Origin: Patescibacteria group bacterium | GTDB lineage: Bacteria > Patescibacteriota > Minisyncoccia > Phycocordibacterales > UBA9973 | Direction of reading: 5' to 3' | Length of the DNA stretch: 39,893 nucleotides | Assembly (NCBI GenBank): GCA_038063515.1 | Contig: JBBTUY010000003.1 | Coordinates: 1-39,893 of the forward strand | Part shown: positions 1-39,893 of the stretch, in pieces | How positions within the stretch are numbered: position 1 is the stretch's first letter | Layout: each line of letters begins with the position of its first letter | The notes under the pieces: model-generated | Seen by the model: only the letters and a program-made list of their open reading frames with translations | The model's database searches: none | Told to the model about the DNA's origin: nothing | Position numbers and translations under genes: made by a program

Positions 1-55
1 AACCTGCCACCCCCTCATTGCAAATGAGGTGCTCTACCAGATGAGCTAACGGCCC
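1..55 (-). tRNA. tRNA-Ala (anticodon UGC), 5' part only; the 3' end lies beyond the window start
   Basis: The reverse complement reads GGGCCGT-TA-GCTC-ATCTGGTA-GAGC-A-CCTCA-TTTGCAA-TGAGG-GGGTG-GCAGG-TT. The acceptor, D arm and anticodon arm fold canonically, the 7-nt loop has TGC at positions 34-36, and G is at position 3. The T loop is cut by the window edge. Confidence 0.85.
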
Positions 56-102
56 TTGTTAATTTCTCAAACTTTACTTATATCTTTCTATATTACCTTT
101 AC

Positions 103-124
103 GAGGTGCTACAGATGAGCTAAC
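103..124 (-). other. Degenerate partial copy of the neighbouring tRNA-Ala (D-arm to anticodon-stem portion)
   Basis: gaggtgct-ac-agatgagctaac at 103-124 matches gaggtgctctaccagatgagctaac at 27-51 apart from a 3-nt deletion. Similarity ends on both sides, so no complete cloverleaf is possible. Confidence 0.5.
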
Positions 125-272
125 AGTCATCAAGGGTTTTCTAGTTTGTTCGTGAATTTTTATAAAAAATTACTAATAAGCTAACAAATAATATTCTATA
201 TTATTTTAGCAATAATGCAAATGGTTATATTGTTTTTTCTCTATTTTCTGCTATTATATTAGAGTTTCAAAT

Positions 273-344
273 TCCGAGGTAGCTCAGCGGTAGAGCGGTC
301 GCCTGTTAAGCGATTGGTCGTAGGTTCGATCCCTACCCTCGGAG
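273..344 (+). tRNA. tRNA-Asn (anticodon GUU)
   Basis: It folds as TCCGAGG-TA-GCTC-AGCGGTA-GAGC-G-GTCGC-CTGTTAA-GCGAT-TGGTC-GTAGG-TTCGATC-CCTAC-CCTCGGA-G. This is a full 72-nt cloverleaf with a GTTCGATC T loop. No CCA is encoded. Confidence 0.95.
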
Positions 345-368
345 CAGATAGCATTACATGGTATTTCT

Positions 369-377
369 TGGTATAAT
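369..377 (+). promoter_or_regulatory. Extended -10 box TGgTATAAT, 6 nt upstream of ATG 384
   Basis: The motif was read directly. The same -10 plus 6-nt spacer plus ATG geometry recurs at many genes in the window. Confidence 0.6.
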
Positions 378-383
378 GTGGGC

Positions 384-995
384 ATGAGAGTGATGCTTAC
401 ATCTGGAGATTTAACTCCAATCCAAGTAGAAAGATTTAAAGAACTTATCGGAAAACCGAAAGTTGAAAAAGCACTCTTTATTACAACAGCGGCTGTTCCG
501 TATGGATTAATTCCAAAGCCGGAGTGGTTAGAGGATTCTCTCCGCGACATGAGACAATTTGCAGAATCAATAGACGAAACTTCTTTAGAGGAAGGTTCTC
601 TTATCCCAGAGAACTTAAGTCAATATAGTTTTATCTTTATTAGCGGAGGAAATAGTTTTTATCTTGCTTATCGTCTCGAAGAAACCGGTCTAGGTTCTAA
701 GATTAGAGATTTTATTACGCATGATGGCGTATATTCTGGAAGTAGTGCCGGCGCGATTATTCTCATGAATAATCTGGAGCATTTTGCACCCGCAGACGAC
801 CCTAAGGCGGCCCCTAAACTTTCTCCTGGACTTTCAGTAGTGGACTTTGCTGTTGTGCCGCACGCTGACAATCAAAAATACAAAGCAATTATGGAAGGCA
901 TCGCGGGAGCATATAAAAACGAGGGTAAGGAGGTCGTTTTGCTCAATGACGACCAAGTATTAGTTATTAACGGTCAATCGAAAGAAGTGGTCTAG
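384..995 (+). CDS. Peptidase S51 (dipeptidase E-like) family protein
   Basis: ISGGNSFYL followed by VYSGSSAGAIIL matches the GGNTF and SAG serine motif arrangement of the PepE/S51 family. The start was moved to ATG 384 because of the -10 box at 372-377. Confidence 0.75.
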   Translation: MRVMLTSGDLTPIQVERFKELIGKPKVEKALFITTAAVPYGLIPKPEWLEDSLRDMRQFAESIDETSLEEGSLIPENLSQYSFIFISGGNSFYLAYRLEETGLGSKIRDFITHDGVYSGSSAGAIILMNNLEHFAPADDPKAAPKLSPGLSVVDFAVVPHADNQKYKAIMEGIAGAYKNEGKEVVLLNDDQVLVINGQSKEVV

Positions 996-1073
996 ATAGC
1001 CGATACAAACGTCCTGTTTGTCGTAAAGAAGGTTCGAAGATTGGAAGCCCAGGGGAGCTCGTGAAAACCTTAG

Positions 1074-1101
1074 ACCCACGTAAGTGGGTTTTTGGTTTTT
1101 T
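1074..1101 (+). terminator. Intrinsic terminator after the S51 peptidase gene
   Basis: The stem is acccac/gtgggt with a GTAA tetraloop, followed by tttttggtttttt. It is nested in a longer imperfect hairpin, gagctcgtgaaaacc...ggttttttgagctc. Confidence 0.7.
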
Positions 1102-1298
1102 GAGCTCGGGAGAGAAAGTTAACTGCTTGGCTTTCGAGTAGGGAGGTAAAAGCTTTTGTGTCTTTTTGAAAACTTGTTTGAAAAAAGTACAAAAGGTATA
1201 CTGTTCCTGTAAGGAAAGATTCCCTACCTCCCGAGCATCGAAATTTAACCTTATTATTCAAGGTTTATCTTACCTACCTTAGTAGAAGTTCGAACCTA

Positions 1299-1307
1299 TG
1301 GTATAAT
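1299..1307 (+). promoter_or_regulatory. Extended -10 box TGgTATAAT, 6 nt upstream of ATG 1314
   Basis: The motif was read directly. There is no SD between the box and the ATG. Confidence 0.6.
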
Positions 1308-1313
1308 TAAAAT

Positions 1314-1583
1314 ATGGGAATCGAACAAACACCTAATCTAGAAGAAAGCTATGCTAGAAAAGAACTAATTGAAATGGCCTTAAAATCTCTCAAGCCAAAA
1401 GAAGAAAGGGTATTAAGATTAAGGTTTTTTAATGGAATGACTTTAGAAGAAGTAGCAACAGAATTAGGTTTGTCAAGTGGGGAGAGAGCAAGACAAGTTC
1501 AAGAACTAGCTTTAAGAAAAATACGTCTTGGTCATGAGCTTCCTGAAGGAGTTAGTAAACTATTAGAACAGCTGGAAAGATAA
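1314..1583 (+). CDS. Stand-alone sigma-70 region 4 (HTH) mini-protein
   Basis: EERVLRLRFFNGMTLEEVATELGLSSGERARQVQELALRKIR is the classical region 4.1/4.2 helix-turn-helix of RpoD-family sigma factors. The protein is only 89 aa and has no region 2 or 3. Confidence 0.7.
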   Translation: MGIEQTPNLEESYARKELIEMALKSLKPKEERVLRLRFFNGMTLEEVATELGLSSGERARQVQELALRKIRLGHELPEGVSKLLEQLER

Positions 1584-1692
1584 GCTTGTTTTTAGTGTAT
1601 TAAAAACATTCGAATATAATCTCAAGTTTGGAGCCGACGAAAATCACTTTATAAATAAGATGATTTTTTACCATAGTATAAGTTCGAATCCG

Positions 1693-1701
1693 TGATATAA
1701 T
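1693..1701 (+). promoter_or_regulatory. Second copy of the 1286-1326 promoter unit (TGaTATAAT), 6 nt upstream of GTG 1708
   Basis: aagttcgaatccgtgatataattttaaagtgattgaatc at 1680-1718 aligns with aagttcgaacctatggtataattaaaatatgggaatcgaac at 1286-1326. Confidence 0.45.
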
Positions 1702-1707
1702 TTTAAA

Positions 1708-1782
1708 GTGATTGAATCTAATAAAGAAAGACAAGCACCTAAGAAAAGCTTAGAAGCCGAGCCAAGTCACCTTGCTCGATAA
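1708..1782 (+). CDS. 24-codon GTG-start ORF behind the duplicated promoter (speculative)
   Basis: It translates as (M)IESNKERQAPKKSLEAEPSHLAR-stop. The only support is its position relative to the duplicated -10 box and the shared IE start with the sigma-4 ORF. Confidence 0.2.
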   Translation: MIESNKERQAPKKSLEAEPSHLAR

Positions 1783-1844
1783 ACGTCTTCAAAAACAAAA
1801 TTTCGTTCTAGTATAACAGTAAGAATCATTTTCTAAACTATTAC

Positions 1845-2096
1845 TTATCGATGTATACACCCAGCCCAACAGCACGGTCGGCGCATTCCATCTATAAGTT
1901 TTGATATTGCTTTTTCAATGCGGATGTTTCGTGTCTCTATTTTCTTACCAGAAGTAACCCAGCATATCCATTCATTTCGTGCGAGCGGAGTAGTGTCTTC
2001 CCAGGTACTAAGTGCTTTTTTGTGAGAGATAATAGCATTACCGAGGTCTTTTGGTATTTTATGTACTGTCCCTGTGGCAAGTGTTTTTGTGCTCAT
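1845..2096 (-). CDS. YdeI/OmpD-associated family protein
   Basis: ARNEWICWVTSGKKIETRNIRIEKAISKL and the C-terminal RRPCCWAGCIHR match the conserved core and Cys-rich tail of the YdeI/OmpD-associated (bacteriocin-protection) family, as recalled from memory. Confidence 0.7.
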   Translation of the reverse strand: MSTKTLATGTVHKIPKDLGNAIISHKKALSTWEDTTPLARNEWICWVTSGKKIETRNIRIEKAISKLIDGMRRPCCWAGCIHR

Positions 2097-2102
2097 TATT
2101 TT

Positions 2103-2111
2103 ATTTTATCA
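2103..2111 (-). promoter_or_regulatory. Extended -10 (TGaTAAAAT on the minus strand), 6 nt upstream of ATG 2096
   Basis: The reverse complement of 2097-2111 reads tgataaaat-aaaata followed by ATG. Confidence 0.55.
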
Positions 2112-2288
2112 GAATTTTATATTTTTTGTTTTTTGATTTTGTTCTGTGCTGTGGGGGTCGTGTCGCATAGGTATTGACGGAGGCCGGTAAATAGATCTAT
2201 CCCATACATGAGTATTAAACTATATTTGACAAGCTTATATTTTTTGTTTATTTTTAATCTTGGTTTGTAACAAGAAAGGAGAAAAACC

Positions 2289-2798
2289 ATGAAAATAATC
2301 ATGGTACTATTTGTTGTGTTGTGTTGCCCTTTTATTACGAAAGGGCAACACAACACAGCGCCTGCCTCATGTGAGTCAAGTTTCGAAGTTATGGTGGCCA
2401 GGGCCAACCATGGCTTCGAAACTGAGCTTAGGCTGGCTAAGTGCCTGCCTAAGCATTTTTTTGTGTTCGCCAACCTGAAAGTCAGCGAACACAAAGGCTT
2501 CGACGCCGGACTAAAGTTTCAAGTTCTCCACCAGGAAAGGTGGGAACTTAATCTTTTCTCCGGCCTCGATCACCTCAGCCATAAGGACCGACTTTTTGTT
2601 GGTGCTGAGGCTGAGGTCGAGGCCCGGCGTTTCCGCCTTTCATTAGGCGGTACGCTGGGTGGCCATTTTGGCCGAGCTCTTGAATTTGGGATTCAAACCC
2701 CAAAACTCAAGTGGCTCGGCAACGTACGACTGGGTCCCGTCGTACGTTTCACTCCTCATGGGACCCAATTTTTGGCCAAGGTCAGTCGTAATTTCTAA
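2289..2798 (+). CDS. Hypothetical protein with a signal-peptide-like N terminus; may instead be a spurious ORF across a structured RNA
   Basis: A 169-codon ORF is preceded by AAGGAG (2273-2278) 7-10 nt before the ATG and by TTGACA at 2226-2231. G/C-ending codons are frequent (gcc aac ctg aaa gtc agc gaa). I recognise no family. The whole ORF is tiled with hairpins (see the 2315-2841 entry). Confidence 0.4.
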   Translation: MKIIMVLFVVLCCPFITKGQHNTAPASCESSFEVMVARANHGFETELRLAKCLPKHFFVFANLKVSEHKGFDAGLKFQVLHQERWELNLFSGLDHLSHKDRLFVGAEAEVEARRFRLSLGGTLGGHFGRALEFGIQTPKLKWLGNVRLGPVVRFTPHGTQFLAKVSRNF

Positions 2799-2841
2799 CC
2801 TTGGCCTATGGCGTACGGTAGCTTTGTTTACTGTACGTCAT
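2315..2841 (+). other. Near-contiguous array of at least 10 strong stem-loops in a GC-elevated segment
   Basis: Stems were paired by hand:
- 2315-2332/2340-2357 (18 bp perfect)
- 2380-2388/2414-2422 (9 bp, plus an inner extension)
- 2426-2433/2447-2454 (8 bp)
- 2462-2470/2485-2493 (9 bp)
- 2561-2580/2609-2626 (9+8 bp with bulges)
- 2671-2689/2697-2719 (about 18 bp with bulges)
- 2721-2730/2739-2748 (10 bp perfect)
- 2731-2738/2760-2767 (8 bp, involving the loop of the previous stem)
- 2774-2782/2798-2806 (9 bp perfect)
- 2808-2819/2830-2841 (12 bp with 2 G-U pairs). Confidence 0.7.
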
Positions 2842-2846
2842 TTTTT
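2808..2846 (+). terminator. Intrinsic terminator closing the hairpin module
   Basis: A 12-bp stem (atggcgtacggt / actgtacgtcat, 2 G-U pairs) is followed directly by a run of six T. Confidence 0.65.
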
Positions 2847-2861
2847 ATTTACTTACAAAAA

Positions 2862-2870
2862 TGGTATAAT
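2862..2870 (+). promoter_or_regulatory. Extended -10 TGgTATAAT; unusually followed by a leader of about 50 nt before ATG 2928
   Basis: The motif was read directly. The leader contains the hairpin tccttc...gaagga (2891-2916) and a 13-codon uORF starting at 2909. Confidence 0.5.
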
Positions 2871-2927
2871 ATAAGCATATCAATAATTATTCCTTCGTCG
2901 CCAAGGCTATGAAGGACAAGCATTTCT

Positions 2928-4052
2928 ATGAAAAAATTTATAAAATATAGTTTTCTCGCTCTCATTTTATTTATCCCTATAGTATCTTTTGCTATTGAGT
3001 TTCGTTCTGGAGATCAAGTTTCTGTAAAAAAGGAGGAAGTTATTGCAAATGATCTATACATGGGTGGTAGTAATGCCACAAGCGCAGGTACAATCAACGG
3101 AGATTTGTTTATAGGAGGAGGCAATGTCACAGTCAGTGGTGATGTGTCAGGAGATTTAATGGCTGGTGGTGGTAACGTAAATATTTTATCTACAATAAGT
3201 GACGATTTACGTGTTGGTGGTGGTACTGTAGTACTTTCCGGTAAAGTAGGCGGAGATTTATTAGTAGCTGGTGGGCAAGTTACTTTAAGTGGTGACGGTG
3301 TTGGTGGCGACGCTTCTATGGCAGGAGGAAATATGACAATAGATGCTCCAATACAAGGAGACTTGTCCATAAAAAGTGAGACTGTCTACATCAATTCTCT
3401 GATAGACGGTAATGTAGATATTCATGCACAAAAGATCACTCTAGGTAGCGCAGCACTCATTTCTGGTAATCTTAAGTACATATCTAGGCAAGAGTTAGTA
3501 AATGAAGGAGGGGTAGTAAAGGGTGAGACGACATTTACACAAAAGGTTAGAAAGAATGAAAATAAAAAAGTTCTTCACGCAATATTCGGAGCATTTGTAC
3601 TTTGGAAATTCTTTGCACTTTTAGCTTCTGCACTTGTTATAGGTATGATGCTTAATCGTTATTCTAGGGAAACAGTGGCTATTGCAAAAGAGCGTACCTT
3701 GTATGAATTAGGTAGAGGCTTCCTTGTGTTTGTGGTTATGCCTATAATCTCAATAATATTCTTAGTGACTCTTATAGGTATTCCTTTTAGCATTCTCACA
3801 TTCATAGGCTTTATAGCCATGATGATCTTTGCATGGATCATGGCACCTATTATTTTAGGAAGTGTTGTATATCAATATTTCAGAAAAGGTGAACTCGAGG
3901 TTTCAAGGAAGACTATCATACTTGGGGTTTTACTTTATACAGTATTAGGCTTCATACCACTTGTTGGCTGGCTCTTTAATGCTTGTCTCTTGCTTGTATC
4001 ACTTGGAGCGATGACTTCTCTTAAGCTTAAAGTTTTAAAAGAGTGGAGATAA
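2928..4052 (+). CDS. Membrane protein with an N-terminal signal peptide, a bactofilin-like Gly/Asp beta-helix repeat domain and a C-terminal multi-TM region
   Basis: Repeats of GDLxxGGGNVxVSG type occur at least 7 times (GDLFIGGGNVTVSGDVSGDLMAGGGNVNI...), resembling polymer-forming cytoskeletal (bactofilin) repeats. The C-terminal 150 aa form 4-5 hydrophobic helices. Confidence 0.6.
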   Translation: MKKFIKYSFLALILFIPIVSFAIEFRSGDQVSVKKEEVIANDLYMGGSNATSAGTINGDLFIGGGNVTVSGDVSGDLMAGGGNVNILSTISDDLRVGGGTVVLSGKVGGDLLVAGGQVTLSGDGVGGDASMAGGNMTIDAPIQGDLSIKSETVYINSLIDGNVDIHAQKITLGSAALISGNLKYISRQELVNEGGVVKGETTFTQKVRKNENKKVLHAIFGAFVLWKFFALLASALVIGMMLNRYSRETVAIAKERTLYELGRGFLVFVVMPIISIIFLVTLIGIPFSILTFIGFIAMMIFAWIMAPIILGSVVYQYFRKGELEVSRKTIILGVLLYTVLGFIPLVGWLFNACLLLVSLGAMTSLKLKVLKEWR

Positions 4053-4058
4053 TACTCT

Positions 4059-4454
4059 TTATGTTGTAGGTTGTGCACAGTGAGCACAACGCTTTGCAGC
4101 TATAGCTATTTCCATTAGACACTCATCACATTTTTTTGTCGTAGGCATGTCTTCTTTTTTCATTTTCTTCATGAGCGCATTCATAGGCTTCACAACAAAG
4201 AAGAATATCGCAGAAGCTACAAGTATAAATGAGATAAGTGAATTTAAGAAGTGACCATACATAAATCTGCTCCCATTGATACTAAATGACAGACCGCTAA
4301 AGTCCGGTACTCTTGCGATAGCCGCGATAAGTGGAGTTATAAGGTCTGTTACAAGTGCTGTGACTATAGTTCCAAAAGATGCACCAATCACGACACCGAC
4401 TGCGAGATCCACCACATTTCCTCTGAGTAAAAATTGTTTAAATTCTTTTAACAT
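4059..4454 (-). CDS. mscL: Large-conductance mechanosensitive channel MscL with a C-terminal CxxC...CxxC zinc-ribbon tail
   Basis: MLKEFKQFLLRGNVVDLAVGVVIGASFGTIVTALVTDLITPLI is the canonical MscL TM1 region. The tail reads KKCDECLMEIAIAAKRCAHCAQP. Confidence 0.9.
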   Translation of the reverse strand: MLKEFKQFLLRGNVVDLAVGVVIGASFGTIVTALVTDLITPLIAAIARVPDFSGLSFSINGSRFMYGHFLNSLISFILVASAIFFFVVKPMNALMKKMKKEDMPTTKKCDECLMEIAIAAKRCAHCAQPTT

Positions 4455-4514
4455 ATATTTATTATTATATTTATAATATTTTATTTCTTTTTATCCTAGC
4501 ATGTAGTAGGAAAG

Positions 4515-4523
4515 TTATCCACA
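4515..4523 (+). promoter_or_regulatory. Perfect DnaA-box consensus TTATCCACA in an intergenic region
   Basis: It is an exact 9-mer. A second exact copy lies at 37706-37714 with the same ag prefix. Confidence 0.3.
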
Positions 4524-4593
4524 AAGTAATTTTATTTTTATAAATAATGTGTGTTTCCAAGCTTTTGTTAACTTGTTTACTCTTTGCATTTTT

Positions 4594-4602
4594 TGGTATA
4601 AT
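4594..4602 (+). promoter_or_regulatory. Extended -10 TGgTATAAT, 6 nt upstream of ATG 4609
   Basis: The motif was read directly. This argues for the 4609 start rather than the track start at 4549. Confidence 0.6.
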
Positions 4603-4608
4603 AGGGTT

Positions 4609-5187
4609 ATGGATAATTTTAAATTTATTGTTTTTTCAATCATTACTCTTTCTCTGGTTGGACTTTTTACATATTGGGCATTTAACAGTATTCAGTCAGG
4701 CACAGAGCACAAGATGACTGAGAAAATAGATACACTTCAAAATGAAAATGAAGATTTAAAAGAAGAGAATGAAGACCTGAAAGGTAAGCTTGCAAAATTA
4801 GAAGTGAGTGTGAGTACAGAAGAGCCAGCACCAGTTGTAGAGGAGCCAGTCGTAACCCCTACATCTCCTAAGCCTACTACACCAAAACTTACACCGACTC
4901 CCACCAAACCTACAACTTATAAAAACCAAACACTTATAAATGAATTACAAAAGATGCTAAACGCGGGTACCTCGCTAAAGCTTGGCTCTAGTGGTGCGAG
5001 TGTGGCCAGTGTTCAGAAGTTTCTAAATATCTATAACAAAACTTCAAACAAAGTTGATAATGATTACGGCGAGAGTACAAAGGTAGCAGTAGTAGCATTC
5101 CAAAAAGCTCAAAGCTTGCCTGGTAGTGGCGAAGTCCATAAAGCCACCCTTACTAAGATGGTAGACTGGCTCAAAAAGCAAGGATAG
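4609..5187 (+). CDS. Membrane-anchored protein with a coiled coil, a Pro/Thr linker and a C-terminal peptidoglycan-binding domain (PG_binding_1-like)
   Basis: It has an N-terminal TM helix (FIVFSIITLSLVGLFTYWAF), an ENEDLKEENEDLKGKLAKLE coiled coil and a PT-rich linker. The C terminus, GSSGASVASVQKFLN...DNDYGESTKVAVVAFQKAQSLPGSGEV, matches the PGBD pattern. Confidence 0.7.
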   Translation: MDNFKFIVFSIITLSLVGLFTYWAFNSIQSGTEHKMTEKIDTLQNENEDLKEENEDLKGKLAKLEVSVSTEEPAPVVEEPVVTPTSPKPTTPKLTPTPTKPTTYKNQTLINELQKMLNAGTSLKLGSSGASVASVQKFLNIYNKTSNKVDNDYGESTKVAVVAFQKAQSLPGSGEVHKATLTKMVDWLKKQG

Positions 5188-5282
5188 GTAGATTCTAAAG
5201 AAAAAACAATGCTAGCTTTTGTTGTAATATTTTTATATTTATAGTATAATATACTATAGTTTATCAATAACAAACATTATAT

Positions 5283-5396
5283 ATGGCTAAAAGAAGTACA
5301 ACATTAAGTCCAAAGAAGAAATCTCGTCGTTCTCACAAGACAAAGAAGAGACTTGCAGTAAAAAAGGTAATGCTCTCAAAGAAGTCTAAGAAATAA
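5283..5396 (+). CDS. 37-aa extremely basic small protein (ribosomal-protein-like composition)
   Basis: MAKRSTTLSPKKKSRRSHKTKKRLAVKKVMLSKKSKK was translated by hand and is below the size cutoff of the ORF track. It lies in an otherwise empty 230-nt gap in a compact genome. Confidence 0.4.
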   Translation: MAKRSTTLSPKKKSRRSHKTKKRLAVKKVMLSKKSKK

Positions 5397-5421
5397 TTTT
5401 AACCAATAAAGAATTTTATAT

Positions 5422-6102
5422 ATGAATAAAGAAGATCTAAAAAGTTACACTGGGGTTGGCGTAGTTATTGTTATTTTTATTTTCTCTCTCGTATTTCTCA
5501 TCTCTTCTTTCAGTTTTTCTAGTCAAGGCAAGTACGTGGAAGTAAAGGGGCTCTCTGAGAGGATAGTAAAGGCAGACGTAGCCATCTGGTCTATGAACTT
5601 TGAAGTTAAATCTAACAACATTGATAGTTTATACGCAGAGATAGAGAAGAACACTACTAGTATCAAGTCCTTCCTTAAAGAAAAAGGCTTTGAAGACAGT
5701 GAGGTAAATATCGCTCCAGTAAATGTCTACCAAGATACATATTCAGGTGCTTTATTTAGATACAATTCTACTTCACAGCTTTCTGTCTATACAAAGAAAG
5801 TTGACCTAGTTCGTTCTGCTTCCAAAGATTCGCTACTCTTAGTTAAGAGAGGGGTAACTCTAAATCAGAACTCTATAGCCTTTGAGTTTTCAGATATCAA
5901 CAGTATAAAGCCAGAAATGCTTGCAGAAGCTATAAAGAATGCAAAGACATCCGCAAAACAGTTTGCTACTGAATCAGGCTCAAGGCTCGGATCAGTATCT
6001 CGTGCTAATCAAGGCGTTTTTGATATTACAGACAAAGACCCTGGTTCTCCTGAATACAAAAAGATACGTGTAGTTTCTAGTTTAAGATTCTTACTAAAAT
6101 AA
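5422..6102 (+). CDS. SIMPL domain (DUF541/YggE-like) protein
   Basis: An N-terminal TM helix is followed by [24 protein letters not shown] and a C-terminal IRVVSSLRF pattern typical of SIMPL/YggE oxidative-stress proteins. It is adjacent to msrB and msrA. Confidence 0.7.
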
Positions 6103-6104
6103 AT

Positions 6105-6461
6105 ATGAATGATCTCACCGAAGAAGAGAAAAGAGTGATCATATATAAAGGCACTGAAGTCCCTTTTACTGGTGAGTATTATAAAAATACTGCAAATGGT
6201 TTGTATATGTGTCGTCAGTGTGATGCACCACTTTATACTTCTGAACAGAAATTTGAGTCTACTTGTGGTTGGCCGTCTTTTGATGATGAGATACCAGGAG
6301 CCATTCATCAATCTCTAGATGCAGATGGTATGCGCACAGAGATAACCTGTGCAAACTGCGGGGGTCATCTAGGACACATTTTTAAAGGTGAACATTTAAC
6401 TTCAAAAGATATTCGTCACTGTGTAAATTCTGTATCGATGAAGTTTGTACCAAAAGACTAG
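6105..6461 (+). CDS. msrB: Peptide-methionine (R)-S-oxide reductase
   Basis: It has two CxxC pairs (CRQC, CANC), GWPSF and the catalytic RHCVNSVS motif. Confidence 0.9.
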
Positions 6462-6507
6462 TTTGTAATTTGTCTTGAGCACACCTTTTAGAAAGCCTTG
6501 TAAAATT

Positions 6508-6996
6508 ATGATCAAAAAAATAGTATTAGCGGGAGGATGTTTTTGGGGACTCGAAGATTTACTTCGAAAACAAAAAGGTGTAGTGAATACCACAGTGGGC
6601 TACACTGGCGGTAGTGTTATAGATCCGACATATCACAACCACGAAGGTCATGCCGAGGCAGTGGAAATAGAATATGAGGATATAGAAACTTCATATAAAA
6701 ATCTCCTCGATTTCTTTTTTCAAATTCATAATCCCACCACTTTAAATAAGCAAGGTAATGACAAGGGCACTTCATACCGTTCCACTATTTTTTATGGGAA
6801 CGATGAAGAGAAAAAAGAGGCACAGGATTTTATAGATATTGTAAACAATTCCAAACGCTGGAAGGACCCTGTCATCACCACACTTGAGCCTTTAGGCGTA
6901 TTTTACAAAGCTGAAGATTACCATCAAGATTATCTGGTTAAAAATCCTGGTGGATACACCTGCCATGCTATATATTTTGATAGTTATTTAAAATAG
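6508..6996 (+). CDS. msrA: Peptide-methionine (S)-S-oxide reductase
   Basis: The GGCFWG active-site motif is close to the N terminus ([16 protein letters not shown]), and YHQDYL is near the C terminus. The start was chosen at ATG 6508. Confidence 0.9.
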
Positions 6997-7068
6997 GAGT
7001 ACAATATTCTTAAGGAGATCATAAGTTAATGTAGTTTTTAGAGAAAGCTAAACATTTAGTATCATAAT

Positions 7069-7839
7069 ATGTTACCTAATAAGAAAATTATAGCTTTTGA
7101 TTTAGATGGCACTCTGGCTCCTAGTAAAAGTGTGATATCAGAGCATATGGCAATTCTACTGAAGAAGCTTATAGAGAAAAAGATTGTAGTAGTCATCAGT
7201 GGGGGGAAATTTGAACAATTCATGACTCAATTTTTTTCATCATTTAATCATTACGAGAATATGCTAGCCTTCATAGACAATCTTGTTCTTCTGCCTACAA
7301 GTGGAACACAGCGATATAGTTTTAATAAAATTAAAAAAGAATGGGAATTGGTAGATAAAGAGCCTTTAGGAGATGAGGTTAAAGTTAAAATCAAGAAACT
7401 TTTACAAGATATAATAGATTCTGGCTCTTATGATATTCCCGCGAACCCTTTTGGTGATATTGTAGAAGACAGAGATACACAGATCACGTTTTCAGGGCGA
7501 GGCCAGCAAGCACCCATAGAAGAAAAGAGAGCTTGGGATCCTGATAAAAAGAAAAGACAGAAAATCAAAGAGGCTATCGAAGGGAAGATGCCTGAAGTGA
7601 GCATGTATGTAAATGCGTATTCAAGTATAGACATATTACCGAAAGGTTTTAATAAGGCTATAGGACTCAGTCATTTTTTGGATAAGGTTGGACTTTCTAA
7701 GTCTGATGTTTTATTTGTGGGTGACGGACTATTCCCGGGAGGCAATGATTATTCAATTTACACAGCTCATTTTGACACCTTTGCTGTGAAAGGACCTGAC
7801 GATACCGAAAGGTTACTCGAGGGTTGGTTGGCTACTTAA
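7069..7839 (+). CDS. HAD-IIB hydrolase, phosphomannomutase-like
   Basis: It carries the IAFDLDGTL motif I, SGG motif II and GDG...GNDY motif IV. Overall it resembles the eukaryotic-type PMM/HAD-IIB family. Confidence 0.7.
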   Translation: MLPNKKIIAFDLDGTLAPSKSVISEHMAILLKKLIEKKIVVVISGGKFEQFMTQFFSSFNHYENMLAFIDNLVLLPTSGTQRYSFNKIKKEWELVDKEPLGDEVKVKIKKLLQDIIDSGSYDIPANPFGDIVEDRDTQITFSGRGQQAPIEEKRAWDPDKKKRQKIKEAIEGKMPEVSMYVNAYSSIDILPKGFNKAIGLSHFLDKVGLSKSDVLFVGDGLFPGGNDYSIYTAHFDTFAVKGPDDTERLLEGWLAT

Positions 7840-7850
7840 TACTTTAGTTG

Positions 7851-7856
7851 TATAAT
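7851..7856 (+). promoter_or_regulatory. -10 box TATAAT, 6 nt upstream of ATG 7863
   Basis: The motif was read directly. Confidence 0.55.
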
Positions 7857-7862
7857 AAATAA

Positions 7863-8213
7863 ATGGATGCTTTAAAACTATTTACAGAGGAAAGACCTTG
7901 GGGTAAGTTTGAACAATTTACTCACAACGAGATAAGTACAATAAAGATAATCACAGTTAAAACAGGCGAGGCTTTTAGTTTGCAATCTCATAAAAATAGA
8001 AGAGAATTCTGGAAGATTTTGTCTGGTAGTCCCGAGGTCACTATTGGGGATAGTGTTGTGACGGCAAGTAAGGGTGATGAGTTTAATGTACCTCCGATGA
8101 CAAAACACCGCGTACGTTCTGTCGGAGTCGATACTGAAATACTAGAGATAGTATTAGGTATTTTTGATGAAAATGATATTACTCGCCTAGAAGACAAGTA
8201 TGGTCGTGTCTAA
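7863..8213 (+). CDS. Cupin domain protein related to the C-terminal cupin of type II phosphomannose isomerase
   Basis: RPWGKFEQF...SLQSHKNRREFWKILSG...HR fits the type II PMI (ManC C-terminal) cupin pattern. Confidence 0.7.
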   Translation: MDALKLFTEERPWGKFEQFTHNEISTIKIITVKTGEAFSLQSHKNRREFWKILSGSPEVTIGDSVVTASKGDEFNVPPMTKHRVRSVGVDTEILEIVLGIFDENDITRLEDKYGRV

Positions 8214-9363
8214 AAATAAAAAGATAATAAAGAAAATACCCAAATCTGCTAAAAAGAAAAAATTAGTTAAAAAAGTTGCGCCCAAGAAAATTGTAAAAGA
8301 AAATGTAAAGAAAATAGCGAAGAAAACAAAAAAGATATTAAAGAAAAAATCTTCTCATCTCGAACTAAAACGCTCCATTAAAAATCCTATAATAAGTCCT
8401 AGTGATAACCTCTGGGAATCCAAAGCCACATTTAACCCCACTGCACTGTATGCAGATGGGAAAGTGCACATTATCTATAGAGCCATAGGTGATAGTGATA
8501 ACTCTGTTTTAGGATATGCAGAAAGTAACGACGGTTTTACTATTCAAAATACTTTCCCTAAGCCTATATATTTTCATTTTATGAATAGAGGTAACAACAC
8601 TTCTGTTCCTAGTATTTCCTATGTTTCTGGAGGAGGCTGGGGAGGTGGCTGTGAAGATCCCAGAGTCACTTTGTTAGGAGATACGATATATATGACTTAT
8701 ACTGCATTTGATGGTTGGGGTTCTGTACGTATGGCTCTTACTTCTATAAGTTTAAAAGATTTTCTTGATAAGTGTTGGAATTGGAAAGAGCCTGTGCTGA
8801 TATCTCCACCAGGTGAGATACATAAAAACTGGGTACTTTTTCCAGAAAAGATAAATGGTAAATATGCTATTTTGCATAGTATATCTCCTACGATCATGAT
8901 AGATTATTTTAATTCACTTTCTGAATTAGATGGAGATAATTTCATACATAGCATTCATCAGAATAGTCCTCTCTGGATAAAGCGAGACAGGTTCACTCGT
9001 GGTGTCGGTCCTTCACCGATCGAGACAAAGTATGGCTGGCTCGTACTTTATCACAAGATGGAGAAAGACGAGACTTATAGATATAAACTCTGGGTGATGA
9101 TATTAGATAAAAAAGATCCTACAAAAGTTTTATACAATTCTACAGGTCCGATACTTGAGCCAGATTTGTGGTACGAAAATGAGGGATATAAATCAGGAGT
9201 AGTTTATTCGTGTGGAGTTGTTATAAAAGATGGTAAATTGTTTGTGTATTATGGTGGTGCTGACAAAGTTTCTGCAGTAGCGACAGCAGACTTGGGTAAA
9301 TTTTTAGAAGAACTTATACACCACAAAGTACTACCATTAAAGATTAACTCTATTAAGAAATAA
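8200..9363 (+). CDS. GH130-family glycosidase/phosphorylase-like protein with a Lys-rich N-terminal extension of about 55 aa
   Basis: NPIISPSDNLWESKATFNPTAL, GCEDPRV, YTAFDG and VYYGGADK are GH130 (beta-mannoside phosphorylase, DUF377) hallmarks. The N terminus reads KKIIKKIPKSAKKKKLVKKVAPKK and continues in the same style. The gene overlaps the upstream gene by 14 nt. Confidence 0.8.
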   Translation: MVVSKNKKIIKKIPKSAKKKKLVKKVAPKKIVKENVKKIAKKTKKILKKKSSHLELKRSIKNPIISPSDNLWESKATFNPTALYADGKVHIIYRAIGDSDNSVLGYAESNDGFTIQNTFPKPIYFHFMNRGNNTSVPSISYVSGGGWGGGCEDPRVTLLGDTIYMTYTAFDGWGSVRMALTSISLKDFLDKCWNWKEPVLISPPGEIHKNWVLFPEKINGKYAILHSISPTIMIDYFNSLSELDGDNFIHSIHQNSPLWIKRDRFTRGVGPSPIETKYGWLVLYHKMEKDETYRYKLWVMILDKKDPTKVLYNSTGPILEPDLWYENEGYKSGVVYSCGVVIKDGKLFVYYGGADKVSAVATADLGKFLEELIHHKVLPLKINSIKK

Positions 9364-9366
9364 TTT

Positions 9367-11316
9367 ATGTTTGTTGTAAAAAGATCTCACCATAATCCAA
9401 TAATAGTACCTGATAAAGACCATTATTGGGAGGCATATTCTACTTTCAATATGAGTGTTGTGAAAAAAGGTACTATATTTTACGGTGTATACCGTGCTAT
9501 TTCTGCAGGAGATAAATTGCGTGAGCCACAGCAAATCTCTACAATAGGCATAGGAAAGAGTAGCGATGGACGGCATTTCCGTGATCGTAAGCTTTTCATC
9601 ACACCTGTCGAGGAATGGGAAAAATATGGTTGTGAAGACCCACGCGTCACATACTTCGAGGGTAATTATTATACTTTTTATACCGCATTATCTAAATATC
9701 CTTTTGAGGCAAGTGGTATTAAGGTTGCGGTAGCTGTGTCTAAAGATTTAAATAAAATAAAAGAGCGTCACTTAGTAACTCCTTTTAATGCAAAAGCCAT
9801 GACTCTTTTTCCGAAGCGTGTGAATGGCAAGGTCACGGTCATACTTTCTGTAAATACAGACATGCCTCCTGCAAGCATAGCTATTGCACAAGCTGATAAA
9901 ATAGAAGAATTATGGGATCCAAAATTTTGGGAGTTGTGGTATGAGAATTTAGATAAACACACCATAGACTTAAGACGCTCACCATACGATCACATAGAAG
10001 TAGGAGCTACACCTGTCGAGACAAAATACGGCTGGCTCCTCGTGTATTCCCATATACAAAATTATTTTAGCGGCGGAGAAAATTTAAAAAGAATATTTGG
10101 TATTGAAGCAATACTTTTAGGTAAAGATAATTTATTAAAAATATTAGGACGTACACGTAGTCCCATTTTAGCCCCTCGCGAATCTTATGAGCTTTTAGGA
10201 CATCTTCCTGATATAGTTTTCCCTTCGGGGGCTATAGTTAAAAAAGATACGCTTTACATATATTACGGAGCAACAGATACGATTATATGTATGGCTCATG
10301 TAAATCTAACTGATCTTTTAGGTACGATGCGGTATGCTACGACTAATGATTGGCATTTTTTACGCTCTACTTCTAATCCTATTATTTCACCTAAAAAAGA
10401 AAATTTATGGGAATCAAAAGCTACGTTTAACCCAGCTTCTATATTGCTTAAAAATAAAATACACATCTTATATAGAACACTTTCGAATGATAATACTTCG
10501 TACATAGGTTATGCATCATCTAATGATGGTTTTAAAATAGATGAGAGATTAGAAGATCCTATATATGTGCCTAGGGAGGATTTTGAAAACAAAAAAGTTC
10601 CAGACGGAAACTCTGGTTGTGAGGATCCACGAGTTACAAAATTGGGTAAAGATATATACATGTGCTACACAGCTTTTGATGGTATTGGTCCACCGAGAGT
10701 CGCTACAACTTCTATAACTGAAAAAGACTTTTTAAATAAAAAATGGAATTGGTCAAAACCGATACTAATAACCCCTGCTGGTTTTGATGACAAAGATACC
10801 TGCATTTTCCCTGAGAAAATAAATGGTAAATATTTCTTTTTACATAGAGTGGGAAGTGAAATATGTGGAGATTATTTAAATTCACTAAACTTTGAAACAG
10901 AAACGGTGAAGAAATGCATCAGGATCATAGGTCCTAGGATAAATAGCTGGGATAATTTGAAAGTCGGTATATCAGCACCACCACTTAAGACCAAGGCTGG
11001 TTGGCTCGTACTTTATCATGGTGTCTCAGATACGCATAGTACATACCGTGTCGGTTTTATCCTTCTTGATTTGAAAGACCCGACCATCGTACTTGCACGT
11101 ACTACGGACTCTATCTTCGAGCCAGTGGAACCATATGAAAAGATAGGTATTGTAAACAATGTTGTTTTTCCATGTGGCATGGTGGAGAAGAAGGGTTTGC
11201 TCTACATATATTACGGAGGGGCTGATACGGTGACAGGTGTCGCCACTATGAAATTAAGTGTTATTTTAAATGCTCTTACAAGAGAAATTAAACTTGATAA
11301 ACAAAATAAAAAATAA
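9367..11316 (+). CDS. Tandem double GH130-family protein
   Basis: Two complete GH130 modules are present. Each has NPII.P...WE...(S/A)TFN, GCEDPRVT, YTA(L/F) and IYYG(A/G)(T/A)D motifs (aa 1-320 and 330-640). Confidence 0.8.
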   Translation: MFVVKRSHHNPIIVPDKDHYWEAYSTFNMSVVKKGTIFYGVYRAISAGDKLREPQQISTIGIGKSSDGRHFRDRKLFITPVEEWEKYGCEDPRVTYFEGNYYTFYTALSKYPFEASGIKVAVAVSKDLNKIKERHLVTPFNAKAMTLFPKRVNGKVTVILSVNTDMPPASIAIAQADKIEELWDPKFWELWYENLDKHTIDLRRSPYDHIEVGATPVETKYGWLLVYSHIQNYFSGGENLKRIFGIEAILLGKDNLLKILGRTRSPILAPRESYELLGHLPDIVFPSGAIVKKDTLYIYYGATDTIICMAHVNLTDLLGTMRYATTNDWHFLRSTSNPIISPKKENLWESKATFNPASILLKNKIHILYRTLSNDNTSYIGYASSNDGFKIDERLEDPIYVPREDFENKKVPDGNSGCEDPRVTKLGKDIYMCYTAFDGIGPPRVATTSITEKDFLNKKWNWSKPILITPAGFDDKDTCIFPEKINGKYFFLHRVGSEICGDYLNSLNFETETVKKCIRIIGPRINSWDNLKVGISAPPLKTKAGWLVLYHGVSDTHSTYRVGFILLDLKDPTIVLARTTDSIFEPVEPYEKIGIVNNVVFPCGMVEKKGLLYIYYGGADTVTGVATMKLSVILNALTREIKLDKQNKK

Positions 11317-11318
11317 AG

Positions 11319-12563
11319 TTAGAACTGAGAAATATCTCGAGGAGAGAAAATGTTGATTGTCCAATCAAAAGCTACTCGTACCTTTTTTCTAAATGAAATT
11401 AATTTTGAAAGGTAGACTGTCCTCCATATCCACCAGGTTATACGTCCACTTAAAAATATATGGAATACTTCACCGAGCGCCATCCATTGTCCTATGGAAA
11501 CAAGGTTACCACTATGCCTATATACAAATTTTTTCAATTCTTTGTTTGTTATTAAATATTTTATATTTAAAGCTACATGTTTAGCTTGTTTCTCTGCGAC
11601 TTGTGCGAGAGCTTGTAATACATCATAGTCAGTATTTTTAAAAGCTGCTCCGTCACCTATAAAGAATACTTCTTTGTAGTTTGGTATTTGTAAGTATTCA
11701 TTTATTAATACTTGTCCTAGTTCATTTTTCTCTACATCACCATTAAATTTTATTTCTACAGGCCTAATACCAGCAACCCATATAGTAGTTTCAGTTTCTA
11801 TTTTTGTTCCGTTGTCTAATGTCACAAAAGTCTCACCAACTTCTGTAACTCTTGTACTTAAAATTACTTCAATACCTTTTTTTTGTAAAATATCTAGACT
11901 TTTCTTGCGTAATTTTTCTCCAAATCTAGGTATGAGTTCGCTTTGGTTTTGTATGAGTATTACTCGTGCATTAGCTATGACTTTATGAGAGTAGTAGTGG
12001 GAGAAGGTCTGTTCTATGAGTTCATGTATTTCAGCTGCGAGCTCTACCCCTGTAGGCCCACCACCTACGAGTACAAAAGTTAATTTCCTCTTAATTGTCT
12101 CAATATCAGTGGTGCAAGATATAGATTCTATTTGAGTTATAAGGTGGTTCTTAATTTTTATTGCATCATGTAACGATTTGAGAGTAAGAGAGTATTTATC
12201 TCCTCCGGGTGTATTGTAAAAGTTTGTTTCTGACCCTGGTGATAACACCAGGTAATCATAGGCTACCTTCGTATTGTTTACAGTTACAGTACGATCTTGT
12301 AAATTTACAAAATCTACCTTACCTAAATAAAAGCTATCGAGACATCGTCCTAGAACTTTTCGTATAGATTCTACTATGTTTTCTGGATTTATGCTTCCTG
12401 TCGCTACTTCATGTAAAAGGGGAGTGAAAAGAAAATAATTCTTTTCACCTATAAGAGAAATTCTAACGTTTGTTTTTTTTCGAAATATTTTGTCTAGGTT
12501 TTTTAGTGTATAAACTCCTCCAAAACCATTACCGATTATGAGTACTTTCACAGATTCTTCCAT
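11319..12563 (-). CDS. ndh: Type II NADH dehydrogenase (NDH-2) / FAD-dependent pyridine nucleotide-disulfide oxidoreductase
   Basis: It has two Rossmann GxGxxG motifs (IIGNGFGGV and LVGGGPTGVELAAE) and a FFIGDGA motif. Its length of 414 aa also fits. Confidence 0.8.
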   Translation of the reverse strand: MEESVKVLIIGNGFGGVYTLKNLDKIFRKKTNVRISLIGEKNYFLFTPLLHEVATGSINPENIVESIRKVLGRCLDSFYLGKVDFVNLQDRTVTVNNTKVAYDYLVLSPGSETNFYNTPGGDKYSLTLKSLHDAIKIKNHLITQIESISCTTDIETIKRKLTFVLVGGGPTGVELAAEIHELIEQTFSHYYSHKVIANARVILIQNQSELIPRFGEKLRKKSLDILQKKGIEVILSTRVTEVGETFVTLDNGTKIETETTIWVAGIRPVEIKFNGDVEKNELGQVLINEYLQIPNYKEVFFIGDGAAFKNTDYDVLQALAQVAEKQAKHVALNIKYLITNKELKKFVYRHSGNLVSIGQWMALGEVFHIFLSGRITWWIWRTVYLSKLISFRKKVRVAFDWTINIFSPRDISQF

Positions 12564-12569
12564 ATATTC

Positions 12570-12578
12570 ATTCTATCA
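12570..12578 (-). promoter_or_regulatory. Extended -10 (TGaTAGAAT on the minus strand), 6 nt upstream of ATG 12563
   Basis: The reverse complement of 12564-12578 reads tgatagaat-gaatat followed by ATG. It lies back to back with the plus-strand promoter at 12587-12595. Confidence 0.6.
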
Positions 12579-12586
12579 TTTTTAGG

Positions 12587-12595
12587 TGTTATAAT
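12587..12595 (+). promoter_or_regulatory. Extended -10 TGtTATAAT, 6 nt upstream of ATG 12602
   Basis: The motif was read directly. Confidence 0.6.
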
Positions 12596-12601
12596 AAAGA
12601 T

Positions 12602-13210
12602 ATGATAGATTCCATCGAATGGTTGCGAGTCCTAATAGAAAATTACCATGCATTTCAGTACGTAATTATTTTTATAGCTGCTGTTTTAGGGGGCGAGCTT
12701 ATGATTTTTGTTTTCGGTTTCTTGGTAGCACAAGGAGTGATATCTATTTTACCCGTCATACTCATTACCTTTGTTGGTGCATTTTTGCCAAATTTATTAT
12801 GGTTTTTATTAGGACGTACAAATGGAGTACACAAGATATCTTCACATAAGTACACTTTGACAACAGTTTCTTCTATAGTTGAAGGTGTAGAGAAGATGAG
12901 TAGGGGGAATCATGTTATAGCTTTAATAATAATAAAATTTCTTGTTGGTACGCCCGTACTGCTCACTCTGTATTCTAATAGAAGCAAACTTTCTCTTTCA
13001 AAATTTATTTACGCACAGTTATTTGCTGTAGCACTTTCGATAGTTGTTATCATGTTTTTGGGTTACTTGTCTGGTCGTGGGTTTTTGTATATCACAGAAA
13101 TTTTTAAAAATCTGTATTCAGCCATAGGGTTTATACTATTAGTGCTGGTTTTAATTTTTGGTGTTCAGATTTGGTTTGAGAAATTATTTACCAATAGGTC
13201 GAAAAATTAA
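12602..13210 (+). CDS. DedA/VTT-domain-like integral membrane protein
   Basis: The protein is 202 aa with 4-5 hydrophobic helices. The N-terminal YVIIFIAAVLGGE...FGFLVAQG pattern resembles the DedA/SNARE-associated family. Confidence 0.5.
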   Translation: MIDSIEWLRVLIENYHAFQYVIIFIAAVLGGELMIFVFGFLVAQGVISILPVILITFVGAFLPNLLWFLLGRTNGVHKISSHKYTLTTVSSIVEGVEKMSRGNHVIALIIIKFLVGTPVLLTLYSNRSKLSLSKFIYAQLFAVALSIVVIMFLGYLSGRGFLYITEIFKNLYSAIGFILLVLVLIFGVQIWFEKLFTNRSKN

Positions 13211-14031
13211 ATACTAGCTTTGTAGTCTTTCTCTTTTCCACCCTCAGGAATTACTTTTTTGATTATAAATTTACCTTCAGATAGTTCTGCCTCTGTTATT
13301 ATGATTCTTTTTCCATTATTGAAAAGGAAAGTTCTTGGCCATGTGGCGTAGGCTCTAAATTTATTATAGTTTTTTATCGAGTCATCAGTTAGGTCAATGA
13401 GCCCATCTTCTTTTTTAATTTTTTTACAAAATGTTGCAGTATCTTCGTTTTGTATTTTTTCTATTACCTTACCCTCTATGAAAATAGGCAATGTTTGTAC
13501 TAAAAGCTCGCCACCTATTTTTATTAGTCTTTTTCGGAGGTCGGCTGCTTTTTCATCAGGTCCTATTTCTATCTTTTCTTCAGCAATTATAGGCCCAGAA
13601 TCCATTTTGTATTCCATCTTTTGTATAGTTACACCTGTCTCTGTATTTCCGTGAAGTATTGTAGATTCTACGGGAGATGCACCTCTGTATTTAGGTAGTA
13701 GGGAATAATGCACATTGATAGAGCCTAATTTTGGCATATGTATTATGTCTTCCGGCATGATTTTCCCGTATGCGACGACTATAAAAAATTCATAACTGTC
13801 TTCTTTGAGTTTTGTTTTAAATTCCTCGTCTAATTTCTCAGGTTTTATACAAGGTATATTATTTTCCTCTGCAAACACTGCGACTGGGGAGGGATGCATT
13901 TCAAGACCTCTGCCACTTTTTGCATCAGGTGCAGTTACTATAAGTGAAGGCATAAAATTCTCCCTCTTCAATATTTCGAGGGTCTCATATGCCACCTCAG
14001 GTGTACCAAAAAATGCAAATTTAGAATTCAT
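13207..14031 (-). CDS. fmt: Methionyl-tRNA formyltransferase (short form)
   Basis: It has FFGTPE, SGRGLEMHPSPV and NVHYSLLPKYRGASPV motifs. It sits immediately downstream of def in the same operon. Confidence 0.85.
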   Translation of the reverse strand: MNSKFAFFGTPEVAYETLEILKRENFMPSLIVTAPDAKSGRGLEMHPSPVAVFAEENNIPCIKPEKLDEEFKTKLKEDSYEFFIVVAYGKIMPEDIIHMPKLGSINVHYSLLPKYRGASPVESTILHGNTETGVTIQKMEYKMDSGPIIAEEKIEIGPDEKAADLRKRLIKIGGELLVQTLPIFIEGKVIEKIQNEDTATFCKKIKKEDGLIDLTDDSIKNYNKFRAYATWPRTFLFNNGKRIIITEAELSEGKFIIKKVIPEGGKEKDYKASI

Positions 14032-14039
14032 GTTATTTC

Positions 14040-14609
14040 TTATTGAGGTAATTCTTCTCGTATGTCTTTTGCGTGATCTATGAAAAGTACTCCATTTAGG
14101 TGATCCGTCTCGTGTTGAAATATTTGTGCGAGTAGGCCTGAGGCACCTCTGGTAAATTTATTGCCTTCTTCGTCGTATGCACTGACGGTAGCCTTCTTAG
14201 ACCTATATGCATTACCATAGAGCCATCTGACAGATAGGCAGCCCTCAGGGAGCCATTCTTTGTCGCGCGAGAGCCTTGAAATTTTTGGGTTTATAAATAC
14301 TAAATCTTTTACTTTTGTTTTCTTGTTTTCTATTACTACAGCTTCTTCTTTTATTATTTTTTTACTTAATCTTTCTTTTCTATCTGAAACAAAATCTTTT
14401 TCAAATATTTTACCAGATACGAGAAATATCCTAAGACTGTATCCTATCTGCGGAGCAGCTATGGCTACTCCATCGTGCTGTGTCGCAAGGGCTAGAGACA
14501 TCTCTTTTATTATCTTTTTTATTTCGGTTTTCTTTATGTTTTCAATGGGAATTTCCTTTGCTATTTTGCGCAAAACCAGTTCTTCTTTTTGTTGAAGAAT
14601 TTTCTTCAT
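14040..14609 (-). CDS. def: Peptide deformylase
   Basis: All three deformylase motifs are present: GVAIAAPQIG, EGCLSV and HETDHLNG. A Lys-rich insert lies between motifs 1 and 2. Confidence 0.9.
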   Translation of the reverse strand: MKKILQQKEELVLRKIAKEIPIENIKKTEIKKIIKEMSLALATQHDGVAIAAPQIGYSLRIFLVSGKIFEKDFVSDRKERLSKKIIKEEAVVIENKKTKVKDLVFINPKISRLSRDKEWLPEGCLSVRWLYGNAYRSKKATVSAYDEEGNKFTRGASGLLAQIFQHETDHLNGVLFIDHAKDIREELPQ

Positions 14610-14613
14610 ATAT

Positions 14614-15924
14614 CTATTTTATATCTTTTAAGTATTCTAGTAGTTTGCTTAGCTTTACAGTATCTTGAGATCTGTTTCTCATGTCTCGGACTATGACAGA
14701 ATTTTCTATAGCTTCTTTCACTCCAAAGATGAGTGTGTAAGGTATTGCGAGCTTTTCAGCTATAGCTAGCTGGCTACTGAGGCTGTCTTTTGATAGAGAT
14801 TGAGCTATAGGTATGTGGGCTTCCCTTAATATTTCTATTATATTTAAGCTTTTTAATTTTGCTTCAGATCCAAGCTGTATGAAATATATCTTTGGTTTTT
14901 TCAATATTCTTGGTGACAATTTTTTATACCAAGGGGAAGACACGACTCTGTCTACTCCTATAGAGAAGCCAACAGCAGGTATATCCCTCTTGCCCCCAAT
15001 TTGTTTTGCGAGGTAGTCGTATCTTCCACCTCCTGCAAGTGCGAGAGGTGCGCCTTCAACCCCCGCACCATTTTCTATTATTTCAAATACAGTACGTGTG
15101 TAATAAGAAAGTCCTCTTACAAGGTTCTTGTTTATACTATAAGGTATATTCATTTCTTCTAAATACTCGAGTACTTCTTTAAAATGCTTTTTACAAGAAG
15201 GGCAGAGGAAGGATACAGAGTCGGGAGCTTTTTCATTTAGCTCTTTTGTCTTTTCTTCTTTTGAATCTAGTATACGAAGGGGATTGATTTTTAATCTTTC
15301 TCGATCTACAGCAGGCAGACTACCTAGATTCTTTTTGTAATAATTTGTGAGTTCTTTCACATATCCATTTCTGCATTCTTTGTCACCAATAGAGTTTACA
15401 TCTATAGATAGATTTGATGCACCTGCTTCTTCTAAGATGATCATACACATCTTTATGATAGTCGCATCCATTATACTTTTTTCACTACCGAGTGAGTCGA
15501 CATCAAACTGCCAGAACTGTCTGTATCGTCCACGTTGTGGTTTGTCGTGTCTAAAGACTGGTCCGTAGTGGTAGAGCATTACAGGCTGTGGCATGCTTTG
15601 CATGCCGTGTTCTATGTATGCACGCATTGAAGGCGCTGTGTGTTCAGGGAGAAGAGCAAGGTGTTCATCGCTTTTTGTTTTAAGCCTGTACATTTCTTTG
15701 TCTATGATGTCTGTGCCTTCACCTATGCTTGTAGTAAATATCTCTTCATTTTCTATGAGGTGTGTAGAAATAGGTTTAAAGCCATAATACACGGCTATCT
15801 CTTGTGCTTTTTCAAAAAATCCTTGAAAAGCATAATACTCTTCATTCATTAAGTCTCGCATGCCTTTAGGAGATGACGCATCTTTAGGTTTACTCTTAAC
15901 AGCTTTTGTTGTTGTTTTTTTCAT
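14614..15924 (-). CDS. hisS: Histidine--tRNA ligase
   Basis: It has GMRDL, FRHDKPQRGRYRQFWQFDVD and GGGRYD class II HisRS motifs, plus a C-terminal anticodon-binding domain. Confidence 0.9.
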   Translation of the reverse strand: MKKTTTKAVKSKPKDASSPKGMRDLMNEEYYAFQGFFEKAQEIAVYYGFKPISTHLIENEEIFTTSIGEGTDIIDKEMYRLKTKSDEHLALLPEHTAPSMRAYIEHGMQSMPQPVMLYHYGPVFRHDKPQRGRYRQFWQFDVDSLGSEKSIMDATIIKMCMIILEEAGASNLSIDVNSIGDKECRNGYVKELTNYYKKNLGSLPAVDRERLKINPLRILDSKEEKTKELNEKAPDSVSFLCPSCKKHFKEVLEYLEEMNIPYSINKNLVRGLSYYTRTVFEIIENGAGVEGAPLALAGGGRYDYLAKQIGGKRDIPAVGFSIGVDRVVSSPWYKKLSPRILKKPKIYFIQLGSEAKLKSLNIIEILREAHIPIAQSLSKDSLSSQLAIAEKLAIPYTLIFGVKEAIENSVIVRDMRNRSQDTVKLSKLLEYLKDIK

Positions 15925-15948
15925 TTTTTAAAACTTAAAATTATTAAT

Positions 15949-16560
15949 TTATTTTATAGTTACTATTTTTTCTTCGACGTGTCCTGGCCAAATATCTACA
16001 TTTTTTATAGGCCAAAGTCTAAGGAGGGCTTTCCCTACAAAAAGATTTCTATGGACTGCACCCCAGTACCTCGAGTCTGAGCTTGCATTTCTATTGTCTC
16101 CCATGACGAAGTATTCTTTATCTTGTAATACAAAGTGTGTGTCTTTAGGTAGAGCATTTTTGATATAAGATTGATCGAGTTTGAAAGATGTTTTAGTGGT
16201 ATTGTTTGTTATAGTCACAGTGCTTCCCTCGATGTCGACTGTTTCGTTTGGTAATCCTATTACTCTTTTTACAAAGAATTTTGTGGTGTCTTCGGGGAAT
16301 TTAAATATTACGACGTCATTTCTTTGTGGGTCGCCTAGTTCATATGAAACTTTATCCACTATTAAATAATCTTTATCGATAAAGGTAGGGAACATGGATG
16401 ATCCAGAGACGATGAAAGGTTCTATGATAAATAGACGTATCGGTACAACTATAAGAAAAGCTATAATACCAAAACGTACTAATTCAAATATTGACTGTTT
16501 TAGATTTTTCTCCTCGGATACACTTTTTTCACCTTCAGTAACTAGATTTGTCTCTTGCAT
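15949..16560 (-). CDS. lepB: Signal peptidase I
   Basis: The conserved boxes SGSSMFPTF (Ser), VKRVIGLPNE (Lys) and GDNRNASSDSR are present, with an N-terminal TM helix. Confidence 0.9.
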   Translation of the reverse strand: MQETNLVTEGEKSVSEEKNLKQSIFELVRFGIIAFLIVVPIRLFIIEPFIVSGSSMFPTFIDKDYLIVDKVSYELGDPQRNDVVIFKFPEDTTKFFVKRVIGLPNETVDIEGSTVTITNNTTKTSFKLDQSYIKNALPKDTHFVLQDKEYFVMGDNRNASSDSRYWGAVHRNLFVGKALLRLWPIKNVDIWPGHVEEKIVTIK

Positions 16561-16583
16561 TGATATAATATAGCATACAAATG

Positions 16584-16604
16584 TTATTGACAGTATGTCA
16601 ATAA
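16584..16604. promoter_or_regulatory. Perfect 9-bp inverted repeat TTATTGACA-gta-TGTCAATAA between divergent lepB and pth (candidate operator)
   Basis: The repeat was read directly. Each arm contains a TTGACA hexamer. Confidence 0.35.
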
Positions 16605-16641
16605 GTGTTGTCTAATATATTTGCCTCAGTATTATAAATGA

Positions 16642-16650
16642 TGGTACAAT
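16642..16650 (+). promoter_or_regulatory. Extended -10 TGgTACAAT, 6 nt upstream of ATG 16657
   Basis: The motif was read directly. Confidence 0.6.
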
Positions 16651-16656
16651 CATTCC

Positions 16657-17184
16657 ATGAAATTAATAGTCGGTTTAGGAAACAAAGGAGAAGAATACGA
16701 AAACACAAGGCACAATACCGGACGGATAATTGTGAGTCTCATTGAAAAGAAATTAGATATTAAGTCTTTAAAATTTCTTTTACCTGACACATTTATGAAT
16801 CTTTCCGGCAAGGCAGTTCTACCTTTTGTAAAAAGTAAAAAAGATTTAAAAGATTTGATTGTTATTTATGATGATATAGATCTACCTCTTGGCAGTATGA
16901 AGATTTCTTTTAATCGTTCTTCTGGTGGGCACAATGGCTTAGGTTCTATCATCAAAGCTCTCAAAAGTGAAGAATTCTTACGTATTAGAGTTGGCGTCTC
17001 ACCATCTACTCTAGGAGGAAAAATTAAAAAACCAAAAGGTGAGCAAGCTGTTTTAAAATTTCTCCTCGGTGACTTTAAAAAGACAGAACTAGAAATACTA
17101 AAAAAACTATCTAAAAAGATATCTGAAGCTGTAGATATGATCTACACAGAAGGAAAAGATAAAGCTATGAGTTTGTATAATTAG
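16657..17184 (+). CDS. pth: Peptidyl-tRNA hydrolase
   Basis: LIVGLGNKGEEYENTRHNTG with the catalytic His, and a GGHNGL motif, are present. Confidence 0.9.
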   Translation: MKLIVGLGNKGEEYENTRHNTGRIIVSLIEKKLDIKSLKFLLPDTFMNLSGKAVLPFVKSKKDLKDLIVIYDDIDLPLGSMKISFNRSSGGHNGLGSIIKALKSEEFLRIRVGVSPSTLGGKIKKPKGEQAVLKFLLGDFKKTELEILKKLSKKISEAVDMIYTEGKDKAMSLYN

Positions 17185-17228
17185 TTTAGTTGCTATTCAA
17201 AGCTTCTTTGATAAGGTTATTATAACAT

Positions 17229-20200
17229 CTATATTTCTTTTATAGCTTCTATAATGATACTTTTTTCTCCATTTTTATCAGAGACTTTACCTGAGAAAGC
17301 GATGCATTTTTCTGGTACGAGGACCTCGATTAAATCTTTGAATATAGAAGGGAAGGCTACTGCTTCTATGGAGTCCGTGAGATCTGCAATTTTAAGAAAT
17401 GCCATCCTTTCATTTTTCTTTGTCACGACTTGTCGTACACTCTCTATAATACCAGCGAGTGTCACCTGCATACCATTTGTTGCATTATAATCCATACCTT
17501 CTTTTACTTTTTTGATATTTATATTTCTACTTTGTAATTTTTCACGGAGGCGGTCGAGTGGGTGACCAGAGATGTAGAGACCAAGAAGTTCTTTTTCCCA
17601 GAGTAATTTCTCTGCTTGGGTGGCTTGTGGAGCAGGCTCCATTTTAAATGTTGAGACCTCAGTTTTCATGTTTCCAAAGAGCGATATTTGGTTTTCATTT
17701 TGTTTGATATTTTCTTTGTGGTACGCGAGCATGTTCTCTAAGTTGCTGAGGAATACTCCACGGTCACCCCATTCGTCCATACATCCAGATTTTATGAGTG
17801 CCTCCATAGATTTTTTATTTATATTTTTATGTTTTACTCTGTTTAGGAAGTCACTTATTGAGTTAAATTTACCATTTTGTTTTCTTTCTTCTATTATCGC
17901 ATTAGAAATATCAGTACCAAGATTTTTTATCGTATAAAATCCAAATCTAATATTCGCACTTTTGTTCTCGAGATTGATTGTGGTGTCTGCTTCTTTTGGT
18001 AAACATGTAAATCCTCCGTAACTCTCGTTTATGTTTGGAGGCAAGACCTCTATGTGCATGATTTTACACTCTTCGATAATCTCAGAAATTTTTTCAACGT
18101 CTCCGGACTCTGCAGTAAGTATGGCTGCCATGTATTCGACAGGGAAATTAGCTTTCATGTATGCAGTTTGGTAGGCGACTTTTCCGTATGATGCAGCGTG
18201 AGCTTTGTTGAATCCATATGCTTGGAAGGGTTCAAATAATTTCCAAAGTTTTTCTGCAAATGCTGGTGTCTGACCGTTGGCGATGATACCTTTCGTAAGT
18301 TTCTCTCTCTGTGCAGCCATTTCTTTTGGTATCTTTTTACCGACAGCTTTACGAAATTTGTCTGCTTCTTCCCAGTTGTATCCTGCAAGCTCTATCGCCG
18401 AGAAGAGCAGGTCATCCTGATAGACAATGAGACCATATGATTCTCCAAGGAACTTTTTCATTCTTGGGTCTAAGTATCGTACCAGACTTGGGTTGTGCTT
18501 TCTTTTTATGTATTCAGGAATTGATTCCATCGGTCCAGGACGGTACAGTGCCACCATGGCATTTATGTCGTGTATTGAAGTTGGTTTTAGTTCTTTTAGG
18601 TACCTTGTCATACCACTTCCGTTTAATTGAAAGAGTCCCTCTGTTTGACCGTTTGCCAAAAGTTCAAAAGTTTTTTTATCATCAAGTGGTATGCGTTCGA
18701 TGTCTATATTTATGTTGTAGAATTGCTTTACTAAGCTCACTGCATCAGAAAGTATTGCTAGGTTTCGGATACCCAAGAAGTCGAATTTTAAAAGTCCAGC
18801 TTCTTCGATGCTGTACATGTCATATTGAGTGATTTTCTTTCCGCCTTTTGGATCAAACTGAATAGGAGAGAAATCATAAAGTGGCGTGGGGGATATCACA
18901 ACACCCGCAGCATGTACAGAGATATGTCTCACACATCCTTCGAGTTTTTTTGCGAGGTCTATTATTTCTTTCGTATCTTTTTCTTTTGTATATGCTTCTT
19001 TTAACTCGGGAACTATTTTCATCGCATGGTCTATGGTCATCGGCATACCTTGTGAACCCATAGGGATCATCTTTGAAATTCTGTCTCCGATAGTATATGG
19101 ATAGGCAAGTGCTCGAGCCACATCACGCACGGCACCACGAGCCATCATGGTACCAAAGGTTCCTATCTGTGCGACATTTTCTTCACCGTATTTTCTTTTT
19201 GCATATTCGAGCATCTCATCTCGTCTGTTGTCGGCGTAGTCCATGTCGATATCGGGCGCAGAAGGACGGAATGGATTTAAGAATCTTTCAAAGGGGAGTT
19301 TGTATTCTATGGGGTTTACATTTGTAATACCGATGAGATATGTGACAAGTGATCCGGCCACGGACCCTCTAATAGTTGTTAAAATCCCGACTTCTTTTGC
19401 ATAATGTAGTAAGTCTCCAACGACAAGGAAATACGGAGCATAGCCTTTGTCTTTAATGACTTTTAGCTCATACTCGACTCTTTCTTTTATTTCATCAGTC
19501 TCTTCGAGTCTTAATCTTTTGATTCCTTCTTTTGCTAATTCTCGTAATTTCTCATCAGGAGTCTTGCCCTCCTCTACTTCTAATTTTGGGAAAACCCAAG
19601 AGCCTAAAGTAAGCTCTACATCACACATATCAGCTACTTTCATTGTGTTTGTAAAAGCTTCTGGTATGTCTTTGAAAAATTCAAATGCTGTCTTTTCATC
19701 TACAAAGTAACAATTACCATCACCAAAGGTAAATCTATTTTCGTCTTTTATGTCTGAGTTTGTTTGTATAGCGAGTAGCGTCTCGTGTGCTTTTGCATCA
19801 TCTTTGTTTGGATAATGAGAATCTATAGTTCCGACGAGAGGGATGTTAAACTTTTTACTTAATGCTATTAATCCTTTTTTCACTTCGGGTCCTCCTGGGA
19901 TTTTCCCATAGTTTTGAATTTCTAAGAAATAATTTTCTTTACCAAATATGTCTTGGTATTCTACTACAAGCTCTTCTGCTTTTTCCATATCACCAGAAGC
20001 TAGGCTTTGGGAAAGCTCTCCTCCAAGGCATCCAGATAAAGCTATTATGCCACTAGAGTATTCTCGGAGGATTTCTTTGTCCATACGAGGCTTGTAATAG
20101 TATCCTTCTATCGAAGCTATGGTGACTAATTTTATTAAATTCTTGTAACCCTCAATGTTTTTTGCAAGTAGAGTCAAGTGGTAATATCTCTTACCTCCTC

Positions 20201-20459
20201 CTGCCTCAGCTGTCCTGTCACTCCTGTGTCCTGCAGTCATGTAAGCTTCGACTCCGATGATGGGTTTGATTCCTTCTTTTTTAGCTAATTTATAGAATTC
20301 TATAGCACCATACATGTTGCCGTGGTCGGTGATGGCGAGAGCTGACATTTTGTACTTTTTAGCGAGAGCCACTAAGTCTTCAGGCTTTGACATCCCATCG
20401 AGTAGAGAGTAGTGGCTGTGGGTGTGCAGGTGTACAAATTGTGCTTTTTTTTCTTCCAT
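17229..20459 (-). CDS. dnaE: DNA polymerase III alpha subunit
   Basis: The N-terminal PHP domain (FVHLHTHSHYSLLDG, ITDHGNMYG), the palm/fingers region (DIDMDY, GRPGPM-like LYRPGPM, FNKAHAASY) and an OB-fold C terminus are present. The start was set at ATG 20459 (MEEKK), 7 nt after a TGTATAAT box. Confidence 0.95.
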   Translation of the reverse strand: MEEKKAQFVHLHTHSHYSLLDGMSKPEDLVALAKKYKMSALAITDHGNMYGAIEFYKLAKKEGIKPIIGVEAYMTAGHRSDRTAEAGGGKRYYHLTLLAKNIEGYKNLIKLVTIASIEGYYYKPRMDKEILREYSSGIIALSGCLGGELSQSLASGDMEKAEELVVEYQDIFGKENYFLEIQNYGKIPGGPEVKKGLIALSKKFNIPLVGTIDSHYPNKDDAKAHETLLAIQTNSDIKDENRFTFGDGNCYFVDEKTAFEFFKDIPEAFTNTMKVADMCDVELTLGSWVFPKLEVEEGKTPDEKLRELAKEGIKRLRLEETDEIKERVEYELKVIKDKGYAPYFLVVGDLLHYAKEVGILTTIRGSVAGSLVTYLIGITNVNPIEYKLPFERFLNPFRPSAPDIDMDYADNRRDEMLEYAKRKYGEENVAQIGTFGTMMARGAVRDVARALAYPYTIGDRISKMIPMGSQGMPMTIDHAMKIVPELKEAYTKEKDTKEIIDLAKKLEGCVRHISVHAAGVVISPTPLYDFSPIQFDPKGGKKITQYDMYSIEEAGLLKFDFLGIRNLAILSDAVSLVKQFYNINIDIERIPLDDKKTFELLANGQTEGLFQLNGSGMTRYLKELKPTSIHDINAMVALYRPGPMESIPEYIKRKHNPSLVRYLDPRMKKFLGESYGLIVYQDDLLFSAIELAGYNWEEADKFRKAVGKKIPKEMAAQREKLTKGIIANGQTPAFAEKLWKLFEPFQAYGFNKAHAASYGKVAYQTAYMKANFPVEYMAAILTAESGDVEKISEIIEECKIMHIEVLPPNINESYGGFTCLPKEADTTINLENKSANIRFGFYTIKNLGTDISNAIIEERKQNGKFNSISDFLNRVKHKNINKKSMEALIKSGCMDEWGDRGVFLSNLENMLAYHKENIKQNENQISLFGNMKTEVSTFKMEPAPQATQAEKLLWEKELLGLYISGHPLDRLREKLQSRNINIKKVKEGMDYNATNGMQVTLAGIIESVRQVVTKKNERMAFLKIADLTDSIEAVAFPSIFKDLIEVLVPEKCIAFSGKVSDKNGEKSIIIEAIKEI

Positions 20460-20466
20460 CCTCAAG

Positions 20467-20474
20467 ATTATACA
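20467..20474 (-). promoter_or_regulatory. -10 box (TGTATAAT on the minus strand), 7 nt upstream of dnaE ATG 20459
   Basis: The reverse complement of 20460-20474 reads tgtataat-cttgagg followed by ATG. Confidence 0.55.
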
Positions 20475-20506
20475 CTTTTTCTTTGTTTTTGATATACTTA
20501 AATTAT

Positions 20507-21532
20507 ATGAAAAAAATACGAGTAGGGATCAATGGTTTTGGAAGGATAGGACGTGCATTTTTAAAAGTTGCATGGGACAAGCCTGAGATTGAGGTTGTCG
20601 CAGTAAATGATTTAGGTGATGTGCATAACATGGCATACCTTCTCAAATACGATACAGTATACAGAGAATGGAAACACGATATTAAAGTTGAAGGACAAGA
20701 AATAATAATTGACGGTAAAGCTGTAAAAGTTTTAGCAGAGAAAGAGCCGAGTAAGCTTCCATGGAAAGATCTAGGTGTGGATGTCGTCGTAGAGTCTACG
20801 GGACTTTTTGTAACTTTTGATAAAGCAAAGATGCACCTCGATGCTGGCGCAAAAAAAGTAGTCATATCTGCTCCCGCAAAAGAAGGAGACGATAGTGTAC
20901 ACGGAGAGACCATTCTTCTAGGAGTAAACGAGGAAAAATTTGGCACATGTGACATTACTTCTAATGCATCTTGTACAACTAATGCCACCTCACCCCTTAT
21001 TGCTATTTTAGATGAACATTTTGGTATAGAGAAAGCTATTTTAAATACAGTGCATGGATACACTGCAAGTCAGAGTATCGTAGATGGTCCAAATAAAAAA
21101 GATTTTCGCGAGGGTAGAGCGGCTGCGCAAAACATCGTGCCATCTTCTACTGGAGCGGCGATAGCAGTAACCAAAGCCTTCACCAAGCTCTCAGGACTTT
21201 TTGATGGTATATCTATGCGTGTGCCTGTACCTGCTGGATCTATTGTAGACATCACTTTCATATCCAAAAAAGAAACTACCAAAGAAGAAGTGAATGACAT
21301 TCTTAAAAAAGCGGCAGGTGATGAGAGGTGGAAAGGTATTTTTACAGCTACAGAAGAAGAGCTTGTTTCAAGCGATATACTTGACAATCCTCATGCATCG
21401 ATCGCTGACCTCAAAATGACGAGAGTTGTGGGAGGGAATTTAGTAAAAGTTATGGGTTGGTATGATAATGAGATGGGGTATACAAACACCCTAGTGAGTC
21501 ATGTCATTAAAACAGGGAATAGTATTAAATAA
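20507..21532 (+). CDS. gap: Glyceraldehyde-3-phosphate dehydrogenase
   Basis: INGFGRIGR (NAD binding) and the SNASCTTN active site are present. The start was set at MKKIRVG (20507), because the track start at 20387 would overlap dnaE. Confidence 0.95.
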
Positions 21533-21557
21533 ATTTCTAGAAATAAAGCTTAATTTA

Positions 21558-21566
21558 TGGTATAAT
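21558..21566 (+). promoter_or_regulatory. Extended -10 TGgTATAAT, 6 nt upstream of ATG 21573
   Basis: The motif was read directly. It supports the 21573 start for the Fic gene. Confidence 0.6.
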
Positions 21567-21572
21567 ATAAGT

Positions 21573-22121
21573 ATGCAAAGTATCGATGAAATAAGCAAAG
21601 AACGAGCTAAGAAACTTTTTAGTACTTCAGAGATTGAAAGTTTTGAGGTAGGTACAGCTAAAGGTTTAGAGCGAATTCATAAATATTTATTTGAGGGATT
21701 GTATGATTTTGCTGGTCAGATTCGTACGAAAGATATAAGCAAGGGTGGTTTCCGTTTTGCTTCTCATATATATTTACCAGAGAGTTTAGATAAAGTTGGA
21801 GGAATGCCAGAAAGTACTTTTGAACAGATCACTGCCAAATATGTGGAAATGAATATCGCACACCCCTTCATGGAAGGGAATGGTAGAAGTATGAGGATTT
21901 GGCTTGATTTAATTTTAAAAAAAAATCTTAAGCAATGTGTGGATTGGACTATGATCGATAAGATGAATTATTTGAACGCCATGGAGCGTAGCCCCGTGAA
22001 TGATTTGGAGATCCGTGAGCTATTACGTGGTGCTCTAACTGAAAAAATTGATGATAGGGAAATTTTTATGAAAGGTATAGAGCAGTCGTATTATTATGAA
22101 GAAGAAGATTTTTATAAATAG
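21573..22121 (+). CDS. fic: Fic-domain protein (AMP transferase type) with a C-terminal autoinhibitory-helix-like motif (class III-like)
   Basis: The Fic core motif [12 protein letters not shown] is present. The C terminus [11 protein letters not shown] resembles the (S/T)xxxE(G/N) inhibitory motif of single-domain class III Fic proteins. Confidence 0.8.
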
Positions 22122-22168
22122 TAGAAAGAGGAAATTTATTAATTTTAGCTAAAAAATACTTTAAATTT

Positions 22169-22624
22169 ATGGAAATAGTTAAAAAAAGTAATTGGGGTTT
22201 CTTTGCTAGGTTTCTTGCTTACTTATTTGTAAGTGGATTTTTATTTCTATTCACTAGTGGTGGTTGGAGTGCATTATTTATAGTTTTTTATGTTTGGGGA
22301 TCTTTAGCTATTTTGGCTGTTGTGATGTTTATAATTAGCCTTATTAGAAGTATTAGAAATGTTAAGTCGGTTATTTTTAATTTAACTTGGTTGATACCAG
22401 TTTTTGCGTTTCAATTTTTAGGTTTAATTTTAAATAGAAAAGATTGCGGAGATTCAGATGGAGCTTTTAGTTTTTTAACTTATATGTTGAATGGATTTAG
22501 TAGTACTGGTCTTTGTGTGAGATCGAATGACTATAGTTTATATTTCTGGTTCCCTGTAATGATTTTATACTTAATTTCTGTAGTAATTATATTTTTCTTC
22601 AAAACAAAACCCGCAACTGATTAA
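22169..22624 (+). CDS. Hypothetical integral membrane protein (4-5 TM)
   Basis: The ORF is long and hydrophobic with typical AT-rich codon use. I recognise no family. Confidence 0.5.
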   Translation: MEIVKKSNWGFFARFLAYLFVSGFLFLFTSGGWSALFIVFYVWGSLAILAVVMFIISLIRSIRNVKSVIFNLTWLIPVFAFQFLGLILNRKDCGDSDGAFSFLTYMLNGFSSTGLCVRSNDYSLYFWFPVMILYLISVVIIFFFKTKPATD

Positions 22625-22656
22625 GAATTTATCAATATTATTAATAACAAAAATTT

Positions 22657-22914
22657 ATGAAAATCAATCTACAAAGAGTAATCTTGTTCACAATTATGTT
22701 TATGTTTTCTTTGTATTTTTTAATTAGTTCTGAAAGAACCGATGTTCCAATTTTAGATTTTTTTATCCGTTATATTTTACTTCTCCCTAGTAAATCTTTT
22801 TTTATCGCCGCAATTTTTCCATTATTAGTAGTTGTTCAGGCTGTTTGGCTATTTTTTTTAGCGTTTGTTTTAGATAAAATACTAAGGTACATATTTAGAA
22901 AAATTATTAATTAA
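22657..22914 (+). CDS. Hypothetical small membrane protein (2-3 TM)
   Basis: It is a hydrophobic 85-aa ORF. I recognise no family. Confidence 0.45.
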   Translation: MKINLQRVILFTIMFMFSLYFLISSERTDVPILDFFIRYILLLPSKSFFIAAIFPLLVVVQAVWLFFLAFVLDKILRYIFRKIIN

Positions 22915-22923
22915 GATAATAAC

Positions 22924-23394
22924 ATGAAAATATTTCTTGGGACGGATCATGCAGGTTTTGTTTTAAAGGAAAAGATATTAGTATCTTTAAAAGGTGATGG
23001 TCATGAGGTCATAGACAAAGGTGCATTTGAGTACAAGGAAGATGATGATTATCCTGATTTTGTGATTCCTGTTGCGCAAGAAATTTCTAAAGATCCTGCT
23101 GCTCGAGGAATTATTTTAGGTGCTACAGGTGAAGGTGAGGCACTTACTGCAAACAAATTTCCACATGTGAGGGCTGTAGTGTACTATGGAAAGTCTCACA
23201 GCGTGGTAGATGATGAAGCAGATGTACTTATTCGTTCTCGTGAACACAATGATTCAAATGTTTTATCCCTTGGAGCTAGATATTTTACTGAGGATACAGT
23301 AATGGAGTATGTGAACACTTGGCTTAATACTGAGTTTAGTGAAGGTGAGAGACATATCCGTAGACTTGCAAAGATCGATCAAATTAAGTTTTAA
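22924..23394 (+). CDS. rpiB: Ribose-5-phosphate isomerase B
   Basis: MKIFLGTDHAGFVLKEKI and the overall length fit the RpiB/LacAB family. Confidence 0.85.
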   Translation: MKIFLGTDHAGFVLKEKILVSLKGDGHEVIDKGAFEYKEDDDYPDFVIPVAQEISKDPAARGIILGATGEGEALTANKFPHVRAVVYYGKSHSVVDDEADVLIRSREHNDSNVLSLGARYFTEDTVMEYVNTWLNTEFSEGERHIRRLAKIDQIKF

Positions 23395-23411
23395 TCTCTT
23401 AATAAAATAAA

Positions 23412-24104
23412 ATGGCTGAAATAATACCCGCGATACTACCTAAAAATTACGAAGACCTAAAGAATAAAATTACACAAATTCATGGACTTGCAAGTTTAGT
23501 TCAGATAGATATTTGCGATGGAATTTTTGTAAAAAGTACTACATGGCCTTTTCCTAAGGATGAGCACTTTCAAAGGATTTTAAATGAACAACAAGGAATG
23601 CCTTTTTGGGAGGACACTGATTTTGAACTTGATCTAATGGTTTGTGATGCAATAGAGAATTTTAATGCTTATTTAAAATTAGGGCCGAAGAGAGTTGTTT
23701 TTCATTTTGGGGCAAGAGATGTACAGAATGATATAGAAGAATTTAAACATTTTCTCGAAGGCATAGATATGTACATTAGAGATTCTATCCGTATAGGTGT
23801 TGCTATTAGTACTAGCACCCCTGTACAGGAGATTTTTCCCTTAGTTAATTATGTTGATTTTGTACAAGTTATGGGGATAAAGAAAATAGGTTATCAGGGT
23901 GAGGAATTTGATTTTAAGTGTTTGGAATACATAAGAAATTTAAAAGAAAAATATTCTGATATTGTAATTTCCGTTGATGGGGGAGTGAACTTGGATACAG
24001 CACCAGCGCTGATTAGCGCCGGTGCTGACTACCTGGTCATAGGCTCCGCTATTTTTAATAGCGGTGATATTGTAGGTACAATAAGGGAGTTTGAGAGTTT
24101 GTAA
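23412..24104 (+). CDS. rpe: Ribulose-phosphate 3-epimerase-like TIM-barrel protein (divergent)
   Basis: IIPAILP...VQIDICDGIFV and the C-terminal VDGGVN...GADYLVIGSAIF match the Rpe pattern. The pentose-phosphate neighbourhood is consistent. Confidence 0.65.
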   Translation: MAEIIPAILPKNYEDLKNKITQIHGLASLVQIDICDGIFVKSTTWPFPKDEHFQRILNEQQGMPFWEDTDFELDLMVCDAIENFNAYLKLGPKRVVFHFGARDVQNDIEEFKHFLEGIDMYIRDSIRIGVAISTSTPVQEIFPLVNYVDFVQVMGIKKIGYQGEEFDFKCLEYIRNLKEKYSDIVISVDGGVNLDTAPALISAGADYLVIGSAIFNSGDIVGTIREFESL

Positions 24105-24110
24105 AAATTT

Positions 24111-24141
24111 AATAACTGTTAGGTCTTGCCTAACAGTTATT
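24111..24141. repeat. REP-like hairpin, left copy (aataaCTGTTAGGtcttgCCTAACAGttatt)
   Basis: The hairpin stem is 13 bp (8 bp within the capitalised core). Its 21-nt core is the exact reverse complement of the core at 24817-24837. Confidence 0.8.
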
Positions 24142-24792
24142 GTTATAAGCAAGCCAATCAAATATTTCTTTTCGAAAAACTTTTTTTGAATTAAAATAAT
24201 TTGGAAAATCTGAAAATTTTAGAATCAACTTTTCTTTTCTGTCTTCCTTCAAATAATCCAAGAAACTAGAGTAGGGATATGTTTTTAGATATTCTAAAGT
24301 TTTTTTAATATTTTTTAAACCATTTTCTCTCCACTTGCTATCGATTAATTTTACAGGATTTAGGTGAATGTAAGAAAATATATATTTTAGTTGATTGTCA
24401 GTGTTTAGATGAACTGATTTAAATTTACCTTCGAAAAGCCCACCAGTTCTTTTGTAAGTTTCATTAAAATACATAGAGTAAGCTGTAGATAGTTTTTGCA
24501 TGAATTTACTTAACCCATCGTCTGTTAAGGGGGTTATTAGTATGTGAAAATGGTTAGGCATTAGACAGTATGCTCCAATAGATACTAGTTGATCTTCTGT
24601 TTTGTGTGCAAATACACCACCAGTTTCTTGTAGGTTAAAGAAATTAAATCTTTCGTTTGTGTTTACCCCATACAAAAGAGCAAGAAAACGCTCGTAATCT
24701 TTTTTCGAGAGAAATATTTTTTGTTTACTATTTCCTCTATTATAAATGTGATAGTATTCACCTTTTACAAATGCGATTTTTCTTATAGACAT
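24130..24792 (-). CDS. IS200/IS605-family Y1 (HUH) transposase, REP-associated tyrosine transposase (RAYT)-like
   Basis: The HUH motif is in CLMPNHFHILI and the catalytic Tyr region in YIHLNPV. At 220 aa it is longer than classical IS200 TnpA, as RAYTs are. Confidence 0.8.
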   Translation of the reverse strand: MSIRKIAFVKGEYYHIYNRGNSKQKIFLSKKDYERFLALLYGVNTNERFNFFNLQETGGVFAHKTEDQLVSIGAYCLMPNHFHILITPLTDDGLSKFMQKLSTAYSMYFNETYKRTGGLFEGKFKSVHLNTDNQLKYIFSYIHLNPVKLIDSKWRENGLKNIKKTLEYLKTYPYSSFLDYLKEDRKEKLILKFSDFPNYFNSKKVFRKEIFDWLAYNNNC

Positions 24793-24813
24793 AGAGATAT
24801 TATATTATAAAAT

Positions 24814-24840
24814 AACCTGTTAGGCAAGACCTAACAGGTT
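24814..24840. repeat. REP-like hairpin, right copy (aaCCTGTTAGGcaagaCCTAACAGGtt)
   Basis: The hairpin stem is 11 bp. Its core is the reverse complement of the left copy. Confidence 0.8.
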
Positions 24841-24855
24841 TAAAAAATGTTAAGT

Positions 24856-25206
24856 TTAAGAAAAAAGGTCTTTATCTGAGACACCATATCCACGCATGAT
24901 TACATATGCTTCATAAAGATCTACTTCAATTGATTTTAAATTTTCTGACGTATTATAAAATATCTTTTTTAGATTTTTAACTTTATCTTGTAATTCTTGA
25001 GCCATTTCAGGATATTCTGATGCAAATTTTATATAATAGGATGCTTTTCTATAACTTTTTCCCATTCCACCAGCAAAATATAAAAAAAAATTACCATATA
25101 CAGGGTAGTCGTGTTCACGTCTACGTATGAATTCTTCAAAACTCAAAATCCCTTCTTTCTTTTCGATGGGGGTTCCAGGTGACGGAGTTGTATTTTCGAT
25201 AGACAT
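24856..25206 (-). CDS. Hypothetical protein
   Basis: The ORF has typical composition. The start was moved to the second ATG (MSIEN) because TATAGT lies exactly 6 nt upstream of it. I recognise no family. Confidence 0.5.
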   Translation of the reverse strand: MSIENTTPSPGTPIEKKEGILSFEEFIRRREHDYPVYGNFFLYFAGGMGKSYRKASYYIKFASEYPEMAQELQDKVKNLKKIFYNTSENLKSIEVDLYEAYVIMRGYGVSDKDLFS

Positions 25207-25256
25207 AAACATACTATATTACAGTAAGAACACTTTGTAAATGGCCTTGCATACAG

Positions 25257-25262
25257 TATAAT
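25257..25262 (+). promoter_or_regulatory. -10 box TATAAT, 6 nt upstream of ATG 25269
   Basis: The motif was read directly. Confidence 0.55.
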
Positions 25263-25268
25263 TGTAGT

Positions 25269-26144
25269 ATGTTTTTATCTGATAAAAAAATAAAAGATTT
25301 AGAAATAAAAGCAAATGAAATACGGCAAAGTATCATCGAGATGCTTTTATCTGCTGGTAGTGGACACACAGCCGGACCACTAGGCATGGCAGACGTATTT
25401 ACTCTTTTTTATTTTCATATTTTAAAACATGATCCAAAGAATCCATCTTGGGAGGAGCGAGATAGGCTCGTACTTTCAAATGGGCATATCTGTCCAGTAC
25501 TCTATGCGAGCATGGCTCACGCTGGATATTTTCCAATTGAAGAATTAAAAACTTTACGAAAATTCGGCACTCGTCTCCAAGGGCATCCACACAGAGAGTA
25601 CCTGCCTTATGTAGAGACTTCTTCAGGTCCGCTTGGTCTTGGTCTTTCTCAGGCTGTAGGTATGGCTTTAGCAGACAGGATAGATAAAAAAGAAAATGAT
25701 AGATTTATATATTGTTTCTTAGGAGATGGTGAACTCGATGAGGGGAATAACTGGGAAGCTATCATGCTTGCTGGTAAAAATAAATTAAGGAATTTAATTG
25801 TGGTAGTAGATAGAAACAACATTCAGATAGATGGATTTACAGAAAACATTATGCCGCTTGAGTTGCTCACGGAGAAATGGAGTGCTTTTAATTTTAATGT
25901 GATAGAAGTAAATGGTCATGATTTTCAAGCCTTAAATCAGGCAGTTGAAGAAGCAAAAGCTGTTTATGAAAAACCAACGGTCATAATAGCTCACACCATC
26001 CCAGGTAAAGGCGTGCATGAATTTGAGAGAGATTATAAATGGCACGGGTATGACCCAAATGTAAAAGAAGCAAAAGAGGATTATACAAATGCATTAAAAG
26101 AATTACGCACATTAGGCGGTAAGATTAAAAGTGAGCATGAATAG
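25269..26144 (+). CDS. tkt: Transketolase, N-terminal (TPP-binding) subunit
   Basis: GHTAGPLGMADV, LSNGH and GDGELDEGNNWEA motifs are present. The split-gene arrangement is completed by the following C-terminal subunit. Confidence 0.9.
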   Translation: MFLSDKKIKDLEIKANEIRQSIIEMLLSAGSGHTAGPLGMADVFTLFYFHILKHDPKNPSWEERDRLVLSNGHICPVLYASMAHAGYFPIEELKTLRKFGTRLQGHPHREYLPYVETSSGPLGLGLSQAVGMALADRIDKKENDRFIYCFLGDGELDEGNNWEAIMLAGKNKLRNLIVVVDRNNIQIDGFTENIMPLELLTEKWSAFNFNVIEVNGHDFQALNQAVEEAKAVYEKPTVIIAHTIPGKGVHEFERDYKWHGYDPNVKEAKEDYTNALKELRTLGGKIKSEHE

Positions 26145-26260
26145 CAATTTTTTAAAAACAAATTTTTAAGGGGTCTCGCGGCTGTCGAGCCGCGAGTTTC
26201 AGGATTTTTTAAGCTTCAAAAAATCTGTACCGGCAAAAATTTAGGTTTTTAAAAAATTGC
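26144..26260. repeat. 117-nt nested inverted-repeat element between the transketolase halves
   Basis: A perfect 16-bp outer inverted repeat, GCAATTTTTTAAAAAC (26144-26159) / GTTTTTAAAAAATTGC (26245-26260), encloses two hairpins. One is GC-rich (ctcgcggc/gccgcgag, 26175-26196) and one AT-rich (26200-26227). Confidence 0.75.
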
Positions 26261-26276
26261 TACCAAATAAAATCAA

Positions 26277-27281
26277 ATGTTAAACCCAAAATTAAAATTA
26301 AATACTAAAATTTTTAATGACGATGTAGAGCAAGTTCCCATACGTAAAGGTTTTGGTGAGGGACTTGTGAAGGCAGGGGAAAATGATACAAATGTTGTGG
26401 CACTTTGTGCCGACCTCACAGAGTCTACCCAGATGATTTTTTTTAAAGATAAATTTCCTGAGAGATTTATAGAAGTAGGAGTAGCGGAGCAGAACTTGGT
26501 AACTGTAGCGTCAGGTATGGCTGCTATGGGTAAAATTCCTTTTTGTTCTTCGTATGCTATGTTTTCTCCTGGGAGAAATTGGGAGCCGATACGTACGACG
26601 ATAGCGTACAATGACAGACCTGTTAAAATAGTGGGCTCCCATGCTGGTATCTCTGTGGGACCAGACGGTGGAACTCATCAAGCCTTAGAAGATATAGCAA
26701 TCATGCGCGTGATACCAAACATGCAAGTTTTCTCACCATGTGACTCAATAGAAGCAAAGAAGGCTACACTTTCTATAGCTAAGATAGGGAAGCCAGCATA
26801 TCTCCGTCTTGCACGTGAAAAGACTCCTATCATTACGACAGAGGAGACACCATTTGAGATAGGGAAAGGGGAGTTGTATTGGATACCAGAGGTGGGTATG
26901 GCTGAAGTGGGTATTATAGTTACAGGAGGACTTATGTATCGTGCATTACTCGCTGCAAAGGAGCTCGAGAAAGAGGGTATTAAGATAAAAGTTTTAAACT
27001 TAGCTTCGATAAAGCCACTTGATACTGAAGCAGTTATAAATCTCGCAAAAGAAACTAAAAAGATCGTCACAGTAGAAGAGCATCAGATAGCAGGAGGTAT
27101 GGGGAGCGCAGTTGCAGAAGTGTTTGCTCAAAATTTCCCAGTGCCCATAGAGTTCATCGGAGTGAAAGACAGGTTTGGTCAGTCTGGTACTCCCGACGAG
27201 CTTATCGAGTATTATGGTATGGGCAAGGATGCTATTAAAGATGCAGTGAAGAGGATACTAAAAAGAAAAGTTACACAATAA
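26277..27281 (+). CDS. tkt: Transketolase, C-terminal (pyrimidine-binding) subunit
   Basis: FIEVGVAEQNLV and the GPDGGTHQALEDIA-type motifs are present, together with the C-terminal domain. Confidence 0.9.
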   Translation: MLNPKLKLNTKIFNDDVEQVPIRKGFGEGLVKAGENDTNVVALCADLTESTQMIFFKDKFPERFIEVGVAEQNLVTVASGMAAMGKIPFCSSYAMFSPGRNWEPIRTTIAYNDRPVKIVGSHAGISVGPDGGTHQALEDIAIMRVIPNMQVFSPCDSIEAKKATLSIAKIGKPAYLRLAREKTPIITTEETPFEIGKGELYWIPEVGMAEVGIIVTGGLMYRALLAAKELEKEGIKIKVLNLASIKPLDTEAVINLAKETKKIVTVEEHQIAGGMGSAVAEVFAQNFPVPIEFIGVKDRFGQSGTPDELIEYYGMGKDAIKDAVKRILKRKVTQ

Positions 27282-27284
27282 TTT

Positions 27285-28235
27285 ATGTTTGAGAATACCC
27301 CATTAAGCAAATCTAATAGTGATAAATTTAGCTTGGTAGACCTTGAAACCCTGCTCGGTGAAACATTGAGATCATTCCAAGAGTCACAAAAATTTGCACA
27401 ATCCATATTAGAAGAACTTAGGGATGTTGATCATATTTTACATGAGAAAATAGGAAATAATTACTTGGGTGGTTTCGGCTTAGGATATCCCTTTTATGCT
27501 GAAACTAAGCATGGTTTTGTAAAAGTGAATGAAATTAGTAATTTTATTGAAGCCAATTTAGTACAAATAAGAAAAGGTATATCCATAGATGGGGGTGGTG
27601 GTTGGACCTGTGTTGATTGTCAAGCACAAAATAATTTACCTGATTTAAGATCTGTGTGTCAAAATTGTAATTTAGTAAATCCAGATATTAAGCCTAGGAA
27701 GGTTCTTAAAATGCTTCCAGATATGGATATGTTAGTTGTTTTAGAAAATGTTAATGAGGAGACACTTTTTGATATACAGATTACGTTAAGTAAACAAAGT
27801 TATATTCAATCTGATATTTCAATAAAAAATGCCTTACAAAATATTAAAGAAGTTTTAAATTCACTAAAAAATGGAGAAAAAACCTCTGCTAAAATACCAA
27901 TTGATATGCATGTCGTTTCTTACGATCAATTTAATGTTGCTTTTAAACAAATAAGTAATGGTAATAAAGCTTTAATTAAAAGTAATGCATTGCATATGAC
28001 TTGGGAAGGTTACGATCTACCATTTTGGTTTGATTTTGTTTTTTCTGCTTATGAACTAGGTCATATGAATGAAGATTTAAAGAAAAAAGTTGTAGAACTT
28101 AGAAAAATCATAAAAGATTATTGGGGTGAAGATCGTATCATAAAAGAATTAAAAGATAATTATCCTAGAGCAAAAAGAATTTTGGATACAAAAGAAATAG
28201 AAATTGCTCTTAGAGAAAAAATAAAACAATGGTAA
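27285..28235 (+). CDS. Pol-beta-superfamily nucleotidyltransferase-like protein with an inserted RanBP2-like zinc ribbon
   Basis: LPDMDMLVVL and IPIDMHVVSYDQF resemble the DxD and third-carboxylate strands of family X polymerases. WTCVDCQAQNNLPDLRSVCQNC fits W-x-C-x2-C-x3-N-xn-C-x2-C. I recognise no characterised family. Confidence 0.5.
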   Translation: MFENTPLSKSNSDKFSLVDLETLLGETLRSFQESQKFAQSILEELRDVDHILHEKIGNNYLGGFGLGYPFYAETKHGFVKVNEISNFIEANLVQIRKGISIDGGGGWTCVDCQAQNNLPDLRSVCQNCNLVNPDIKPRKVLKMLPDMDMLVVLENVNEETLFDIQITLSKQSYIQSDISIKNALQNIKEVLNSLKNGEKTSAKIPIDMHVVSYDQFNVAFKQISNGNKALIKSNALHMTWEGYDLPFWFDFVFSAYELGHMNEDLKKKVVELRKIIKDYWGEDRIIKELKDNYPRAKRILDTKEIEIALREKIKQW

Positions 28236-29164
28236 ATATGAAATATATAGACTTACATACACACACCACATTTTCTGATGGATTGTTTACTCCTATGGAT
28301 CTTTTAGATAAAGCAAAGGAGTATAATTTATCTGTTATATCTATAACTGATCATGATACGCTAGGGGCATATGACAAGTCTGTATTTGACTATGCAGAAA
28401 GTTTAAATATTCAGCTGGTGCCCGGCATAGAATTATCAACACAGGATTCGTCAGGACACAAATATCACATCTTAGGTCTACTGATTGATTTAGAAAATAC
28501 TCACATAAATAATTTGATAAAAGATTTGAAAAGTAAACGTATTTCTTATGCAGAAAAAGTTTGTAGCTTATTGAAAAATGATGGGTGGTCTGTAGATTCA
28601 AATAAATTGATAAAGAATTCAAAAGAAATTATTACTAAAGCTCATATTTCTAGGTCTATTTTATTAGATGTCCATAACCATAAAAAATTAATTAATATTT
28701 TTGGTATTATTCCAAGTGAGGGAAAGTTTACAGAAAAATTTTTAATTAAGGGTGGAGAATACTATATATCTAACCCAGATAAGTTGGATGTAAAAAAAGC
28801 TATAGATATAATTCATCAGGCTGGCGGATTAGCAATTTTAGCTCATCCAGCTTTTAATGTTATGCAGGGGGAAGATTTAGTTGAAATGTGTGATAATTTT
28901 AAGGACATCGGTATAGATGGATTTGAGGCTATAAATATTCAATTTAATAAAAGTAAACATGATGAACGTGTAGATTTAGTAGACTCTTTTTCAAATTATG
29001 CTAAGAAGAATGGTTTAGCAATAACAGGTGGTTCTGATTTCCATCATCAAAGTAGAGACTTGATGGGTAATTTTATTGACCTTGGTTTTAATGGTGATAA
29101 ATATAAAGTGGATGAGTTGATATTAAAGAATCTAAAAAATTTATGTAAAAATAAATTACATTAA
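28229..29164 (+). CDS. PHP-domain metal-dependent phosphoesterase (TrpH/YciV-like)
   Basis: IDLHTHTTFSDG, ISITDHDT, LAHP and GGSDFHH are PHP metal-ligand motifs. The start overlaps the upstream stop, and an alternative ATG at 28238 is also possible. Confidence 0.8.
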   Translation: MVNMKYIDLHTHTTFSDGLFTPMDLLDKAKEYNLSVISITDHDTLGAYDKSVFDYAESLNIQLVPGIELSTQDSSGHKYHILGLLIDLENTHINNLIKDLKSKRISYAEKVCSLLKNDGWSVDSNKLIKNSKEIITKAHISRSILLDVHNHKKLINIFGIIPSEGKFTEKFLIKGGEYYISNPDKLDVKKAIDIIHQAGGLAILAHPAFNVMQGEDLVEMCDNFKDIGIDGFEAINIQFNKSKHDERVDLVDSFSNYAKKNGLAITGGSDFHHQSRDLMGNFIDLGFNGDKYKVDELILKNLKNLCKNKLH

Positions 29165-29166
29165 TT

Positions 29167-30162
29167 TTATATTTTTCTTATTTTAAAACTTTCCGGTGCA
29201 GACTTTAGATATTCTTCAATTTTTTCTTTTGAGAGGAGACCTTTTTGTGCACCTATTTCTTGGACTACTGCCATGGAGTTTATAGATCCCCAAGCAAGTG
29301 CCTCACTAATATTTTTACCTTCTATGAGTGCAGCTACTACAGTAGAAGAAAATGCGTCACCAGCACCAGTACGTTCGACTGGAGCTTTAGGGTCAGGGTA
29401 GGTAGGCATAGCAAAATACTCGTTTCCGTCATATGCATAAGAGCCCTTAGTTCCATCTGTTATGACCGCTATCTTTGGTCCGAGTTCATACATTTTTGTC
29501 AGTAGGTCTTTTACTTCGTCATGCTCTGTAATACCTAAGATAGTTTTAGCTTCTTCTACGTTGCAGAAGAATATATCACTCCTTTTATACACCTTTTTCA
29601 TTTTTTCATAGCCAAGTTTTATCTGAAAGATACCGGGTTGAAATGCGAGTTTTATCTCAGGATTTTTTTCTAGATAGTCTATGATCTCATCTATGTAGGG
29701 GAGAGACTTTTCTCCAAGAGAAGTCAGGTATACCCATTTTGGATTTCCTATGTCTTGTAGTTTGTAAGGAAAGTTAGAATGTTTTTGTAAAATTGTCCTT
29801 TCATCCTCGTACCAGAGTATGTAGTGGTAGTTTGTAGGTTGGTCATTATTTATTGTTATGAATTCTGTAGACACACCATCTTTCTTGAGTGTTTCTAGAC
29901 ATACATCACCATTTCTATCTTTGCCTATGTTTGCGACAAGTGCAGATTTGAGTCCTAGGCGACTTGCTGATACAGAAGCATTAGCAGCATTACCAACAGC
30001 TGGGATTTCTGTGACTGATTCGTAGGGGATCTTGGCTCCGAAAGCCATAGATATCTGACAATTTTCTTTATTTATATCACAATGTACACGAGCATCAGCT
30101 ATTTTAATAAAAGCATCTATAGTGATCTCACCAATAGCTATAAAATCATAATTATTATTCAT
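29167..30162 (-). CDS. PfkB-family carbohydrate/nucleoside kinase
   Basis: The C-terminal TGAGDAFSS ATP-binding signature and N-terminal G(N)AAN-type motif (VGNAANASV) are present. The length is 331 aa. Confidence 0.8.
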   Translation of the reverse strand: MNNNYDFIAIGEITIDAFIKIADARVHCDINKENCQISMAFGAKIPYESVTEIPAVGNAANASVSASRLGLKSALVANIGKDRNGDVCLETLKKDGVSTEFITINNDQPTNYHYILWYEDERTILQKHSNFPYKLQDIGNPKWVYLTSLGEKSLPYIDEIIDYLEKNPEIKLAFQPGIFQIKLGYEKMKKVYKRSDIFFCNVEEAKTILGITEHDEVKDLLTKMYELGPKIAVITDGTKGSYAYDGNEYFAMPTYPDPKAPVERTGAGDAFSSTVVAALIEGKNISEALAWGSINSMAVVQEIGAQKGLLSKEKIEEYLKSAPESFKIRKI

Positions 30163-30168
30163 AATTAC

Positions 30169-30177
30169 ATTATAACA
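30169..30177 (-). promoter_or_regulatory. Extended -10 (TGtTATAAT on the minus strand), 6 nt upstream of ATG 30162
   Basis: The reverse complement of 30163-30177 reads tgttataat-gtaatt followed by ATG. Confidence 0.6.
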
Positions 30178-30220
30178 TATTTTATTTTATGGAGAAAAAA
30201 CTAAGAGGATAGGAAATAAC

Positions 30221-30967
30221 TTAAGATACTTGCTCGACTATTTCTAGTTCTTCTTTTGTATTTATACCTATTGCTTCTTTGTTGTCTATGGTTATTGTAG
30301 CTATGATCTCGTTTTGTTCTGTGGCGAGATGTATGAGGTCTGTGAGATAGTATTCATTTTGAGCATTTTCATTTTTTAATTTACTTAGATTTTCCCATAG
30401 CCACGGACCATTAAATATATAAGTAGTGATATTAACTTCTTTGATACTTTTCTCATTTGTATTCGCATCTTTGTATTCTTTAATACCTAGAATGGTATTA
30501 CCATCTCGAAGTATTCTTCCAAAATTCATGAAGCCCTTTTTCCAGCCTTCAAAGTTCTCTACGATAGTTGTAGTAAAAGTAACTTTAGCTTTTCTATCTG
30601 TATGTGTTTTTATTAGGTTTTTTATTGTTTGAGAAGATATAAAAGGTTGATCTCCGGCAAGTATTAAGACATGTTCCGCATCATCTGCATGTTCTTTTGC
30701 AGACGCGACTGCATGACCTGTACCTAACTGTTCTTTTTGGTATGCGTATACGACAGCATCCCCTAATTCTTGTTTCACTAACTCTGCTTTATGACCTACT
30801 ATTGCCACAGGCTTGCTTGAGGTTATGCCGTGGATAGATTCGAGTACGTGTCGTATCATTGGTCTACCTTTTAGAATAGTCAAAACTTTCGGTATATCAC
30901 TTTCCATTCTTTTGCCTTTTCCAGCTGCAAGTATAAGAATTTTTGTTCTAGATAGCTCTTTTTCCAT
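30221..30967 (-). CDS. Sugar-phosphate nucleotidyltransferase (GlmU N-terminal-domain-like, without the acetyltransferase domain)
   Basis: ILILAAGKGKRM, QLGTGHAV and LAGDQP motifs are present. At 248 aa it has no left-handed beta-helix. Confidence 0.75.
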   Translation of the reverse strand: MEKELSRTKILILAAGKGKRMESDIPKVLTILKGRPMIRHVLESIHGITSSKPVAIVGHKAELVKQELGDAVVYAYQKEQLGTGHAVASAKEHADDAEHVLILAGDQPFISSQTIKNLIKTHTDRKAKVTFTTTIVENFEGWKKGFMNFGRILRDGNTILGIKEYKDANTNEKSIKEVNITTYIFNGPWLWENLSKLKNENAQNEYYLTDLIHLATEQNEIIATITIDNKEAIGINTKEELEIVEQVS

Positions 30968-31093
30968 AGTTTTTTATAATAACACGATTTTAATTTTTGT
31001 AAAGTAGTTTTATTTATATTATAAGTACGGCGTGCATTGACAAAACATCTTTTTTATTATAAGGTGAACGGTATTAAATATAAGTAATATAAT

Positions 31094-32146
31094 ATGGAAA
31101 AATTTATCAATTGGATTTTAATCTTAGTTTTACTAGTAGTTCCACAGGTTGGTTTTACAGCTGAATGTGCTCCTGCGCCTGTTTCTATTATCAGTGATTC
31201 TTCTATAACCGTCGAAGGTGGTGGTACAGCTGTCCCTACACATACAAGTGTACTCTGGACTACTATCTCTGGCGCTATATGGATCTGGGATACAGAATTT
31301 GTTTCAAATCCTAACATAAATGAAGAAGTTACTTTTGTAAAATCTTTTGAGGTAGCAAATACTGTACACAATGCTAATTTAGAGATTGCTGGGGATGATT
31401 TTTATGAAGTTACTTTAAACGGTAGTATTGTTGCGTCAGAATACGGTGAAGGTAATTTTGCAGCTATAAAAACCTTTAACCTAAACAGTAACATACAGTC
31501 TGGAACAAATACTCTAAAAATAAAGATAATAAATGCAAAGTATTTTTTTGACGGACAAGGTACAAGTACAAACAATCCAGGAGGGGTTATTTTTAAAGTT
31601 ACTGTAGATGCTGAGGATTGTTCTAATAGTTCAAATGGTGGTGGATCATCTGGTGGTAATTCTTCAGGAAGTAAGATGAAAGATACTAATGGAGGAAATG
31701 ATACAAATACAACAGGTGGAGCTAGTAATACTCCTTCTAATTCTCTTGCAAAACCTACAAATCCTCTTATTTCAACTATAGCAGCTTTCACTGCTGATAA
31801 TAATACTCCTATAGATGGGGAAGTTCTCGGAGCAGAAGATTTGATGGATAAGATGGATGTTATGGGTAAAGATGAACCTCTCACTGCTCTTGCTCTTCCT
31901 GGCTTCAGTATATTGGGAGAAGTGTATTGTTCTCTTATTGCTTTAGCGATACTTCTTATTTTATACATAATAGGAAGACTTATCTTTACGAATGATGAGG
32001 ATTATAAAAAGAGGATACAGCTTATAATCACAGGCTCACTTATAACTATCATTTTTCTATTCTTATTTAATTATACATGTCTCCTAATACCTCTTATAGT
32101 CTTGTGTGTGATACTTTGTGGCTTAATATATACTAAGAAAATATAA
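31094..32146 (+). CDS. Secreted beta-sandwich-like protein with a Gly/Ser/Asn/Thr linker and C-terminal TM helices
   Basis: A signal peptide (ILILVLLVVPQVGFTAEC) is followed by a domain of about 150 aa, a low-complexity linker (NSSNGGGSSGGNSSGS...) and two C-terminal hydrophobic helices. Confidence 0.55.
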   Translation: MEKFINWILILVLLVVPQVGFTAECAPAPVSIISDSSITVEGGGTAVPTHTSVLWTTISGAIWIWDTEFVSNPNINEEVTFVKSFEVANTVHNANLEIAGDDFYEVTLNGSIVASEYGEGNFAAIKTFNLNSNIQSGTNTLKIKIINAKYFFDGQGTSTNNPGGVIFKVTVDAEDCSNSSNGGGSSGGNSSGSKMKDTNGGNDTNTTGGASNTPSNSLAKPTNPLISTIAAFTADNNTPIDGEVLGAEDLMDKMDVMGKDEPLTALALPGFSILGEVYCSLIALAILLILYIIGRLIFTNDEDYKKRIQLIITGSLITIIFLFLFNYTCLLIPLIVLCVILCGLIYTKKI

Positions 32147-32172
32147 CTATATCGATTTATTTTATTGTTTGC

Positions 32173-32202
32173 AAAAAACAGCTGGTTCGCCAGCTGTTTT
32201 TT
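32173..32202 (+). terminator. Intrinsic (potentially bidirectional) terminator
   Basis: aaaaaa-CAGCTGG-ttcg-CCAGCTG-tttttt: a 7-bp GC-rich stem with a TTCG loop, an A run upstream and a T run downstream. Confidence 0.8.
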
Positions 32203-32266
32203 ATTAATTATACACAAAAATGCTTTGGTATTTAATATAAAAGAGTTATAATTTATATGTTGGCAA

Positions 32267-35200
32267 ATGAAATTAAATAATAAAAAGTTTAGTAAAGGAA
32301 TTATCTCTAAAACGTTTTTTTACGTTAAGTTTTTTATCTTTGTTTTTATTATAATTCTAAATGCTTTCTCTTTACATATAGTACATGCTACAGCTGGAGT
32401 TCCTAAGATTATTAATTTTCAAGGACGCTTGCTAGACTCTAGTGGGAACTTGCTCGGTGCTTCTTCAGGTACAGATTATTGTTATAAATTTTCTATTTAT
32501 GATGCGACAACAGCTGGATCAAAGATCTGGCCTTCAGGCTCTCCATCTACGATGACGATATCGACACGAAGCGGAGTATTCGATGCTAGTGTTGGAGATA
32601 CAGGTGCAGGGGGGGATACTTTAGATCTTACTTTCACTGATGATCAAGCTTTTATGGATGTGCAGGTTGCGACAAAAGTGGGAGCTTCTTGTACGACTGG
32701 AGCTGATGAAGTTTTTGAATCACTTACTCCTCGTCCACAAATAGTTTCATCTGCATTTGCTATTAATTCTGGCACTGTCGGAGGTTTTACTCCCGCACAG
32801 TCAGCTACAAATAGTCAGATCCCAGTTCTTACTTCTGGGGCTGTAGTTTTAGGTCATGCGACTACTGCTGGAGTCTCTTCAGTAGGAGCAGCTCCACTTG
32901 CAGTGGATGCTGGAAGTTCGGGTGTTTTAAATTTAAATAACACATCTACCGGAAATATTTTATTAGGAGGGGGCTCGGCTTCCACTGGCTGTACTTTAAC
33001 AAATTCCACTGGTGCATTTGCATGTGCTGCGGGACTTACGGGAACAGCTGTTACAGATTCTGGGCTTACAGCTACCAGAATAACTTTTGCTGGAACTGGG
33101 GGGCTACTCTCTGATGATGCAGATCTAACTTTTGCTACAGATACATTAACAGCGACAAAATTAAATGCTACTACTAATATCCAACTAAACGGTACTATAG
33201 TTTTAAGTGGTACAACTCTCGGCTCAACTATTGTATCCTCTTCTCTTACTTCTATCGGTACACTTATTTCTGGTGCTGTACCTGCATCTCTTGTAACTGC
33301 TGGAACTTTCGGTACAGGAGCTTATGTTATGGATACATCAATTAGAGTACCACTTATTATAGGCAGCAGTTTTACTACGGGTGATTTAACTTTGCAAACT
33401 ACTTCAGGTGTAGGTGCAACAGGGGCAGATATGCATTTCTTAGTAGGTAATAATGGTGCTACTGAAGCTATGACTATTTTAAATAGTGGTAATGTCGGTA
33501 TTGGGACGACGAGTCCTCAAAGAATACTTCACCTAGAAGTTTCAAGTGGGGAGGCAACAATTTATGCTCGTTCTACAGATGCCACAGGTTACACAGGCAT
33601 GAACATGTACAACGATACAGGTGATTTAACTGGTAGCTTACAAATAGGAAACAGCAATGCTAGTGAAGCGGCACTTAGAAACAATATGTTCATGGGTGCT
33701 CGTCAAGCAACAGGTAAACTTATCTTTGTACGTGACACAGGAGCTACAGAAATGGCTAGATTTGATGAGAATGGTAAATTTGGTATCGGTATCACCACCC
33801 CAGCCTCCCTCCTCCACATCCAAGGAGGACTAACAACCACAGGCTCTGTACTTACCCTAGGAACAAACGAAACTACCGTAGTAGCAAATGATGTCTTAGG
33901 CAGAGTAAACTTTTATGCACCCCTAGATGCTGCAGGAACAGACGCGAATCTTGTAGCTGGTTCCATAGTAGCTCAAGCAGAAGGTACGTTCTCTTCTTCC
34001 AGTAATGCCACTTCCTTGCTCTTCCAAACTGGCTCCAGTGAAGTTGCTACTACTAAGATGGCTATTACTAGTGGTGGGAATGTTGGCATTGGGACAACGA
34101 CTCCAACAACCAAGTTGTCTGTTTCTCAAACTGATAATTTTGGTACCTATACAGATCCACTTGGTGTGTCCGTTACCTCTTTTGCATATTTAAATCCTAC
34201 TATAACCTCTGCATCATTTGGAACACCATTTCGTGTTTTTTCACAAGAAACTGTTCTCAATCCATCGTCGGACCCTGGCACTAAGGTTATAAATGGTATA
34301 GTTTCGCAAATAACTGTACCCTCTGGCAGTGTTAATCTATCAGGTGTAACTATGAGAGGTCTTAACTTTACCGTACAACATGGAGGAACTGGTGCATTAA
34401 ATGCTTTAGTTGGATTACTTGGAAATGCAACTAATAGGACGACCGGTTCTGTGACAACAGCGACTGGTGGTCAATTAACATTTAATAACCTTAGTACTGG
34501 TACAATTACGACAGCTTACGGATTGAACGTCTCAGACATTACTAATGCTGGAACAATTACTAATACATACGGTGTATATGTCGGTGATATTACAGCAGGT
34601 ACACAGACTAACACACCATTTTCATTTTATGCGTCGGATGCTAGTGCTTATAACTATTTCGCAGGGAGTGTGGGTATAGGGACAACGGCACCAGGCAGAA
34701 AGCTACACATTTCAGATGCAGGAGATTGGGGTGGAGCAATCACTCTTCAAAATACTGGTTCGGGAGGAGAACAATATTCTTTATTAGTAGGAAATACTGC
34801 AAGTGGTCAAGCAGGAAAGTTTGCAATATATGATGAGGGTGAAGATTTTAGGTTTGTAATTGATACTAATGGTAAGGTCGGTATAGGATTAACAGCTCCA
34901 GGTCAAGAACTTGAAGTTCAAGGTGATGTTCGTCTTGATTTGAATGGTACCGCGACTACTATTGCTTTATGTCATGCTAATGCTGATACTACTGATGAAG
35001 ATATTGTCGACTGTAGTGGAGCTCCCTCTGACTTAGCTGAGTGGTATGAGACTACAGAAGGAGTAGAAGCTAGTGATATCGTGGCTTTCACTGAAGATAT
35101 ACTAACTTATCAGGAACAACAATTTGATCCGTTCACAGGTCAATCTACTGGAGAAAATCTTGAAAGGAAGCTTAGTATTTTAGCTAAGGCTACCAAAGAG

Positions 35201-36343
35201 AATACTAATAAAATTGCAGGTGTTATCTCAACATCTCCTAATCAAGTTTATGGTGAAGATGTACTCAAAAGTAGTGCTAAAAATCCTCAGCCACTTGCTA
35301 TAGCAGGTCGTGTATTAGTGAAAGTTGATCCCGACTCGCTACCTATTTCTCCAGGAGATTATCTAACATTATCGAATAAACCCGGCAAGGCAACGAAAGC
35401 CATAAGAGCAGGAACTGTAATAGGTAAAGCTCTTGATTCATGGGCTCCTAATACTAATTCTTCTACTGTCTTGTTTTTTATTGAACAAGGGTATTATAAA
35501 GGAGAAAGCCTAAGAGACTTTGCTGGAATCGATGTTGATAATATTTCAGACTCAGGTGCTATAATTTTAGCTAAATTCTTGAGCGACCAAGAAACACAAG
35601 AAGGAGTAAATGGAGAAGACTTAAATGTTTCTGAATTACTCACTGATCGTATAGCTGCGGGACTCGAAGTCATAACACCAAAATTAACAACATCAGAAAT
35701 TGAAACAGAAAACATACATGTGTCTGGTGACGCGATTTTTGAAGGCCTCACATTCTTTAAAGGCACTCCGGAGCTTCCTGGTAAGGTCACGTTTGATACA
35801 GAAGTCGAATTTAATATAACACCAACATTCAACAAAGATACTGCTGGTTTTGCTTTAATCAAGGAAGGAGACAAGAGCGTCCGTGTCTCTTTTGAAAAAC
35901 CTTACACCACTACACCTGTAGTTGCTACCTCTATTTCATTTGAAGCCACAGACAATATAGACGAGATAAATGCTGATGCTTTATTTTCTCAAAATATAAC
36001 TTCAATTGTTTTAGAAAAAGATGAGACAGGTTTCACTATAATGCTTAATAAAATAGCACCACAAAATATACGTTTTTCATGGATTGCTCTTAGTGTTAAA
36101 GATGCGAATACTTCTGAGAGCGAAGATACTGGTCTAGAATTTATCTCTCCAGATGGAAGTTCTAGTGGAGGTCCAGATATGACACCAGAGCCTGACCTAC
36201 CATCAGATTCTACTCCAGTTGTAGAGCCTACACCTCCACTTGCAGATCCGACATTAGAAGTTATACCAGAACCAGAAGTGAATATAAACGAAGAAGATAT
36301 TGAGAGTATGGCAGAGCAATCGACTCCAGAACCTGAATTGTAA
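32267..36343 (+). CDS. 1358-aa secreted fibre-like surface protein with five G-x-(V/F)-G-I-G-x-T-x-P repeat motifs
   Basis: It has an N-terminal signal/anchor ([20 protein letters not shown]) and is rich in Thr, Gly, Ser and Ala. The motifs are [10 protein letters not shown] (33488-33517), [10 protein letters not shown] (33773-33802), [10 protein letters not shown] (34076-34105), [10 protein letters not shown] (34663-34692) and [10 protein letters not shown] (34871-34900). These are typical of tail-fibre-like proteins. The C-terminal tail is Pro/Glu-rich. Confidence 0.75.
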
Positions 36344-36347
36344 AATA

Positions 36348-36356
36348 TGTTATGAT
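36348..36356 (+). promoter_or_regulatory. Extended -10 TGtTATGAT, 6 nt upstream of ATG 36363
   Basis: The motif was read directly. It supports the 36363 start rather than the track start at 36300. Confidence 0.5.
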
Positions 36357-36362
36357 AAGATA

Positions 36363-36824
36363 ATGTTTAGTATAAATTTTTTAATTTATGTAATAAGATT
36401 TATCAGACGGTATGTTGTATTTCTCACCATACTTTTTTTGATACTTCTTAGTACAGTAATTTTTTATTTTTATAATAAAAGTACTATAAATAAAGATCCT
36501 GATATAATTGCTGAAGGTAAGGCTTTGGTTTTAGTGGAGACTGTTGGCAAGTTAGCTTTTTTACCTCAAAATGAGATACCGACTATTGCTGTTGTTTCTG
36601 ATCCTCTTTTATTGAAAGATCAACTATTTTTCATTGATGCGAAAAAGGGGGATATGGTCCTTATTTATGCAAATAAGAAAAAAGCTGTGTTATACGACCC
36701 TATAGCTAATAAAATAGTGAACATGTCTACTATAAATTCTAGCAGTAAACCTAAAGATTTATTATTAAATTCTAGAGAGAATCAAGCTTCAGATTCTTCT
36801 TCATCAGGCGACAGCCAATTTTAA
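36363..36824 (+). CDS. Small single-pass membrane protein, function unknown
   Basis: An N-terminal TM helix (VVFLTILFLILLSTVIFYFY) is followed by a soluble domain of about 110 aa. It lies inside the surface-protein operon. Confidence 0.55.
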   Translation: MFSINFLIYVIRFIRRYVVFLTILFLILLSTVIFYFYNKSTINKDPDIIAEGKALVLVETVGKLAFLPQNEIPTIAVVSDPLLLKDQLFFIDAKKGDMVLIYANKKKAVLYDPIANKIVNMSTINSSSKPKDLLLNSRENQASDSSSSGDSQF

Positions 36825-36832
36825 TTTTTAAG

Positions 36833-37678
36833 ATGAATGATTTTAAATTTAGAAAATATTTTTTACAAAAGCGTACAAGATTTTTGATTTTGTTTCTTGT
36901 TATTTTTTTATTTGTAGTTAAATATGATTTAGTAGTTTTTGCTGCAGAGCTTACTAGTACGAATTTCATTATTCGTGATCCAATAGTTGGAACAGGTGGT
37001 GGGTACGGAAGCTCTTCTAGTTTTCAGTTAATTTCTGCGGGGCATAATATTTTATCTGGAGTTGGTTCTTCTACTTCTTTCTTAACCCGTTACGGTTTTT
37101 TATATTATGAGGATGAAGAGGATCCAACGATTACTTTCGATATTGATGTTACATCTGCTGATACTTGTAGTACCACAGAAAGCGGAACACCTTATACAGT
37201 AGCCTTAGGTACTATTACAACAGGAGATACAAAAGTCTCTGGTGCAACAGACTCTATTAATAGTATTTGTCTAGATTTAGATACTAATGCTTCTAGTGGT
37301 GCAGTCGTAACAGTTTTTAATGAAAATGGAGCAAATGGTTTAGCCTCATCTTCTGTGCCAGCTGATAATATAAATAGTATTGATGGATCAGTTGCAAATG
37401 GTACAGAAAATTATGGTCTTTGCATTGTTTCAACTAGTGCTACCACAGGTACATTAGATGATGAGGGTGGATACAATGCAGATACATGCGCAGTAAATTC
37501 TGAGACCAATAATGTGCAGGCATTATCTACGGTAGGGGAGAATATTTTTGATACTAATGGTGCTGCTATTGTTGGTGGACGTGGTCAGGTTTCTGTTCAG
37601 AGTTCCATTAGTTCTACTACTCCAGCACACAATGATTACAGAGATACTGTTACCTTTATAGCTACAAGTACTTTTTAG
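36833..37678 (+). CDS. Secreted protein, paralogue 1, with a pilin-like C-terminal domain of about 185 aa
   Basis: It has a signal/anchor segment. The C-terminal domain (DTCSTTESGTPYTVALGTITT...DYRDTVTFIATSTF) is shared with the next gene. Confidence 0.7.
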   Translation: MNDFKFRKYFLQKRTRFLILFLVIFLFVVKYDLVVFAAELTSTNFIIRDPIVGTGGGYGSSSSFQLISAGHNILSGVGSSTSFLTRYGFLYYEDEEDPTITFDIDVTSADTCSTTESGTPYTVALGTITTGDTKVSGATDSINSICLDLDTNASSGAVVTVFNENGANGLASSSVPADNINSIDGSVANGTENYGLCIVSTSATTGTLDDEGGYNADTCAVNSETNNVQALSTVGENIFDTNGAAIVGGRGQVSVQSSISSTTPAHNDYRDTVTFIATSTF

Positions 37679-37705
37679 ATTGATAATTATAGTCATAATA
37701 GCAAG

Positions 37706-37714
37706 TTATCCACA
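37706..37714 (+). promoter_or_regulatory. Perfect DnaA-box consensus TTATCCACA in an intergenic region
   Basis: It is an exact 9-mer and the second of two copies in the window. Confidence 0.3.
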
Positions 37715-37780
37715 GTCTAAATAGAATGATATAAGTTAAAAAATTTGTTATAATAAATAGGTAAATTTATCAACAAAAAT

Positions 37781-38911
37781 ATGATTAAAAAATATATCAG
37801 ACTGTTTTCTTCTAGGTTTATAAGTGGAACTATTATAATAGCTTTATTGTCTCTTATGATTATTCCAAGCTTGGCAATGGCTGCATCAGTCACTGCTTTT
37901 TCAGTTCTTTTATCTAGAGAGAAGGCCTCTACTCTTGCAAATCAAACTATAACTTTTACAACTCCTACAGGAGTAGCTTCTGGTCAGACTATAATTCTTA
38001 CTTATAACAATAGTACTAGTGTCGCGACAGCTCTTGATTTTGAAGATATTGATCTTACAGATGATGGCACGAACGTAACTCTTGCTGCATCTCCATCTGG
38101 AGCTACTTGGGGTGTGGTGCGTACGTCAAGTACGGTGATTACTTTTACAAATGGTACTACAGCTGTAGCAGCTGGTAGTGTGATTGCAATTGAGATAGGT
38201 ACACATGCTACTACGGGTGCCACTGGAGTAGAACAGATCACAAATGGATCTGCAGGTACTACGACACTTACACTTTCTGGAACTTTCGGTGATTCCGGTA
38301 CAGTAGCTATGTCTATCATTGATGATGATCGAGTTTCTATTACAGCTACTGTAAACTCTTCTCTCACTTTTGATCTTGATACGACTGCAGCCGATACTTG
38401 TTCTACTACAGAGTCAGGTACAGCTTATACTGTGGCTTTGGGAACTATCACTACGACTGACACTCGGGTCTCTGGTGCTACAGATAGTATAAACAATATT
38501 TGTGTAGATTTAGATACAAATGCTTCTGGCGGTGCAGCTGTAACTGTTTCTAATACTAATGGTGCAAGTGGCCTGGTTTCAACTTCTGTTACAGCTGATG
38601 ATATAGATAGTTCTGATGGTTCTGTGGGAGACGGTACAGAAAATTATGGTTTATGTATAGTTACTAGTACTGCTACCACAGGTACATTAGATGATGAAGG
38701 TGGATACAATGCAGATACGTGCGCAGCAAACTCTGAGACTAATAACGTACAAGCATTATCCACTACTCCTGAAACTATATTTGATACAAATAGTGCTCCA
38801 ATAGCTGGTGGACGTGGACAGATAGCTGTGAATGCTTCTATTACTGGAGTACAGCCAGCTCATACAGACTATACAGATACTCTAACTTTTGTAGCTACAG
38901 GAACTTTCTAA
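37781..38911 (+). CDS. Secreted protein, paralogue 2: an extra N-terminal Ig-like domain plus the shared pilin-like C-terminal domain
   Basis: The signal peptide ends in LAMAAS. The C-terminal domain (DTCSTTESGTAYTVALGTITT...DYTDTLTFVATGTF) is shared with the previous gene. Confidence 0.7.
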   Translation: MIKKYIRLFSSRFISGTIIIALLSLMIIPSLAMAASVTAFSVLLSREKASTLANQTITFTTPTGVASGQTIILTYNNSTSVATALDFEDIDLTDDGTNVTLAASPSGATWGVVRTSSTVITFTNGTTAVAAGSVIAIEIGTHATTGATGVEQITNGSAGTTTLTLSGTFGDSGTVAMSIIDDDRVSITATVNSSLTFDLDTTAADTCSTTESGTAYTVALGTITTTDTRVSGATDSINNICVDLDTNASGGAAVTVSNTNGASGLVSTSVTADDIDSSDGSVGDGTENYGLCIVTSTATTGTLDDEGGYNADTCAANSETNNVQALSTTPETIFDTNSAPIAGGRGQIAVNASITGVQPAHTDYTDTLTFVATGTF

Positions 38912-38920
38912 ATTTAAGTA

Positions 38921-39893
38921 ATGAAGAATTATCTAAAACACAAAGCCTTGTTTGCACTTTTTGTGGTAATAATACTTTTTGTTTTTATTTACCCAAATGA
39001 TATTTATGCACTTAGTTTGACGCCTACTCGTTTTGAATTACGTGGTGATCCAGGTGAGATTATCACACAAGAGATGTTTATTAATAATGAGACAGGAACT
39101 GCTGAGACTTACTATTCTTCTTTTGCAAACTTTGAAGCACAAGGTGAGTCAGGTAGTCCAGCTTTTACAGATCCTAAAGATGACCTTGGTACTTGGATGA
39201 GTACAGATATAAGTTCTGTATATTTACCTTCTAAAACCAATAAGATTGTTCCATTTACTATTACTATTCCAAAAGATGCTGAGCCAGGAGGTCACTTCGC
39301 TGTAATTTTTTGGGGTACTACTCCAGCAGGAGGTGATACTGGGGTTTCTGTGGGAGCTAAAACTGGAATACTAGTCTTACTGTCTGTAAGTGGTGATGTG
39401 AAAGAAGAAGCAGGTTTGCTTAATTTTAATACTAAAGATAATCAATTTTTATACAATACTTTACCTGTTTCTTTTGAATATAGATTTAAAAATGCTGGAG
39501 GAGACCGCATAAAGCCTCAAGGTAAGATCACTATACGTGATACTATATTTTTTCCCGCAGATTATGTCGATGCAAATGAAGTAGAGGGAAATGTGCTTCC
39601 AGGTAGTACTCGAAAATTTAATATTGATTGGATAAAATACGAAAGACCTGCGAGTTATGTGGCACCTACTCAAATATTTAAAAATTTTTTCAGCAAAGTA
39701 AATTATCAATGGAAGAACTTTGCAATGGGTCTTTATTCTGCAAATCTAAACTTAGAGTATGGTTTGCAGGCACAACATGTGCAAAAGACTATTTTCTTTT
39801 TTGTTTTTCCATGGCAGCTTATCATAGTGATGACTCTCGTTCTCTTCATTGTACTTTTTGGTGGCTGGAAAATAATAAAACGTTACAATAAAT
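38921..39893 (+). CDS. DUF916/DUF3324 (CscA-like, WxL-cluster-type) cell-surface protein with a C-terminal TM anchor; the 3' end runs off the window
   Basis: This ORF is not in the supplied track. I translated it by hand with no stop from ATG 38921 to the window end. It has a signal peptide (ALFALFVVIILFVFIYPNDIYA). LTPTRFELRGDPGEIITQEMFINNETG and ITIPKDAEPGGHFAVIFWG follow the DUF916 pattern. VLPGSTRKF follows the DUF3324 pattern. The terminal FFFVFPWQLIIVMTLVLFIVLFGGWKIIKRYNK is a TM helix with a basic tail. Confidence 0.7.
   Translation, partial: MKNYLKHKALFALFVVIILFVFIYPNDIYALSLTPTRFELRGDPGEIITQEMFINNETGTAETYYSSFANFEAQGESGSPAFTDPKDDLGTWMSTDISSVYLPSKTNKIVPFTITIPKDAEPGGHFAVIFWGTTPAGGDTGVSVGAKTGILVLLSVSGDVKEEAGLLNFNTKDNQFLYNTLPVSFEYRFKNAGGDRIKPQGKITIRDTIFFPADYVDANEVEGNVLPGSTRKFNIDWIKYERPASYVAPTQIFKNFFSKVNYQWKNFAMGLYSANLNLEYGLQAQHVQKTIFFFVFPWQLIIVMTLVLFIVLFGGWKIIKRYNK

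Follow-up and report, generated by a model that had tools for sequence, protein, structure and literature searches.

The window analysed here, that is the whole stretch of 39,893 nt from a Patescibacteria group bacterium, contains at 2289-2846 a GC-rich island that carries a 169-codon open reading frame (ORF) followed by an intrinsic terminator. GC content of the island is about 0.50-0.55 overall compared to about 0.36 in its neighbourhood; measured in 200-nt windows, it is 0.475-0.55 across 2301-2800 and 0.30-0.40 in both flanks. Upstream signals suggest a monocistronic transcript of about 590 nt that would start near 2261. The features of the locus are collected in Table 1. An initial annotation of this DNA had described the GC contrast, the stems, the terminator, a complementarity between one loop and a downstream segment, and the ORF with its TTGACA box and Shine-Dalgarno (SD) sequence; all of these were found in place.

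Table 1. Features of the locus, with helix numbers and paired cells referring to the consensus structure of five lineages.
Feature	Position	Strand	Remarks
Sigma-70-like promoter, TTGACA-17 nt-TATTTT	2226..2254	+	consensus match only, 10/12
Shine-Dalgarno AAAGGAG	2275..2281	+	7 nt before ATG
7-bp hairpin enclosing start codon	2286..2305	+	predicted fold; unpaired probability of -4..+15 is 0.36
CDS, 169 aa	2289..2798	+	signal-peptide-like N-terminus, two conserved Cys, ten predicted beta-strands
21-bp stem, 18-bp perfect core 2315-2332 / 2340-2357	2313..2359	+	within signal-peptide codons
Hairpin, 17 nt at 88% (2379-2395 / 2407-2423)	2379..2423	+	helix 4, 86.7% of cells paired
Hairpin, 12 nt at 92% (2426-2437 / 2443-2454)	2426..2454	+	codons LRLAKCLPKH; helix 6
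11-bp perfect hairpin (2460-2470 / 2485-2495)	2460..2495	+	codons FANLKVSEH; helix 7, 14 pairs, 89.9% paired, 4 compensatory
Long imperfect stem-loop, conserved apical hairpin 2523-2548	2496..2569	+	helices 8-9, 87.7% and 93.3% paired
Stem-loop, 9-bp perfect stem 2572-2580 / 2609-2617	2570..2624	+	helix 10; alternative 8-bp perfect pairing 2562-2569 / 2617-2624
Stem-loop over codons FRLSLGGTLGG	2626..2660	+	MFE fold; helices 12-13
Bulged stem of about 20 bp, best-conserved helix	2671..2720	+	MFE fold; helix 14, 20 pairs, 94.4% paired, 4 compensatory
Hairpin, 9-10-bp stem, loop UGGGUCCC at 2731-2738	2721..2748	+	97.8% paired, 3 compensatory; arms 2721-2733 / 2736-2748, 13 nt at 92%
GGGACCCA, complement of loop 2731-2738	2760..2767	+	pseudoknot or alternative pairing
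Hairpin spanning stop codon (2774-2785 / 2795-2806, 12 nt at 92%)	2774..2806	+	helix 17
Intrinsic terminator, 14-pair stem 2808-2841, then T run TTTTTATTTA	2808..2851	+	directly after stop codon

Folded as RNA, 2289-2850 has a minimum free energy (MFE) of -294.2 kcal/mol, compared to -169.7 +/- 6.7 kcal/mol for dinucleotide shuffles (z = -18.6, 0 of 100 as good), so that the original observation stands against shuffled controls. A fold this extreme is unique within the window: in a 150-nt sliding scan the top six z-scores all lie inside the region, as do seven of the eight most negative. About 70% of the nucleotides of the sense mRNA are paired in the predicted fold, and the opposite strand also folds well beyond its shuffles (z = -16.1). 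The region contains eleven distinct local stems that pair perfectly over 8 bp or more, while 2000 shuffles contain a mean of 0.28 and a maximum of 3; the earlier chance estimate of about 0.1 perfect 8-bp hairpins per 500 nt was therefore of the right order. Other 558-nt tiles of the window hold 0-3 such stems, with the sole exception of a tile that overlaps the region (10).

Within the 40-kb window the hairpin sequences are single-copy, as blastn-short against it returned only self matches and chance 11-15-mers. An origin from a repeat element was rejected given that no further copies exist in the window and no direct-repeat family was found inside the region. With Rfam at the gathering threshold, the whole window yielded tRNAs only; at a permissive E-value, the best Rfam 15 scores across 1800-3300 reached 18-26 bits where the gathering thresholds are 47-100, and no E-value among them was below 0.087. 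Matches to RNase P, tmRNA, 6S, SRP and group I/II introns, none of which had been recognised by eye, were likewise absent from the Rfam 15 results.

Relatives, coding constraint and predicted product

The ORF has relatives in four further lineages, one of them labelled Candidatus Saccharibacteria and three more with the gene order of that lineage. An HMMER search of 1.84 billion representatives, combined with word-indexed searches, delimits the family to five 90% clusters among 5.8 billion. Scans of genome and metagenome contigs with a three-sequence alignment gave no match, second contig scans re-found only L007 (as L008) and L003 (as L009), and a scan of viral contigs gave no relatives. The genomic context of the gene in the window differs from that of the other four lineages. 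In the other four lineages the gene is followed by one for an RRM RNA-binding protein, and no RRM gene was found near the gene in the window lineage; given this absence, a functional link to the neighbour stays at the level of a synteny observation.

The comparison shows that 2289-2798 is a real protein-coding gene, read as monocistronic. The five ORFs (169, 176, 174, 173 and 175 aa) share 39-53% amino acid identity, and the indels among them are all multiples of three. Each has an M-K/R-hydrophobic N-terminus and an AGGAG-type box; more specifically, (A)AGGAG or AAGGA boxes stand at the equivalent place in all four other lineages, and in each of the five the box is separated from the start codon downstream of it by 7-9 nt. 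Judged by inspection, the N-termini consist of a K/R region, 12-15 hydrophobic residues and small residues before Q. Substitutions are codon-periodic, with codon position 3 changing more than position 1 and position 1 more than position 2 (for example, 60, 43 and 91 differences at positions 1, 2 and 3), and position 3 differs most in 10 of 10 pairs. Values of dN/dS range from 0.20 to 0.31, at a dS of 0.8-1.9 that is near saturation.

The product is predicted to be a small exported protein that retains about 150 residues once the signal peptide is removed and has two conserved Cys. An AlphaFold2 model built from five sequences (pLDDT 75.9, pTM 0.66) contains 10 strands and predicts an up-and-down beta-meander or barrel, for which the top Foldseek matches are all small TM barrels (E 1e-4 to 1e-3, TM-scores 0.47-0.57). 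A signal peptide followed by an up-and-down meander of some 10 amphipathic strands is a predicted trait shared with the KdgM/NanC porins, the beta-domain of invasin/intimin and the designed TMB10. Unlike for these proteins, no sequence-profile similarity is seen: searches of the protein and the family against Pfam, NCBIfam and PDB-sequence profiles gave no match even at E 1-10, nor did a PHROG search, and the C-terminal Phe occurs in only two of the five lineages. A further difference from outer-membrane barrels is that one homologue is labelled Saccharibacteria, a group considered to have neither an outer membrane nor BAM. A soluble barrel is possible.

RNA structure in five lineages

Each of the five coding sequences (CDS) was compared to 40 synonymous-codon shuffles encoding the same protein with the same codon usage, and each folds far beyond them (z = -10.8, -10.2, -11.7, -8.7 and -10.5). 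The gene is the top structure outlier of its locus in the window, L001, L003 and L006. Its GC content is 0.50-0.54 in every host, compared to 0.37-0.44 in the flanks. This elevation is explained by the stems and is not a signature of foreign DNA.

The consensus structure has 20 helices that together contain 172 pairs, and 86.6% of its cells are paired, compared to 36-46% when partners are slid by 1-3 columns, a measure that is inflated because the consensus was derived from the same five sequences on which it was scored. Changes on both sides are found at 52 of the 172 pairs, against 27.7 +/- 3.5 in shuffles (0 of 500) and 11-22 in the slid versions; this covariation rests on five sequences and carries no per-pair significance. 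The apical 9 bp of the 2379..2423 hairpin (AUGG.../...CCAU core) are kept in all five lineages, and the 2426..2454 hairpin is retained while its sequence changes, also in L006 and L007, whose peptide is not the same there; three of its seven pairs changed on both sides. At the 3' end, the untranslated arm of the hairpin spanning the stop codon follows changes in the coding 5' arm, and each of the five lineages has an equivalent of the terminator hairpin, in which 8 of 13 pairs show compensatory change (consensus helices 18-20).

The first third of the gene presents a different picture. The 2313..2359 stem is lineage-specific, and other lineages carry different strong hairpins at this place; G2326T in contig L002, which is 99% identical, disrupts one of its pairs. 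Of 180 pairs in the MFE structure of the window, 71 are broken at the homologous positions of L001, mostly in the N-terminal part, and that part of L001 is equally structured via other stems.

Pairing of the loop at 2731-2738 with 2760-2767 is present in five of five lineages (92.5% of cells paired) and includes one double change from U-A to C-G. The linkers on either side of the loop strand are of zero length, and this pairing and the 2721-2748 hairpin may be mutually exclusive alternatives; the MFE structure of L006 adopts the loop-downstream pairing in place of the 2721-2748-type hairpin. A -1 frameshift site before the pseudoknot was considered and rejected, the C CCA AAA of the window being, by eye, not conserved in L001.

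Several lines of evidence distinguish the two strands. In all five lineages the sense MFE is below the antisense MFE, by 11-43 kcal/mol. When folding is performed with G·U pairs forbidden, single mismatches inside helices are G·U in 17 cases and A·C in 1, which indicates selection on the sense RNA rather than on DNA palindromes. Mismatches to the consensus structure comprise 110 G·U and 24 A·C.

Around the start codon, the unpaired probability of -4..+15 is only 0.21-0.40 in all five lineages, near the mean of the CDS (0.27-0.30). The alignment fold also joins the SD region, which is rich in purines, to the U-rich tail of the terminator (consensus helix 1, 84% paired, 3 compensatory). Synonymous pairwise difference is 0.44 in stems (n = 27) and 0.56 in loops (n = 14), a weak trend in the expected direction from a small sample. 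The most conserved nucleotides coincide with the most conserved peptide blocks.

Taken together, these comparisons indicate that the sense mRNA is under purifying selection for nearly gap-free local hairpins from start codon to terminator, and that coding and folding constraints are held together across five deeply diverged lineages, in which dS is saturated. We are highly confident that this is a real gene with a selected sense-RNA structure. The initial annotation had opposed two outcomes, codon-periodic change that breaks the stems, which would speak against an RNA, and compensatory change accompanied by frameshifts or stops, which would speak against a protein. Results were obtained on both sides, namely codon-periodic change with the stems kept and compensatory change without frameshifts or stops, and the assumed exclusivity did not hold, as both constraints act at once.

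A direct correspondence of one RNA hairpin to one beta-hairpin was rejected, since the mean distance from an apical loop in the window's own MFE structure to the closest predicted beta-turn is about 4 residues, the value given by random placement at a spacing of about 14 residues. Likewise, a single preferred codon register, in which third positions would pair with third positions and covary freely, was rejected because pair classes are mixed: by codon position, (2,3) 42, (1,3) 36, (1,1) 19, (1,2) 16, (2,2) 16 and (3,3) 7.

Explanations for a hairpin-tiled message

We propose that the hairpins serve as an RNA 'armour' that would leave few single-stranded A/U-rich stretches exposed and so would shield the mRNA from endonucleases specific for single strands and from decay that depends on a 5' or 3' end. 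Hairpins over the initiation region would in addition slow ribosome loading and movement. The outcome would be a long-lived, slowly translated mRNA, fitting a tiny ribosome-poor cell. The selected trait would then be hairpin coverage and not one exact architecture, a view suggested by hairpins that are non-homologous between lineages in the N-terminal third, together with compensatory helices where the protein is conserved. As a precedent, the lpp and ompA mRNAs of E. coli combine unusual stability with an abundance of hairpins, and more structure in a CDS reportedly lengthens the functional half-life of the mRNA. Like the present transcript, lpp and ompA mRNAs are monocistronic, encode small exported envelope-type proteins and contain multiple stable stem-loops, including terminal ones, a structure thought to give them their long half-life. 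They differ from it in that here the hairpins tile the entire CDS, with about 20 helices and most nucleotides paired, lie about 10 SD beyond synonymous shuffles and show compensatory change across lineages; there is no sequence relationship, and we know of no structure of such degree documented for lpp or ompA.

Several observations weigh on this proposal. Abundant proteins normally have mRNAs with an open initiation region, which this message lacks, and this speaks against armour for an abundant protein. Perfect stems of 18-21 bp are potential RNase III substrates and as such would destabilise the message, counter to armour. Furthermore, the property is limited to this one gene in the approximately 65 kb examined, a restriction that is not accounted for if ribosome-poor cells need stable mRNAs in general. 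As a whole, the combination of a gene, a selected hairpin-tiled mRNA and armour is the best explanation we can offer, and we give it even chances; the stability or throttle purpose taken separately is conjecture, to which we attach somewhat less than an even chance.

Other readings of the locus place the function of the structure elsewhere. A bifunctional RNA, in which the transcript of about 590 nt would have a job of its own (as a scaffold, a sponge for RNA- or dsRNA-binding proteins, or a regulator) besides being the mRNA of a beta-barrel protein, is unlikely. It would account for structure that covaries over deep divergence, for the pseudoknot-type pairing in all five lineages, for a size and helix count within the range of large bacterial noncoding RNAs, for an initiation region that is not kept open and for the RRM gene next door in four lineages; openings for an RNA function are the covariation, the conserved pseudoknot-type contact, the orphan status of the family and the closed initiation region. 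However, the non-homologous hairpins of the N-terminal third fit generic coverage better than a defined architecture, nucleotide conservation tracks the conserved peptide blocks, no conserved unpaired motif is separable from coding constraint, an RRM gene is missing from the neighbourhood in the window lineage, and Rfam gives no match. Known dual-function RNAs (S. aureus RNAIII/hld, SgrS/SgrT, SR1/SR1P) are comparable as hairpin-rich transcripts of about 0.5 kb that also encode a protein, but they combine a short ORF with separate regulatory domains, whereas here the ORF fills the whole transcript; they have regulatory roles, and such a role is only a candidate here. OLE, GOLLD, ROOL, HEARO and raiA resemble the locus in size, GC contrast with the host, many helices and covariation. 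Unlike them, the locus has no covariance-model match, holds a conserved and selected ORF, and consists of simple local hairpins, with no coding-independent conserved junctions or loops identified. We also regard as improbable that the locus is an OLE/ROOL-size structured RNA with its own function that co-encodes a secreted beta-barrel protein or was its de novo source, in which case a lineage-restricted gene would have arisen from a hairpin-rich RNA whose function is still selected. On that view, since codons for strands of alternating hydrophobic and polar residues stay alternating when reverse-complemented, an amphipathic beta-meander would be the class of protein most compatible with palindromic coding. 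The initial annotation had gone further and offered an unrecognised large noncoding RNA with a spurious ORF. The extreme z-score, the covariation and a GC island in an AT-rich genome are indeed classic signals of noncoding RNA, and the structural half of that claim is borne out, with covariation, G·U bias and the excess over synonymous shuffles all pointing to a real and selected structure. Its other half has to be given up: none of the five lineages, at 39-53% amino acid identity, has lost the frame, every indel has a length divisible by three, the codon-periodic substitutions give a dN/dS of 0.2-0.3, the SD, signal peptide and Cys pair are conserved, and AlphaFold arrives at a coherent all-beta model (pLDDT 75.9) from only five sequences. 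A noncoding RNA is thus hardly credible.

Hairpins could also silence a potentially harmful, pore-like protein in the manner of hok or tisB, as a conditional translational switch opened by a helicase or RNA chaperone, a temperature shift or RNase processing. The partly paired SD and start region, the pairing of the SD region with the U-rich tail (84% paired, 3 compensatory) and a predicted fold that resembles membrane beta-barrels are consistent with such a switch, which we nevertheless consider quite unlikely. Type I toxin mRNAs pair a toxin ORF of less than 60 aa with a cis antisense RNA; the product here is not a hydrophobic toxin of that size but has 169 aa with a Sec-type signal peptide, and no antisense RNA gene or conserved antisense promoter is found, the lone minus-strand match (9/12) being at chance frequency. 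Almost any terminator would be expected to offer a U tail that pairs with an A-rich SD, and sequestering the SD needs no CDS-wide hairpins. A very improbable alternative is that the palindromes matter at the DNA level, as template-switching products or relics of mobile or foreign DNA, and that RNA folding is irrelevant. In its favour, both strands beat their shuffles (z = -18.6 and -16.1), several stems are perfect, and the context in the window differs from that of the other four lineages. Rickettsia palindromic elements, REP and MITEs likewise are palindromic DNA, translated within an ORF, but these are multi-copy and mobile, whereas the stems here are all different, single-copy and selected at the RNA level. 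The G·U to A·C ratio of 17:1 inside helices, obtained with neither allowed as a pair, the greater stability of the sense strand in five of five lineages, the lack of an internal repeat family, the absence of viral-contig relatives or a PHROG match, and the stable synteny in four lineages all argue against the DNA-level reading. The second proposal of the initial annotation, a horizontally acquired gene whose mRNA or DNA is built from palindromes, is accordingly retained in its core for the mRNA and not for the DNA, and horizontal acquisition is unsupported, high GC being a family trait in every host.

Significance of the locus

In bacterial mRNAs, functional RNA structure does not normally extend beyond leaders, terminators or short internal elements, and we know of no description of a cellular gene whose whole CDS lies in covarying hairpins. 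A likeness in this respect is to positive-strand RNA viruses and ssRNA phages such as MS2, in which pairing also pervades the CDS and coding and folding constraints are superimposed. In contrast to MS2-type genomes, the gene described here is chromosomal and belongs to a DNA genome; its synteny is conserved in four lineages, and the scan of viral contigs gave no relatives.

If confirmed, the gene would provide a natural test of the extent to which the constraints of a protein and of an RNA fold can be superimposed. It would caution noncoding RNA pipelines against taking a 'GC-rich island plus covariation' as proof of a noncoding element, and equally caution gene callers that stop at 'ORF found'. 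The protein is of interest in its own right, as an orphan with a membrane-barrel-like predicted fold and a homologue labelled Saccharibacteria, a group thought to be without an outer membrane. For the ultra-small, ribosome-poor CPR bacteria, the locus would, if confirmed, offer a compact model of structure-based control of mRNA lifetime and translation.

A conserved protein-coding gene in the GC-rich module

The module at 2289-2846 had been read in the initial annotation either as a large ncRNA with a spurious ORF or as a horizontally acquired gene whose mRNA or DNA is built from palindromes. Comparison with homologues shows, on sequence grounds, that the ORF at 2289-2798 (+; 169 aa) is a real protein-coding gene. 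A protein search returned two relatives: on L002, a syntenic Hainich groundwater contig, a copy with 99% identity, and on L001, an NCBI MAG contig, a protein with 51% identity. Three further lineages came from an exhaustive HMMER search together with two profile searches: L003 (the same as L004 and L005 within this region, and re-found as L009), L006, and L007 (re-found as L008 and labelled uncultured Candidatus Saccharibacteria). The public gene call in L006 is shortened (132 aa, start 4223); the full-length ORF, at 4100-4621, is 173 aa and has the SD and signal peptide seen throughout the family.

In all five lineages (the window, L001, L003, L006 and L007), the ORF spans 169-176 codons, and an AGGAG-type box, an N-terminal K/R region followed by a hydrophobic stretch, and two cysteines are conserved. 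Indels are in multiples of three only, the third codon position is the most divergent in 10/10 pairwise comparisons (e.g. 60/43/91), and dN/dS is 0.20-0.31 over the ten pairs, with dS near saturation. Because the frame stays open, and change is codon-periodic with low dN/dS across five lineages, the spurious-ORF reading is refuted. Between the window and L002, the sole difference across 2189-2900 is G2326T, which replaces signal-peptide residue Cys13 by Phe and disrupts one pair of the perfect 18-bp stem.

RNA structure under selection

As the initial annotation had claimed, the module is GC-rich (0.475-0.55 over 2301-2800, against 0.30-0.40 in both flanks, 200-nt windows), and every stem listed there was recovered in place. 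RNA from 2289-2850 has an MFE of -294.2 kcal/mol, far beyond the -169.7 ± 6.7 of dinucleotide shuffles (z = -18.6). Counting distinct, perfectly paired local stems of 8 bp or more gives 11, while 2000 shuffles average 0.28 and never exceed 3; the count is 10 in the tile overlapping the region and 0-3 in the window's other 558-nt tiles. A 150-nt sliding scan across the full window places all six of its strongest z-scores inside the hairpin-rich region.

Features of the hairpin-rich transcript and of the RRM_1 genes (window coordinates, forward strand, unless a contig is named)
Feature	Location	Sequence or basis
Promoter-like TTGACA-17-TATTTT	2226-2254	Consensus resemblance
SD	2275-2281	
ATG	2289	
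7-bp hairpin containing the start codon		
About a dozen stem-loops, nearly back to back	Through the CDS	
Perfect 18-bp stem	2315-2332 / 2340-2357	Inverted-repeat match
Perfect 11-bp stem	2460-2470 / 2485-2495	Inverted-repeat match
Bulged stem	2671-2720	
Loop-to-downstream complementarity, 8 nt	2731-2738 / 2760-2767	
Hairpin bridging the stop codon, terminator next	Window	5' GGTCAG, 3' CTAACC
Stop-codon hairpin arms	L001	5' GATCAG, 3' CTGATT
Stop-codon hairpin arms	L003	5' GCTCAG, 3' CTGAGC
Stop-codon hairpin arms	L006	5' GGTCAC, 3' GTGACC
Terminator stem, then T run	2808-2841	
RRM_1 gene	L001 6532-7109; L003 6526-7086; L006 4622-5165; L007 3320-3900	

The distant homologues are likewise GC islands (0.50-0.54 versus 0.37-0.44 in their flanks), and each is the top structure outlier of its own locus. 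The key control was synonymous-codon permutation, which holds protein, codon usage and GC content constant; the native CDS beats such shuffles by 8.7-11.7 SD in every lineage. The consensus of the five aligned transcripts comprises 172 pairs in 20 helices, and although it derives from only five lineages and is scored on the same sequences, 86.6% of its cells are standard pairs, a share that falls to 36-46% if the 3' partners slide by 1-3 columns. Both-sided changes occur at 52 pairs, against 27.7 ± 3.5 in column shuffles (0/500 as high) and 11-22 in the slid controls. At the stop codon, the untranslated 3' arm of the hairpin follows the coding 5' arm between lineages. Covariation and the excess over synonymous shuffles show, at the level of sequence comparison, that the sense RNA of this gene is under selection for structure; this much of the ncRNA reading stands.

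Where the protein is conserved, in its C-terminal two-thirds, helices keep their positions, and in the variable N-terminal third the strong stems differ lineage by lineage: 71/180 MFE pairs of the window are broken at the corresponding sites in L001, which is equally structured there. Such lineage-specific stems at equal structure suggest that hairpin coverage is what is selected, not a single defined three-dimensional RNA architecture. Mean unpaired probability across the CDS is 0.27-0.30 in the five lineages, and the initiation region (-4 to +15) is no more open (0.21-0.40). The 8-nt loop pairing, which had been taken for a pseudoknot, is retained in 5/5 lineages with one double change; its linkers are zero-length, and the contact could be either a pseudoknot or an alternative pairing. 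Pairs showed no preference for a codon register, and a candidate frameshift site was rejected since it is not conserved.

In the alignment fold, the purine-rich SD region (2268-2277) pairs with the U-rich terminator tail (2841-2850). This helix 1, with 84% of its cells paired and 3 compensatory changes, would as a 5'-3' closing helix recall the fold-back inhibition of hok mRNA, and may just as well be trivial pairing of A-rich and U-rich stretches.

Elsewhere in the window, a 318-nt intergenic gap at 996-1313 (+) separates a Peptidase_S51 ORF (378-995) from a small ORF with sigma-70 region 4 only (1314-1583). The gap has an MFE of -101.3 kcal/mol (z = -6.1, dinucleotide shuffles) and no meaningful Rfam match, and may hold an ncRNA missed by annotation or a long structured leader. 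The spot ranking second in structure, 24001-24140 (z about -5.9), has a hairpin within the 3' end of a ribulose-phosphate 3-epimerase ORF (23412-24104). Between this ORF and a convergent IS200-like Y1 transposase ORF (24130-24792, -) there is a palindrome of about 13 bp (approximately 24107-24139), probably a bidirectional terminator or a transposon-end hairpin. At the edge of the window there is a partial tRNA (1-55, -), and tRNA-Asn(GTT) (273-345, +) lies immediately upstream of the Peptidase_S51 gene.

Distribution, context and predicted protein

The family comprises five 90% clusters out of 5.8 billion and two 50% clusters out of 1.84 billion representatives, and no relatives were found on viral contigs. 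Four lineages share a conserved block of, in order, L25, SLT, (L31), RF-1, the hairpin-rich gene, RRM_1 and ATP synthase genes, whereas in the window and L002 the gene is flanked by an OmdA-family gene and a DUF8173 gene, with mscL nearby, and RRM, RF-1 and SLT homologues are absent from the 40-kb window. The gene was thus moved or transferred once, and being GC-rich is characteristic of the family, not a mark of recent acquisition.

The RRM_1 protein encoded next in the four lineages has a glycine-rich tail, and its gene has a structured leader of about 120 nt as judged by eye (z -4.7 to -5.3 in L001, L003 and L006). Downstream in the window, 2928-4052 (+) encodes a 374-aa protein that begins with a signal peptide and ends in a multi-pass membrane domain; it carries many G-rich 'GGxxxxxG(D)' repeats, which coincide with strong positive GC skew (up to 0.52). 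DUF8173 is recorded for the identical L002 gene; our Pfam scan gave no above-threshold match.

Pfam, NCBIfam, PHROG and PDB-sequence searches with the hairpin-rich gene's protein gave no match. AlphaFold2, run on the five-sequence alignment only (pLDDT 75.9, pTM 0.66), predicts a helix for the signal peptide together with an up-and-down meander of ten strands. All of the top Foldseek matches are to small transmembrane beta-barrels (invasin beta-domain, KdgM, designed TMB10 barrels) at modest scores (E 1e-4 to 1e-3, TM-scores 0.47-0.57), and the predicted strands alternate hydrophobic and polar residues, compatible with a membrane or a soluble barrel. The fold class, a beta-meander or barrel, is probable. 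Colinearity of RNA hairpins with beta-hairpins was considered and rejected, as none was seen.

Possible roles of the structure

Since the stems are palindromes, both strands fold well (z = -18.6 and -16.1). The sense strand is nevertheless the more stable by 11-43 kcal/mol in 5/5 lineages. When transcripts were folded with G·U forbidden, so that classification of single in-helix mismatches carried no bias to G·U, 17 were G·U and 1 was A·C; pure DNA symmetry predicts equal numbers, as transitions in Watson-Crick pairs yield both equally, so selection acts on the sense transcript, and DNA-level palindromes are very improbable. A repeat-element origin was rejected, the stem sequences being unique and belonging to no repeat family. 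What survives of the second initial reading is a coding gene with a palindrome-built mRNA, without its DNA-level option or GC as a sign of acquisition. A pure ncRNA would account for the selected structure and is hardly credible given the coding evidence. The transcript formally resembles dual-function RNAs such as RNAIII, and a bifunctional RNA is unlikely, with hairpin coverage favoured over one architecture; a conditional translational switch, on which the pairing of the initiation region bears, is quite improbable. No membership in any Rfam family, repeat-element family or type I toxin system was found.

Our tentative preference, held at less than even confidence, is that the hairpins serve as protective armour for a slowly translated message. 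They would remove single-stranded entry sites for endonucleases and cap both mRNA ends; with the initiation region covered and unwinding needed codon by codon, ribosome loading and speed would be limited, giving a long-lived, slowly translated mRNA. As precedents, the lpp and ompA mRNAs are hairpin-rich and long-lived, and more CDS structure has been found to lengthen the functional half-life of mRNA. What weakens all the functional readings most is that none accounts for this gene being the only one to need such treatment.

The gene behaves as an extreme case of a stable envelope-protein mRNA, with a formal resemblance to the genome-scale ordered structure of RNA viruses. Functional mRNA structure is already known; here it extends over a whole bacterial CDS and is held by covariation.

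Follow-up and report, generated by a model that had tools for sequence, protein, structure and literature searches.

The window, which is the whole stretch of 39,893 nt analysed here, ends in five plus-strand open reading frames, g1 to g5, found by ORF scan and translation. They lie downstream of a terminator-like hairpin (32173-32202, + strand; 13-bp stem with five G-C pairs, loop of 4, T-rich tail) that parts the upstream gene g0 from the cluster. The intergenic gaps are 19, 8, 102 and 9 nt, in agreement with the initial annotation, which described five same-strand genes with short gaps behind this terminator. A promoter-like sequence, TTGGTA-16-TATAAT, is located 15 nt before the ATG of g1 (32225-32252, +). 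A second one (37726-37754, +), whose -10 element is extended by a TG, falls within the 102 nt that separate g3 from g4. Each has only 10 of 12 matches to the consensus, and such sites are not enriched in the region over shuffled sequence (24 found, 30 expected). A hydrophobic N-terminal segment is present in all five proteins by Kyte-Doolittle scan. The neighbourhood of the cluster is chromosomal and of housekeeping character (DnaE, HisRS, NDH-2, transketolase).

The first gene, g1 (32267-36343, +), encodes a tail-fibre-like protein of 1358 aa, secreted or anchored by its N-terminus, where the hydrophobic segment covers residues 11-45. Residues 366-688 (33362-34330, +) consist of repeats of the GNVGIGTxxP...LHV type, and profile searches of the protein matched the PHROG tail fibre families phrog_9942 (E=1.5e-13) and phrog_18345 (E=1.6e-10) as well as the Bdellovibrio fibre bd2133 (PDB 8ond, E=5.7e-5) and 8ojn (E=2e-3), with three repeats aligned; the tail-fibre likeness noted in the initial annotation thus holds. 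Residues 1205-1274 (35879-36088, +) form a weak H-type-lectin-like domain (Pfam H_lectin, E=5.2e-4, 20.5 bits, under the gathering score, which is 24), and behind it lies a tail rich in Pro and Glu. While the repeat type is common to g1 and the phage and Bdellovibrio fibres, g1 is chromosomal, has an N-terminal signal or anchor and lies in a surface cluster, in a cargo slot whose content varies, with no phage context. Only 27 of the 80 related loci have a g1-like protein; elsewhere the slot is usually taken by some other giant gene of 1000-2500 aa. The second gene, g2 (36363-36824, +), encodes a membrane protein of 153 aa from its ATG, or of 174 aa from an alternative upstream TTG at 36300. 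It is a single-pass protein, as had been proposed, with one hydrophobic segment only, at the N-terminus (residues 6-39, Kyte-Doolittle), and it contains no LPXTG motif. Homologues of 127-172 aa are found at the same position in 36 of the 80 loci.

The genes g3 (36833-37678, +; 281 aa) and g4 (37781-38911, +; 376 aa) encode a short and a longer secreted paralogue. In g3, a signal peptide and an N-terminal region of about 60 aa precede a C-terminal module (residues 100-281; 37130-37675, +), and in g4 a signal peptide and an N-terminal β-sandwich (residues 38-180; 37892-38320, +; AlphaFold2 pLDDT ~95) precede the equivalent module (residues 195-376; 38363-38908, +), which is modelled as a jelly-roll-like β-sandwich with pLDDT of ~90-96. 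The g4 model as a whole has two β-sandwich domains and a mean pLDDT of 89.4, and its N-terminal domain gave only generic adhesin or Ig matches with Foldseek. The C-terminal 182 aa are 75% identical between the two proteins (E=4e-94), and the motifs that had been reported for a common domain, (I/L)TFD(I/L)D...DTCSTTESGT at the start and Y.DT(V/L)TF(I/V)AT.TF at the end, were found in both. Orthologues of g3 and g4 are present in 54/80 and 73/80 loci, respectively, and other lineages have an alternative module type that is homologous to the g3/g4 type (hhalign 97.1%, E=5e-11). Of 78 full-length matches to the module, 77 end no more than 5 residues from the C-terminus of the protein, also on proteins of 564-2582 aa, and in other genomes the module closes giant proteins of 1180-2582 aa as well; g1 of this genome is without it. 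Two sizeable ORFs lie upstream in 64 related loci, and in 57 of these the two have such a module in common.

The fifth gene, g5 (38921-39893, +), runs off the window after 324 of 338 codons without a stop; the full-length protein of 338 aa is seen on an identical contig (L001), and the protein P0001 is 100% identical. It is a type-I membrane protein composed of a signal peptide, two Ig-like domains, a transmembrane (TM) helix and a short basic tail. The N-terminal domain (residues 31-160; 39011-39400, +) resembles PGBD/DUF916 by hhalign and Pfam, and its loops at residues 76-78 and 138-143 have low pLDDT confidence. The second Ig-like domain (residues 161-292; 39401-39796, +), seen in the AlphaFold2 strands and the Foldseek alignment, takes the position of HBD/DUF3324 in WxLIP. 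The TM helix was placed at residues 289-320 by hydropathy (Kyte-Doolittle; 39785-39880, +) and at 298-334 in the AlphaFold2 model, which has a pLDDT of 74.5, and the conserved basic tail behind it runs off the window. The g5 family comprises 9341 clusters at 50% identity (E<=1e-3), and the identity of g5 across the listed named Patescibacteria groups is 55-69%, which is unusually high for a surface protein.

Structure and profile comparisons support g5 as a remote homologue of the Firmicute WxLIP (DUF916/DUF3324, CscA). Its best PDB folds by Foldseek were the Enterococcus faecium WxLIP chains 9i25_C (E=3e-11) and 9i1y_A (E=3.4e-10), with an alignment of 290 columns against a 251-residue target. 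Other two-Ig proteins followed, namely RbmA (1e-9), CfaA (4e-9), CsuC (3e-8) and EcpB (1e-6), the first three within ~1.5 to 3 orders of magnitude of the WxLIP scores. With 116 diverse family members compared with 13 annotated WxLIPs, hhalign gave 98.5% (E=2.9e-15) at full length and 96.1% (E=3.5e-9, 204 columns) for the ectodomain with signal peptide and TM removed. The N domain matched PGBD at 97.2% (E=4e-11), against 0.1-0.3% in swapped-domain controls, while the second domain alone was not significantly similar to HBD/DUF3324 by sequence (4.6-6.5%, with E=0.009 at 4.6%). Of the earlier assignment to DUF916/DUF3324, the PGBD half and the fold of the ectodomain stand, but the DUF3324 half, taken alone, is not supported by sequence. 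In reciprocal searches, an HMM of the g5 ectodomain put all 12 WxLIP genes at the head of 271 Firmicute ORFs, the next having E ~1, and a WxLIP HMM placed only g5 orthologues in the top 7 among 3604 Patescibacteria ORFs. Pfam WxLIP_PGBD is the commonest weak match of the family (41/49 and 45/116 members), though g5 itself scores 12.6 bits, far under the gathering score of 27.3, and another Ig-like model, fn3_5, matches the family about equally well.

The operon continues beyond g5 and the window edge on the identical contig, with a dockerin protein g6, TM-anchored cohesin-like proteins g7 to g9 and an Rhs/Tc-like giant g10. The five genes proposed as an operon are real, but they are only the upstream half of a cell-surface cluster of nine or more genes. 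The Pfam Cohesin threshold is exceeded by g9, to which g7 and g8 are paralogous, and Cohesin is matched by 9 of 30 g8 relatives. Dockerin_1 is matched by 28 of 30 g6 relatives, the g6 family profile matches a solved PDB dockerin (E=3e-6), and g6 ends in two repeats of DxNxDxxxxxxDF, a Ca-binding segment like that of dockerins. This pair recalls the cohesin-dockerin anchoring of clostridial cellulosomes; however, g7 to g9 are single-cohesin and TM-anchored, unlike the multi-cohesin scaffoldins with their SLH or sortase anchoring, and what accompanies the dockerin in g6 are Ig domains (Big_6) rather than enzymes. A survey of gene neighbourhoods showed strongly conserved co-occurrence, the order g2-g3-g4-g5-g6-g7-g8 being kept in at least 78 species-level genomes, nearly all of them named as Patescibacteria groups; the cluster is present almost throughout these 78. 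The named relatives are all Paceibacteria, Nomurabacteria or similar, which bears out the suggestion of a CPR-type organism. The giant genes at the cluster edges are variable, with LVIVD-repeat or Rhs/Tc-like proteins in other genomes.

The closest known parallel is provided by the WxL/Csc clusters of Lactobacillales and Bacillales (Siezen 2006, PMC1534035; Hassan & Williamson 2022/2023, PMC9772566, PMC10599100; PDB 9i1y, 9i25). In these, a WxLIP composed of DUF916, DUF3324 and TM, also called CscA or DufA, is encoded with short and long WxL proteins (CscB/CscC) and a small LPXTG protein, CscD (PMC1534035; PMC9772566; PMC10599100). As a rule, a short and a long protein with a common C-terminal domain of 160-190 aa adjoin the WxLIP (PMC10599100, PMC9772566), and published WxLIPs have 337-365 aa (PMC10599100). 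Besides the detectable homology of the anchors, g5 has the same architecture (signal peptide, Ig, Ig, TM) and size, and g3 and g4 are likewise a short and long secreted pair, with a C-terminal domain of ~180 aa, adjoining the anchor. The gene order also parallels that of WxL clusters, in which a large protein and a small membrane protein precede the short and then the long partner, and the anchor comes last. On an E. innesii plasmid, a giant protein and a small LPXTG protein lie upstream of three WxL genes and the WxLIP, in the order of g1 and g2 here. The differences are that the phylum is Patescibacteria and not Bacillota, that g2 lacks an LPXTG sorting signal and has its TM at the N-terminus, that no sortase gene was found among the cluster genes scanned, that g5 is under the Pfam DUF916 threshold and that a cohesin-dockerin set, absent from WxL clusters, is joined to this one.

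The module of g3 and g4 has no W-x-L motifs. Against 20 WxL domains, hhalign gave a non-significant 0.1-1.3%, while a positive control of Lactobacillales WxL against Bacillus WxL gave 98.2%; no Pfam WxL match was found among 49 g4-family members, and the WxL chain of 9i25 is not among the Foldseek top 50 for the g4 model. The view of g3 and g4 as WxL-domain proteins (CscB/CscC) is thus not upheld. By its behaviour, the module is nevertheless WxL-like, with ~165-185 aa at the extreme C-terminus of a short and a longer protein upstream of the anchor, and we propose that the module of g4 is a docking module.

On these analogies, the balance tips slightly towards the cluster being a non-covalent surface-display system similar to WxL/Csc, in which g5 would bind the module. 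The g3/g4 module may dock non-covalently on the PGBD-like domain of g5, probably in the manner of WxLIP and WxL, where a flexible hairpin of the anchor is predicted to complete the β-sandwich of the partner by strand insertion (PMC10599100). Such docking would hold proteins of very different size at the cell surface. Together with two or three TM-anchored proteins of the cohesin-like set g7-g9, the dockerin protein g6 could serve as a second anchoring device, and the variable giant edge genes would be cargo, likely for host-cell contact. No g5 residues specific to the module type of the locus were found, and two loci mix both types; hence, co-evolution gives no signal of an interface between g5 and the module. 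The WxLIP-like anchor gives a concrete, testable model of how the ultra-small Patescibacteria episymbionts might mount proteins on their surface.

The constancy of g5 with respect to module type is also expected of a housekeeping anchor, and the cluster might instead build the cell surface itself, with g3 and g4 as abundant envelope or S-layer lattice proteins held by g5 and the cohesin-like anchors. The unusual conservation of g5, the near-universal presence of the cluster in the genomes found and the composition of g3 and g4, which are acidic and contain 41-51% Thr, Ser, Ala and Gly, are in line with this reading. We consider it rather unlikely, as Pfam and Foldseek revealed no similarity of cluster proteins to known S-layer proteins or SLH domains, and the variable fibre- or toxin-like giants at the flanks point to interaction with other cells. 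A donor-strand pilus, with g5 as a PapD/CsuC-like chaperone, g3 and g4 as polymerising pilins and a filament possibly tipped by g1, is a distinctly improbable explanation. The g5 ectodomain does have the two-Ig fold of class-5/archaic chaperones (CfaA, CsuC, EcpB) and of PapD, PapD_C is weakly matched by 2 of 49 g4 relatives, and strand complementation is the binding principle proposed both there and for g5; since strand insertion has been proposed for WxLIP itself (PMC10599100), the two mechanisms are related in principle. However, WxLIP outranks all chaperones and alone matches g5 in TM anchor and protein size, g5 is tethered to the membrane and not soluble, the organism is monoderm and Pfam identified no usher-like protein in g1 or g6-g10. 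The g3/g4 partners give no pilin-family signal, and the model of the g4 module is, with confidence, a whole sandwich from which no strand is obviously absent. Its occurrence on 2000-aa proteins also suits a tag for anchoring more than a pilin that polymerises. What is left of the reading in the initial annotation, as SCPU/Csu pilins and a PapD-type chaperone, is a generic likeness of two-Ig folds.

That likeness could in principle extend to WxLIP, in which case the genes would form no functional system and would be adjacent, unrelated secreted Ig-fold proteins or a prophage tail-fibre module. Ig-like domains cross-match many families (fn3_5, NPCBM_assoc, FixG_C), many two-Ig proteins reach Foldseek E<1e-6 against g5, and g1 matches phage tail-fibre families. 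We regard this as very improbable, given the gene order kept in 78 species-level genomes and the chromosomal housekeeping genes that surround the cluster. No PHROG family is matched by g2-g5, and viral structures match the g4 model only weakly and generically, while the reciprocal HMMs discriminate cleanly and the domain-swap controls are negative.

A large part of bacterial diversity falls within the Patescibacteria, which live attached to other cells; to our knowledge, almost nothing beyond type IV pili is known of how they build their surfaces and hold their hosts. The 3' end of the window carries five + strand genes, g1 to g5, behind a terminator-like hairpin with a 13-bp stem and a T-rich tail (32173-32202), just as the initial annotation had described. 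The ORFs encode a fibre-like giant (g1, 32267-36343, 1358 aa), a small membrane protein (g2, 36363-36824, 153 aa, with an alternative TTG start at 36300), a short and a longer secreted paralogue (g3, 36833-37678, 281 aa; g4, 37781-38911, 376 aa) and an anchor protein (g5), which begins at 38921 and runs for 324 codons without a stop to the window edge, its full length being 338 aa. The intergenic gaps are 19, 8, 102 and 9 nt, and all five products start with an N-terminal hydrophobic segment. Promoter-like sites lie at 32225-32252, downstream of the hairpin and ahead of g1, and at 37726-37754, inside the 102-nt gap between g3 and g4; such sites are no more frequent in the cluster region than in shuffled sequence, so neither is counted as evidence of function. 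Just ahead of the terminator ends g0 (31094-32146, +), encoding a secreted protein of 350 aa with a high content of Gly, Ser, Asn and Thr, several hydrophobic segments in its C-terminal part and only weak fimbrial-like matches (NCBIfam PRK15262, E=0.0036). Since a homologue of g0 was present in just one of the 80 related loci, it was placed outside the conserved cluster.

The locus could be lengthened by 10 kb with a 13.6-kb ENA contig from groundwater (L001), whose sequence agrees with the final 3559 bases of the window at every position (3559/3559). There, the g6 product (304 aa) combines a signal peptide and Ig domains with a C-terminal segment in which two dockerin-like repeats occur, and the products of g7, g8 and g9 (286, 390 and 425 aa) each pair an N-terminal cohesin-like domain, behind a signal peptide, with a C-terminal TM helix. 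The type-I dockerin model (Dockerin_1, PF00404) was matched by 28 of 30 g6 relatives (best E=1.5e-8), the g6 of the window organism itself reaching 17.9 bits, short of the gathering score of 22.9; the g6 family profile also matches the solved dockerin 2y3n_B (E=3e-6). For Cohesin (PF00963), g9 gave 27.4 bits, above the Pfam gathering score of 24.1, and 9 of 30 g8 relatives matched, with a best E-value of 1e-9. On these results, cohesin and dockerin proteins are assigned among the downstream genes. Directly behind the cohesin-like genes, g10 (L001:7907-13603) encodes a secreted product of more than 1899 aa with SpvB, TcdB_toxin_midN, FG-GAP and RHS repeats, a Tc-toxin or Rhs-like shell protein; other giants occupy the same place elsewhere, such as a 1575-aa LVIVD-repeat protein in the related locus L002.

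Gene conservation was counted by ORF-level phmmer searches with the window's proteins as queries over 80 related loci, 78 of them from a scan with one genome per species, plus L001 and L002. A match to g5 was found in all 80 loci, to g6 in 78, to g7, g8 and g9 in 75 each, to g4 in 73, to g3 in 54, to g2 in 36 and to g1 in 27. The order is near-invariant, a variable giant gene (1000-2500 aa) being followed by g2, g3, g4, g5, g6, g7 and g8, and the expected co-occurrence of the cluster genes was seen, with this order retained, in at least 78 species-level genomes. All named relatives of g4 and g5 come from Patescibacteria groups (Paceibacterota, Nomurabacteria, Yanofskybacteria and similar), in agreement with the suggestion that the organism is of the CPR type.

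The anchor g5 had been likened to WxLIP (CscA), the protein of Firmicute WxL/Csc clusters that combines DUF916 (PGBD), DUF3324 (HBD) and a TM anchor. It has the WxLIP architecture, with a signal peptide, two Ig-like domains and one C-terminal TM helix (hydrophobic segments at residues 3-34 and 289-320), and its 338 aa fall within the published range of 337-365 aa (PMC10599100). Against the Pfam model for DUF916 (WxLIP_PGBD, PF06030), g5 scored 12.6 bits (E=0.15), below the curated gathering score of 27.3; the best E-value among 116 g5 relatives was 2.9e-7, and fn3_5, another Ig-like Pfam model, matches the family about as well. Profile searches of PDB sequences with g5 gave no match. The AlphaFold2 model (pLDDT 74.5) consists of two beta-sandwich domains followed by a TM helix (298-334), and its best PDB match in Foldseek was 9i25_C, the Enterococcus faecium locus A WxLIP bound to a long WxL protein (E=3e-11), with a second WxLIP entry, 9i1y, at E=3.4e-10. 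RbmA and the CfaA and CsuC chaperones ranked below these entries, the lead of WxLIP over other two-Ig proteins being only about 1.5 to 3 orders of magnitude.

For profile-profile comparison, an exhaustive HMMER search returned a g5 family of 9341 clusters (50% identity, E<=1e-3), 863 of them at E<=1e-30, and a diverse alignment was built from 116 representatives at 50% clustering. The 13 reference WxLIPs included some rebuilt from peptides in the supplement of PMC10599100 and ten further plasmid genes annotated "DUF916 and DUF3324" from Enterococcus, Lactococcus, Lactiplantibacillus, Bacillus and Listeria. In hhalign, the full-length comparison gave 98.5% (E=2.9e-15); because the signal peptide and TM helix both inflate the score, it was repeated with the ectodomain, which gave 96.1% (E=3.5e-9; 204 columns). 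A comparison of 49 close g5 relatives and three near-identical Enterococcus WxLIPs reached only 6%, a false negative of low diversity, as against 96-98% with diverse sets. The N domain of g5 matched PGBD at 97.2% (E=4e-11), swapped-domain controls at 0.1-0.3%. In reciprocal HMM searches, the g5 ectodomain placed the 12 WxLIP genes ahead of all others among 271 Firmicute ORFs, with E-values of 7e-11 to 9e-3 as against about 1 for the following match, and the best 7 of 3604 Patescibacteria ORFs found by the WxLIP ectodomain were all g5 orthologues. The DUF916 half of the proposed likeness was upheld by domain comparison, and the ectodomain as a whole by fold and reciprocal HMMs. For the DUF3324 half the signals are mixed: no Pfam match to WxLIP_HBD (PF11797) appeared in g5 or its relatives and hhalign of the second domain alone was not significant (4.6-6.5%, E about 0.006-0.009; controls 0.19-0.56), yet the ectodomain hhalign and Foldseek alignments both run on in register into HBD. 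Fold, profile-profile comparison and reciprocal HMMs are three independent lines in agreement, and it is very probable that g5 is homologous to WxLIP, mainly in the PGBD half and the overall architecture. Two g5-family proteins, P0365 (686 aa) and P0396 (637 aa), have roughly double the usual length and three to four matched stretches, which suggests tandem or fused WxLIP-like units.

The paralogues g3 and g4 do share a C-terminal domain, as had been noted: their last 182 residues are 75% identical (E=4e-94) and contain the motifs quoted for them. Of 78 full-length matches to this module in related loci, 77 stop no more than 5 residues short of the protein's C terminus, and the module occurs on proteins ranging from 260 to about 2580 aa (564, 634, 1180 and 2582 aa among them). 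Two sizeable ORFs lie upstream of g5 in 64 loci, and in 57 of these the pair shares such a C-terminal module, the first partner being 1978-2203 aa long in several. Two sequence types exist across genomes, that of the window and an alternative one, and they are homologous (hhalign 97.1%, E=5e-11). Concerted evolution of the g3 and g4 modules was considered and rejected, the best non-self match being usually the orthologue elsewhere (99 versus 30) and the partner in the same locus ranking top in 9 of 116 cases; by these comparisons, the two positions are stable orthologous lineages.

Pairs of secreted proteins with a common C-terminal domain are reminiscent of WxL proteins, whose domain of 160-190 aa is always C-terminal (PMC10599100, PMC9772566), and in the combination of a short and a long partner with a shared module of 182 aa, g3 and g4 resemble them. 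The module differs in having neither a match to the WxL model (PF13731) nor the two W-x-L motifs, its terminal strand reading TLTF(V/I)A. Direct searches with g2 to g4 (Pfam, NCBIfam, PHROGs, PDB sequences) gave nothing usable, and no PF13731 match was found among 49 g4 relatives even at E<=10. By hhalign, module and WxL gave a non-significant 0.1-1.3% in every configuration (full alignment, window type, alternative type, both combined, Bacillus/Listeria WxL subset, WxL domain only, global mode and low mact), while the positive control, Lactobacillales WxL against Bacillus WxL, gave 98.2%. HMM searches in both directions returned no match, and only faint in-register traces were seen, in the last strand (Y..tLT(F/Y) against Y..LtW.L, E=0.04) and in the first half of the alternative type (E=0.017), with controls at 0.08-0.97. 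The AlphaFold2 model of g4 (pLDDT 89.4) has an extra N-terminal sandwich ahead of the module; in PDB and viral structures, Foldseek gave only generic two-Ig adhesins (TM-scores near 0.2), TTHA1873 was the best match to a single domain (target-normalised TM-score 0.52), and the WxL chain of 9i25 was not among the top 50 matches. The idea that the paralogues are recognisable WxL-domain proteins was hence not supported. With all homology tests negative, two readings are left for the module, a WxL domain too diverged to be recognised or an analogous replacement; g3 and g4 behave like WxL proteins without a recognisable WxL sequence.

A WxL/Csc cluster is defined by one or more WxLIPs and two or more WxL proteins encoded no further than a few genes apart, and WxL proteins are described as almost wholly restricted to Lactobacillales and Bacillales (PMC10599100). 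The gene order on an E. innesii plasmid is a giant protein, a small LPXTG protein, three WxL genes, a WxLIP and a sortase. In such clusters the small LPXTG protein CscD is common but not obligatory, whereas g2 has no LPXTG and a single N-terminal TM segment. The present cluster is best classed as a display system of the WxLIP-anchored kind that uses another partner module, is combined with cohesin-dockerin anchoring and belongs to another phylum. In the literature covered, which was incomplete, no publication was found that connects DUF916 or WxL with Patescibacteria or describes this cluster, so that a prior description is possible.

In such a system, g5 would retain module-bearing proteins at the membrane surface. 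Docking would probably take place through a flexible hairpin of g5 inserted in the sandwich of the module, as predicted for WxLIP and WxL (PMC10599100), and residues 76-78 and 138-143, with pLDDT below 50 in the AlphaFold2 model, are candidate hairpins. The cohesin-like proteins would retain g6 and possibly other dockerin proteins, and the whole may present fibres and adhesins for host contact. A search for g5 positions that track the module type found none, and two related loci (L058 and L082) have one window-type and one alternative-type partner beside a single g5, so that one anchor may accept both types, or g5 may not be the receptor of the module. Both observations count against a tight, specific interface between g5 and the module.

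Residues 366-688 of g1 match tail-fibre families (phrog_9942, E=1.5e-13; phrog_18345, E=1.6e-10), so the tail-fibre-like character ascribed to it holds, and they also match Bdellovibrio fibre proteins (8ond, bd2133, E=5.7e-5); a weak H-type-lectin-like segment lies close to the C terminus, and the S74 and G2 chaperone models proposed as a check gave no Pfam match at E<=1. As the C-terminal module is absent from g1 and different giants stand in its place in other genomes, it was treated as variable cargo. Such fibre matches could recall a phage, but a prophage origin of the cluster was rejected: the remaining window genes encode DnaE, HisRS, an NDH-2-type oxidoreductase, two GH130 phosphorylases, a transketolase subunit and tRNA-Asn, and the surroundings are ordinary chromosome, not a mobile element. 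That origin, or the lack of any functional system, is most improbable. The paralogues had also been compared to pilins and g5 to PapD-like chaperones, which would make the cluster a donor-strand pilus. This was not borne out, as g1 to g10 gave no Usher or PapD family match in Pfam, g5 is TM-anchored and not a soluble chaperone, and WxLIP ranks first in Foldseek with chaperones below it; a pilus of this kind is accordingly considered quite improbable. A role in the envelope or as an S-layer, as opposed to display for host contact, appears unlikely, if less so than the pilus.

Three things are identified here, namely a cluster with fixed order in at least 78 species-level genomes, an anchor with a relative of solved structure (WxLIP, 9i1y/9i25) and a portable C-terminal module, and a block of hypothetical proteins thereby becomes a testable model, with respect to binding of anchor and module and to protein location at host-contact sites. 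The module can be used to list the displayed proteins of any genome. The WxLIP family now reaches past Lactobacillales and Bacillales, the groups from which WxL clusters were described (PMC10599100), and its occurrence outside Firmicutes is relevant to how WxL/Csc systems arose, their function being still unclear. A broader reading is possible, though it must be called tentative: an ancient, phylum-wide surface machine of Patescibacteria, of common ancestry with Firmicute WxL/WxLIP, in which a WxLIP-type anchor and membrane cohesins would mount exchangeable module- or dockerin-bearing proteins, among them fibres and toxin-like giants that reach about 2500 aa, as an organelle to recognise, hold and attack hosts, the module being a previously unrecognised WxL-equivalent family of anchoring domains.

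Several further observations were made on the loci compared. In three independent assemblies of Enterococcus type (L004:8001-9133, L005:8001-9136 and L006:5036-6117), a frameshift close to one and the same Lys-rich stretch (ITKKG) divides the WxLIP gene in two, and many such halves are present in the protein database (fragments P0241-P0252); this could be A-tract phase variation or a recurrent sequencing or assembly error. On two plasmids, WxL/WxLIP genes have pilus or secretion ATPase genes as neighbours: on one of Bacillus mycoides (L014:1-6960), they adjoin CpaB and CpaF/VirB11, and on one of Listeria (L015:3353-10738), they adjoin a T2SS/T4P/T4SS-family ATPase and a thioester-domain protein; the WxL proteins of both have degenerate ends, LTYSIVTGP and VTVAVVQGP, in place of W-x-L. 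In the window, the two GH130 genes (beta-1,4-mannooligosaccharide phosphorylase family) are adjacent at 8200-11316 (+) and encode 387 and 649 aa, the longer protein with two matched stretches; this sugar-phosphorylase pair stands in a genome expected to have sparse metabolism. The tRNA-Asn (GTT) lies at 273-345 (+), and a second tRNA, at 1-55 (-), is cut by the window start.
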